A stretch of 64,000 nt of DNA from Macrostomum lignano (taxonomy: Eukaryota). Location: positions 218,554-282,553 of the forward strand of contig NIVC01000553.1 in NCBI GenBank assembly GCA_002269645.1, written 5' to 3'. Shown in pieces: positions 1-64,000 of the stretch. The translations under genes and the position numbers were made by a program. How positions within the stretch are numbered: the first letter of the stretch is position 1; each line of letters begins with the position of its first letter. The notes under the pieces were generated by a model. That model made no database searches and was not told the origin of the DNA. It was given only the letters and a program-made list of their open reading frames with translations.

Positions 1-1146
1 TATAATTTTCTACGTAACTGGTGCTGTCGCTCGCTCTACTGTTGCGGTAACAAAGTGCAAGTAGTGTGTTGACTCGCTTATTGCCACAGATGAGAGCTCA
101 AGAACTGACGAAGCCAACCTGTGCCATTCAATTTTTCTGGACAGCGTCGACAGAGGCGGCCTTGTAAGGCCCAGTGATTTTGCTTATCAGGTCGCAGTTC
201 ACTGTTGGAAAGTATTTCTGGGAATTTGGAATAGTGAAGCCACTAAAAACATGTTTTTGACGTTATCTTGCCATCGACAATTGTTCTGTAAAGTTTTTGA
301 TCGGTGCACCGACGATGAGCGGTTTTCAAGCGTACTCTTCGGCAATAACATGTGCACTGCCGGTCACAATATTCAGCACCATCTAGTTTGTAGGCTTTTT
401 AACTGCTTTAACTGCTTTGCCAAGAATTTCGTAAAAGACATGTCAAGCGCTACTCAGTCTAAAAGCGGTCCGAACCAGCGAAAGATTCCTAAGCTTTCAG
501 GAGCGTCTGCAATGCATTAGCTGGTGAGCTGTCAAATACATTATTTTGTATTCTTTTAGTAGATAGTACCACATTTGCCAAGTGGCTAGAGGATTTGTTA
601 CATAGCGATCGTATTCGACATCTCAACAGCGTTTCTAGTGTCTTCTTAATAATATTTGTCTAGCTTGTTCTTGCCCCTATTAAGTGCTACTTAGATGTAG
701 AATTTATCTTATTTTATTCGAAGTTCTAATAATTTAGACATATTTAATTGCCTGCTCTTCAGAAGAAATTTCTCATCTCTAGCATAAAGTAGCTATGTCA
801 ATTTTCCAGAAAGCGCTGTGTGGTTTTAAGCTTCAGTTATTTTAGGAAATTTTCTAAATTAATAACCTGGGGGGTAGAAAATCTTGGGCCGCATCTCGTA
901 CACCCCCAATTTCTGTTTCCTGTCCAGACCTTCTACTATTCAGGGGTCCGTGGCTGACGTAAACTACCCTTCAGGCAGGGCCGCTGTATAGGCAACCAGT
1001 GAGATCGATTGCATCTCTGGACTGCGAGCCGTATTGCCACCCCGTACCCCAGGTGAGAGCCAGTCGCCAATACTGCTGAGTTTGGGTCGACCCAAACTGG
1101 ACCCAAAACTCAACCCAAACACATCCAAGATGCCAGATCCCCGATC

Positions 1147-1201
1147 TATTCTTCACTTACTTACTCACTCACTTACTTACTTAATTACTTACTTACTTAC
1201 T
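1147..1201. repeat. (CTTA)n/(CTCA)n microsatellite
   Basis: Direct: cttacttactcactcacttacttac... Confidence 0.9.
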
Positions 1202-1444
1202 TATAATTAGTCCTTGATTTTCAATAGGTTATTAAAAAATCTGCGACAACTTCAAGACGACATGAGCTTACGCTCATAAACCGACTCTGAAGGAATTGTA
1301 GGAGACTGTCGAATATAATTCATTCGGGTCGATGGCGTTGTTGCGACTGCAGAGTTTGCGAAACTGCCTCCTGCGTAATGCAGTTTGTTTGCAGCTGTGA
1401 ACGCCAGAGATTCAACAATTGAAAGCCTGTCTTTACGAGTATAA

Positions 1445-2911
1445 AGACGCCATTTCCAGCGAGGCCGGCCTATCGTGTCTGACGTGCACAGCGAGTCATA
1501 TGCCAGCGGCCGCTTCATCGACAGCTTCCTGCAGCCGATCGTCATCAGGGATACCGACCACTTCCAGGCGGCCATCAGAGACATCACCTGCCCGGCGCCG
1601 GGTGAGACCTTTCTGTTCACCATGGACGTCTCCAGCCTGTACACCAACATCCTGACCGCGGACGGACTCGAGTGCGTGCGGAGGGCCTTCAGGGAGCACC
1701 CGGACGCCCGGCGCCCAGACGCGAGCCTCCTCAGTCTGCTCAAGCTGAACCTGGAGCGCAACGACTTCGAGTTCGACGGGAAACTTTTCCTGCAAGTGAA
1801 AGGCACGGCCATGGGGAAGTCGTTTGCACCCAGCTACAGCAACATCTACATGGGCTACTGGGAGCAGCGGGGCCTGGAGCTCAGCCCGCAGAAGCCTGCC
1901 CTGTGGCTTTGCTACATCGACGACATCTTTGGCGCCTGGCATGGAACGAGAGACGAGCTGGTCCGCTTCCAAGAGCTCCTGGATGGCCTCGACCCGAACA
2001 TCAGGTTGCAGCTGAGCTACAGCAGCACCGAGGTCAACTTCCTGGACACCACCGTCTTCTGGGACCGCGAGGGGGACTCCAAGCGTCTGGCGACCAGAGT
2101 CTTCTTCAAGCCCACGGACAGCCGAGCTCTTATCCACCGCGACTCATTTCACCCAAGGCGGACTTTCAAGGGTGTGGTCAAGTCCCAGCTCATCAGATAC
2201 GCCCGCAGGTGCTCCCAGATAGTCGACTTCAACGCGGCCTGTACCGAGCTGATGTCGAATCTGGCGCAGCACCAGGGCTACAACAGGCGATTTCTACGCG
2301 ATGTCAAGTATAAGGTGCTGGCGGAGTTGGGCTTCTACCCGACAAGGCAGTGGGAGTTCGGCTTCCTGCCTTGCAACCCGGTCCGGCTGTGCAAGTGCTG
2401 CCTTCACGCCAGGTTCACCTCTGTCTGTCCGGGATCCGCGTCCACGACCGTCACGATCACCATCAACCAGAGGATCGACTGCAACTCAATCAACGCCGTC
2501 TACACCGTGTTCTGCCGCCGCTGCGGCTGCACGGTCTACGTCGGCGAGACGGTCAACAGCATCCGCGGCCGCATGCTAGCGCACGTCGGCGACATCAGGC
2601 ACGCACGCGACACTCCAGTGGCCCGCCACTTCAGCAACCATGGCCACAGCCTCGAGGACTTCGCCTTCACTGGAGTGTGGACGCGAGACGGCTCTGGGTC
2701 CAAGGCCAATGAACGGCGTCAACGCCGGGAAGCCAAGCTCATCGCGGTCCTGAAGACTCTGGTCCCACATGGCGCCAACGAGCTGGCCGGGGTGCTGCAC
2801 AATCTAGCGATCCCACTGATCGTGCCGCACTGCGCTGGGTCGGACACCCTGGTTGCCAAGGTGAGGGACGGCATGGCACGGCACTGCGATGCCCCTGTAC
2901 TGCCGGATTAG
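1445..2911 (+). mobile_element. Penelope-like retroelement ORF fragment: reverse transcriptase + Cys-rich knuckle + GIY-YIG endonuclease; 5'-truncated
   Basis: RT motifs GRPIVS (1463), FTMDVSSLYTNI, QVKGTAMGKSFAPSYSNIYM, YIDD (1913-1924), VNFLD; thumb FFKPTD..HP..KSQLIRY..RCS; Cys cluster CNPVRLCKCC (2372); GIY-YIG VYTVFCRRC..YVGET..R..H..HF..RE..LI..PHGAN (2498-2780). In-frame TAA at 1442 removes the expected upstream PKIHK motif; GC content rises at about 1447. Confidence 0.93.
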
Positions 2912-3719
2912 AATCTCCAGGGCTCCGGCCAGTTTTGGGTCGCCGATTCGGAGGCTGCAAATGGGCTGGGATCTCCGACCGGAGACCTTAAAGGGTTTAA
3001 GATCTCCATCGGAAAATACAAACCGTTACATGTAGAAGATTGATAACCGTTGTGGAATCTCAGGGCATGGTCAGGTCTCCCCATCCGGAGATCCTAAACC
3101 AGATTATGTTGTCCCTCGGAGATTCTGCACCGTTTGCCGATCTCCATCACGACTGCAAAAACTAAGGTTTGATTCAGGATCTCTGGTTACCGATCTCTCC
3201 CATATTTATCTAGTCAGAAATTCTAATCTTTTTATTGTGAATAGTTACCTATCACATTCGCGTAATTTTGTGTTGGATCTCCCGGCCAGAGATCTTTAAC
3301 TCCGGAGAACAGAAATCCTAACACCGGAGCGCAGCCCCGAACCAAGGCGCAGTCAGAGACTGAGACAAAAACCAAGAGTTTTCTACAGGACCTGATTCAC
3401 GGACTACTTAAGTAGACTTAAGTTAACAAAAATTAAGTAGTTCGTGATCTGATTGGGGAAGGCTGACTGGGACTTGACCTGAACGGAACTAACTAAAGGG
3501 AGGAGATGCTATGTATGGCTTAGCCATAGATATGAATTTTAGCACAGGCTGCTCTTTATTTTTTCAAGTTGAACTACTATGCTCATACGTCAAAAAGCAA
3601 GGTTTATAAAAATAGAGCCCTGAATCTCGGCTCAGGATTGAGCAAAAATATGTCATTTAGCGGCTACGAGCTGCTACTCCAAAACCAATTACAGTCTCAG
3701 ACATAACAAAATCACCTAA

Positions 3720-3965
3720 TTCAAGTAAAATTTTTCAAAGAATGGAATGAAAATTTTTGAATAAACGACATTTAGCTTCTGACCTCTCAGCCTTGATATT
3801 TTAACTATTCCCCCAGTAAGCCTTGAAATCTCAGCAATTCCCCCAGTAAGCCTTGAAATCTCAGCAATTCCCCCAGTAAGCCTTGACATCTCAGCAATTC
3901 CCCCAGTAAGCCTTGACATCTCAGCAATTCCCCAAGTAAGCCTCGACATCTCAGCAATTTCAGTA
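3720..3965 (-). repeat. About 5 copies of the 30-bp CTTGACATCTCAGCAATTCCCCCAGTAAGC unit plus flank homologous to the Helitron-like internal module at 43.8-44.7 kb
   Basis: Tandem units at 3808-3965; reverse complement of 3730-3800 (tcaaggct..gtcagaagcta.atgt.gtttatt.aaaa.ttt) aligns by eye to 44265-44320. Confidence 0.8.
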
Positions 3966-4393
3966 AGACCCCCCACATAGCGTGGATAGGAATGACTGGT
4001 GCAACGGAGCGGCAAGAAGAGCACGAAACAATCAGAAGCAGGATTTTCTGCTTCAAGCGCTTTCATGCCTGAAACCAGCTGCGAGCCTCTGCAGACCTGC
4101 GCTGTCGATTGCTTTCTTGCTTTTAAGCTCCTTCCTTGCTTGCTTATTGAGAGCCTCTGAAAGTTATAAAAAGCATATATATAACGGTAAGCAATTGTTT
4201 TTTGTAGCATTGCTCCACAGCGAAATTCCCAAGTCCAAATATTATAACAGATCCCTTGGATTGGCCAGAGCAGAGATGCTCACTGAGGCTTCAAACATCA
4301 GGGCGGCAATAAAGTGCATCTCTTTCTGCAAATATTTTGCAGTTTATTTTCAACTCAGCCCAAACAGCCCATAAAAGGTTGAAAGCGTCGAAC

Positions 4394-5134
4394 ATGACAT
4401 CAATGAAAGTTGTGTCGCTGCTGCTGCTACTGCTTCTGAGCTCACCCGCTGTGTCCCCTGGCCAGGTGTTCCACGCCATCAACGGCTCGCTCTGCATCCG
4501 GCCCGAGTTCGTCAGAAACGAGCCCCTGGCCAAGTTGAGCGTCGAGTGCTCGCTGCTCTGCAGCATGGAGCCGCGCTGTCAGGCGTTCAGCCTGGCTGAC
4601 GGTCCGTGCCAGCTGTTCGTGTTCGACAAGTGCAGCAAGTCGGTGAGGGACTGCGGCTGCTCCAGGAGAGGCCGGGTGTTCGTGAAGCAGCAGCCGGGAC
4701 TCGAGCCGGGTGCGCTTTGTCCGTCCGACTTCGGAGACGACCACTGCGGAGTGAAGTACAAGCTCTTCAATGCGATTAACACCTGGACAGTGCAGAGACA
4801 GAGGTGCGAGTCGGAGAGCGGTCTGGTGATCATGGCGGACGTGATCGACAGCGCCGAGCTGGCTGCCATCGGACAAGTTTTCAACACGAAGGGTGGCGGC
4901 GTCTCCATGTGGGTCGGCGGCTTCCAGACTCCGGGCAGTGCGGAGCCCGGCGGAGGCTGGCGCTGGGTGGCCTGCAACATCAGCTTCGACGACAGCCTGT
5001 GGGGCAGCGGAGAACCCGACAACCGGTACAGAGGTACCGAGAACGCGGTGGCCGCCCGAACCTTTCTTGGAGACGCTGACAGTCGCGGCGCAGTCAGAAC
5101 CGGTCTGTGCGAGTGCCTGTCGCCGTTTAACTGA
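4394..5134 (+). CDS. Intronless secreted protein: signal peptide + PAN/apple-like domain + C-type lectin-like domain (246 aa)
   Basis: ATG 4394; hydrophobic leader VVSLLLLLLLSS; ECSLLCS..RCQAFS...CQL (PAN-like); CP..C, W..QRQRCE, MWVGG, WRW, WGSGEPDN, LCE (CTLD); GC-rich codons; CATAAAAG TATA-like element about 25 nt upstream. Confidence 0.85.
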   Translation: MTSMKVVSLLLLLLLSSPAVSPGQVFHAINGSLCIRPEFVRNEPLAKLSVECSLLCSMEPRCQAFSLADGPCQLFVFDKCSKSVRDCGCSRRGRVFVKQQPGLEPGALCPSDFGDDHCGVKYKLFNAINTWTVQRQRCESESGLVIMADVIDSAELAAIGQVFNTKGGGVSMWVGGFQTPGSAEPGGGWRWVACNISFDDSLWGSGEPDNRYRGTENAVAARTFLGDADSRGAVRTGLCECLSPFN

Positions 5135-5599
5135 CGCACTGATAAATTAATCTGATCCGTCAGATCAGAAGGCAACACCAGCCTCTGAGTTAATCAGTTT
5201 GAAAACTAATGCTCGTCATTTTTATCGGATTTTAAAGCCTCAGTCAGTCTTTACTCTTTTGATAACACCTTCAAATTTAATACAGTGTTAACCGCAGCTG
5301 TTTCACAGGTTTCGTTATTACACTTTAACTCACGGACCCAGGTTTAAATTAGAAAAATTTAATGCGAGTTCTGTTTTATCTGAACGAGATGTCAAGACGC
5401 ATAGGAGGAATTGCTGAGATGGCAAGACACATTGGGCCTTGACTTACTTGACTTAGCTGCAGGGCTGTTCCAGAAGGGACACAGCGGGAAGGCGCGAACG
5501 CCCATTCCGCTAATCCCTGAACGGCCGACGCATCGCTATGAGCGAAGGGTTGGCCCGCCCAGGGAGGTCTCCCAGTGTCGCCAGCAGCCATGATGCTCT

Positions 5600-7059
5600 C
5601 TGAATGGGAGAGTTCAGCCCTGCGGGTGGCCTGGAGGTAGCGCATGAGCTGATTAAAATTTTCGGGTTTGCACGCTTCAGTAATATATGTGTGTGGCCCG
5701 AGGTAAGTGAGTCTGGCTCGCATGAAGGCGGGACAGATGCTGACGAAATGCTCAGCGGTTTCGTCACCTGAGTTACAGAAACTGCAGATGGCGTTGGTGG
5801 CGTTGCCCTGCAGGTACTGGTGCCTGGAGAAGCAGCCGTGACCAGAGAGGGTCATGGTGGCAGCCCTGATGTCTCTTCGCGAGAGGCGCAAGAGGAGCTT
5901 CAGGAGCTGGCGAGAGGGCTGAGGGACAGCGCCTCTGAATTGCCTGCAAGTAGTGCAGTTCGCCCAGGCTGAGTGGTGCTGGGTCCTGATCCACGTTTTG
6001 ATGCGCGAGTCGATGACACAGCCGGGAATCGGGACAAGAGGTTCAGGCCCGAGAGAGGAGCCGGAGGCGCCAACTTTTGCAAGGGCGTCGGCTAACTCAT
6101 TCCATCGGATCCCTACATGCCCCGGAACCCACTAGGGTAGTTTTGTTGGTGGAACCTAACATATTAAGAAGTTTGATACAGTCAAGGACTGTAGCAGAGT
6201 TGACGCTGCAGCCACAGATGGCGTGCAAGGCAGCTTGGCTGTCCGAATGGAAAATGATGCTCTTACCGGTTACGCCAGTGGTGAGGAGCTCTGCGGTGCA
6301 GGAGCTGATGGCGATAACTTCATTTTGGAAAACACTGGAGTTGACCCCAGTGTATTGAGCGTGGGTAGCGATGACCCTACCGTTCAGGAAGATCCCAACA
6401 CCAAAGCCGGTGTTGGCTGACTGCTTAGAACCGTCGGTGTAGCAATGAAGCTCACCAGGGTTCCAGTGGTCATTGATGGTATCGCGCGGGTCGATAGCTA
6501 CAGAGTAGCGTTGTCTCAGGTTGAGCGTTGAAGAAATGCCATCGGTGAAGATGTGATTGGCCTCGCACTCACTGAGAATGTTGAGGCACCGGTCGCTATG
6601 TGGAACAAGGAGCAGGTGCTCTCATGTAGAGGAATTTTACGCCGGCAAAGGACGTGGACCTAGTGGCATTGCAGATAAGCCTACACGCTCTACCCTGGAT
6701 CGTGTTGAGCATCTCTGCATGGGTTTTGATCTGGGTGGCGCTGACCCAGACAACAGAGGCGTATGTAATGGCAGGTCTAATTACGGAAGTGTAGATCAAG
6801 GCGTGTCAGTTGAGCATCAAGGACTGTCTGAGAGATCAGTCCTCAGCCAAGCCTGGAGATGGACGGCTGTTGCCCGGGCCACACACATAAAAATCAGAGT
6901 AGCCAGAAGGAATGTTGGGCACCAGGGTTCCTGGATCAGGATGAGGCCTGGCCTGTACAGCTCAGCAATATTCATCAGATTTACTGACGCAGATACGCAA
7001 TGCTGTAAATTAATTTGCAGACAGAATGTCGCTCCTTTTGCAGCGTGGAGCTTAGCCAT
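5600..7059 (-). pseudogene. LINE ORF2 remnant (APE stub / RT thumb / RNase H / CCHC)
   Basis: Motifs as above with stops and frameshifts; only about 125 nt separate QEPW from IYTSV, so most of APE and the RT core are deleted. Confidence 0.85.
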
Positions 7060-8033
7060 ACTGTACTAAATGCAAGACTGGCTCGAACCCCGGGCCATCA
7101 AGGAGACTTGGACAACAGTTCGCCCTCGTCCAAGGCCCCCACCAGCCCCCTACCCCCCCCCCCCCCCCGGCAGAGTCCTCGGGCTCCGATGACAGGATGG
7201 AGGAGGTTTCCTCATCTGCATCTTTGCCCTCAGACCCCATCAGAGTGGCCGAGGAGAGCTCGGATTCCGAAGACCCGGTTTCATCCTCAACTCCTTCTTC
7301 GGCTGGCAGGTTTGGTTCCCGGGGCTTGGCCGGAGCCGTCGCCACAGACGCCGAATTACTTCTAGCAGAGGGGCGAGGTGCAGCATCGGCTTTAGGATTG
7401 GCTTGCGCCTTTCCTTGGGCCTCAGACTGCGCCTCTCTCTTGCCGGAGATGCCGGGGTTGGCAGTAGCCTTCCCTTTGGCAGACTTTCCTCGGCGCAACT
7501 TGAGCTTGAGGGCACCCAGCTGGAAAGAGGATCCATTAGGGTACCGACTCGCCCAAGCGTTGGAAAGGCCGAGGACAATTGATTTACCCGTCTCCCCCCT
7601 GCGGACATTGCGGTGATACGCCAGTCCACTAGCAGGGAGGTCGGGATTCAGGCGCAGTAGGACCCGGCGGATAACGTCTGGTCCAGCTGCGGTGCTCTCT
7701 GCAGGGACAAAAACCGCATAGCTGCCGCTTGGCGCGTTGCTTAGCGCGTTTGCGCTCAAGCCGAGCCCGCTGAGCTGCGTCGGATCTGCCAGATTTGGCC
7801 GGTCCTTTGGGCTCAGAGCTCGCGGTTCCCTTTGATCCACCAGCAGAGCTGGCAGGTCTTTGGGTACTTTGGTTTTGGCAGCTCTGGTTGGATCTGCCGG
7901 CAGAGCCAGCCGATCCTCCCTTTGCCACAGTTGAATCAGTCGGTTGGGATCTGCCAGCAGGGCCGGCCGGTCCTTCGGACTGAGGTTGGGGTTTAGAAGG
8001 ATCCCCGTCCTTAGGTAAAGTTTGTTTATCCAT
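7052..8033 (-). pseudogene. LINE ORF1 (gag-like) remnant, frameshifted
   Basis: Low-complexity N-terminus in one frame, VFVP..VLLRLNPDL..SIVLGL..FQLG.LKL core in another; stop overlaps the ORF2 ATG (TATGGCTAA). Confidence 0.7.
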
Positions 8034-9337
8034 AGTCGGCTCGAGGCCATTATAAAGGTTGGTGGGCTACCCTCGAAGGGGCGCGATACCCACCCGGCCG
8101 CTCCACCTGACCGGGCAGTAGGCCAAAAGAACCCTCAAAGCTGGCCCGACACCAGGAGGGGGACCGCTTGCAACCGGACTACTCCCCGGCCTTCCAGCCC
8201 ATCGGCACGGTCGAACATCTTAGGCATCAGAGGGTACGTTGAGCAGTACCACGGCCTGCGGACTGGCGAGCCAGACCCGCATACCCAAGTTCGGCCGTAG
8301 CCACTGGATGGGTCACCAGCGCCGGAGCCCAGTCTGTCCGGCAGCCCTAGGATCTGCCTTGAACACACGCGGGGACGGGTACCCCTGGGTCGGCTTGCGA
8401 GACAGCGTGGGGGGGGGGGTCTGCGGCTGCCAGAGGCAAACAGAGGGTGCAGACCTCCCACCGGCCTTTACCTGCTGAAGATGGGGGCAGGCATCGCAGA
8501 ACTTAGCCCTTGGGCCTGGTCTGTCTCATACTTCACTCTGGCATGCTGAATACGCCTTTGCGAGCAAACTCATTGGGAGATTACTGAACTGCTATGGCTC
8601 ATGGATGTTGCTGAGATGCTAATATTTTCTAGTTTTTTTTAATTCAACAAATGCCTAAAATGAGAGGTGTCTAGCTAACCTTCTGGTCTCCCAATTACAC
8701 CAATATTGATGGGCTGCAGAGGGCAGAAACGAGCTGTATCGCCGAGGTGCGTAGCATTCAAGTTTTTTAAATCTGAAATGCCAAAAAAGCAACTTTGCCT
8801 ACTTACTAAGTAGTAAAAAGGGTGGCATTTTTAGCGTCCCTGTCAGTACAGTGAGTATATTTGACCTCATCTCAGGCTCTCTACGGCCTCTCCAATCCCC
8901 TGGGGCTGGTTGCTAGGCTGTGTCCCCAAGTATTCGTGCTGCAATCGAATTTCGTTCATGCAAACACAAGCGCACTAGAAAGTTCTCCACGGAGGAAAAA
9001 TTGGTCTCGTTAGCCTATAAGCATGGCCTGGGTTTATCCAGACTTGATTTCCTGAGACCTGGATTAACTAACACACGAAACAAATTAGCTGATATATTCA
9101 GCAAAGAAGGTCTGGCCTGTCGCAACTGTAAATTGGAAAACAGAAGTTAATGTATGAATTATTCAGAAGTTTGCAGTAGATTGCGCTGCCTTGACATTTC
9201 AGCTTGCATGCACCATAATGACAGTTAAGTAAATGCACCCACCACATGTGAACTTACTGCCCGCCCGCTAATATACTAAAGAGGTGTCTTCTAGAATGCA
9301 TCGTATAAATGATGCATTATGGTATCAGGAATTGCAG

Positions 9338-9620
9338 TGGGGTGTCGGGGATTCAGTAGGGTGTCAGGGGATTCAGTAGGGTGTCAGGGGATTTAATGGG
9401 GTGTCAGGGGATTCAGTGGGGTGTCAGGGGATTCAGTGGGATGTCAGGGGATTCAGTGGGGTGTCAGGGGATTCAGTAGGGTGCCAGGAAATTCAGTGGG
9501 ATGTCAGGGGATTCAGTGGGGTGTCAGGGGATTCAATAGGGTGTCAGGGGATTCCGTAGGGTGTCAGCGGATTCAGTAGGGTGTCAGCGGATTCAGTAGG
9601 GTGTCAGGGGATTCAGTAGC
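9338..9620. repeat. 20-bp minisatellite (GGGTGTCAGGGGATTCAGTA)n
   Basis: About 14 tandem copies seen directly. Confidence 0.95.
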
Positions 9621-9624
9621 GAGA

Positions 9625-10132
9625 TTAGAAACAGTGTGATTCCACGGTGGAAACAGTTAGATTTCATGCAGGAATCAGTGAGATTTCACACAGGAAGCAG
9701 TGAGATTCCACGGTGGAAGCAGCAGTGAGATTCAACGGTGCAAGCAGTGAGATTTCATGCATGAATCAGTGAGATTTAATACAGGAAGCTGTGAGATTCC
9801 ACGGTGGAAGCAGTGAGATTTCATGCAGGAAACAGTGAGATTTAATACAGGAAGCTGTGAGATTCCACGGTAGAAGCAGTGAGATTTCATGCAGGAATCA
9901 GTGAGATTTAATACAGGAAGCTGTGAGATTCCACGGTGGAAGCAGTGAGATTTCATGCAGGAAACAGTGAGATTTAATACAGGAAGCTGTGAGATTCCAC
10001 GGTGGAAGCAGTGAGATTTCATGCAGGAAACAGTGAGATTTAATACAGGAAGCTGTGAGATTCCACGGTGGAAGCAGTGAGATTTCATGCAGGAAACAGT
10101 GAGATTTAATACAGGAAGCTGTGAGATTCCAC
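9625..10132. repeat. 66-bp tandem repeat built from three related 22-bp subunits
   Basis: gcagtgagatttcatgcaggaa / acagtgagatttaatacaggaa / gctgtgagattccacggtggaa, repeated. Confidence 0.9.
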
Positions 10133-10629
10133 ACAGAGGCCGTGATTGTGCGCAGGTAGCCCCTAATGAATAGACGCGTGGAAGCGAACAGCCGCTTTTT
10201 ACTTGGCCCGTTGACAATGGACCCGCAACCCGGCTATTATGAACCATCGCCCGATAGAGATGCGAGAGTGACTTGCCTGACTATTCTTCCTGAGCCAAAG
10301 TAATAAAAATAATGAGGCTGAGTCTTGACCGTCTGCTGGCTGCTGTATCAATATTAATTTAGATTTACAGTGTACACCATTAGGGGTTAGATAAAGCTAA
10401 TCTTATACCAAGTATTTGATACTGAGCTTTAGGAAGATTTAGGGTTTAGAAAAAATTCCCATGACAATATTATTGGATAGATTATGATGCTGCTAGTTGA
10501 GGCTAATTCTGATTTAGCACGCGAAGTGAGGAAATTCACGCACCGGATTGAACTGTCGTGTTGAATCGAATTAGCTGATTTTGCTGGGGACTTTTGAAGG
10601 GCGAATATTGGATGCGGTCTCTGCTGAAG

Positions 10630-11320
10630 ATGGAGGGAATAGGGGGAGAGAGTGATGGAGAGTATGAGAGAGGGAGAAGGGGAGAGAGAGTGAGGGAGAG
10701 TATGAGAGAGGGAGAGAGGGAGAGAGGGAGAGAGAGTGAGGGAGGGTATTAGAGAGGGAAAGAGGGAGAGAGAGTGAGGGAGGGTATTAGAGAGGGAGAG
10801 AGGGAGAGAGAGTGAGGGAGGGTATTAGAGAGGGAGAGAGGGAGAGAGAGTGAGGGAGGGTATTAGAGAGGGAGAGAGGGAGAGAGAGTGAGGGAGGGTA
10901 TTAGAGAGGGAGAGAGGGAGAGAGAGTGAGGGAGGGTATTAGAGAGGGAGAGAGGGAGAGAGAGTGAGGGAGGGTATTAGAGAGGGAGAGAGGGAGAGAG
11001 AGTGAGGGAGGGTATTAGAGAGGGAGAGAGGGAGAGAGAGTGAGGGAGGGTATTAGAGAGGGAGAGAGGGAGAGAGAGTGAGGGAGGGTATTAGAGAGGG
11101 AAAGAGGGAGAGAGAGTGAGGGAGGGTATTAGAGAGGGAGAGAGGGAGAGAGAGTGAGGGAGGGTATTAGAGAGGGAGAGAGGGAGAGAGAGTGAGGGAG
11201 GGTATTAGAGAGGGAGAGAGGGAGAGAGTGAGGGAGAATATGAGAGAGGAAGAGAGGGAGAGAGAGTGAGGGAGAATATGAGAGAGGGAGAAGGGGAGAG
11301 AGAGTGAGGGAGAAGGGGGA
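10630..11320. repeat. 38-bp purine-rich minisatellite (GAGGGAGGGTATTAGAGAGGGAGAGAGGGAGAGAGAGT)n
   Basis: Direct. Confidence 0.95.
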
Positions 11321-11600
11321 ATGAAAACTATGAGCTTCCTCACTCTCCCCTTCTCTCAGGGCATGTGACTAAAGAAGCCCTACGCTCCACAATTATCCCC
11401 TTGAAGCTCAATAGTCTACGAAATTTCTTCCCGAAGAAAAATAACAACAGCTCGGCGCTATTTTAAGCAAGCAGATTTTTTATTACCTACGAGCGTATTA
11501 GTAAACAGCCGAAGCCTGTAAAAGATTCGACCTTAAACGAAGGTGATTACTCCAGGGCTAGAAATTAATTTAGCGTAGTGGACAATTTCACACAACCGGC

Positions 11601-11890
11601 GAGAGGCATTGCTGCCCATTCCGCCGACTCCCCTGAGCAGGTACACAAGCGCGCGGATACGTACGCAGGCACATACTCACACAGGAGTGTACAGCGGCCC
11701 TAACTTTATTTATTGTTAGGCATGTACACTTCACTGTGCCTTGGGGGTTGGTCCTCAAGACTGTTAATTGCACGAGCAGAGCCAAGCCGAGATTCCAATT
11801 TAGCCTCAAATTAATGTGACTGCACTTGGAATCGAGCCTGGGCCGCTGGCACGTGAGAGCGCGGCGCAGGACCACTGGGCTACGGCCCTC
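11601..11890 (-). mobile_element. tRNA-headed SINE family A, copy 1
   Basis: Reverse complement begins GGCCGTAGCCCAGTGG (A-box-like) ..GCTCGATTCC (B-box-like); clearly homologous to 52672-52941 over about 250 bp. Confidence 0.8.
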
Positions 11891-12049
11891 GGATAACTTA
11901 CGAGTGTTTTTTTCATGGATAGAATGCATGAGATGCAATCCTACGAACGCGCAGCCCTGAATTTGGGTTTATGCCATAGACTAATTCGGTCGAGAATACG
12001 CTAGCGATACAACAAATATACATTCCTTACCGACCTCCAACTCCAACTC

Positions 12050-12185
12050 ATTTCTAAGGAAACTCCGAATCATTTCTAAGAAAACCCTGGCTTATTTCTA
12101 AGAAAACTACGCTTATTTCTAAAAAATCCGACTTACTCTTAAGAAAACGATGACTCATTTCTAAGAAAACTCCGAATCATTTTCG
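12050..12185. repeat. Degenerate ~22-bp repeat (TCATTTCTAAGAAAACTCCGAA)
   Basis: 5-6 diverged copies. Confidence 0.7.
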
Positions 12186-13386
12186 GAGACGGAGAGGAAA
12201 GACTAGATTGACGAGAAAAGAATGAGAGAGCAATAATTAGTGAGAGAGAAAATAGGAGGGGGCAAGTTAGACATAGAGAGAAACAGAAAGTGGGAGACTA
12301 GAGAAGGGATTAAAGAGAAAAATTAGGCAGATAGAAGGGAAAGAGGGAAGCTTGGAGACGGGGAATGAAAAAAAGTGAAATTAGAGACAGCGGAGTGGAG
12401 ACGAGGAATTTGAGATGGAATATTAGAGACAGGGGATTAAAGAATGAGGATTAGAGACATTGGATTAAAGGAGGATTAGAGACAGGGGATTAGAGAAGGA
12501 GGATTAGAGACAGGGGATTAAAGAAGGAGGATTAGAGACAGGGGATTGGGGGATTAGCGAGGTGGATAAGAGAAGGGATTAGTGAGAGAGAGGAAGGTGA
12601 GAAAGGCATAAGCGAGTGTTAAAAAAGAGTCGCAGTAAACTGTAAATTTGCACTGGAATCTTCCATCACAACTCCGCTAGTTAATAATTAGCAATTCCTA
12701 TTGTCAGAATTTTGCACACAAAGGCAAGAGCTTTTGGAAAATTTGAATGGCATGCAATTTATGGTTTGTTTCCATTTGACTCACAGACGCACAGCTTATG
12801 ACACAAGCACGCACACTAGCTCTTATTCTTTCGAATATCTTTCGCTTAGCTCCTGCAAATTAATTATTTAGACAGAGAACAAAAGCAGCGTGGAAATTGC
12901 AGTATTGGATACAACGTGGTGCTTAGCCATATGGGGTGAGATCTGTAATACAATTGGCAGCTCTACTTCTTTTCCTCTGTCCCTCTCTACCCTCTTTCCC
13001 CCCTCTTATGCACGTTGGCTCTGCACCACTGCTGCAATTGGCCAATCAGACCTTGGAAGAGACGGTTTTAACTGACGGGCGCATCTTTTTATTAACGAAC
13101 AACTACCGTTGCCCGAAACTTCTAGCCAACTAGAGCATTTCCATCCATTGCAACTGCTCCGTTCATTCTATCTGTTCTACTCATTGCTTCCATCTTTTGA
13201 AGTATATATTAACTATAGTCGTGAAAAGCACAGCAAAATACGATTTCTCTTCACATATTCACGCCAGAATTCAGCTGTCCTGCTGTTCTGCTTTGACTAT
13301 TTTGGCAAGGAGTGCTCTGTACTGACGGTTGCATTCTGCAGGTAAGGGCTTGAAGCTGTTTATAGGTGCCAGATAAAGTATTTTTT

Positions 13387-15141
<1,755 letters not shown>

Positions 15142-15578
15142 TTCCCAAGCTGCAGCAGTGGTATTCAGCCTCTCCATTCCGCATCCCCTGCAGTTTTACA
15201 ATCTGTCAGAGTACACTATTGCTCAGTCAACACTCATAGATGCGGTCAGTCAATCTAAATGGTAAAATATATTATGCATGACCTTTCTGGTCAGGAAATA
15301 TCCTAATTAAATTCGTCTAAAGGTAGACAATAAAAGATAAACTTCGATAATTATTACTGATCAGATGTTTCATAGATTCAATGCATGCAAGATTAAATTA
15401 TGGCACTGTATTTGATCTCGTAAAATGTAACCAAATGTTTGAATACATCAATCAAAAATCATACATCCGAACAAAACTGCTGCAACACACCCCTAGAAGA
15501 ACAGTTGCGAGTCTTTGCAAGCGACACTCTCGCGAAGTTGAGCTCTACCAGCAGCAGCAGGAGCAGAAATCTCTAACC

Positions 15579-15683
15579 ATGAACAGCAGTGGGGAAAACG
15601 GCGCAGACGCTCGCAGCAGCCTTGGCGTCCCCGACATCCTCATTGAGCATGTGGACTTAGTTGACAGCGCCGAACTGCATCAG
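15579..15683 (+). CDS. Candidate upstream/alternative first exon of the AMPK gamma gene (MNSSGENG...DSAELHQ)
   Basis: GC-rich ATG-initiated segment ending at CAG|GTGAGA, phase 0. Confidence 0.4.
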
Positions 15684-15759
15684 GTGAGAGAGAGTGCGCT
15701 TGCATGCTCATGTCTCAGCAAATTGCGCAACAGCGTAATGCAGATGTAGATAAGAGAAA

Positions 15760-16880
15760 GTGAAAGATGAGAAAAAATAGGAGAGAGTAAAAATATTGAG
15801 AGGGAGATGTGAGAGAGAAAAGAGGAGAGAGAGGTGAGAGGAGAGAAGAGAGGAGAGAGGATAAAGGAGAGAGGGACAGGAGAGAGAAGAGAGGTAAGGG
15901 GAGAGGAGAGAGGAGAGAGAGAGAGTAGAGAAGATAGAGGAGAGCAGAAAGAGAAGAGAGAACAGAGGGGAGAGAAGAGAGAACAGAGGGGAGAGAAGAG
16001 AGAACAGAGGGGAGAGAAGAGAGAACAGAGGGGAGAGAAGAGAGAACAGAGGGGAGAGAAGAGAGAACATAGGGGAGAGAAGAGAGAACATAGGGGAGAG
16101 AAGAGAGAACATAGGGGAGAGAAGAGAGAACAGAGGGGAGAGAACAGAGAACAGAGGGGAGAGAACAGAGAACAGAGGGGAGAGAAGAGAGAACAGAGGG
16201 GAGAGAACAGAGAACAGAGGGGAGAGAAGAGAGAACAGAGGGTAGAGAAGAGAGAACAGAGGGGAGAGAAGAGAGAACAGAGGGGAGAGAAGAGAGAACA
16301 TAGGGGAGAGAAGAGTGAACATAGGGGAGAGAAGAGAGAACAGAGGGTAGAGAAGAGAGAACAGAGGGGAGAGAAGAGAGAACAGAGGGGAGAGAAGAGA
16401 GAACATAGGGGAGAGAAGAGTGAACATAGGGGAGAGAAGAGAGAACAGAGGGGAGAGAAGAGAGAACATAGGGGAGAGAAGAGTGAACATAGGGGAGAGA
16501 AGAGAGAACAGAGGGTAGAGAAGAGAGAACAGAGGGAGAGAAGAGAGAACAGAGGGGAGAGAAGAGAGAACATAGGGGAGAGAAGAGTGAACATAGGGGA
16601 GAGAAGAGAGAACAGAGGGGAGAGAAGAGAGAACATAGGGGAGAGAAGAGTGAACATAGGGGAGAGAAGAGAGAACAGAGGGTAGAGAAGAGAGAACAGA
16701 GGGGAGAGAACAGAGAACAGAGGGGAGAGAACAGAGAACAGAGGGGAGAGAAGAGAGAACAGAGGGGAGAGAAGAGAGAACAGAGGGGAGAGAAGAGAGA
16801 ACAGAGGGGAGAGAAGAGAGAACAGAGGGGAGAGACGGGAGAGACGGGTAAGTGACGGGAGAGGCAGTGAGCAGATGAGT
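15760..16880. repeat. Purine-rich ~21-bp minisatellite (GAGAACAGAGGGGAGAGAAGA)n
   Basis: Direct. Confidence 0.95.
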
Positions 16881-17444
16881 AAGAAGAGGTCAATAATTCA
16901 GGAAAAAGATGCCAGGAATATTAACCAAAATTAGCGCCAATTTCCAAAAAGCGATCCATGGATGCTCCCATCCCATCGCGTGTGCCTCGGGGATTGCCCC
17001 GCCTCCATCGCATATCTTTAAGCACTTTTGTGCCGTTGCCTTTCTGTACGCTGAAATGAAAAAAATTTCTGTCGAAGTACTTCCTCTCATCCCGCTCTAA
17101 GAAATTTCCAGTCTGAAATTTTGAGTAGAAACAGACTTGATGATTGCTATAATGCGCATATTCTACTCTCGTGTGACGGCCGTTAAAACGTTGATAGCAC
17201 AGATGAAGGAATAGGCTTTTAGTGCAGCAAAATAATTGGCTTATGAAGTTTAGTGATGAAAAACCGCCTTTCATAGCTAGAGCTTCTGATTATTTATAAC
17301 GGGCATAGTATATTATTTTCTCATAGATGAGAAGCATCTGGCGCGCAAAATTCTTCCAAATTTAGAAGGGCTTGAAAGATATTTAGCTTGCTAAATACTG
17401 ACTGCTATACAATCAATGCTGATTTTTCCAAGGGTTTGATTCAT

Positions 17445-18400
17445 TCTCTCCTTCTACCCTCTTCTTCTACCCTCTCCTTCTACCCTCTCCTTCTACCCTC
17501 TCCTTCTACCCTCTCCTTCTACCCTCTCCTTCTACCCTCTCCTTCTACCCTCTCCTTCTACCCTCTCCTTCTACCCTCTCCTTCTACCCTCTCCTTCTAC
17601 CCTCTCCTTCTACCCTCTTCTTCTACCCTCTCCTTCTACCCTCTCCTTCTACCCTCTCCTTCTACCCTCTCCTTCTACCCTCTCCTTCTACCCTCTCCTT
17701 CTATCCTCTCCTTCTACCCTCTCCTTCTACCCTATCCTTCTACCTTCTCCTTCTACCCTCTCCTTCTACCCTCTCCATCTACCCTCTCTTTCTACCCTCT
17801 CCTTCTACCCTCTCCTTCTACCCTCTCCTTCTACCCTCTCCTTCTACCCTCTCCTTCTACCCTCTCCTTCTACCCTCTCCTTCTACCCTCTCCTTCTACC
17901 CTCTCCTTCTACCCTCTCCTTCTACCCTCTCCTTCTATCCTCTCCTTCTACCCTCTCCTTCTACCCTATCCTTCTACCTTCTCCTTCTACCCTCTCCTTC
18001 TACCCTCTCCATCTACCCTCTCTTTCTACCCTCTCCTTCTACCCTCTCCTTCTACCCTCTCCTTCTACCCTCTCCTTCTACCCTCTCCTTCTACCCTCTC
18101 CTTCTACCCTCTCCTTCTACCCTCTCCTTCTAACCTCTCCTTCTACCCTCTCCTTCTACCCTCTCCTTCTACCCTCTCCTTCTACCCTCTCCTTCTACCC
18201 TCTCCTTCTACCCTCTCCTTCTACCCTCTCTTTCTACCCTCTCCTTCTACCCTCTCCTTCTACCCTCTCCTTCTACCCTCTCCTTCTACCCTCTCCTTCT
18301 ACCCTCTCCTTCTACCCTCTCCTTCTACCCTCTCCTTCTACCCTCTTCTTCTACCCTCTTCTTCCACCCGCTCCTTCTACCCTCTCCTACTCCACCTTTT
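17445..18400. repeat. 13-bp pyrimidine repeat (CCTCTCCTTCTAC)n
   Basis: Direct. Confidence 0.95.
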
Positions 18401-19088
18401 CTTCTACTTTCTCCTTTATTTCAATTTTCCCCAGCGTTTATCCGGCTCTGAGGGGGATATTTGGGGCCAGTGCCCGCGCACTTCAACAATCACGCTGACA
18501 AAAAGCCTTCATTAATTTATTCAGCACTATCGCAAGTCTAAGCATGCAAGCACGATCGGGCCGGAACAGGCCACTTCCGGTGTGGTTGGCGGCAGGCCCA
18601 GGGGTCGAAGCTTCACGCCGTTTCTCGTGAGTTCCGCTTCTTGTACAACATTTGATTGCTTGGTACAACAGTAGCTGTGGTTTCACAGATAAATGGATAG
18701 GTTTACAAACTGAGAAATTGACCTATTGATAAGTTGACCTATTGATAAACTGATATTTTGTAAGTTGATTCATTGATTAGTTGACCTATTGATAAACTGA
18801 TATTTTGTAAGTTGATTCATTGATTAGTTGACCTATTGATAAGTTGACCAAGGGATGAAAACTCTGAAACGATAGTTTTTCTAAGAAAATGTGACAAGTC
18901 GCTGCAGGTTAACAGAGAATCGCGAAACTCTAAATTTCCCTAGAAATCGAGACAGCTATTGTACTTTATGGTCGCACAAATTTACTAAACTCGCAATCTG
19001 TAAAATGCCATTTCGGTAAAATGCTGGATAGTCAGAGCGGTGTATCCAAATCAAATTTACGTGTCGGGAGTCATGGAAGAGAAGGCGG

Positions 19089-19817
<729 letters not shown>

Positions 19818-20270
19818 GAGTATTATATTCAGTCAATGCTATTGTTTACATCTAGTTTTGGAAAATTAGAAAAATCATAGCTTCTTGTGCTTAGCAATGG
19901 TTTATACGATTATTCAGTTAATATTTAGCAAAGTCCCACTTTATTCTCTAGGCCGGGTTATACATTTGTACAGTCTGCATGTACCTGTATCTCACGCATG
20001 CATGCAGTCTGTTTCTGTTTTTCTGTCTCAGCCTTATCTATTTTTTTCTCGCAAAATCCAGCACTGCCAGCCGACATATCTGACATCTACAATCTCTCTC
20101 TGTTTATATAATATTAGAGCGCGCCCTGCCTGCACCTTCTCAGATTAAAGCTGCACACTGAAAAAGTTGAAAAAAATTGCTCATAATTTATTCGCACGAT
20201 TTCGAACTTAAAACTCGCGCGATACTCTAAGCCGCTAAAGGCGTCGTCGTAAGTTGCTTAGCTAGCTGCC

Positions 20271-20570
20271 ATGTCTTCCACATCAGCGACTAGTGGCAGT
20301 TTCTCAACCGATTCTTCGAGTAGGGAGCGACTTTACGCCAAAAATCCCGGCACCAACTCCAACAGTAGCGGTGGCTTTAGCCGTCTATGGTCAAATTTCA
20401 CTAAAGCGCCGTTTTCCTCGGCAAACGCAGCCGCGGGCGCTGGCGGGCGTCGTGCCAGGCTGATTCGGAGCAGAAAAGGGTATTCAACTGGGGATCCGCC
20501 TAGCCAGCAGGATCTTGTGGTACCGCAGAAATATTTATTCGGCACTGGTGGTCGTGGTGGCGATGCTGAG
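20271..20570 (+). CDS. Candidate alternative first exon of the AMPK gamma gene (MSSTSATSG...GGDAE)
   Basis: GC-rich ORF with gccATG context ending at GAG|GTAAGA, phase 0; Ser-rich like the other N-terminal exons. Confidence 0.6.
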
Positions 20571-21649
20571 GTAAGACATGTAGTTAGACTAAATAGCAAA
20601 AGATGCCAAGTCCCAAACAAGTAGTCTCTTAATCTTTGATTTCAATAAACATACATGTATTCTATTCGCTTACTAAAACGTTCTAAAAGTTTCTCACATA
20701 CATAAGCGAGACGCGTACAGTCCGCATATTTTATGCTTGCTCATTAAGTTAATTGATGCCATAAATTTATGGTTGCTATATGAAAGCTTATAAAACGATC
20801 CTAGCCATAGTACGTGTCTGAAAATATGCACATGTATTAACGGTTTCGAATAGCCTGCCTGATACTAGACACTGTGTGATAACAGGTCAAAGTGTCTTAC
20901 TTGAATGTTTTGAATAATTTCGGTTTGGTAGCTCGAATAGATTTTATTCTCCTTTTTGCACTGCCAGTAAGAAAATTCAAATTCGGGCCAGATATGTTTT
21001 TGCTTCATGTTGGGTATTCATGTTGGGTATTTTAGTGGTTTACTTAGCTGCATGTGTGCATATTTAAATTGTCTTTGATAACCAAACGATAAGGTTCTAT
21101 TTCCCTTGCTGTATCATGATTAGATTTTCTCAGGAAAAATGTTTAGATTGAGAGCTATGAACTGCTTGAACAACGGTTCGTTCTCCAATTCGTTGTTTCT
21201 TTGTTTTCTAATTTATCTACTTATAGTAGCCCGGTTTGATAACTTCGATCACTATTTTCACCGTGAAATAAGTGTAATGTATTTATTGTATAGATGTAGT
21301 CTGTAGAATATCGCAAAATCATACATTATTAAAGTAATTCCTGTTAAGGGCATACACATAAAAATGGATTCTTGACCAAATTGACGCTAGAACGGAACGG
21401 GATTGTCTCGTGAAAGCGTGGTATCATAGGACGCCAATCTATTTAAATTTTTAGTTTTTTAGAAACACTCTTCACTACTGGGCTGTACTGCCAACATCTG
21501 CCGTGCCTGCCCAAGAGAAACTGTTTTGTCTGATGTGAAATTTCCACTCACTTAAATCGAAGCTAGCCCCTAGTGAATTATCATTTGACGTACCAAATTT
21601 GCAAAATATTCATTTGAACTCATACAGAGTCGGAGGTTGGCTAAGCACT

Positions 21650-21898
21650 ATGGAAAATGAATTCACGAACCTTACTTACCCACACGGTTATTCGAAGCAA
21701 GATGTATGCAACATCAAGAGAGAAATATTCCTATTAGGAAACAGACGCTTAGACACTTCTCTAGAAGTTTTTGAAGAAACAGACCACCCATGTGCCTCAA
21801 ATATGGCTCAAGACTCTCGACGGGTTAGTCAAGAGGAACCTACTGTAGCTTTGACGACTACCAATGAAAGTAAAGATAATGGTTGTGGAAGCAAACTG
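21650..21898 (+). CDS. Weak candidate exon (MENEFTNL...CGSKL)
   Basis: Open frame ending at CTG|GTGAGT, phase 0, but AT-rich unlike the other exons. Confidence 0.25.
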
Positions 21899-22784
21899 GT
21901 GAGTTTAAAACCACAGCATTCGATATTCGATTATAAAACTAAAAAACCCTAATTTTTCTTTTTTATGAAGCAGTTATTTAAACAATTACTTGTCTTATCT
22001 TCAAAAATATTCATTTTTATTAACCATTTAGATATAAACTTATTTAATATTCCTTAACACAGAAACTGCCTACTGGAATAAGTAGTATACTGTTAGAAAA
22101 AATATATTTGTAGGTTAAAAATTCTGGTAAATAAAATGTTTTTATTAAAGTTATATTTCCAACTTTCATTTTCAAATATTGCTGTCTTTAAGATAATATC
22201 TATAAAAAATGTATTACCATAAATATGCTTAAACCTTTTTTCTGTGTGTTAGAAATTCTGAAGGTTCAGTTTATTTATTAAAATTATTACAAATTAACTA
22301 AATCATAGACAGCCTTATAAATAGAGCTTTAGTTATGTTAGTATTAATGTAGTAGAATTTAATTAATCCTAAAGTTAATAAAAGACCATTTTCAACTATA
22401 TCAGTATATTTATAAAGCTATATTCTATCTAAATAATTTTACCTGTGTAGCATAGCATGTAGCATCAGAGTGAGTGATTTATATATCAATAGATAAATTA
22501 ATTTGCTGCCACACAAGAATGCTGGTCAGTTTCTGTGAGCTGCATTTCCATCCATTGTTCCAGTGTCAGCTGAGTAGCCCCAGCATCAGCCAGGCTGTTG
22601 TTTTTATGTGAATCCAACCAGCCATTAGGGGTTAGGCATTAAACATAACTGTTTAAGTTTGCAAGAAAACTTGCCTGTACAATACACCACAATGACACAC
22701 AAGCTTGCATTGACATTGTAGACCAAATAGTGAAATCGTGTTTTGTTTCTTGCAAAAAATCTGCCTATTGGTACCCTTGATTGT

Positions 22785-23123
<339 letters not shown>

Positions 23124-23772
23124 CTACTCGCACTGATTGCTAAATATAGAACCCCTAAACCATTGCTCTTGTTTATAACTTAGCTGCGAGCATAACCTGA
23201 AACCTTCTCTTCTTACCCAACTTACCCAAATAACCCCGTTTCTCACTTATTTCGCATCCGTTCGCGCTTCTAGCACTGTTGGTCAGAGGCTCAAATGTAC
23301 TACTATTAGCCCTAGCAACTCAAACAGATCTCTCTGGTCAAGCAAATCTGCACGGCAATCTGCTTTAAAAAATGTACTAATAGATTCAGTGCTGCAGAAA
23401 TTAGACAGAGAGAGAGAGAGAGAGAAATGGCCAGAAAGGGAATGAAAAGCCAACAAAAACAACAGCCTGTCATTGGTTCACTCGCCCAGACGCCACCCCT
23501 GACAGAAAGTACAGAGGCTCATGCTCTCTCCCCCCCTCTCGCTAAACCCGTCCCAGTTCGTCCACTGTGGCTAATTTCTAATTTCTCTCTCCTATTTCTC
23601 TCTACACCTTAATATATATAAATATAAACACTGGAGAAGTCCTCAGGACTCAACGATTTTCAATTATAAAAATCCTATTTGACTCCGTTGGGAAGAGAAC
23701 TCATAACGCGATAGAAATCTTCACTGACGGAACTACGGATCGGGTCTATACATCACTAAGTGTCTTATTCAG

Positions 23773-24263
23773 CCCTAAACCTGGAGTCCTCAAAAGAGTT
23801 TGTCGACAGTCAACACGCTGTCGAATCGGACAGCGTATTCGACTTGCCGGACATCAGCGAGTTTCCATCGACATTGCCCGGAGCTGGCAGTCGAGGCCAG
23901 TCGCATCGTCTCTCAGGCGACAGCGGCATCGGCGAGGAGCTCTCGGCCATCAAGCGTCGTCGACGAAGGAACAGCTCGATGCAACAGAAGCAGCAGAATT
24001 GGCGCCGGCGCACCCGCAGTCAGGACGATAGATATTCGTCCACTGACGTGTCGTCAGCCGCTGAAGCTGCTGCCAACGAAGAGCGTCGAAGCACAGTTGG
24101 GAGTATTGGCAACGAGCTGCGGTCTTTGTTCCGCTTTGGCGGCGGCGCTGGTTCGAGTCTTGCTAATCGGTTGGGCGCTTCCTATCGTCGACTGTCTAAA
24201 AGTCGACGAAGCACGCAACGCAGTCAGTCTATCGCCGAGGAGGATGAGTATCACTGCGAGCAG
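23773..24263 (+). CDS. Candidate N-terminal exon of the AMPK gamma gene (Ser/Arg-rich, ...DSGIGEELS..RRRRR..EYHCEQ)
   Basis: GC-rich open frame; acceptor TTATTCAG| (phase 1); donor CAG|GTCAGC, phase 0, matching the phase-0 acceptor at 44854. Confidence 0.65.
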
Positions 24264-24275
24264 GTCAGCGTTGGG

Positions 24276-24741
24276 TAGGGGTGTTGGGGTTCGGGGTAGG
24301 GTGTTAGGGTCGGGTTTTCGGGGTTTTCGGGTTCAAAGGAAAAATAACCTTTAGCTATTATAAAAGTAAATTTCTCCTAATGTCGTTTTGTAACGCTTTT
24401 TAAGTATAAAAAAGGTGAATATTTAGGTAAACCTTTGGATAAGTGGATGTTAAAGTAGACCTTAAGAATGAGGATTCAAATTATAGAGAGGAGAGGAGTG
24501 AAGACTTGAGATTGCTAGCTGATGACTAGAAAAGGAGTTAAGGAGTCAGGACTGCAAATGAGAACGAGAAGTAGACTACTAGAGGTACTTCAGGACGAGT
24601 AACTCCCTTCAGTCGTCACGCTTCGAAAAAAGATCATCACAGAAAGCCTGAGATGAAGCGTTCTCTTTTCAGGGAAGTTCGGGTCGGGTCGGGTCGGGTT
24701 AAACCCCGAACCCGGAAAAAATGGAAACCCGAACACCCCTA
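24276..24741. mobile_element. Non-autonomous hAT-like MITE
   Basis: TIRs TAGGGGTGTT / AACACCCCTA, subterminal TTCGGG/CCCGAA repeats, 8-bp flanks GCGTTGGG vs GCCTTGGT (6/8 match). Confidence 0.65.
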
Positions 24742-24922
24742 GCCTTGGTTAGTTGAAGTTCGAAGTTGACATTTTTTATTATCCAAAATACGGAATGTAC
24801 CACATGGTAACTTGCTTCAAAGTCAGTTAAAGCAGTCTTACAGGGCATTCCTCAAGCAGAATTTAGCTATACTCAGTGCAGTGATACCGCTGTTTCAGGG
24901 TAAAATGGTTGTTTAGCAGAGA

Positions 24923-25120
24923 GGGGACTGTAGCCTAGTGGTCAGAGCGGCGGACTCATGACTTGAAGGTCGGGGGTTCGATTCCCGACCCCACTGGAAC
25001 CATTTGTGTCCTTGAGCAAGACACTTAATTCTGCATTGCTTCAGTTCAACCAGCTGTAAAATGGGTGCCAGCATTAGCTGGAGTAATTGACCCCCCAGTC
25101 CTTGAACTGAACAGCCGTAC
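24923..25120 (+). mobile_element. tRNA-derived CORE-type SINE
   Basis: A box TAGCCTAGTGG, B box GGTTCGATTCC (24975), then GTGTCCTTGAGCAAGACACTTAA...CAGCTGTAAAATGGG resembling the MIR/CORE central domain. Confidence 0.8.
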
Positions 25121-25574
25121 GCAGCCTTCAGATGTACTTGGATTGGGATTTTGGGATATTTTGTTTTCTCTTTCGAACATTCTTCCGTGAAACTTATTTG
25201 CCTGTCCCTGTGTCTGCTGCCTGTTAGGTAAAAGTCCATTAAGGCTTTTTAGGAAATAGAGATAGGCATGCAGGGACTCGGTTGCGTACAGGTGAGAGGC
25301 TTTTAAGCTGGGGAAAAATAAAAGTACATATTAAGCCGTTCTATGGGATCTATGGGATAGCAGAAGATTGATATACGTTTCAAAGCTAGATTTTTGTGTC
25401 ACGTGCCTTCCCGCAGGATATTTTCTTCCTTCCTCTTTCAGGAATTCCGCTTGTACTTTTGTGCCAACCTTCGGGGGTAGGGGCTTAAGGCTTTTCAAAT
25501 ATAGACTGCCTTTATTTTTTACAAACAGTTTTGTTAAAATTTTCACAGTCTATCATCTCAAGGGGGTCGCTTTC

Positions 25575-25785
25575 ATAAGACCGAGACTTCATAAGACCGA
25601 AACTTCATAAGACAGAAACTTCATAAGACAGAAACTTCATAAGACAGAAACTTCATAAGACAGAAACTTCATAAGACAGAAGCTTCATTAGACAGAAACT
25701 TCATAAGACCGAAACTTCATAAGACCGAAATTTCATAAGACCGAAACTTCATGAGACCGAAACTTCATAAGACCGAAATTTCACA
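25575..25785. repeat. 16-bp minisatellite (ACCGAAACTTCATAAG)n
   Basis: Direct. Confidence 0.9.
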
Positions 25786-26419
25786 TCGTAGAAATCTTCA
25801 TACAACAAGGATCATGCAGAATTTTCAGCGTTGTGAAATTTCGATCTTCTGAAGCCCCCTCTGGGTTGTAAGAGTTAAATTTTTGTTTAATCTCGAGGAA
25901 CTTAACGATCAAATTCTAGTCTAACACACATTCCAGCCTCTGCATTCAATGCTCCATGTTTAATAGAAGCTAGCATTAAATGAAACGTGTTGTTTTTCTT
26001 GTCCGTTCTCTGAGACAGCGTGAGCAGACACATTGCCCTCAACCTCTGTCGCTCTTCACATATCGCCCTGTCTAAACAATATTTTCTTTGGCTTGTTCTG
26101 ATTTATTAATTTAAACTTCTCGTAGTGGTTCTCCTGTTATAGATGAGCTCAGTAAAGATGATGGACTATATGATCCCGAAGTGTAGAGTCTATCCTTTGG
26201 TCTAAAAATAATCCCACAGCATGTGTGTGTTTACTGTTTATCTAGATTTGGCTCGCGCGTCACGGGGGTTGCTTTTTACTGCACATATTGCAATATCAAT
26301 ACGCTTGAGTGAGACTGATACATTAGATATTCAGATTGATTGAGTAGATAGTGAGTTTGATAAATTATTTGTAGAGTACTGGTAAGAATTCATAGCGTAA
26401 AGATTGAGATCCATGGAGT

Positions 26420-27110
26420 AGAGAGTGATATTGGTAAAATGGAGACTGAGATTGATAGATTAGAAAGTGAGATAATTGAAGTAGAGATAGAGATAGATTG
26501 ATACAGTGGAGAGTGAGATATATAGATTAGACAGTGAGTTTGATAAACTAGAGAGTGGGACTGATAGATTAGAGAGTGAGATTGATAGTCTAGAGAGTGA
26601 GACTGATAGATTAGAGAGATTGATAGACTAGAGAGTGGGACTGGTAAGATTAGAGAGTGAGATTGATGGACTAGAGAGTGAGATTTATAGATTAGAGACT
26701 GAGATTGATAGACTAGAGAGTGAGATTGATAGATTAGAGACTGAGATTGATAGATTAGAGAGTGAGATTGATAGATTAGAGAGTGAGATTATTAAAGCGG
26801 AGATTGAGATTGATAGATTAGAGACTGAGATTGATAGATTAGAGAGTGAGATTGATAGATTAGAGAGTGAGATTATTAAAGCGGAGATTGAGATTGATAG
26901 AGTAGAGAGTGAGATAGATATATTACGAAAGGAAATTCGCTGCCACCAATCGAAGCTCGATAAGGTTAAAGAGTGAGATTGATATAGTACAGATTGTGAT
27001 TAATACTGGTAGATTAGAGAGATTGATAAATTGAGGATTGAGATTTATTGAGTAGATATTGAGATTGATTGATCCGACGTCGAGATGGATAGATAAAGAG
27101 TCATATTGAT
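26420..27110 (+). repeat. 21-bp minisatellite (GAGATTGATAGATTAGAGAGT)n; central part reads as heptad EIDRLES
   Basis: Direct; ORF 26635-26976. Confidence 0.85.
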
Positions 27111-27639
27111 AGATTACTGTCAATAAAAAATCATTTTTTTTGTATTGCCCGCGCAAGGAAGCAACTATTCCACTTTCTTGTTTTGTTGAAATATTCCCAT
27201 GGGGCCGACCAACATTGGAGAGTAGCTATAGTCCTCGGGGAAATAATTATTTCTTTTACTAACTAAAAATAGAACAGACCCGAGAGTTATGGTCCAATCC
27301 TGGATCCACTTAGCGAACGGCATTAGCCGGACTTAATGGTATCTAAAAATAACTCATCAATCTTTGTTGCTCAAAAATATTCTAAGGGATCTCAGCTCAG
27401 CTTAGCTGTCGCCCGCCTTGAGTCAGAGAAACAAATTAGCGGGTGGGTCCGTCAGCATCCCTAATTCGTCATCAATCAAAGGGGTGTTTTTGCCAGCACT
27501 GGGCATCTTTTGACTGTACGAGTGTGTTCTCTGCTAGCAGATATTTTTAGGCCTTTTAGATCTATTTTTGTAGGGCTAAGGGCTAAATTTCTACTTGCCT
27601 TCACTCTGCCTTCCTCTCCTTGTCTACCTCTGCCCCGTC

Positions 27640-27985
27640 TTTGTCTACCTCTCTCCTCTCTCACCCACTCTATTTGGCTACCTCTCTCCTCTCTCATCCA
27701 CTCTATTTGGCTACCTCTCTCCTCTCTCATCCACTCTATTTGTCTACCTCTCTCCTCTCTCATCCACTCTATTTGTCTACCTCTCTCCTCTCTCATCCAC
27801 TCTATTTGTCTACCTCTCTCCTCTCTCATCCACTCTATTTGTCTACCTCTCTCTTCTCTCATCCACTCTATTTGTCTACCTCTCTCTTCTCTCATCCACT
27901 CTATTTGTCTACCTCTCTCTTCTCTCATCCACTCTATTTGGCTACCTCTCTTCTCTCATCCACTCTATTTTTCTACCTCTCATCT
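27640..27985. repeat. 33-bp pyrimidine-rich minisatellite
   Basis: ctacctctctcctctctcatccactctatttgt repeated. Confidence 0.9.
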
Positions 27986-28089
27986 TTCTCTTGAAAACTA
28001 AAGTAATATTAGTAGTGCAATTAATAATGTTAGTTCCGTTATTTTCTGTCCCAATTTCCTTATACATAGTAGTTCAGTCAATGTGCATT

Positions 28090-28280
28090 TACACATTGAG
28101 ATAGGGTGAGATAAACACATTGAGATAGGGTGAGATAAACACACAGGATAGGGTGAGATAAACTCACGGGATAGGGTGAGATAAACTCACGGGATAGGGT
28201 GAGATAAACACACGGGATAGGGTGAGATAAACACACAGGATAGGGTGAGATAAACTCACGGGATAGGGTGAGATAAACAA
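28090..28280. repeat. 24-bp minisatellite (GGATAGGGTGAGATAAACACACAC-like)
   Basis: About 7 copies. Confidence 0.9.
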
Positions 28281-28844
28281 AATATTCTGCTATTTCGTAC
28301 CTACCGCTACTAGTAGGCTTTTCAGAACATTCAAACCCTAAATTAAACTTCTATGTAAAATTAGCAATTTCTTAGATGAGTGTTTAGTCTTTTGCTGAGC
28401 CATATAATATTATAAATCTGCGCAGATCTTAACCATCGGCAGTGGCACAGGAAGATTAATTTTGCAATGCACGCAGGTAATTAACAGGTGAAAATTTCAG
28501 TATATCGACAGATTTTAACAAAGCAGCCTTGTTTATGACTTGTTTTTTATGTGTTAAAAGTACACCCATAGGCGGCCCAGCTGCTGCTAAACAACATCTA
28601 ATTACAAAATGATGTTTTTTTGATTCGTTGAACTACCGGGGTCAGAGTCTGCCGCACAGCTTTTAACATCGATTGGAGGGCTTCACTTCTATGTGTTTTC
28701 CCTAACTCGAATCCTTACTGCCTGCTGCAGCTCCTGTGCTATACTCTCGTATCTGATGCTAATGGAATGAAGCGGAACAATCTATGCGTAAATTCAGTAC
28801 ACGTGTGTGTGTGTGTTCTATCTATCTTGCAACATTTTCTATTA

Positions 28845-28999
28845 ACCTACCTACCTACCTACCTACCTACCTACCTACCTACCTACCTACCTACCTACCT
28901 ACCTATCTACCTACCTACCTACCTACCTATACCTACCCATAGATACTGTCCTGTCTGTCTTAGTGTCTGTGTGTGTCTTAGTGTCTGTGTGTGTCTTAG

Positions 29000-29068
<69 letters not shown>

Positions 29069-29111
29069 GCCTGCCTGTCTGTCTGCCTGTCTGTCTGCCT
29101 GTCTGTCTGTG

Positions 29112-29142
<31 letters not shown>

Positions 29143-29155
29143 GTGTCTGTCTTAG

Positions 29156-29214
<59 letters not shown>

Positions 29215-29215
29215 G

Positions 29216-29280
<65 letters not shown>

Positions 29281-29283
29281 TAG

Positions 29284-29326
<43 letters not shown>

Positions 29327-29327
29327 G

Positions 29328-29388
<61 letters not shown>

Positions 29389-29391
29389 TAG

Positions 29392-29468
<77 letters not shown>

Positions 29469-29480
29469 GCCTGCCTGCTG
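28845..29480. repeat. (CTAC)n followed by (TCTG)n compound microsatellite
   Basis: Direct. Confidence 0.97.
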
Positions 29481-30049
29481 TCTGGAAAAGTTTCAAATAC
29501 CCCATCTAATTTTATTTGTTTTCGGTCCCACTCCCCAAATACGTGGGTGGGACCCAAGTGGGCAGGCTACATGGGTTAGCAACTATACTTTTACTGCAGA
29601 GCGATCCCAAAGTGCATAGGGTCGGACCCTGGGACCAGGGCAGGGGGAGAAATAAAGAAGCCTAAATGTTGTGTATGTGCGAGTATAAATAGAATTTCCC
29701 CATAGCAACTCCAGGGATCCGGGCATTGCAAGAGGAAAACGTAGACGAAAAAGTGCTTTGCGCAGTGCCGCTGTCTTTAAAGAAATCCGCTGCCGGAATC
29801 CCATGGTACCCCAAAGGGCGACAGGAAGGGTGTGGGAATGCAGGCAGGAGCCAGCGGCAGCGGCCTTGAAGAAAGAACTGACCAATGACTAGTGAATTGT
29901 CCTCCTTGATATGCTCACTGGCTAGTCACGTGAATTACCTTTGCCGATATTTGAAACTGGTTGAAACTGTTTTGTTCATATTGGATATGATAAATTATGC
30001 CTGTAGTCTCGAGTGAATGGGTGGGTGAATTTGTTAATGACTTGATAAG

Positions 30050-30245
30050 TGCATGAATGAGTGAGTAAGTGAGTGAGTGAGTGAATGAATAAGTGATTTA
30101 GTGAATGAGTGAATGAGTGAGTGAATGAGGGATTGAGTTAATGAATAAATGAGTGAGCGAGTGAGTGAATTAGTGAGTGAGTGGTTGAATGAGTGAGTTG
30201 ATAAGTTCATGAGTGATTGAGTTAGTGAGTGATTGAATCAGCGAG
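30050..30245. repeat. Degenerate (GAGT/GAAT)n
   Basis: Direct. Confidence 0.8.
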
Positions 30246-30611
30246 TCACATGTGACAGGCACAAAGTGAGTTCAACTGTGTGATTAACTTTATACATAGG
30301 GATTAACGTGAAATGATGAGAGAGATTCAGGCCAGACCTTTTGAATGTCAGACGTAGAAAAACCAGACAGACTAAAAACAGCAATTTCGCAGTAGAATGT
30401 GACATTTTCTCAACCGGCTACGATTAAGCCACAGAATAATGACTTAATGACTGAATTTTATCACAAATTTTCTATTCGTGGGAGCACAGAGAAAAACAGT
30501 AGGTCTCGGGCAATGTTATTTCAACTTCTCGATAGACAAAAATGACGTGTTGTTTGTATGTTTGTTTGTTATTTAGTATAAAAATCTTGAAAAGAGAAAA
30601 TTCGGAAATAA

Positions 30612-33510
30612 TTTCCGCTCTCCCCTCTCTCCTTTCCGCTCTCCTCTCTCTTTTCCGCTCTCCCCTCTCTCCTTTCCGCTCTCCCCTCTCTCCCTTCCGC
30701 TCTCCCCTCTCTCCTTTCCGCTCTCCCCTCTCTCCTTTCCGCTCTCCCCTCTCTCTTTTCCGCTCTTCCCTCTCTCCTTTCCGCTCTCCTCTCTCTCCTT
30801 TCCGCTCTTCCCTCTCTCCTTTCCGCTCTTCCCTCTCTCCTTTCCGCTCTTCCCTCTCTCCTTTCCGCTTTCCCCCCTAACTTCCATTCCGCTCTCGCCT
30901 CTCTCCTTTCCGCTCTCCCCTCTCTCCATTCCGCTCTCCTCTCTCTCCTTTCCGCTCTCCCCTCTCTCCCTTCCGCTCTCCCCTCTCTCCATTCCGCTCT
31001 CCCCTCTCTCCTTTCCGCTCTCTTCTCGCTCCATTCCGCTCTCCCCTCTCTCATTTCCGCTCTCCCCGCTCTCCTTTCCGCTCTCTTCTCGCTCCATTCC
31101 GCTCTCCTCTCTCTCATTTCCGCTCTCCCCGCTCTCCTTTCCACTCTCCCCTCTCTCCTTTCCGCTCTCCTCTCTCCATTCCGCTCTCCCCTCTCTCCTT
31201 TCCGCTCTCCCCTCTCTCCTTTCCGCTCTCCCCTCTCTCCTTTCCGCTCTCCCCTCTCTCCTTTCCGCTCTCCTCTCTCTTTTCCGCTCTCCCCTCTCTC
31301 CTTTCCGCTCTCCCCTCTCTCCATTCCGCTCTCCTCTCTCTTTTCCGCTCTCCCCTCTCTCCCTTCCGCTCTCCCCTCTCTCCTTTCCGCTCTCCCCTCT
31401 CTCCATTCCGCTCTCCTCTCTCCTTTCCGCTCTCCCCTCTCTCCTTTCCGCTCTCCCCTCTCTCCATTCCGCTCTCGCCTCTCTCCTTTCCGCTCTCCCC
31501 TCTCTCCATTCCGCTCTCCTCTCTCTCCTTTCCGCTCTCCCCTCTCTCCCTTCCGCTCTCCCCTCTCTCCATTCCGCTCTCCCCTCTCTCCTTTCCGCTC
31601 TCTTCTCGCTCCATTCCGCTCTCCCCTCTCTCATTTCCGCTCTCCCCGCTCTCCTTTCCGCTCTCTTCTCGCTCCATTCCGCTCTCCCCTCTCTCATTTC
31701 CGCTCTCCCCGCTCTCCTTTCCACTCTCCCCTCTCTCCTTTCCGCTCTCCTCTCTCCATTCCGCTCTCCCCTCTCTCCTTTCCGCTCTCCCCTCTCTCCT
31801 TTCCGCTCTCCCCTCTCTCCTTTCCGCTCTTCCCTCTCTCCTTTCCGCTCTCGCCTCTCTCCTTTCCGCTCTCCTCTCTCTTTTCCGCTCTCCCCTCTCT
31901 CCTTTCCGCTCTCCCCTCTCTCCCTTCCGCTCTCCCCTCTCTCCTTTCCGCTCTCCCCTCTCTCCTTTCCGCTCTTCCCTCTCTCCATTCCGCTCTCCTC
32001 TCTCTTTTCCGCTCTCCCCTCTCTCCTTTCCGCTCTCCCCTCTCTCCATTCCGCTCTCCTCTCTCTTTTCCGCTCTCCCCTCTCTCCCTTCCGCTCTCCC
32101 CTCTCTCCTTTCCGCTCTCCCCTCTCTCCATTCCGCTCTCCTCTCTCCTTTCCGCTCTCCCTCTCTCCTTTCCGCTCTCCCCTCTCTCCATTCCGCTCTC
32201 GCCTCTCTCCTTTCCGCTCTCCCTCTCTCCATTCCGCTCTCCTCTCTCTCCTTTCCGCTCTCCCCTCTCTCCCTTCCGCTCTCCCCTCTCTCCATTCCGC
32301 TCTCCCCTCTCTCCTTTCCGCTCTCTTCTCGCTCCATTCCGCTCTCCCCTCTCTCATTTCCGCTCTCCCCGCTCTCCTTTCCGCTCTCTTCTCGCTCCAT
32401 TCCGCTCTCCCCTCTCTCATTTCCGCTCTCCCCGCTCTCCTTTCCACTCTCCCCTCTCTCCTTTCCGCTCTCCTCTCTCCATTCCGCTCTCCCTCTCTCC
32501 TTTCCGCTCTCCCCTCTCTCCTTTCCGCTCTCCCTCTCTCCTTTCCGCTCTTCCCTCTCTCCTTTCCGCTCTCGCCTCTCTCCTTTCCGCTCTCCTCTCT
32601 CTTTTCCGCTCTCCCCTCTCTCCTTTCCGCTCTCCCCTCTCTCCCTTCCGCTCTCCCCTCTCTCCTTTCCGCTCTCCCCTCTCTCCTTTCCGCTCTTCCC
32701 TCTCTCCATTCCGCTCTCCCCTCTCTCCTTTCCGCTCTCCCCTCTCTCCTTTCCGCTCTCCCCTCTCTCCTTTCCGCTCTTCCCTCTCTCCATTCCGCTC
32801 TCCCTCTCTCCTTTCCGCTCTCCCCTCTCTCCTTTCCGCTCTCCCCTCTCTCCTTTCCGCTCTTCCCTCTCTCCATTCCGCTCTCCCCTCTCTCCTTTCC
32901 GCTCTCCCCTCTCTCCTTTCCGCTCTCCCCTCTCTCCTTTCCGCTCTTCCCTCTCTCCATTCCGCTCTCCCCTCTCTCCTTTCCGCTCTCCCCTCTCTCC
33001 TTTCCGCTCTCCCCTCTCTCTTTTCCGCTCTCCCCTCTCTCCCTTCCGCTCTCCCCTCTCTCCTTTCCGCTCTCCCCTCTCTCCATTCCGCTCTCCTCTC
33101 TCCTTTCCGCTCTCCCCTCTCTCCTTTCCGCTCTCCCCTCTCTCCTTTCCGCTCTCCCCTCTCTCCATTCCGCTCTCCCCTCTCTCCTTTCCGCTCTCCT
33201 CTCTCCATTCCGCTCTCCCCTCTCTCCATTCCGCTCTCCCCTCTCTCTTTTCCGCTCTCCCCTCTCTCATTTCCGCTCTCCCCTCTCTCCCTTCCGCTCT
33301 CCCCTCTCTCCTTTCCGCTCTCCCCTCTCTCCCTTCCGCTCTCCCCTCTCTCCTTTCCGCTCTCCCCTCTCTCCATTCCGCTCTCCTCTCTCCTTTCCGC
33401 TCTCCCCTCTCTCCTTTCCGCTCTCCCCTCTCTCATTTCCGCTCTCCCCTCTCTCCATTCCGCTCTCCCCTCTCTCATTTCCGCTCTCCCTACTCTTCCT
33501 ACTCTCCCTT
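30612..33510. repeat. 21-bp pyrimidine minisatellite (CCGCTCTCCCCTCTCTCCTTT)n, about 2.9 kb
   Basis: Direct. Confidence 0.97.
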
Positions 33511-34104
33511 CTACTCTCGAAAAGTTCTTGTGCACTTACAACCTGCAATGTATTCTATAAGCCAAGTGACTGGTTTTCTTTACTGTTTGGCCCCAGTCAA
33601 CAAAGCATAGCAGAAAGCAGTGGAAAATGCTTATTGTGTAATTTCTGTGTCTGAGAGATTTCTCTACTGTCTTCAAATTTGCTAGCAGGCAAACAATGTT
33701 TAACTGCGCGTTTCCCACTTTTTTTCCTTTTTCTTCGCTTCGTTGCTTCTTTGGCTTTTGAGCGGCCCATACGTAATAGTAAATTTGTGCTACTTAATAC
33801 TGACTATATTATTTGGCTTGCCAGGAGCGGTGCTTGTCTATCTGGTGCGAGCGAATTAAACGCTATTAGTAGCCGATGTACAAAGTGCAGAGTACAGAGA
33901 GTCACGTGTTTGCCCATGCGCTCTGTCGTATGCTGGGTAGTGTCCGTTGGAGATGCGCTATGAAGCTGCCCTATCTTATATATTTCAGCCGCGATCCCCC
34001 AAGCAAGTTTGAGTTTGGCGTTGAATACTCGCGCTTGACTAATGCCTGACTCCTTTTCAGTCTAGTGCTTCTGACAACCTACGAGCGTACCTTGTCTTCT
34101 TCAA

Positions 34105-35655
34105 ACTGTCTCTCCTTCTTCTCCCTCCTCTCCCTCTTCTCCCTCTCCCTCTCCTTCTTCCTCTTCTCCCTCTCCTTCTCCTTCTTCCTCTTCTCCCTCT
34201 CCTTCTCCTTCTTCCTCTTCTCCCTCTCCCTCTCCTTCTTCCTCTTCTCCCTCTCCCTCTCCTTCTCCTTCTTCCTCTTCTCCCTCTCCTTCTCCTTCTT
34301 CCTCTTCTCCCTCCTCTCCCTCTCCTTCTCCTTCTCCCTCTCCTTCTTCCTCTTCTCCCTCCTCTCCCTCTCCTTCTTCCTCTTCTCCCTCTCCTTCTCC
34401 TTCTTCCTCTTCTCCCTCTCCTTCTCCTTCTTCCTCTTCTCCCTCCTCTCCCTCTCCTTCTCCTTCTCCCTCTCCTTCTTCCTCTTCTCCCTCCTCTCCC
34501 TCTCCTTCTTCCTCTTCTCCCTCCTCTCCCTCTCCTTCTTCTCCCTCTCCCCCTCCTTCTTCCTCTTCTCCCTCTCCCTCTCCTTCTTCCTCTTCTCCCT
34601 CCTCTCCCTCTCCTTCTTCCTCTTCTCCCTCTCCCTCTCCTTCTTCCTCTTCTCCCTCCTCTCCCTCTCCTTCTTCCTCTTCTCCCTCCTCTCCCTCTCC
34701 TTCTTCCTCTTCTCCCTCCTCTCCCTCTCCTTCTTCCTCTTCTCCCTCCTCTCCCTCTTCCTCTTCTCCCTCTCCCTCTCCTTCTTCCTCTTCTCCCTCT
34801 CCCCCTCCCTCTTCCTCTTCTCCCTCTCCCTCTCCTTCTTCCTCTTCTCCCTCTCCCTCTCCTTCTTCCTCTTCTCCCTCTCCCTCTCCTTCTTCCTCTT
34901 CTCCCTCTCCCTCTCCTTCTTCCTCTTCTCCCTCCTCTCCCTCTCCTTCTCCCTCTTCTCCCTCCTCTCCCTCTCCTTCTTCCTCTTCTCCCTCCTCTCC
35001 CTCTCCTTCTCCCTCTTCTCCCTCCTCTCCCTCTCCTCTTCCCCTCTCCCTCTCTCCCTCTTCTCCCTCCTCTCCCTCTCCTTCTTCCTCTTCTCCCTCC
35101 TCTCCCTCTCTTTCTTCTCCCTCTCCCTCTCCTTCTTCCTCTTCTCCCTCTCCTTCTCCTTCTTCCTCTTCTCCCTCCTCTCCCTCTCCTTCTCCTTCTC
35201 CCTCTTCTCCCTCCTCTCCCTCTCCTTCTTCCTCTTCTCCCTCCTCTCCCTCTCTTTCTTCTCCCTCTCCCTCTCCTTCTTCCTCTTCTCCCTCTCCCTC
35301 TCCTTCTTCCTCTTCTCCCTCCTCTCCCTCTCTTTCTTCTCCCTCTCCCTCTCCTTCTTCCTCTTCTCCCTCTCCTTCTCCTTCTTCCTCTTCTCCCTCC
35401 TCTCCCTCTCCTTCTCCTTCTCCCTCTTCTCCCTCCTCTCCCTCTCCTTCTTCCTCTTCTCCCTCCTCTCCCTCTCTTTCTTCTCCCTCTCCCTCTTCTT
35501 CTTCCTCTTCTCCCTCTCCCTCTCCTTCTTCCTCTTCTCCCTCCTCTCCCTCTCTTTCTTCTCCCTCTCCCTCTCCTTCTTCCTCTTCTCCCTCTCCCTC
35601 TCCTTCTTCCTCTTCTCCCTCTCCCTCTCCTTCTTCCTCTTCTCCATCTCCCTCT

Positions 35656-35754
<99 letters not shown>

Positions 35755-35790
35755 TTCTCTCTTTCGCTCCCTCCTCTTTTCCTCTCTCTG
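34105..35790. repeat. C/T-only low-complexity tract ending in (CT)n
   Basis: Direct. Confidence 0.97.
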
Positions 35791-36479
35791 TTAATTTACC
35801 TTTCTCGCTAACCCCCCTCCAGTTTAACGAGCTACTTGTTGGTAAAACTTCCCTCCCCCTTCCTACCTCACAGACCATCATCTGCTTACCTCTCTCGGTA
35901 GACACGAATAATTCAATCGCATTAACAATCTATCTGCCTACTATCAGTGTCCCCTTCCTTTCTGCTCAATTCTCTCAGCACCTGCATATGTGTTCCGCCT
36001 GTACAGTTGACAATGCATCTCCCCTTTTGCCTTCCTCCACAGGCAACTGCAAATACAGGCAGGCATTGCCATTGGGGGTGGGAGAGGAGAGAGAGAGACC
36101 TTTGGCCTTGAGGAGGAGTGAGTGAGGGGGAGAGGGGCTTCTGGCCCACTAAAATTGTTTTGCGTGGGAGAGAACGGGCAGGAGAGGAGAGGTGGCTGAG
36201 GCCAAGGGTAATCTATAAATGTGCAGCGAATACCATATATATATATGTATAGTAAGGCCTTCAGGTCATGAACTGTCGTTTTCCTAAATCTGTGTGCGTT
36301 TATTGCGCCAGCTAGCATGTGACTGCAGTTGTGCATGGTTAGCATTAAACTAATTGCTATTTTTAAACGTTTGAATTTTTGCATTCTGATCAATTGGTTC
36401 CTTCTGTGAGACACTTCTAATGGTAAGCTTTGACATTTTATCTACTTATAGTTCACTATCTCTTCTCATCCACTCTACC

Positions 36480-37560
<1,081 letters not shown>

Positions 37561-38299
37561 ATATATATATATCTCTATTCCTGCCTCTCTGTCACTCTCC
37601 CCGGCCCTATCTTTTTGTCTCCCTCTCAGTTACTAGTTAATCCTTCAGCTCATTTACCCATCTCATTTATCGATCTGTTTTCTTCGCTAATAGTATCATC
37701 GTACAGTGTACCCTCTTTCTCAACTTTGCGGTGCCGCACCCATGCAAAATATCCTAAATATAGAACAGCAGCACGGCAAAATAAGTCTCAATTCAAGCGC
37801 ATATTTCAAATAAACTGCTAAACAGCCGAAGAGCCTCACAGGCCTCCTTAAGTTGTTTTTGTATATTTGCACTTTTCTGAACTAGCATTTTTGAATTGGT
37901 TCTCAACATACATTCTAGATTGACGCTCAGTTGAGCATTTTATTGAGGACTTAATGTTGACTGACTCAACCTCAGCTGCAATGCAAATATTTGGCTAATC
38001 GCGTATGCATATTGAATCAAGCAGCCTTATAGTTATAGTCAGTGGTTATTTGGTAACTGAATTAATTTTCCAACCAGTTCAGTCAAGGCCCAAATTTATG
38101 ACCTTGGAACCAATTTATGGATAGCTAGTTAAGTCTAAAATCTTGGCTATATACGTATATATTAGTCATGCATCTGTATTTTTTAAAATGATTTCCGCAT
38201 TTTGCAATTCTTTTTATTTTATTACCGTACATCGTAAAAGAAAATGTGCTAGATTATGTGCTAGATGTGCTAGATAATTTGGGGCTTGTGTAATACCCC

Positions 38300-40125
38300 C
38301 CCGTGAGCCTTGACATCTCAGTAATTCCTCCGGTGAGCCTTGACATCTCAGTAATTCCCCCGGTGAGCCTTGACATCTCAGAAATTCCCCCGGTGAGCCT
38401 TGACATCTCAGAAATTCCCCCGGTGAGCCTTGACATCTCAGAAATTCCCCCGGTGAGCCTTGACATCTCAGTAATTCCCCCGGTGAGCCTTGACATCTCA
38501 GAAATTCCCCTGGTGAGCCTTGACATCTCAGAAATTCCCCCGGTGAGCTTTGACATCTCAGAAATTCCCCCGGTGAGCCTTGACATCTCAGTAATTCCCC
38601 CGGTGAGCCTTGACATCTCAGAAATTCCCCCGGTGAGCCTTGACATCTCAGAAATTCCCCCGGTGAGCCTTGACATCTCAGAAATTCCCCCGGTGAGCCT
38701 TGACATCTCAGAAATTCCCCCGGTGAGCTTTGACATCTCAGAAATTCCCCCGGTGAGCCTTGACATCTCAGAAATTCCTCCGGTGAGCCTTGACATCTCA
38801 GAAATTCCCCTGGTGAGCCTTGACATCTCAGAAATTCCCTTGGTGAGCCTTGAAATCTCAGAAATTCCCCTGGTGAGCCTTGACATCTCAGAAATTCCCC
38901 CGGTGAGCCTTGACATCTCAGAAATTCCCCTGGTGAGCCTTGACATCTCAGAAATTCCCCTGGTGAGCCTTGACATCTCAGAAATTCCCTTGGTGAGCCT
39001 TGAAATCTCAGAAATTCCCCTGGTGAGCCTTGACATCTCAGAAATTCCCCCGGTGAGCCTTGACATCTCAGAAATTCCCCCGGTGAGCCTTGACATCTCA
39101 GAAATTCCTCCGGTGAGCCTTGACATCTCAGAAATTCCCCTGGTGAGCCTTGACATCTCAGAAATTCCCCTGGTGAGCCTTGACATCTCAGAAATTCCCT
39201 TGGTGAGCCTTGAAATCTCAGAAATTCCCCTGGTGAGCCTTGACATCTCAGAAATTCCCCCGGTGAGCCTTGACATCTCAGAAATTCCTCCGGTGAGCCT
39301 TGACATCTCAGAAATTCCTCCGGTGAGCCTTGACATCTCAGAAATTCCTCCGGTGAGCCTTGACATCTCAGAAATTCCCCTGGTGAGCCTTGACATCTCA
39401 GAAATTCCCTTGGTGAGCCTTGAAATCTCAGAAATTCCCCCGGTGAGCCTTGACATCTCAGAAATTCCCCCGGTGAGCCTTGACATCTCAGAAATTCCCC
39501 CGGTGAGCCTTGACATCTCAGAAATTCCCCCGGTGAGCCTTGACATCTCAGTAATTCCCCCGGTGAGCCTTGACATCTCAGTAATTCCTCCGGTGAGCCT
39601 TGACATCTCAGAAATTCCCCCGGTGAGCCTTGACATCTCAGAAATTCCTCCGGTGAGCCTTGACATCTCAGTAATTCCCCTGGTGAGCCTTGACATCTCA
39701 GCAATTCCCCCAGTAAGCCATGACATCTCAGAAATTCCCCCAGTAAGCCTTGACATCTCAGAAATTCCCCCGGTGAGCCTTGACATCTCAGTAATTCCCC
39801 CGGTGACCCTTGACATCTCAGTAATTCCCCCGGTGAGCCTTGACATCTCAGTAATTCCCCCGGTGAGCCTTGACATCTCAGAAATTCCCCTGGTGAGCCT
39901 TGACATCTCAGAAATTCCCCCGGTGAGCCTTGACATCTCAGTAATTCCCCCGGTGAGCCTTGACATCTCAGTAATTCCCCCGGTGAGCCTTGACATCTCA
40001 GAAATTCCCCTGGTGAGCCTTGACATCTCAGAAATTCCCCCGGTGAGCCTTGACATCTCAGTAATTCCCCCGGTGAGCCTTGACATCTCAGTAATTCCCC
40101 CGGTGAGCCTTGACATCTCAGTAAT
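38300..40125. repeat. 30-bp satellite (CTTGACATCTCAGAAATTCCCCCGGTGAGC)n, about 60 copies
   Basis: Direct; same family as 3808-3965, 5387-5426 and 44040-44700. Confidence 0.98.
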
Positions 40126-40749
40126 AAGCCATGGTGCCCGCAGCCCTCCTGCGAATCCTATATACTAAAAATGGTCTGTCTGTGTCTATGTGATCGATTA
40201 GAGAAAAAATGGCTGGACCGATTTTGTTCGAACTTGCACTGTTCGATCAGAAATTTTCCCGTGACGGTACATGCATCGTGGCTAAGAAATTGCTCGATGC
40301 TAAAGGCATTAAATATTCGAAAAACATGCTTTTTTGCAAAGGTCAAGCAAACTTTTCGACTTGAAATGCATTGTAAGAATGCTAGAGAAAAAACTGACTG
40401 GTTGAATTCTGATTCTGAAATAGATTGCATCATAACTGAATTGTAACTCAGTGTGGAAGCGTAGCACCAGACTTGATTTAAATTGCGTAACCATATTGTT
40501 AACTGATACTGACTGACTGAGAAACTGATTATGTCATAACTGCTTCGTGTAATTTACTCTATGCTTGGATTTTAAAGTGTTGAATTATATAAGTGCAAAA
40601 TTTGATGTTATCAAAACGATGAGAGCTAGCCTAGAGGTGAACAAACTGAACTGCTAAATGCAGTTTGGTTCGAATTGGTTCGAATTTTCATAGAGTATAA
40701 TTTTTTTAATTAAAGCTTTTCAACATCAGGAAAACTAAAAGACTTTTTA

Positions 40750-43640
40750 AAAAGAAGCGTCATGTAAAAATCATAGAAGCGTCATGTAAACAATCATAGA
40801 AGCGTCATGTAAAAAATCGTAGAAGCGTCATTTAAAAATCATAGAAGCGTCATGTAAAAAATCATAGAAGCGTCATGTAAACAATCATAGAAGCGTCATG
40901 TAAACAATCATAGAAGCGTCATGTAAAAAATCATAGATGCGTCATGTAAAAAATCATAGAAGCGTCATTAAAAAATCATAGAAGCGTCATTTAAAAAATC
41001 ATACAAGCGTCATGTAAACAATCATAGAAGCGTCATGTAAAAAATCATAGAAGCGTCATATAAAAATCATAGAAGCGTCATGTAAAAAATCATAGAAGCG
41101 TCATGTAAAAATCATAGAAGCGTCATGTAAACAATCATAGAAGCGTCATGTAAAAAATCATAGAAGCGTCATATAAAAATCATAGATGCGTCGTTTAAAA
41201 AGTCATAGAAGCGTCATGTAAAAAATCATAGAAGCGTCATTAAAAAATCGTAGAAGCGTCTTTTAAAAAATCATAGAAGCGTCATATAAAAATCGTAGAA
41301 GCGTCATGTAAAAAATCATAGAAGCGTCATGTAAACAATCATAGAAGCGTCATGTAAAAAATCATAGAAGCGTCATAAAAACAATCATAGAAGCGTCATA
41401 TAAAAATCGTAGAAGCGTCATGTAAACAATCATAGAAGCGTCAAGTAAAAAATCATAGAAGCGTCATGTAAACAATCATAGAAGCGTCATGTAAAAAATC
41501 GTAGAAGCGTCATATAAAAATCATAGAAGCGTCATTTAAAAAATCATAGAAGCGTCATGTAAAAAATCATAGAAGCGTCATTAAAAAATCGTAGAAGCGT
41601 CTTTTAAAAAATCATAGAAGCGTCATATAAAAATCGTAGAAGCGTCATGTAAACAATCATAGAAGCGTCATGTAAACAATCATAGAAGCGTCATGTAAAA
41701 AATCATAGAAGCGTCATAAAAACAATCATAGAAGCGTCATATAAAAATCGTAGAAGCGTCATGTAAACAATCATAGAAGCGTCAAGTAAAAAATCATAGA
41801 AGCGTCATGTAAACAATCATAGAAGCGTCATGTAAAAAATCGTAGAAGCGTCATATAAAAATCATAGAAGCGTCATTTAAAAAATCATAGAAGCGTCATG
41901 TAAAAAATCATAGAAGCGTCATGTAAACAATCATAGAAGCGTCATTTAAAAAATCATAGAAGCGTCATATAAAAATCGCAGAAGCGTCATGTAAACAATC
42001 ATAGAAGCGTCATTTAAAAAATCATAGAAGCGTCATGTAAACAATCATAGAAGCGTCATGTAAACAATCATAGAAGCGTCATGTAAACAATCATAGAAGC
42101 GTCATGTAAAAATCATAGAAGTGTCATGTAAACAATCATAGAAGCGTCATGTAAACAATCATAGAAGCGTCATGTAAACAATCATAGAAGCGTCATGTAA
42201 ACAATCATAGAAGCGTCATGTAAAAAATCGTAGAAGCGTCATGTAAACAATCATAGAAGCGTCATGTAAAAAATCGTAGAAGCGTCATGTAAACAATCAT
42301 AGAAGCGTTATGTAAAAAATCATAGAAGCGTCATGTAAGCAATCATAGAAGCGTCAAGTAAACAATCATAGAAGCGTCATGTAAACAATCATAGAAACGT
42401 CATATAAATCATAGAAGCGTCATGTAAACAATCATAGAAGCGTCATGTAAAAATCGTAGAAGCGTCATGTAAACAATCATAGAAGCGTCATGTAAAAAAT
42501 CGTAGAAGCGTCATGTAAACAATCATAGAAGCGTCATGTAAAAATCATAGAAGCGTCATGTAAACAATCATAGAAGCGTCATGTAAAAAATCATAGAAGC
42601 GTCATGTAAACAATCATAGAAGCGTCATGTAAACAAACATAGAAGCGTCATGTAAACAATCATAGAAGCGTCATGTAAAAAATCGTAGAAGCGTCATGTA
42701 AACAATCATAGAAGCGTCATGTAAACAATCATAGAAGCGTCATGTAAACAATCATAGAAGCGTCATGTAAAAATCGTAGAAGCGTCATGTAAACAATCAT
42801 AGAAGCGTCATGTAAAAAATCGTAGAAGCGTCATGTAAACAATCATAGAAGCGTCATGTAAAAAATCATAGAAGCGTCATGTAAACAATCATAGAAGCGT
42901 CATGTAAAAAATCATAGAAGCGTCATGTAAACAATCATAGAAGCGTCATGTAAACAAACATAGAAGCGTCATGTAAACAATCATAGAAGCGTCATGTAAA
43001 AAATCGTAGAAGCGTCATGTAAACAATCATAGAAGCGTCATGTAAACAATCATAGAAGCGTCATGTAAACAATCATAGAAGCGTCATGTAAAAAATCGTA
43101 GAAGCGTCATGTAAAAATCATAGAAGCGTCATGTAAAAAATCGTAGAAGCGTCATGTAAACAATCATAGAAGCGTTATGTAAAAAATCATAGAAGCGTCA
43201 TGTAAGCAATCATAGAAGCGTCATGTAAACAATCATAGAAGCGTCATGTAAACAATCATAGAAACGTCATATAAAAATCATAGAAGCGTCATGTAAAAAT
43301 CATAGAAGCGTCATTTAAAAATCATAGAAGCGTCATGTAAACAATCATAGAAGCGTCATGTAAAAATCGTAGAAGCGTCATGTAAACAATCATAGAAGCG
43401 TCATGTAAAAAATCGTAGAAGCGTCATGTAAACAATCATAGAAGCGTCATGTAAAAAATCATAGAAGCGTCATGTAAGCAATCATAGAAGCGTCATGTAA
43501 ACAATCATAGAAGCGTCATGTAAACAATTATAGAAACGTCATATAAAAATCATAGAAGCATCATGTAAAAATCATAGAAGCGTCAAGAAAAAATCATAGA
43601 AGCCTCATTTAAAACTAATGAAAGTGTCATTTAAAAAATT
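40750..43640. repeat. 21-22-bp satellite (AAACAATCATAGAAGCGTCATGT)n, about 2.9 kb
   Basis: Direct. Confidence 0.98.
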
Positions 43641-44504
43641 AGGAAGCGTCATGGTAGAATAAAAGAAACGTCATGTCAGACATGAAGGGTTCATGTAAAA
43701 ATTAAATGCAACTATAATGCTGTGCTGGGGAGAAAAACTGAGACGTAAAGGCTCTCAGAGAATAACTGAGATTACGGGGGGGGGGGTTTCTGAGATGTCA
43801 AAGCAAAAGTCAGAAGCTACTTCAAAGTTCATGTACTTTACTCCATTTTTTATTGCATTCTTTGTTGGCTCGTCACGGGGGGGCGCTGATAGAAGAAGAG
43901 TCATGTAAAAAATAAAAGTAGCACTATGTATACATAAAAGAAAAGTCATGTCGAAGTTAAAAGATTCATTTGGGAATTGCTACGATGTCAAAGCTAGGTG
44001 GAAATCGTTATAGTGCTGTGATTCTTAAAGAAGGAATCACTAAAATGTCAAGGCTTAGGGGAGAAGAATTGCTGAGATTTCAAGGCTTTAGGTTGGGTTA
44101 AAGTTAGGTTTAGGTCAGGTGTGGGTTGAGGGTTATATTTTATCGGGTTTCAAGGTTAGCAGGGGATTTTTCAGATTTCAAGGTTTATGGGGCCATCGCT
44201 GACATGTTAAGGCTTACGGGGGAATAGCTGAGATGTCAAGGCTCACGGGGTATAAATGAGATTTCAAGGCTAAAGTCAGAAGCTACATGTAGTTTATTGA
44301 AAACTTTTTATTACATTATTTGATGCCTCCTCAGGGGAGGGATCGCTGATAAAAAAGCGTAATGTAAAAAATAAAAGAAGCTTCATGTCAAAGTTAAGAG
44401 ATTCATTTGGGAATCCCTACGATGTTGAGGCTTGCAAGGAATCGCTATAATGCTGTAGTAGTGCTATAATGACTCTTAGAGAGAATTACTGAAATTTCAA
44501 TGCT

Positions 44505-44549
44505 TTAGGGTTAGGGTTAGGGTTAGGGTTAGGCTAGGGTTAGGGTTAG
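44505..44549 (+). repeat. Interstitial telomere-type (TTAGGG)~7
   Basis: Direct; a more degenerate equivalent at 44088-44130. Confidence 0.9.
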
Positions 44550-44853
44550 AAGGTTGACAGATATTTTTAGATTTCCAAGGCTTATTGGGGGCATTGCTGA
44601 GATGTCAAGGGGGGAAGTTGATATGTTAAAGCTTGTGGGGGGGGGGAATTACTGACATGTCAAGGCTTACAAGGTTTGACAGGAGATTTTTTAAGATTTC
44701 AAGGATACATGTAGCTTATTAAAAAAACGTGTATTGCATTTCTTTGGCTCCCCAACGGGGGGCGTAGATTGCTAGTATTATACTCATTTTCCTGCTGTTT
44801 ATACTTTTATTTAATCAGGCACATATAGCTGCGGCTTTTTCCCTCCCTGACAG

Positions 44854-45498
44854 TCGACCAACACGCCTGGAGCTGAAGGCGGCCTGTCTCAGGTGCCCGA
44901 TCGGCCACGGCGCAACTCGGACCAAGGCCGAGTCCGCATCGTTGCCCCGGCAACCGCCGGCGCGGCTTCGTCGAGCGGCTCCTCGGCTTCGAATCGACGC
45001 TCGACAGTGAAGCAGTTTTTCGACAATTTCCGGCCGCGAGCCAAGTCCGAGTGCGCCCAGTCCATCGCTAGGCCGGCCGGCGGGAAGAACAGGAAAGCCA
45101 GCGGGGAAGAGAACGACTCGTCCTCGACTGCGGCAAACGGCGACAAACTCGACAGCAGCGTCGACGGCAATTTGGCAACAATTCGTCAGGGTGAAGAGTT
45201 TGTTGGCGCAGCAGTTCAAAGCTCGAAGAAGCGGTCGCGCAGTCCGCTGGGCCTCGTGAACCGGCTGAAGAGCTTGGCTGTGTCGTCCAACTCGACCGGA
45301 CCATCGGAGGCTGGCGGCTCGTCCTCTGCCGCCGCCGCCGCCGGAGATCAAAGCCGCTACCGGAGGCGATCCGGAACTGCCGGCATTGCCGGGTCCCAGC
45401 CGGGCCAGCTGCACAGCCTGCCGCATCCCAGCGAGATGCCGCTCGACTGCGCCTATCACGACGACGTCTGCGTTGACAAGCGGAACCGGATTCGAAAG
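44854..45498 (+). CDS. PRKAG: AMPK gamma gene, Ser-rich N-terminal extension exon
   Basis: Acceptor TTTTCCCTCCCTGACAG|, open frame STNTPG...KQFFDNFRPRAKSE...NRIRK, donor AAG|GTGGGT phase 0. Confidence 0.75.
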
Positions 45499-45534
45499 GT
45501 GGGTCAACTTTTTTAGGATTTTCTGGCCTTGAGA

Positions 45535-45790
45535 TGTTTGGATTTCCCAGATTATGGAAATCCTTGTAGGATTCCCTGTTTGGATTTCCCAGATTATGGA
45601 AATCCTTGTAGGATTCCCTGTTGGGATTTCCCAGATTAGGGAAATCCTTGTAGGATTCCCTGTTTTGATTTTCCAGATTAGGTAAATCCCTGGGAATTCC
45701 TGGTTTGGATTTCCCTTATCTGGGAAATTCCTAGGTATTCCCTGTTGGATTTCCCGATCTTAGGGTTTCTCAGATAAGGGAAATCACTAG
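45535..45790. repeat. ~42-bp degenerate repeat with internal GATTTCC..GGAAATC palindrome
   Basis: Direct. Confidence 0.8.
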
Positions 45791-46119
45791 GGAGGTTTTC
45801 CGTTTGTTTTTTCTGTTGTGGGCGTTTTCCACAGTTGTGAAATCTTTCGGATTTATCCAGTTGGAAATTCCCAGGGGTTTTCAAAGTTGGAATTTTCCTG
45901 GTATTTTTACATTTTGGAATTTCTAGAATTTCCTAAATACCTTGAATGCTCCAATTTGAAATTGCCCGGAATTTCACAGTTTAAATTTCTGGGACTTCTT
46001 ACCTCCCTGGGATTCTTCCACTTTGGAACACCCAGGGTTTCGTTTCTGGGGATTCGTAAGTTTTCTTGTTTTTTACATGCAAATTCTGCATTAAGTACTC
46101 CCCCCTGGTGGGTCTCATC

Positions 46120-46545
46120 ACTAGAATCCCCCTGATGCGGTTTCCTCATTTAGGGATTCCCCTGATGGGCTTCCCTCGTTTAGGGATTCCCCTGATGGGC
46201 TTCCCTCGTTTAGGGATTCCCCTGATGGGCTTCCCTCGTTTAGGGATTCCCCTGATGGGCTTCCTTCGTTTAGGGATTCCCCTGATGGGCTTCCCTCGTT
46301 TAGGGATTCCCCTGATGGGCTTCCCTCGTTACCCCTGATGGGCTTCCCTCGTTTAGGGATTCCCCTGATGGGCTTCCCTCGTTTAGGGATTCCCCTGATG
46401 GGCTTCCCTCGTTTAGGGATTCCCCTGATGGGCTTCCCTCGTTTAGGGATTCCCCTGATGGGCTTCCTTCGTTTAGGGATTCCCCTGATGGGCTTCCCTC
46501 GTTTAGGGATTCTCTTAATGGGGTTTCTTCGTTTAGGGATTTCCA
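46120..46545. repeat. 30-bp minisatellite (CCCCTGATGGGCTTCCCTCGTTTAGGGATT)n
   Basis: Direct. Confidence 0.95.
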
Positions 46546-46904
46546 TGATCTATCATAAAAACACAGTATCTTTTCACTGTTTATTCGGGAAAATGTTATA
46601 GCTACTCGGAAAAATTGCATAACGCTTATGACAATATAATCTTGTTTATTTGCTTCTAGTACTATACGTAAAGTACACATCATTCCGATTGGTATTTTAG
46701 GCTATTTCAGTGGATGAGTCTTACAGCAACCCGGTAAGATCCCACAGTTGCTTAATTGCTCATTAATGAGCAAATGTCTCGTGCACTCAACCATTTCTAG
46801 TGCCCATTGTGTAGTCTGTGCCGTGATTTTCTTAATAAACTCTACATTTTTATCGCAAACGTTTATGGTTGCTGATTATTTTTTTATAAATTTAGCATCA
46901 TTCT

Positions 46905-47460
46905 CCCCAGTAGCTTAGGTGTGGAATAGTCTATGGCCCAAGTCCCTCCTCAGTGTAGCCTAGGTGTCACAATAGTCTATGGCCAAAGTCCCTCCCTCAG
47001 TGTAGCCTAGGTGTCACAATAGTCTATGGCCAAAGTCCCTCCCTCAGTGTAGCTTAGGTGTCACAATAGTCTATAGCCAAAGTCCCTCCCTCAGTGTAGC
47101 CTAGGTGTCACAATAGTCTAAGGCCAAAGTCCCTCCCTCAGTGTAGCTTAGGTGTCACAATAGTCTATAGCCAAAGTCCCTCCCTCAGTGTAGCCTAGGT
47201 GTCACAATAGTCTATGGCCAAAGTCCCTCCCTCAGTGTAGCTTAGGTGTCACAATAGTCTATAGCCAAAGTCCCTCCCTCAGTGTAGCCTAGGTGTCACA
47301 ATAGTCTATAGCCAAAGTCCCTCCCTCAGTGTAGCCTAGGTGTCACAATAGTCTATGGCCCAACTCGCTCTTTAGTGCAGCCTAGGCGTCAGAATAGTCT
47401 ATGGCCCAACTCCATCCTTTCCGTCTAAAATTTGAGAATAGTCTATGGCCCACCTGCGTT
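46905..47460. repeat. 47-bp satellite, array 1
   Basis: ggccaaagtccctccctcagtgtagcctaggtgtcacaatagtctat repeated. Confidence 0.95.
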
Positions 47461-47760
47461 TAAAGTCAATTTCTTTATTCGTGATTATGCTTGCGATTAT
47501 TGCTCTTACTAAACGCGATTATAAACCTTATTATAAAGCTTGTTTCTTTCGATAATAATCATTATAATATCTTAGATATATTGGCACTTAATATGAACGG
47601 TTTGATTTACTTTGCACTTTACTATTAGTAGATTGTGAATATTGCGCGCGTTTTTTCTGAGAATTTTTCCTCCAATAAGTGCATTAGATAAAAGTGATAA
47701 CTTGTGAGATTTATTGGTTCTTAAGTATATATAATTCACTGTAAATTTTTGTTCCCACAG

Positions 47761-47845
47761 AACTCATACCCGCCACAGGCCGGCAATATTCAAGACAGAC
47801 ATCGCGATCTGTTTGAAAATCTGAGCCACTCTGCCGATGTTGAGG
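47761..47845 (+). CDS. PRKAG: AMPK gamma gene, 85-nt internal exon (NSYPPQAG...SADVE)
   Basis: TTTTTGTTCCCACAG| acceptor and |GTGAGT donor; open in phase 0; 85 nt converts the phase-0 donor at 45498 into the phase-1 acceptor at 51756. Confidence 0.7.
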
Positions 47846-47989
47846 GTGAGTTAAGTGGATTGTTGCAGCTTCAAACTGCAAGGCATTATAACAAAGTTTA
47901 GTCTCAGTTAAACTTAATTTCTTCAATTTTTGGTTCAGTTAATTGAATGTTATTAAATTAAATTAGATTGGTTTAGGTGTCGAATCGTC

Positions 47990-49720
47990 TCTGGCCCAAG
48001 TCCCTCCCTCAGTGTAGCTTAGGTGTCACAATAGTCTAAGCTAAGGCCTAAGTCCCTCCCTCAGTGTAGCTTAGGTGTCACAATAGTCTAAGCTAAGGCC
48101 CAAGTCCCTCCCTCAGTGTAGCTTAGGTGTCACAATAGTCTAAGCTAAGGCCCAAGTCCCTCCCTCAGTGTAGCTTAGGTGTCACAATAATCTAAGCTAA
48201 GGCCCAAGTCCCTCCCTCAGTGTAGCTTAGGTGTCACAATAGTCTATGGCCCAAGTCCCTCCCTCAGTGTAGCTTAGGTGTCACAATAGTCTAAGCTAAG
48301 GCCCAAGTCCCTCCCTCAGTGTAGCTTAGGTGTCACAATAGTCTAAGGCTCAAGTCCCTCCCTCAGTGTAGCTTAGGTGTCACAATAGTCTAAGGCCCAA
48401 GTCCCTCCCTCAGTGTAGCTTAGGTGTCACAATAGTCTAAGGCCCAAGTCCCTCCCTCAGTGTAGCTTAGGTGTCACAATAGTCTAAGCTAAGGCCCAAG
48501 TCCCTCCCTCAGTGTAGCTTAGGTGTCACAATAGTCTAAGCTAAGGCCCAAGTCCCTCCCTCAGTGTAGCTTAGGTGTCACAATAGTCTAAGCTAAGGCC
48601 CAAGTCCCTCCCTCAGTGTAGCTTAGGTGTCACAATAGTCTAAGGCCCAAGTCCCTCCCTCAGTGTAGCTTAGGTGTCACAATAGTCTAAGCTAAGGCCC
48701 AAGTCCCTCCCTCAGTGTAGCTTAGGTGTCACAATAGTCTAAGGCCCAAGTCCCTCCCTCAGTGTAGCTTAGGTGTCACAATAGTCTAAGGCCCAAGTCC
48801 CTCCCTCAGTGTAGCTTAGGTGTCACAATAGTCTAAGGCCCAAGTCCCTCCCTCAGTGTAGCTTAGGTGTCACAATAGTCTAAGGCCCAAGTCCCTCCCT
48901 CAGTGTAGCTTAGGTGTCACAATAGTCTAAGCTAAGGCCCAAGTCCCTCCCTCAGTGTAGCTTAGGTGTCACAATAGTCTAAGCTAAGGCCCAAGTCCCT
49001 CCTCAGTGTAGCTTAGGTGTCACAATAGTCTAAGCTAAGGCCCAAGTCCCTCCCTCAGTGTAGCTTAGGTGTCACAATAGTCTAAGCTAAGGCCCAAGTC
49101 CCTCCCTCAGTGTAGCTTAGGTGTCACAATAGTCTAAGGCCCAAGTCCCTCCCTCAGTGTAGCTTAGGTGTCACAATAGTCTAAGGCCCAAGTCCCTCCC
49201 TCAGTGTAGCTTAGGTGTCACAATAGTCTAAGGCCCAAGTCCCTCCCTCAGTGTAGCTTAGGTGTCACAATAGTCTAAGGCCCAAGTCCCTCCCTCAGTG
49301 TAGCTTAGGTGTCACAATAGTTTAAGGCCCAAGTCCCTCCCTCAGTGTAGCTTAGGTGTCACAATAGTCTAAGCTAAGGCCCAAGTCCCTCCCTCAGTGT
49401 AGCTTAGGTGTCACAATAGTCTAAGCTAAGGCCCAAGTCCCTCCCTCAGTGTAGCTTAGGTGTCACAATAGTCTAAGCTAAGGCCCAAGTCCCTCCCTCA
49501 GTGTAGCTTAGGTGTCACAATAGTCTAAGCTAAGGCCCAAGTCCCTCCCTCAGTGTAGCTTAGGTGTCACAATAGTCTGGCCCAAGTTCCTCCCTCAGTG
49601 TAGGTGTGTAGTTGAGGCGTTACAATAGTCTATGACCAAAATCCCTCTCCATTGTAGCTTAGACGTCACAATAGTCTATGGCTCAACTTTCTCTCCAGTG
49701 CAGCCTAGGCGTTGGAATAC
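47990..49720. repeat. 47/52-bp satellite, array 2
   Basis: Same unit with an optional GCTAA insert. Confidence 0.97.
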
Positions 49721-49795
49721 TCTATTAGATTAGATTAAATAAGTTTGATTTGGTTTATTTAAATCAATTTGCACTTCAATTTAAATTCGTTAGTT

Positions 49796-51175
49796 GTTGT
49801 TAAACGGGGTGGGAGGAGGAGCGCTGCCCGCGGATCAGCCCTAAGGGAGCTCTGCCGCATGGATCTTGCTGTGGGCCATACTACCAGGGGCTTAGAGCCC
49901 GAGAGGCATTGGAGCTACTAACCCAAGCCTATGGACTAAGACACTGCCAACCCAAAAGTGGAATCAGGGACGGTGCTAGGACCGAGTCCACCCAGGCCAC
50001 CCCCCAGCAGACAAGTCTTTGGGAGTGCGCAAAAAATTGGGATTGAAAAATGTTTGGGTTACTACTGAAAGCGGTCCGAGAGCGGGGGGACCCCGAAGTC
50101 TACGGAAATGGCTTAAATTAATTGGAGCGAGTCTGGGCAGCTTATTTACCAAGGGCGAGTCTCCTATCAAGAGGTAAAAATGCTCAAAAACCCTCTTATA
50201 GGGCTGCAAGTCTCAAGGCTTTTTCACTACCCAGCTCTAAACAATTGGAGCACTGCTAAAGCAAGGCTAAAAAATTGGAGTGAGTCTGGAAGGCTTGTAT
50301 CCGAGGGCGAGTCTCCTATCAGGCAGGAAGACCGTCTATCTATAGGGCTGCGAGCCACAAGGGTGTCACCTATCCAGCTCTATACAGGGCCAGGCCAAGG
50401 GGTCGGGAAGGGGGCACCCAGTGCAAGAGGACCCGGACTCAGCCGGTATCCCCGGTACGAGACGAACTTCCAACCCAGGACTCCATTCCACTGTCAGGAT
50501 GAGAGCCAGAGACACACAGGCAGGGAACTTCCAGAGGAGCCAGCAGGTGGACCAAGGCTATGTATGGAGCACGCTCACCGAGGCGAAATCGATAAAGTCC
50601 AATTAATTGGATGGCTCAAGTGCCAAGATAAAACCGGAGAATAAAACATTGGGAATAAAACTTGGGAGGATCACACAACCTCAGGGGCTCAGTCTCAGGA
50701 CTGGCATGCTACTGGGCTCTACCGTACACCTTTGTGAATGGTCATTTTCTTTCCTGCAGGGCGGGTGCAAGCGGGGGCTTAAGTCCCGTCCTAGTCACAC
50801 TGCAGTCCAGAGATCACACTCACTCCGGGCACACCCCCCTCCCCCTAAACCAATTCAAGGCCGAGGGCCGAAAAGCTAATAATTGGAATGAATGAAAAGG
50901 GTTATTTTTATAACAGGCACAGCCCCTCCATGGCGGACCCTTAGAAAATTGGGCTAGCCAGAGCTAGGCCAATCGGATTGCGCACAACCCTTAAAAATGC
51001 CGCCAGAGAGGCAGCCAGGGTAAGAGCAGTCAGAGATAGGGGCCCGTTCTATAAAGCCATTGTAAGATAAGATCGTTCTTAGCTCCTATCTCCTCAGTGT
51101 AAAAGTTCCGACGTACGATCGAACTTACGCTACGACAGCTTTATAATACGACCCCACCGTCTTTACGGCGTTAAC
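49796..51175 (-). mobile_element. Unclassified 1.38-kb noncoding insertion with 14-bp TSD, probably retroposed; spliced-leader-like 5' end
   Basis: TAAATTCGTTAGTT at 49782-49795 and 51176-51189; minus-strand 3' end ...TTTAACAAC; 5' end GTTAAC-GCCGTAAAGACGGT; internal duplication near 50120-50240 and 50275-50380. Confidence 0.55.
51030..51169 (-). ncRNA. Spliced-leader-RNA-like sequence (atypical)
   Basis: GCCGT-AAAG-ACGGT 5' hairpin, 41-nt exon-like segment, then GTAAGT donor in a stem-loop; lacks terminal ATG and a canonical Sm site. Confidence 0.3.
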
Positions 51176-51755
51176 TAAATTCGTTAGTTAAAAACAGACG
51201 GAGCCTCAGAAAGTGCTCCGTGTGTTTGTTCTGTTTTGTTTTACTTTGTTACTTTGTTTATTTGTTTGTTAATAATAAAATAACTGGATGGGCCACTCAG
51301 GCATATATACTTGGTAAAACAGCTTTCTACTTTTAGTTCAGTAGCAAAGAATGCACAACCTATTATATAAAAACAAAAGCAGCTGAAATGACTTTGATAA
51401 GTTTAGAAGCCTGAGCTTACAGGCGTAAACAACTTGCTAATTGGTTCAGCAATAATGTACAACAATTGTCTACATTAGCCAGTCCACTGAAATGTAGATG
51501 GCAGCTTTAGGCTGGAATTCCGAGAAAGGCAATAAAAATTGAGGCGGAGCGGGGGTAAAGTGGAAATGCGCGATTGGAGGGTTTAAGCGGGGGGAGGGGA
51601 GTAAAGAGCTAATAAATGAGCCTTGACTTAAAAAAACATTAAAATGCTTCTGTTTAACTCACTACTGAACTGAAAGTAGCTTACACGCAAATGTGCTGGG
51701 TAGCCCATCTAGTTATTCTAGTAGTTAAGAGTTACCGTCTCCAACGATCCCGCAG

Positions 51756-52302
51756 GCCAGTGCAGCATTCTGTCCCCAGCCGCTGTCGCAGAGTCCCAGG
51801 CTCGTTCCCGGCGCCTCTCCGGCCCCAACCTGCCAATGCCGGCTCGTTTAGCTGCGCCAAGCGCTGTTGGCGCCGTTGCCGGCTCCAATTCTGGCGCCCC
51901 AGATCTGGGCTGCTGCGGGCGTCGGCGCACCTTGTCTGGCGCCGCCACCTTGACCACTAAGGACGTGCAGGTGACCGAGAATGACAAGTACATCATCTTC
52001 AAGTCCAAATGCCAGAAATCGGACTGCTTCAGTGCCAACCTGGAGGAGATTCAACTGGAGCTGGCGCTTGGCCAGCCAAGCCAAGTGTTTGAGCTGCTCA
52101 CCCGCCATCACACTTGCTACGATTTGATTCCAACTAGCAGCAAGCTGCTGGTGTTTGACACCAACCTCAACGTGAGGAAGGCATTCTTTGCTTTGGTCTA
52201 CAACGGCCTGAGAGCTGCGCCGCTGTGGGACTCGGACAGGCAGAAATTTGTTGGCATACTCACTGTGACTGATTTCATCTACATTCTGCACAAGTACTAC
52301 AG
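51756..52302 (+). CDS. PRKAG: AMPK gamma subunit exon (CBS1)
   Basis: [60 protein letters not shown]; acceptor CCCGCAG|, donor AG|GTGAG. Confidence 0.95.
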
Positions 52303-52671
52303 GTGAGAAATTGAGCCTAACGTTTCAGCCCGCAGCAAGGGGAAAGGCAAGTTTAAAGCCCCGCCACCCCAACCCCTAACCGCGCAGACAGCCCCCAGCC
52401 AATCGCCGCCGCGCAAGGAGAGAAAATAATGCGCATTGGCCAGCCAGGGTTTGGGGAGGGGTAGACAGACAGACAGGGGTAGAGAGAAAAGCTCCCAGCC
52501 AGCCAACCAGCGAGCAGTAAGCAATTATAGCAAGTAGCAAGGGTCAAAGATGACAAAGTACCAACACAACACAACCAGTAATTAACGCTACATATCGGAT
52601 ATACGAGCTACAAAGGTGCAATATCTTGTTATCCAGTGTGTTTTTCTCTTTTTCAGTTACCCTAATGATTT

Positions 52672-52941
52672 GGGGGCCGTAGCCTAATGGTCTACCGCAG
52701 CGCTCTCATATTCCACCGGCCTATGCTCGATTCCAAGTGCAGTCACACTAATTTGGGGGTAACTTGGAATCTGGGCTTGGATCTGCAATCAACGACCTTG
52801 AGGACCAACCCCCTATCAAGGCACAGTGAAGTGTACATGCTCAACGATAGATAAAGTTAGGTCCGCTGTACACTCCTGTGCGAGTATGTGCATGCTCAGG
52901 GGAGTCGGCGGAATGGGCAGTAATGCCTCTAATCCAAATCC
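52672..52941 (+). mobile_element. tRNA-headed SINE family A, copy 2 (intronic)
   Basis: GGGGCCGTAGCCTAATGG..GCTCGATTCC; shared body with 11601-11890; AATCCAAATCC tail. Confidence 0.8.
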
Positions 52942-52989
52942 GCAGCCAGATGTCGTTAATAAGCCCCACACGCCTCTCGCCCTGGCCAG

Positions 52990-53428
52990 GTCCGCCCTCG
53001 TCCCCATGGAGGTGCTGGAGACGCATCGCATCAGCACCTGGCAAGCCGAATTGAGCAGTCAGCTCAAACCTTTGACTTGGATCTCGCCTGAGGCTTCACT
53101 CTACGACGCTATTCGAGTCCTGCTTCACTCGCGAGTCCACCGCCTGCCGGTTATCGATCCGCTAACTGGCAACGCGCTGTACATTGTCACTCACAAGCGG
53201 GTGCTGAAATTCATCTGCCTGTACGCCCACCAGCTGCCCATGCCCGGCTGGCTGGACCAACCGATTATCCAGCTGGGCATCGGCACCCATTCTAATATTG
53301 TCACGGTCAGCGGGACCACTTCGTTAGTGAAAGTCCTGTCGCTGTTTGTGCAGAACAGGGTCAGCGCTCTGCCTGTGCTGAGCTCGGATGGCCGCCTCAC
53401 CGATATCTACTCCAAGTTCGACGTGATT
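52990..53428 (+). CDS. PRKAG: AMPK gamma subunit exon (CBS2-CBS3)
   Basis: [56 protein letters not shown]; phase-2 join to the previous exon; donor ATT|GTGAG. Confidence 0.96.
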
Positions 53429-53465
53429 GTGAGCTTGCTAGCTGGCTGCTGAGTCTTGCATGAAC

Positions 53466-54560
53466 ATCTGTCTCTCTCTCCTCTCCATCTCCTCTCCTCT
53501 CCCTCTCCCTCTCCTCTCCTCTCCTCTCCCTCTCCTCTCCCTCTCATCTCCATCTCCTCTCCTCTCCCTCTCCTCTCCATCTCCTCTCCTCTCCCTCTCC
53601 TCTCCCTCTCTTCTCCCTCTCCCTCTCCATCTCCCTCTCCATCTCCTCTCCTCTCCCTCTCCTCTCCCTCTCCTCTCCCTCTCCTCTCCCTCTCCTCTCC
53701 ATCTCCTCTCCTCTCCCTCTCCTCTCCCTCTCCTCTCCCTCTCCCTCTCCCTCTCCTCTCCCTCTCCTCTCCCTCTCCCTCTCCATCTCCTCTCCCTCTC
53801 CCTCTCCATCTCCCTCTCCCTCTCCTCTCCCTCTCCCTCTCCATCTCCCTCTCCATCTCCTCTCCCTCTCCCTCTCCTCTCCCTCTCCATCTCCCTCTCC
53901 CTCTCCCTCTCCATCTCCTCTCCCTCTCCCTCTCCTCTCCCTCTCCCTCTCCTCTCCCTCTCCTCTCCCTCTCCCTCTCCCTCTCCATCTCCCTCTCCCT
54001 CTCCCTCTCCCTCTCCTCTCCCTCTCATCTCCCTCTCCCTCTCCTCTCCCTCTCCTCTCCCTCTCCTCTCCATCTCCCTCTCCTCTCCCTCTCCCTCTCC
54101 TCTCTCTCACCTCTCCCTCTCCATCTCCCTCTCCATCTCCTCTCCCTCTCCCTCTCCTCTTCCTCTCCTCTCCCTCTCCTCTCCCTCTCCCTATACCTCT
54201 CCTTTCCCTCTCCCTCTCATCTCCCTCTCCCTCTCCTCTCCCTCTCCTCTCCCTCTCCTCTCCATCTCCCTCTCCTCTCCCTCTCCCTCTCCTCTTCCTC
54301 TCCTCTCCCTCTCCTCTCCCTCTCCCTATACCTCTCCTTTCCCTCTTCCTCTCCATCTCCCTCTGCCTCTCCCTCTCTTCTCCCTCTCATCTCCCTCTCC
54401 CTCTCCCTCTCCATCTCCTCTTTCTCCCTTCTCTTCATCTCCATCTCCCTCTCCATGTACCTTTCTTCTTCATCTCTGGCTCTGTCTTCCTTTCTAGTAT
54501 TTTTCCTCCAATAGTCTTTGGTCTCTTCCTCTCCCTCTCTCTCCCCTCTCCCCCGCCTCC
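53466..54560. repeat. CT-rich (CTCCCT/CTCCT)n intronic tract
   Basis: Direct. Confidence 0.95.
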
Positions 54561-54681
54561 CTCACCTCGTCCATGACCTAGACCGCCTCTTCGCCAAGGT
54601 ATTCCGCTTCATTTCTATTGTGTGGCCCAGCCTAATAGAGGTGGTTTAAATCTTAATCATTGAATAAATTTAACCTTGCAG

Positions 54682-54984
54682 AACCTGGCCGCTACAAAAA
54701 CGTACAACAACTTGGACATCTCCGTAGCCGAGGCTCTCCAATACAGACGCGAGCGCTTCGAAGGTGTCAGCAAGTGCAGCTCGGATGCCACGTTGAAAGC
54801 TGTGATTGACCAGCTGGTCCAAGACGAAGTGCACCGGCTGGTTATAGTGGACCAAGACAATCGAGTCACCGGCATGGTGTCCCTGTCGGACGTGCTCAAC
54901 GCTCTGGTGCGAGACTATGAGCGACTGGCCGACCACTGCAGCCAACCGGGCGTTGCTAGGGAAACTCTTGAGACCGGTCTGTAA
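54682..54984 (+). CDS. PRKAG: AMPK gamma subunit terminal exon (CBS4)
   Basis: TTGCAG|NLAATKTYNNLD..FEGVSKC..EVHRLVIVD..GMVSLSDVL; stop TAA. Confidence 0.96.
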   Translation, partial: NLAATKTYNNLDISVAEALQYRRERFEGVSKCSSDATLKAVIDQLVQDEVHRLVIVDQDNRVTGMVSLSDVLNALVRDYERLADHCSQPGVARETLETGL

Positions 54985-55119
54985 ACTGCCGGATGACGTC
55001 ACAACTGCTTGATTGAATCTGTTTCTTCGCACTGCGTGATTTTTAATTAACCGTCAGGTTTTTTTACGATTGGGTTTTCGCGGGGCCAAGCCAGGGCTTT
55101 TTATTATGGGTAGCGCGCC

Positions 55120-55530
55120 TTGGGGGCGCCATCTTGGGGGCGCCGTCTTGATGGCGTCGTCTTTGGGGCGCCGTCTTAGGGGCGCCATCTTTTCGGCGCC
55201 ATCGTAAGGGACGTCATCTTGGGGGTGGAGGGGGGGAGGCACCAGCACCAAGGGGCGCCAGCTGCCAGCACCAAGGGGCGCCAGCACCAAGGGGCGCCAG
55301 CACCAAGGGGCGCCAGCACCAAGGGGCGCCAGCACCAAGGGGCGCCAGCACCAAGGGGCGCCAGCACCAAGGGGCGCCAGCACCAAGGGGCGCCAGCACC
55401 AAGGGGCGCCAGCACCAAGGGGCGCCAGCACCAAGGGGCGCCAGCACCAAGGGGCGCCAGCACCAAGGGGCGCCAGCACCAAGGGGCGCCAGCACCAAGG
55501 GGCGCCAGCACCAAGGGGCGCCAGCACTAA
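55120..55530. repeat. GC-rich GGGGCGCC-core repeats; 16-bp unit (CCAGCACCAAGGGGCG)n from about 55240
   Basis: Direct. Confidence 0.9.
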
Positions 55531-56239
55531 TCGCGCAATTACATCCACCTTGTCTTTCTTCCTTCAGCTCCTATCCCTGCTCATAGTACATAATCTTAGC
55601 TTGTTCAGACTAGTCTATTAAAACTAATTGTAGAAAGTATAAAAGTAAGATCGACTACATACTACGAGCGTACAGTAGAAACTGGCCTTCCATTTTAAAC
55701 ACGTGTTTATTGTAAATTCATTCTGTCTCATTTGTCCTTCAGTCTTTACTCCGCGCTCAAAGTTCTATATAATAACTTAGGTCGTATGCAGTGCACCGTT
55801 CGTTCTGCTTGTTTATTAATTATATTCAACGGTGACCTTAAAGATACCGTATTTTCTTATTTTTTTGTTATTTTTGTAACTGCAGTTTTCATATTCTGCG
55901 TCTCTTATTTTACCTTCCCTTCGACTTCCGTTGTTTTGAATGAAAGCATAGTTTCGTCATTTCGTAAGCCTGATAATCTTGAAAATTGGAAAAATTTGTT
56001 AATTGAAAACTAGCTAATATTGTGCTTCAATTCGATGATAATAACGCTCGTATTAATATAATAAATTTACGTCTTTTTCAGGGTATAGTGTACGCAACTA
56101 AGCTAACCAAAGGTACATGCCCTCATGACCTTACTCTCCAAGGCCTATGTGTACAGTGTACATGTACATTCACCCGCCTCACATCTGAATGAATGCCATT
56201 CTCCCAAAGCCCATCACTTGATTGTAGGGCTCTTTTCAA

Positions 56240-56735
56240 GCTAAACATCGCTTGAATGTACGCACATTCCCGGCCCAGCCCCCCCCCCAGAAAACTATCG
56301 CCCGATTGTGGCCCAGTCCCCCCAGAAAACTATCGCTTGAATGTACGCACATTCCCAGCCCAGCCCCCCCAGAAAACTATCGCCCGATTGTGGCCCAGTC
56401 CCCCAGAAAACTATCGCTTGAATGTACGCACATTCCCAGCCCAGCCCCCCCCCCCCAGAAAACTATCGCCCGATTGAGGCCCAGTCCCCCAGAAAACTAT
56501 CGCTTGAATGTACGCTCTTTCTTCGGCATAGTCCCCCCCCCCAAAAAAAAACTATCGCCCGATTGTGGCCCAGTCCCCCAGAAAACTATCGCTTGAATGT
56601 ACGCACATTCCCAGCCCAGCCCCCCCCCCCAGAAAACTATCGCCCGATTGAGGCCCAGTCGGCCCCCAGAAAACCATCGCTTGAATGTACGCACATTCCC
56701 CGGCCCGGTCCCCCCAGAAAACCATCGCTTGAATA
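56240..56735. repeat. ~65-70-bp minisatellite (CAGAAAACTATCGC core)
   Basis: Direct. Confidence 0.85.
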
Positions 56736-57254
56736 TATACGCACTCCCTCGATCCCTCCAAGCCCAAGCCCCCCCCCCCGCCTAACCAACCGTCATGTTA
56801 ATATACTCGTACATTTACATCTACGCACTCTCATTCCAGTCTCCGTATCAACCATCGTTTGAGTGTACTTAACAATAATGTTTATTACATAGTTTTCTAT
56901 TAAATTAACAGCCCCATATCCCCACTTTTGAGGCTGAAACCAATAAAAATACTAATAAAAATACCCTGCTTTTTTGCATGCATGATTGAGCTTCTGGCGT
57001 TTTTTTAGTTCCACCACCTACGTCACAACCCCAACGCAACTTCTGCACCAAACATGCAATTCGAATTTAATAACTTGTTTGTTTTTGGTTGTTAAATAAT
57101 GAGAACCGTCTGTGCGCACCTGCTGTTTTCTAGACTTAAAACTATCCAAAGATAAAATATAAAACAAAAGTAATAACTTCTGAACTTCTGAAAGTCGATG
57201 TTTTTGCCTTTCTCATTTCGTCGTTCCTTAATTTTTTCCCGTTTGATTTCCGTG

Positions 57255-57562
57255 TCTCTCTGCTGACACTACCGCCTCCCCTGACACTCTACAGTCTCTC
57301 TGCTGACACTACCGCCTCCCCTGACACTCTACTGTCTCTCTGCTGGCACTAACGGCTACCGCCTCCCCTGACACTCTACTGTCTCTCTGCTGGCACTAAC
57401 GGCTACCGCCTCCCCTGACACTCTACTGTCTCTCTGCTGACACTACCGCCTCCCCTGACACTCTACTGTCTCTCTGCTGATACTACCGCCTCCCCTGACA
57501 CTCTACTGTCTCTCTGCTGACACTACCGCCTCCCCTGACACTACTGTCTCTCTGCTGACACT
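57255..57562. repeat. ~40-bp minisatellite
   Basis: gtctctctgctgacactaccgcctcccctgacactctact repeated. Confidence 0.9.
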
Positions 57563-58324
57563 GATTTAGCAAGTGTTTTAATGCAGCTAGTCAAGAGGTT
57601 TAATGATAAGGCAGAAGTAGTTTTCAAACTCCCTTTATTGATGCCATTTTGGCAGCGCACTGGTAAAAAATTGATCGAACAGGGTTTATAATAAAAAATC
57701 AATTAGCACAAATCATTTAGAAAATGCAAACCAAAGCCAATTCATTTTTGTCTAAATTATCTAAAATCTAATTAAATACGAATGATTGTTGATAAAATAT
57801 TGCACACTACTAAAAGTAGAAGTAGCCAATACGAAATTTAAAAAAGCATCTACGACTCGTAAAAAACAAATAAAAACGGCCAAGAGTATAAATATTGATT
57901 GAATCGTCAGGATGGTAATGGAGGAGTACATAAATAGCACTAGCCTATCAAATGTTGTAAAAAAACAAAAAATAATAACCGACAAAAAATTATTGTAGTT
58001 ACAGCTATTACATACGCTTCGAATTTTTGGAAACCATGAGCTATTAATTACTACTTAAAAAACTGTAATTAGTAACATGAACTGCACATTTTGAAAAAAC
58101 GGTAAATTTTTTAAAGAACTAAATATTTGTTTGAAAGTGTTTAGGTGGCACTGTTTTGATCCAAAATGGCACCATCATCTGAAGAGAACACATAACAATC
58201 GAAAACAGAACGTTAAACTCACAAAACCATTTGTCTAAGCTAAGATTAGAATGTCAGAGCCAATCAGACCCATCCAATAGGGCACTTCCACTTCCATATT
58301 TTAGCACATTATTAATGTGTGTAA

Positions 58325-58442
58325 AAACTGGCACCATTATGCTAAAAATGGCAAAATTACGCTAAAATGGCACCATTATGCTAAATGGCACAATATGCTA
58401 AAAATGGCACCATTAGGGTAAAAATGGCACCATTATGCTAAG
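58325..58442. repeat. ~21-bp repeat (AAAATGGCACCATTATGCTA)
   Basis: 5-6 copies. Confidence 0.75.
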
Positions 58443-58618
58443 CGCAAATTCATATCTCTCAAATGACCTTATAAAAATTTTCTAATTTTCAATAAATTCA
58501 TAATGGTCATAGAAACGATTCTCTAAGAAATGTCACTAAAGTACATAATGCTCTATTTAAAGTTAATTGCGGCACCCAATTGATGCAATCAGAGAAAGGC
58601 GAACTGCAGAAGCCCAAT

Positions 58619-59161
58619 TCAAGCTCGGCGGCCCATCAGTCCGGCCGGCGCCGCGGTCCCGCCGCCAGTGGTCTGGAAGAGTCTGCGCACCGCCAGCACC
58701 TGAGCGGCTGCCGCCGAAACCACGCCGAAAATCTCCACAAGCGACCAGGCGCCAACCCGACCGAGTGTGGCCTCCGCTGCCAACCTGTCCGCCGCCTCGT
58801 TAAGCCGCATCCGGCGCTGATAATTGGAGATTGACACGAGGTTGGCTCCGATAATCTGCATCGAATCCAGCATGACTTTGCGGCGTTCCTGATCGTCTTC
58901 ATCCAAACTGGACGACGATGAAGATGACGACAAATCCGGAAATTCCAGCGACTCGTTCTCTTCTCGGCCCGAGCGGAGGGCAAAGTAGACCAACTTTCTG
59001 GCTAAAGCAGAAAATTCATTTGAGAAACAGGCGCGATAGATGCCCGGCTTGGTGACAGAGAACACTCGGCCTCCCTGAGTCTCTTTGTCGGCTGAGAACA
59101 CTGGCTCGCCATCGGGGTCAAAGAGGCGGACATTGATGTCCACATTACCGCCTGATAGAAC
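58619..59161 (-). CDS. TMED: p24/TMED (GOLD) cargo receptor, exon 2; gamma-subfamily-like
   Basis: CCCACAG|VLSGGNVDINV..YRACFSNEFS..KLVYF..QRRMRLNEAADR..RVGAWS..QVLAVRRLF; paralogue not resolved. Confidence 0.92.
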   Translation of the reverse strand, partial: VLSGGNVDINVRLFDPDGEPVFSADKETQGGRVFSVTKPGIYRACFSNEFSALARKLVYFALRSGREENESLEFPDLSSSSSSSSLDEDDQERRKVMLDSMQIIGANLVSISNYQRRMRLNEAADRLAAEATLGRVGAWSLVEIFGVVSAAAAQVLAVRRLFQTTGGGTAAPAGLMGRRA

Positions 59162-59758
59162 CTGTGGGCGGGATCAATTTTAAACAAAATTGAGAGAAAA
59201 TTTGACATTAAGTTCATAAGTTTGCTATATTGCAACTTATAAAGTTTTAACTTTTTCATTTGTTATACTGCATTCAGAAAAACAATAAGTTTAAAAAACA
59301 AATAAAAAGTGGTTAAAATTCTACGAAAGGATAAAAAAAGTGCATTGATTAAAATGTTTAAAGAAATCCTATTTAAATTAAAGTACAGAGATCGTTAACT
59401 CATTTGACAGCTTTGATTTATCATAAACATTAATTAGCTACTTAGTATATTTTACTTAGTATATTTTCAGAAAAATGACAAAAAGCAGAAAAAGTACAAA
59501 CTTACTAATACCAATGCTTAGTAATTAATTAAAAACATTTAATGATATAAAATAAAAAATCAAATTGCATTTTTAAAAAAATCAAATTTAAAGAAATTAA
59601 AGAAGCATACAAGCACTGATATTCTGATAATTATTAATTATTAAATTCAAGTTAAAATAATAACAAACACAATTCCATCCCCATGTCTATGATATAGCCA
59701 AAAGTTTCAATAAATTTTCGTTCATACAATATTGCAATTAATAAACATTAAGACTTAC

Positions 59759-59908
59759 ACGAAAGTCAATCTGAGCTTTGTCATCCGATTCAAATTTTTC
59801 ATAGAAGCAATCTTTTCTTCGCTCGCGCAGTTCAAAAGTGAACTCTGTGCAGCTTGCTTGAAGGCATAAAAAACCCAACGCAAATGTGCTAAGTTTAAGC
59901 GAATTCAT
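59759..59908 (-). CDS. TMED: p24/TMED exon 1 (signal peptide + start of GOLD)
   Basis: MNSLKLSTFALGFLCLQASCTEFTFEL..KDCFYE..IDFR|GTAAGT; phase 0 matches exon 2; 230 aa total. Confidence 0.9.
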
Positions 59909-60633
59909 ATTATAATTTAGCACTTAGCGGCAGCTTTTAAACACTACCTTAACTGTGTGAATTTCTGTGTTCCAGTTGCAGCCCTTAGTGAATTGAATTT
60001 ACTACTAACTTTGAAGAAACTTATTAAATAATTGTAATTACTATAATATTTTTAAGTTATATAATTTGCGACCTAAAACTATTTTCGTCCATCGCAAGAG
60101 ACTCGATACAAAAATACTAAGGAAATAAAAATATTGTTGAAAATACAAGCGAAATAGTTTTTCGTTCGGTCTGAACGGTAGCAGAATAAATTTTAAAATT
60201 TTTATTTGAATTTCGCAGAAACTTTGTTATACCGTGTCTACAACTAAGCCGGTTTGTGAAAAACTTGGCCTGGGGTTGTTTTTGATATTGCTGTGGACCT
60301 AATCTGTAGAAAGCTTAAGGTTAATTATCAAGCTGAAGGCTATGAGAACCTGAATGCAAGAATTTAGTACAAATTAAATATATACATGTACTTGCTTCAA
60401 GAAGGAACAAAAAAAAATTTTACCTGTGTGACTATACCTTGTACATATGATATGCATTGTGCTTGTGCTTATAAAGTAAAAATAAAACTTTCAGTATAAA
60501 ACAATATAAAATAAAACATCGTGACATGTTATTCATGCTAAACTTAACAATGGTAATCTCGATTAGAAATTACAGGAGCGAACGTCAAAAACGTGCAATA
60601 TATTCTTTAGTGAACACATCTTTCAAAATCGTT

Positions 60634-60673
60634 TGCCAACGCGTTTCATCTTAAGCGGACATCATCCAGGGTT
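60634..60673 (-). ncRNA. Degenerate minimal hammerhead ribozyme motif (Penelope-type)
   Basis: Minus strand CCCTGGATGA-T-GTC-CGCTTAA-GAT-GAAAC-GCGTT-GG; one extra G in the CUGAUGA core. Confidence 0.5.
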
Positions 60674-60772
60674 ATCTCGATTACTGCCCTATTAAACCAA
60701 ATGCAATTGTAGTGACTGGCTGCTAACTGGCTATTCAGCAGCATTCACTAGCTAGCTTTCCTTTAAGAGCTC

Positions 60773-61637
60773 TGTGTTCCGCTGCGCAGCAGCTCAATCC
60801 ACCTGATCTAGAGAGAGTTACCCTGTGCTGGGCCTAAGTGTTTACTGCCCGATGACTCAACGCCCGAGCAGGCGCGCAGGCAGCCACACAAAGTTTTCCC
60901 CACTCGCACTGAGGAGACGTAGCAGGATGCAAACGATCATCACCTACCCTCTCGCGCGCGCGGAGTGTAATCGCTGCCTGGAAGGAGTAAACAGGATGAC
61001 TCATCCGCCCAAACTCTATTTTTAGCGCAGTAAAAGCACATGACTGTGCACGCAAGTTGTGCGTGGCAGCTGACCTTGAGTCACGCCACGGTGGCGTGAC
61101 AGGGTTACCTTATTTGGAAGTTGGCCTTGAGTCACGCATCTCTTGCATGACTCCCTGGCCCAAATAAGGAAGTTTCACGCGCTCACCGCATGAAACTCAC
61201 GTGACTTTTGGGGGTTCGATCGGCTATAAATACGGAGCACCTGAGAGCTGTTTTCTTCAGATCCTTGCCGCTGCGCTTGTTGGGCCTCGTCCGGAGCTGC
61301 CTCTCTGCCTCCGAGCTCTCTCCTCTCTCATTTCAGGTTTACAGGTTTTCAGGTTCGAGCAGCAATTTTAGGAACGATCAACTGTCGAGACATCTTCAGA
61401 TTTGCATTGCTCCGAGCGACTTCGTTATTTTATTTCAGGTTACGGATAGACAACTCTGCCGACGCGTCGAGTCCGCAAATCAAGGTGGCAGCAACTACCG
61501 AGACTAAGGCTTACGATTTAGGTTCTTTTCAGGCAAATCGATAGGTAGTACAACGGTACTATCTAGTAGCTACTTCCGGAGCAGCGAGTTCAATTTTAGG
61601 TACATCGTACAGAACTCGGAAAGCATCGCGTAACACA
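60773..61637 (+). mobile_element. Solo-LTR-like element
   Basis: Ends TGTGTTCCGC ... GCGTAACACA (9/10 inverted, TG...CA); TATA CTATAAATA near 61224; GC-richer than flanks; no TSD found. Confidence 0.55.
60853..61232 (+). promoter_or_regulatory. Cluster of 4 AP-1 motifs, 2 CArG boxes and a TATA box
   Basis: TGACTCA 60853 and 60997; TGAGTCA 61077 and 61128; CCTTATTTGG 61108; CCAAATAAGG 61160. Confidence 0.5.
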
Positions 61638-62284
61638 ATCATGGGTTTTTTGATGATTGGTTTTATGAAAATGGCCTTCTAAAAAGTACACGATGAGCTC
61701 TGCGTCCTATTTTATTACAGTGGTCCTTAAGCCACTACAGTATGTTGTTTTGTCTGTCATAATGTATCTGTTGTCCCTGATCTCTGTTCGCCCAGCAGCA
61801 TGCTACTTGACTGCACAATTATCAGTAGTGTATTCCACACAGGAGCAATTGCAGCTTTTCGGTTGAAAACGAATGAAAAATATTAATAAGCGAGATAAAC
61901 AAGATAGTCAGGCATTAGACTCGTCGACCTTTCCCCGTTGGGACAAAATTGCTCACGAACTCCAATCCGAGAGCGATTCAGGTGCCCTCAATGTGGGTGG
62001 AAAGTGGGTGGATGCCTTCTTGCAAGCAGTTTTCCTTTTCATTTATTTTGAATCTCAATTTACAAAGACAGTATAATAAAACGAAGGGAAGTCTCAATTG
62101 GCGATGGAAGGTTCAATTTTTAAAGGAAATCAACTGAGAATGTCACGAGGGCCGATCTTGACATTTTCCTTTTCTAATGCCATTTTGTTTCATGAAGCTG
62201 CATTTTGCTATGACTCCTAATAGCGCATTCTGTTTTAAACGAATGGGCTCCGTTAATTCAATCGTTCGCTTCATGACCTCAAAA

Positions 62285-63435
62285 AAGGGGAGAGGAGAGG
62301 AAGAGAGGAGAGAGCAGGAAGAGAAGAGGGAGTAGGGGAGAGGAGAGGAGAGAGGAGTGGAGAGAGGAGAGAGGAAAGAAGAGGGGGAGAGAGGGAGAGA
62401 GAGGAGAGCCTCCAATACCGGGCACTGACACGGTAAAAAGACCAGGAGCAAAAGGTTTGAATTGTAATAGGAGAGAGGAAAGAAGAGAGGAGAGAGGAGA
62501 GGAGAGAGGAGAGAGGAGAGAGGAAAGAGGAGAGAGGAGAGAGGAGAGAGGAAAGGAGAGAGGAGAGAGGAGAGAGGAAAGAAGAGAGGAGAGAGGAGAG
62601 AGGAGAGAGGAGAGAGGAGAGAGGAGAGAGGAGAGAGGGGAGAAGAGAGGACAGAGGAGAGAGGAAAGAAGAGAGGAGTGAGGAGAGGAGAGAGGAGAGA
62701 GGAGAGAGGAAAGAGGAGAGAGGAGAGAGGAGAGAGGAAAGGAGAGAGGAGAGAGGAGAGAGGAAAGAAGAGAGGAGAGAGGAGAGAGGAGAGAGGAGAG
62801 AGGAGAGAGGAGAGAGGGGAGAAGAGAGGACAGAGGAGAGAGGAGAGAGGAGGAGAGAGGAGAGGAGGGGGAGGAAAGGAGAGATGAGGAGATGAGAGGA
62901 GAGGAGAGAGTAGGGGAGAGATCAGGAGAGAGGAGAGAGGAGAGAGGAAAGGAGAGAGGAGAGAGGAGAGAGGAAAGAGGAGAGAGGAGAGAGGAGAGAG
63001 GAAAGGAGAGAGGAGAGAGGAGAGAGGAAAGAAGAGAGGAGAGAGGAGAGAGGAGAGAGGAGAGAGGAGAGAGGAGAGAGGAGAGAGGAGAGAGGAGAGA
63101 GGAGAGAGGGGAGAAGAGAGGACAGAGGAGAGAGGAGAGAGGAGGAGAGAGGAGAGGAGGGGGAGGAAAGGAGAGATGAGGAGATGAGAGGAGAGGAGAG
63201 AGTAGGGGAGAGATCAGGAGAGAGGAGAGGAAAGAGGAAGAGAGGATAGAAGAGAAGAGAGAGGTGGGGAGAGGAGAGGAATGAGGAGGGGAGAGAGGAG
63301 AGGAAAGAGGAGAGAGGAGAGGAAAGAGGAGAGAGGAGAGGGGAGAGAGGAGAGAGGAGAGAAAACGAAGCAGCGAAGACACAAAAGAAGACAGAGAGGG
63401 AAACAGAGGAGAAAAAGAGGGAGACAAAAAGGGGA
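62285..63435. repeat. Purine-rich (GAGAG/GGAGA)n tract
   Basis: Direct. Confidence 0.95.
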
Positions 63436-64000
63436 TAACTTGAAAAGTGTATCTATTAAGATTAGCTAAAAGCAAGAGAAAGCGTCATTTAAGTTTGAAC
63501 CAAAGCGATTTCAGTTGTTTTTTAACAATGTAAAAATTTTTCAACAATATTTTAACGCTACTGCTGTTCCTTTGTTTATTTTAAAGCTGACGAGGCTAAA
63601 TCCTCCGTTGGAGAAGAAAGGAGATAGAACTCCCATCGACAGAATTCCTTTCCCTGAAATCCATCAGCTGAATCCTATGACCCGAATCCCTTCTTCGAAA
63701 TCCTCTGTAAAACCACTCAAAATACCATATCCTATTTTCCATGTTTGCAACACTTGACTGCCATGGTCCAGACTGAGACTCTCTCCTGTCTCTTCTCTCC
63801 TCTTTCCTTTCTCATCTCTAATCTCTCCTCCCTCATCTCTACTCTATTACATGTATCTATTATCTCTCATCTCTCCTCTTTCCCTTCTCCTTTCGCATGA
63901 AAAAGATACCAAAGACAGAAAAGCAGGCAAAGGAGGGGACTTCTAGAGTTTAAGATCAGTTCCAGTTTTAATGGGATCAAAATTTTGGTCACTATTAAAG

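What the first reader, a model, noticed from the sequence alone, without database searches (positions are those of the whole stretch)
49782..51189. 1.38-kb retroposed-looking insertion whose 5' end resembles a flatworm spliced leader
Seen (minus strand): TSD AACTAACGAATTTA, then GTTAAC, then GCCGTAAAGACGGT (51169-51156), about 1.35 kb of noncoding sequence, an AACAAC tail and the second TSD copy. Established: flatworm SL exons start with a short CCGT-loop-ACGG hairpin, and CRE/SLACS (trypanosomes) and NeSL (nematodes) retrotransposons insert into SL genes. From memory, unverified, the Macrostomum lignano SL begins with this same 14-mer. Inference: (a) a SINE-like element with an SL-RNA-derived head, or (b) a non-autonomous derivative of an SL-targeting retrotransposon transcribed from the SL promoter and carrying the SL stub. 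I know of neither being described in flatworms.
Basis: partly seen in the sequence, partly recalled or inferred. Interest (0 to 1): 0.78.

Follow-up and report, generated by a model that had tools for sequence, protein, structure and literature searches.

The report
Retroposed insert capped by spliced-leader stub
A 1.38-kb non-coding sequence was copied via RNA into an intron of a Macrostomum lignano gene, and its first 14 bases equal the start of the worm's spliced-leader RNA; with only one copy in hand I cannot tell a one-off copying accident from a new family of mobile elements.

Summary
The window is contig NIVC01000553.1 of Macrostomum lignano. A 1,380-bp non-coding insert (51175-49796, minus strand) is flanked by a perfect 14-bp direct repeat. 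It sits antisense in an intron of the AMPK-gamma gene.

After a 6-nt filler (GTTAAC), it begins with GCCGTAAAGACGGT. This equals nt 1-14 of the spliced-leader (SL) RNA, checked against the published M. lignano SL and against an SL RNA gene recovered from a metagenome contig (L007). Identity starts at the base before the published SL, the presumed first transcribed G. It stops after nt 14, and the rest of the SL RNA is not detectably related.

The 14-bp duplication, the AT-rich nick site and the (AAC)n end that overlaps the target by 3 nt fit target-primed reverse transcription. There is no ORF, Pfam, tRNA or Rfam match, and no LTR or TIR ends.

Reading (a), an SL-RNA-derived SINE head, is not supported. 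Reading (b), an SL-promoter-driven element with an SL stub, remains possible.

I found no second copy in about 133 kb of other M. lignano DNA, and no empty site. A genome-wide BLASTN would decide.

The parts
51176..51189 (-). 5' copy of the 14-bp target-site duplication, AACTAACGAATTTA. It is preceded by TTTTT and a 13-bp-stem hairpin at 51192-51227.
51170..51175 (-). 6-nt filler GTTAAC between the duplication and the SL-identical start. It does not match the sequence upstream of the SL gene on L007 (CTCTTT).
51156..51169 (-). GCCGTAAAGACGGT, identical to nt 1-14 of the SL RNA (5' hairpin CCGU-AAAG-ACGG). Identity starts at the base before the published SL and ends after nt 14.
51039..51155 (-). 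Long imperfect hairpin directly after the SL stub. GGGGTCGTATTATAAAGC pairs with GCTTTATAGAACGGGCCCC. It contains a TATAAA-like motif and a GTAAGT. The 137-nt stretch that was folded, stub hairpin included, gives MFE -46.2 kcal/mol, z = -3.55.
49908..50952 (-). Non-coding body with 9 sense-strand CCAAT motifs (1.35 expected). It holds a degenerate direct repeat of about 130 bp (50386-50265 versus 50243-50110, 71% identity).
49796..49801 (-). 3' end ...CCCCGTTTAACAAC. With the first AAC of the duplication it reads (AAC)3, a 3-nt microhomology with the priming strand. There is no poly(A) and no AATAAA.
49782..49795 (-). 3' copy of the 14-bp target-site duplication.
47857..51739 (+). Host intron of the AMPK-gamma (CBS-domain) gene. 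Flanking exons lie at about 47758-47856 and about 51740-52303. The annotated 783-aa gene model spans this region. The insert is antisense to the gene.

Best explanation
[quoted passage not shown] Its cDNA was then extended onto the 5' end of a spliced leader, either free SL RNA or any trans-spliced mRNA, by template switching of the LINE reverse transcriptase.

Proposed steps:
1. An APE-type LINE endonuclease nicked the window's + strand at 5'-..CGTTAGTT|AAAAA-3'.
2. The GTT 3' end paired with the AAC end of the RNA and primed cDNA synthesis.
3. At the 5' end of that RNA (GGGGUCG..., whose G run may include cap-dependent untemplated bases), the enzyme jumped to nt 14 of an SL and copied it to the cap.
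4. The cDNA end was joined to the upstream target with 6 filler nt, and gap repair made the 14-bp duplication.

The product is a dead-on-arrival chimera lying antisense in an AMPK-gamma intron. No function is implied.

Shown: the anatomy, the exact 14-nt identity beginning at the base before the published SL, the lack of any further SL RNA similarity, the non-coding nature, and the intronic antisense position.
Inferred: TPRT, the type of endonuclease, and the template switch.
For: - TPRT hallmarks: perfect 14-bp duplication, TT|AAAAA nick site, and a 3-nt AAC overlap between tail and target.
- A sharp GC step at both boundaries.
- The SL identity covers exactly nt 1-14. It begins at the base before the published SL (the presumed first transcribed base), and the 5' flanks are unrelated (GTTAAC versus CTCTTT). 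This points to acquisition from RNA rather than DNA.
- Nothing beyond nt 14 resembles the SL RNA, as expected if only the SL 5' end was copied.
- A G run lies at the junction.
- No second copy in the window, L001, L002, L004, L009 or L010. No protein-database trace of any of its ORFs.
- About 30% of M. lignano genes are SL trans-spliced, so SL 5' ends are the commonest RNA 5' ends in the cell (PMC8629364).
- snRNA-LINE chimeras made by template switching are well documented in mammals and fungi (my own knowledge: Buzdin et al. 2002-2003; Gilbert et al. 2005; Garcia-Perez et al. 2007).
Against: - Known chimeras usually carry the whole small RNA (for example full-length U6), because the enzyme jumps to the acceptor's 3' end. 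Here only 14 of about 109 nt are present, which needs an internal landing site or a 14-nt SL fragment as acceptor.
- There is no visible microhomology at the T14|GGGG junction.
- About 133 kb is far too small a sample of a 580-764 Mb genome to show the element is single-copy.
- No empty site was found, so even the insertion event rests on anatomy alone.
Confidence: 0.4

Rival explanations
1. An SL-promoter-driven retroposon family. A master copy sits inside an SL RNA gene after nt 14. It is transcribed from the SL promoter starting at the first SL base, so every retroposed daughter carries the 14-nt stub. This copy is a daughter that landed outside the SL genes. The stub might also help 5'-junction repair when the element re-inserts into SL genes, or act as an initiator element carried within the transcript.
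For: - The stub starts exactly at the base before the published SL and has a sharp end.
- There is direct precedent. SLACS, CRE and CZAR interrupt trypanosomatid SL exons at nt 11/12, and NeSL-1 targets nematode SL1 genes (my own knowledge; PMC4640811).
- NeSL-related LIN/R5 LINEs with varied small-RNA-gene targets exist in planarians (PMC4640811).
- The loop of the SL hairpin offers a TTT|A nick site on the bottom strand. A second nick at 14|15 would then leave exactly nt 1-14 upstream (inference from the sequence).
- The sub-repeated, CCAAT-rich body looks more like a repeat-family member than a random transcript.
- In parasitic flatworms, 597 candidate SL loci with only partial leader sequences lie next to LTR or LINE elements (PMC12582326).
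Against: - This copy is not in an SL gene, and its target resembles neither the SL nor a site-specific RLE-type target.
- No second copy in about 133 kb of other M. lignano DNA.
- The one SL gene recovered (L007) is intact.
- The eight M. lignano SL genes are described as canonical 109-bp units (PMC8629364).
- There are no RT or endonuclease remnants.
Confidence: 0.33
2. A retrocopy of a normally trans-spliced RNA in which about 30 nt of the SL (nt 14/15 to 43/44) were skipped by the reverse transcriptase or deleted later. What is left would be SL nt 1-13, plus UG or U, plus an exon starting GGG...
For: - Retroposed trans-spliced transcripts are the accepted source of SL relics in dinoflagellates and of partial leaders near LTR or LINE elements in parasitic flatworms (PMC12582326).
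- The junction ...ACGG|UG|GGG can be read as SL 1-13 plus the terminal UG of ...GCAUG (sequence).
Against: - It needs an extra, precisely placed deletion with at most 1 nt of microhomology.
- 5' truncation, the usual route to partial leaders, removes the 5' part of the SL, and here the 5' part is what is kept.
Confidence: 0.08
3. A SINE whose head is a whole SL RNA, diverged except for the first hairpin.
For: - There is a GTAAGT 41 nt from the start, roughly where the SL donor site lies.
- There are U-rich stretches.
Against: - No similarity beyond nt 14.
- No AUG before the GU, which is the conserved mark of flatworm SLs (PMC12582326).
- The element is 1,380 bp long with 14 T runs of four or more.
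- No Rfam or tRNA-like hit.
Confidence: 0.04
4. Not a retro-insertion at all: a chance 14-bp repeat and a chance 14-mer, or a DNA-level event such as a solo LTR, a MITE, or filler DNA captured at a break.
For: - Six direct-repeat pairs of at least 14 bp occur in the non-tandem part of the window.
- No empty site was found.
- The ends show a weak inverted resemblance (GTTAACG / CGTTTAAC).
Against: - The SL 14-mer is expected 5e-4 times per window, yet it lies 6 nt from the boundary in the right orientation.
- The GC content steps at both boundaries.
- There are no TG...CA ends and no 4-6-bp duplication. A true LTR-type insertion in L004 shows TGTAG...CTACA with a 4-bp duplication, for contrast.
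- 14 bp is long for a DNA-transposon duplication.
- The SL identity starts at the base before the published SL, with flanks unrelated to the SL gene.
Confidence: 0.06

Closest known systems
U6-L1 and other snRNA-LINE chimeric retrocopies (template-switch chimeras of mammals and fungi)
   Same: The 5' part is the exact 5' end of an abundant capped small nuclear RNA. The 3' part is an unrelated retroposed RNA. One duplication flanks the whole chimera. TPRT hallmarks are present.
   Different: Only 14 nt of the small RNA are present rather than the full length. The partner is an SL RNA (or the SL on an mRNA), which to my knowledge has not been reported. The tail is (AAC)n-like, not poly(A). The host is a flatworm.
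SLACS / CRE1-2 / CZAR (trypanosomatids) and NeSL-1 (nematodes): non-LTR retrotransposons specific to SL genes
   Same: They work alike if the family reading is right: the element lies downstream of a short SL stub (11 nt in SLACS/CRE, 14 nt here) and could be transcribed from the SL promoter.
   Different: Those elements are autonomous (RT plus restriction-like endonuclease), about 6-7 kb long, and found inside SL genes. This one is non-coding, 1.38 kb long, inserted in an AT-rich intronic site, and no SL-gene copy is known.
SL relics in retroposed trans-spliced transcripts (dinoflagellates; partial leaders next to LTR/LINE elements in parasitic flatworms, PMC12582326)
   Same: A piece of SL lies at the 5' end of a retroposed or retroelement sequence in a trans-splicing organism.
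   Different: Trans-splicing adds the whole SL, and truncation then removes its 5' end. Here only the 5' 14 nt are present and the 3' 30 nt, including the AUG, are missing.
Pr77 signature of trypanosomatid retroposons (L1Tc/NARTc/ingi/RIME/SIDER)
   Same: A short 5' signature shared by autonomous and non-autonomous retroposons that acts as an internal Pol II promoter. It is a model for how a 5' stub could matter.
   Different: There is no sequence relation. No family and no promoter activity have been shown here.

Membership tests
Non-LTR (TPRT) retroposed insertion | Target-site duplication of variable length, about 7-20 bp | tested here: met
   Perfect 14-bp duplication, the only two copies in the window.
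Non-LTR (TPRT) retroposed insertion | AT-rich first-strand nick site, with the 3' end of the element (poly(A) or simple repeat) abutting the duplication | tested here: met
   Bottom-strand site 5'-GTTAGTT|AAAAA-3'. The tail AACAAC overlaps the AAC of the target. There is no poly(A).
Non-LTR (TPRT) retroposed insertion | An empty (pre-insertion) site exists in an allele, a duplicated copy of the locus (homeolog) or a relative | tested here: inconclusive
   The duplicated loci L001 and L004 lose synteny at window position ~56.3-57.2 kb, before the site. The paralogous loci L002, L009 and L010 align only in exons.
Interspersed repeat family (any) | Several copies at different sites | tested here: inconclusive
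   One copy in the window. None in about 133 kb of other M. lignano loci. No ORF trace in the protein database. No whole-genome DNA search was available.
SINE | Short (under about 700 bp) with an internal Pol III promoter derived from tRNA, 7SL or 5S | tested here: not met
   1,380 bp; no tRNA-like region; no Rfam hit; 14 runs of four or more T on the sense strand.
SL RNA gene or SL-RNA-derived head | SL exon ending in AUG, then a GU donor, an Sm-like site and a three-hairpin RNA of about 100 nt | tested here: not met
   Only nt 1-14 match. The remainder aligns no better than shuffles do (910 of 1000 score at least as high).
SL-gene-specific RLE retrotransposons (SLACS/CRE/CZAR/NeSL) | Inserted at a fixed position inside SL RNA genes | tested here: not met
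   The flanks are AT-rich intronic DNA of the AMPK-gamma gene, not an SL gene.
SL-gene-specific RLE retrotransposons (SLACS/CRE/CZAR/NeSL) | Encodes reverse transcriptase and a restriction-like endonuclease | tested here: not met
   No ORF over 154 aa. Six-frame Pfam scan is empty at E<=1.
SL-gene-specific RLE retrotransposons (SLACS/CRE/CZAR/NeSL) | A short SL stub directly upstream of the element | tested here: met
   14 nt identical to SL nt 1-14.
Template-switch chimeric retrocopy | 5' part starts at the first base of an abundant small RNA, with one duplication around both parts | tested here: met
Template-switch chimeric retrocopy | 5' part is usually the full-length small RNA | tested here: not met
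   14 of about 109 nt.
LTR / solo LTR / DIRS terminus | TG...CA ends with a 4-6-bp duplication (LTR); no duplication (DIRS) | tested here: not met
   The ends are GTTAAC...AACAAC with a 14-bp duplication. A real LTR-type insertion in L004 has TGTAG...CTACA and a 4-bp duplication.

The most novel reading that the evidence does not exclude
M. lignano harbours a family of non-autonomous retroposons whose transcripts start with the first 14 nt (the 5' hairpin) of the spliced-leader RNA. The master copy would interrupt an SL RNA gene after nt 14 and use its promoter, as SLACS and CRE do in trypanosomes. Unlike those elements, it would disperse stub-bearing daughters across the genome. That would be the first SL-associated retroelement in flatworms and the first retroposon with an SL-derived 5' end.
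Probability: 0.33. Interest if true: 0.75.

Novelty: new member of a known kind. Interest (0 to 1): 0.45.

Why it matters
If the stub is a family feature, flatworms would join trypanosomes and nematodes as hosts of retroelements that exploit SL RNA genes. The 5' SL hairpin would then be a candidate portable initiation or capping signal, and M. lignano is a transgenic model in which that can be tested.

If it is a one-off chimera, it is direct evidence that a flatworm LINE reverse transcriptase switches templates in vivo onto SL-capped RNAs. It is also a caution for pipelines that find SL genes and for counts of trans-spliced retrocopies.

In either case the insert is probably neutral for the host: it is intronic and antisense.

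Tried and rejected
1. Rfam at gathering thresholds on the whole window, and at E<=10 on 49500-51500: no SL, hammerhead, HDV-like or other credible hit.
2. Exact look-up of the 154-aa ORF, and a concatenated six-frame ORF query against 5.8 billion proteins, to fish out other copies: nothing.
3. Empty-site search through duplicated copies of the locus. The emp24 neighbour gave L001, L004 and L005. L005 is the window itself at 100% identity. L001 and L004 lose synteny before the AMPK-gamma gene.
4. The AMPK-gamma paralogues L002, L009 and L010 share only exons, at about 75% identity.
5. I judged it impractical to rebuild the annotated 783-aa product in order to reach its 90% cluster, because the first roughly 100 aa come from unknown upstream exons.
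6. A degenerate SL/element pattern scanned against metagenome contigs gave one real SL gene (L007) and two chance hits in a bacterial nuoL gene (L006, L008). Viral and prokaryotic genome scans were empty.
7. Trying to reach M. lignano SL loci through the neighbouring gene on L007 failed: its cluster has a single member.
8. Alignment of the SL RNA with the head and with the whole element showed nothing significant beyond nt 14.
9. tRNA-like head: none.
10. LTR, TIR or MITE reading: rejected on the ends and the duplication length.

Full report
**Source and setting**

The window comes from Macrostomum lignano.
- An emp24/TMED ORF at 58619-59143 (minus strand) is 97% identical to BOX15_Mlig022161g1.
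- Locus L005 is part of contig NIVC01000553.1 of assembly GCA_002269645.1 (record positions 267172-288461, reversed). It is 100% identical to window 48619-64000. L005 is therefore the window itself, not an independent copy.
- The window is dominated by satellites: Tandem Repeats Finder returned 88 rows.

The finding lies between a 46-52-bp satellite (47993-49712) and a roughly 450-bp MITE-like element (51272-51723). All three lie inside an intron of an AMPK-gamma (CBS-domain) gene on the + strand. The gene's exons map at about 44995-45498, 47758-47856, 51740-52303, 52988-53428 and 54682-54984. The annotated 783-aa gene model spans the site. The insert is antisense to this gene.

**The observation**

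- The 14-mer AACTAACGAATTTA occurs exactly twice in the window, at 51189-51176 and 49795-49782 on the minus strand. The expected number is 0.01.
- Between the two copies lie 1,380 bp. They begin GTTAAC-GCCGTAAAGACGGT-GGGG and end CCCACCCCGTTTAACAAC.
- A 14-bp direct repeat is not rare by itself. Six pairs of at least 14 bp, spaced 100-5000 bp, occur in the 37.9 kb of the window that is not tandem repeat.
- This pair is not low-complexity, and it marks a composition step: 52% GC inside against 33-39% outside.

**The spliced-leader match is real**

- The published M. lignano SL is CCGTAAAGACGGTCTCTTACTGCGAAGACTCAATTTATTGCATG (PMC5173321).
- A degenerate pattern scan of metagenome contigs recovered an SL RNA gene whose exon is identical to that SL (L007, Ga0302322_100095745). 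It reads ...AAACTCTTT|GCCGTAAAGACGGTCTCTTACTGCGAAGACTCAATTTATTGCATG|GTAAGACACCGG...GTATTTTTAGCAGCCCTTTCATGGGCTTCC.
- L007 probably comes from another flatworm that has the same SL. Its neighbouring gene has no cluster mate at 90% identity or above.
- The element shares the G plus 13 nt, that is nt 1-14. The sequences on the 5' side differ (GTTAAC versus CTCTTT), and so do those on the 3' side (GGGGTCG versus CTCTTAC).
- With the 14-mer removed, the head aligns to the SL RNA no better than shuffled sequence: 910 of 1000 shuffles score at least as high. A local alignment against the whole element is also not significant.
- An exact 14-mer is expected about 5e-4 times in the window. Here it lies 6 nt from the boundary, in the orientation the tail predicts.

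**What the insert is not**

- It has no ORF over 154 aa and no Pfam hit in six frames at E<=1.
- It has no tRNA-like region and no Rfam family, including hammerhead and HDV-like ribozymes.
- It has no terminal direct repeats. The inverted resemblance of its ends is weak (7 of 8 nt).
- It lacks TG...CA ends. For contrast, the duplicated locus L004 carries a 3.1-kb insertion in the emp24 intron with TGTAG...CTACA ends and a 4-bp duplication, which is what an LTR-type insertion looks like in this genome.
- The sense strand has 14 runs of four or more T and no AATAAA. A full-length Pol III transcript is therefore implausible, and the RNA was not conventionally polyadenylated.

**Anatomy**

- The first 14 nt fold into the SL hairpin.
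- The next roughly 117 nt form a long imperfect hairpin. The 137-nt stretch that was folded, stub hairpin included, gives MFE -46.2 kcal/mol and z = -3.55.
- The body has nine sense-strand CCAAT motifs (1.35 expected) and a degenerate direct repeat of about 130 bp.
- The 3' end, GTTTAACAAC, runs into the AAC of the target.

**Mechanism**

The hallmarks fit target-primed reverse transcription by an APE-type LINE.
- The priming strand reads 5'-...CGTTAGTT|AAAAA-3'.
- Its GTT end can pair with the AAC end of the RNA.
- The staggered second nick gives the 14-bp duplication.
These steps are inferred, not shown. I could not obtain an empty site:
- The duplicated loci L001 (about 93% identity) and L004 (97-99%) are syntenic only down to window position ~56.3-57.2 kb.
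- The only other AMPK-gamma loci are old paralogues.

**Origin of the SL stub**

The stub starts at the base before the published SL, the presumed first transcribed base. It has none of the SL gene's upstream flank. It therefore most likely came from RNA. Two routes fit.
- Template switching. On reaching the 5' end of the primary template, the reverse transcriptase switched onto an SL 5' end. About 30% of M. lignano genes are trans-spliced (PMC8629364), so these are the commonest 5' ends in the cell. The result is a one-off chimera like the U6-L1 chimeras of mammals (my own knowledge).
- SL-promoter-driven family. The element belongs to a family whose master copy interrupts an SL gene after nt 14 and is transcribed from the SL promoter. 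SLACS and CRE do this with an 11-nt stub (my own knowledge). NeSL-related, target-specific LINEs are known in planarians (PMC4640811).

Evidence bearing on the choice:
- The loop of the SL hairpin offers a TTT|A nick site that would leave exactly nt 1-14 upstream (inference).
- Against the switch: known chimeras usually carry the whole small RNA.
- Against the family: this copy is not in an SL gene. I found no second copy in the window or in about 133 kb of other M. lignano DNA. The SL genes described so far are intact.

I put the switch at about 0.40 and the family at about 0.33. A retroposed trans-spliced RNA with an internal SL deletion gets about 0.08. A literal SL-RNA-headed SINE gets about 0.04. 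Chance or a DNA-level event gets about 0.06. The remainder is unassigned.

**Comparison with what is known**

Partial leader sequences next to LTR and LINE elements have been noted in parasitic flatworms. There were 597 such loci, and the authors attributed them to integration of trans-spliced retroelement transcripts (PMC12582326). That route keeps the 3' part of the SL, not the 5' 14 nt seen here.

Neither an SL-snRNA chimeric retrocopy nor an SL-stub retroposon turned up for flatworms in the papers I searched. This copy fails the membership tests for SINE, SL RNA gene, SLACS/CRE/NeSL and LTR. It meets those for a TPRT insertion.

**Verdict**

A template-switch chimera is an equally good or slightly better explanation. 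The case is modestly interesting as it stands. One genome-wide BLASTN would settle it.

Noticed in passing
window 51272-51723; L001 19235-19671: A roughly 450-bp MITE-like element with terminal inverted repeats of about 60-75 bp lies 83 bp from the insert. A copy at 83% identity lies at a non-syntenic place in L001 (NIVC01000035.1).
   Followed up: partly
L004 10474-13577 versus window ~59437: The duplicated locus L004 (NIVC01000036.1) has a 3.1-kb LTR-type insertion (TGTAG...CTACA ends, 4-bp duplication AGCT) in the emp24 intron. It is absent from the window and from L001. It has no match in the other loci fetched.
   Followed up: partly
window ~56300-57250 versus L001 and L004: Synteny with both duplicated copies of the emp24 locus ends inside satellite arrays (40-bp and 89-bp repeats). 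L001 and L004 continue together, whereas the window continues into the AMPK-gamma gene. This is either a real rearrangement or an assembly join within a satellite.
   Followed up: partly
window 44505-44549: An interstitial telomere-type repeat, (TTAGGG) x 7.7, lies upstream of the AMPK-gamma exon at about 44995.
   Followed up: no
window 53471-54454, 47993-49712 and 45535-46549: The introns of the AMPK-gamma gene are filled with satellites: (TCTCCC)n of about 1 kb, a 46-52-bp array of about 1.7 kb, and 30-42-bp arrays. Only about 59% of the window (37.9 of 64 kb) is not tandem repeat.
   Followed up: no
L007 599-615 (Ga0302322_100095745): Seventeen nt upstream of the SL RNA gene there is a partial duplicate of the SL start (GCCGTAAAC). 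The contig shows that a JGI environmental metagenome contains DNA of a flatworm with the M. lignano SL. An ORF of 382 aa that I took to be Na/K-ATPase-beta-like lies 1.1 kb downstream.
   Followed up: no
window 51192-51227: A 13-bp-stem hairpin followed by a T run (terminator-like on the minus strand) lies directly upstream of the insertion site.
   Followed up: no
window 51294-51373 (minus strand): A weak, sub-threshold Rfam match to the C/D-box snoRNA family snR61/Z1 (23.4 bits, E = 0.92) lies inside the MITE-like element. It is probably chance.
   Followed up: no
protein search: The window's own AMPK-gamma product (783 aa in the gene table) did not appear among the hits. The best M. lignano hit was only 69% identical, so no recent duplicate of this gene appears to be annotated, unlike its emp24 neighbour, which has three copies.
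   Followed up: partly
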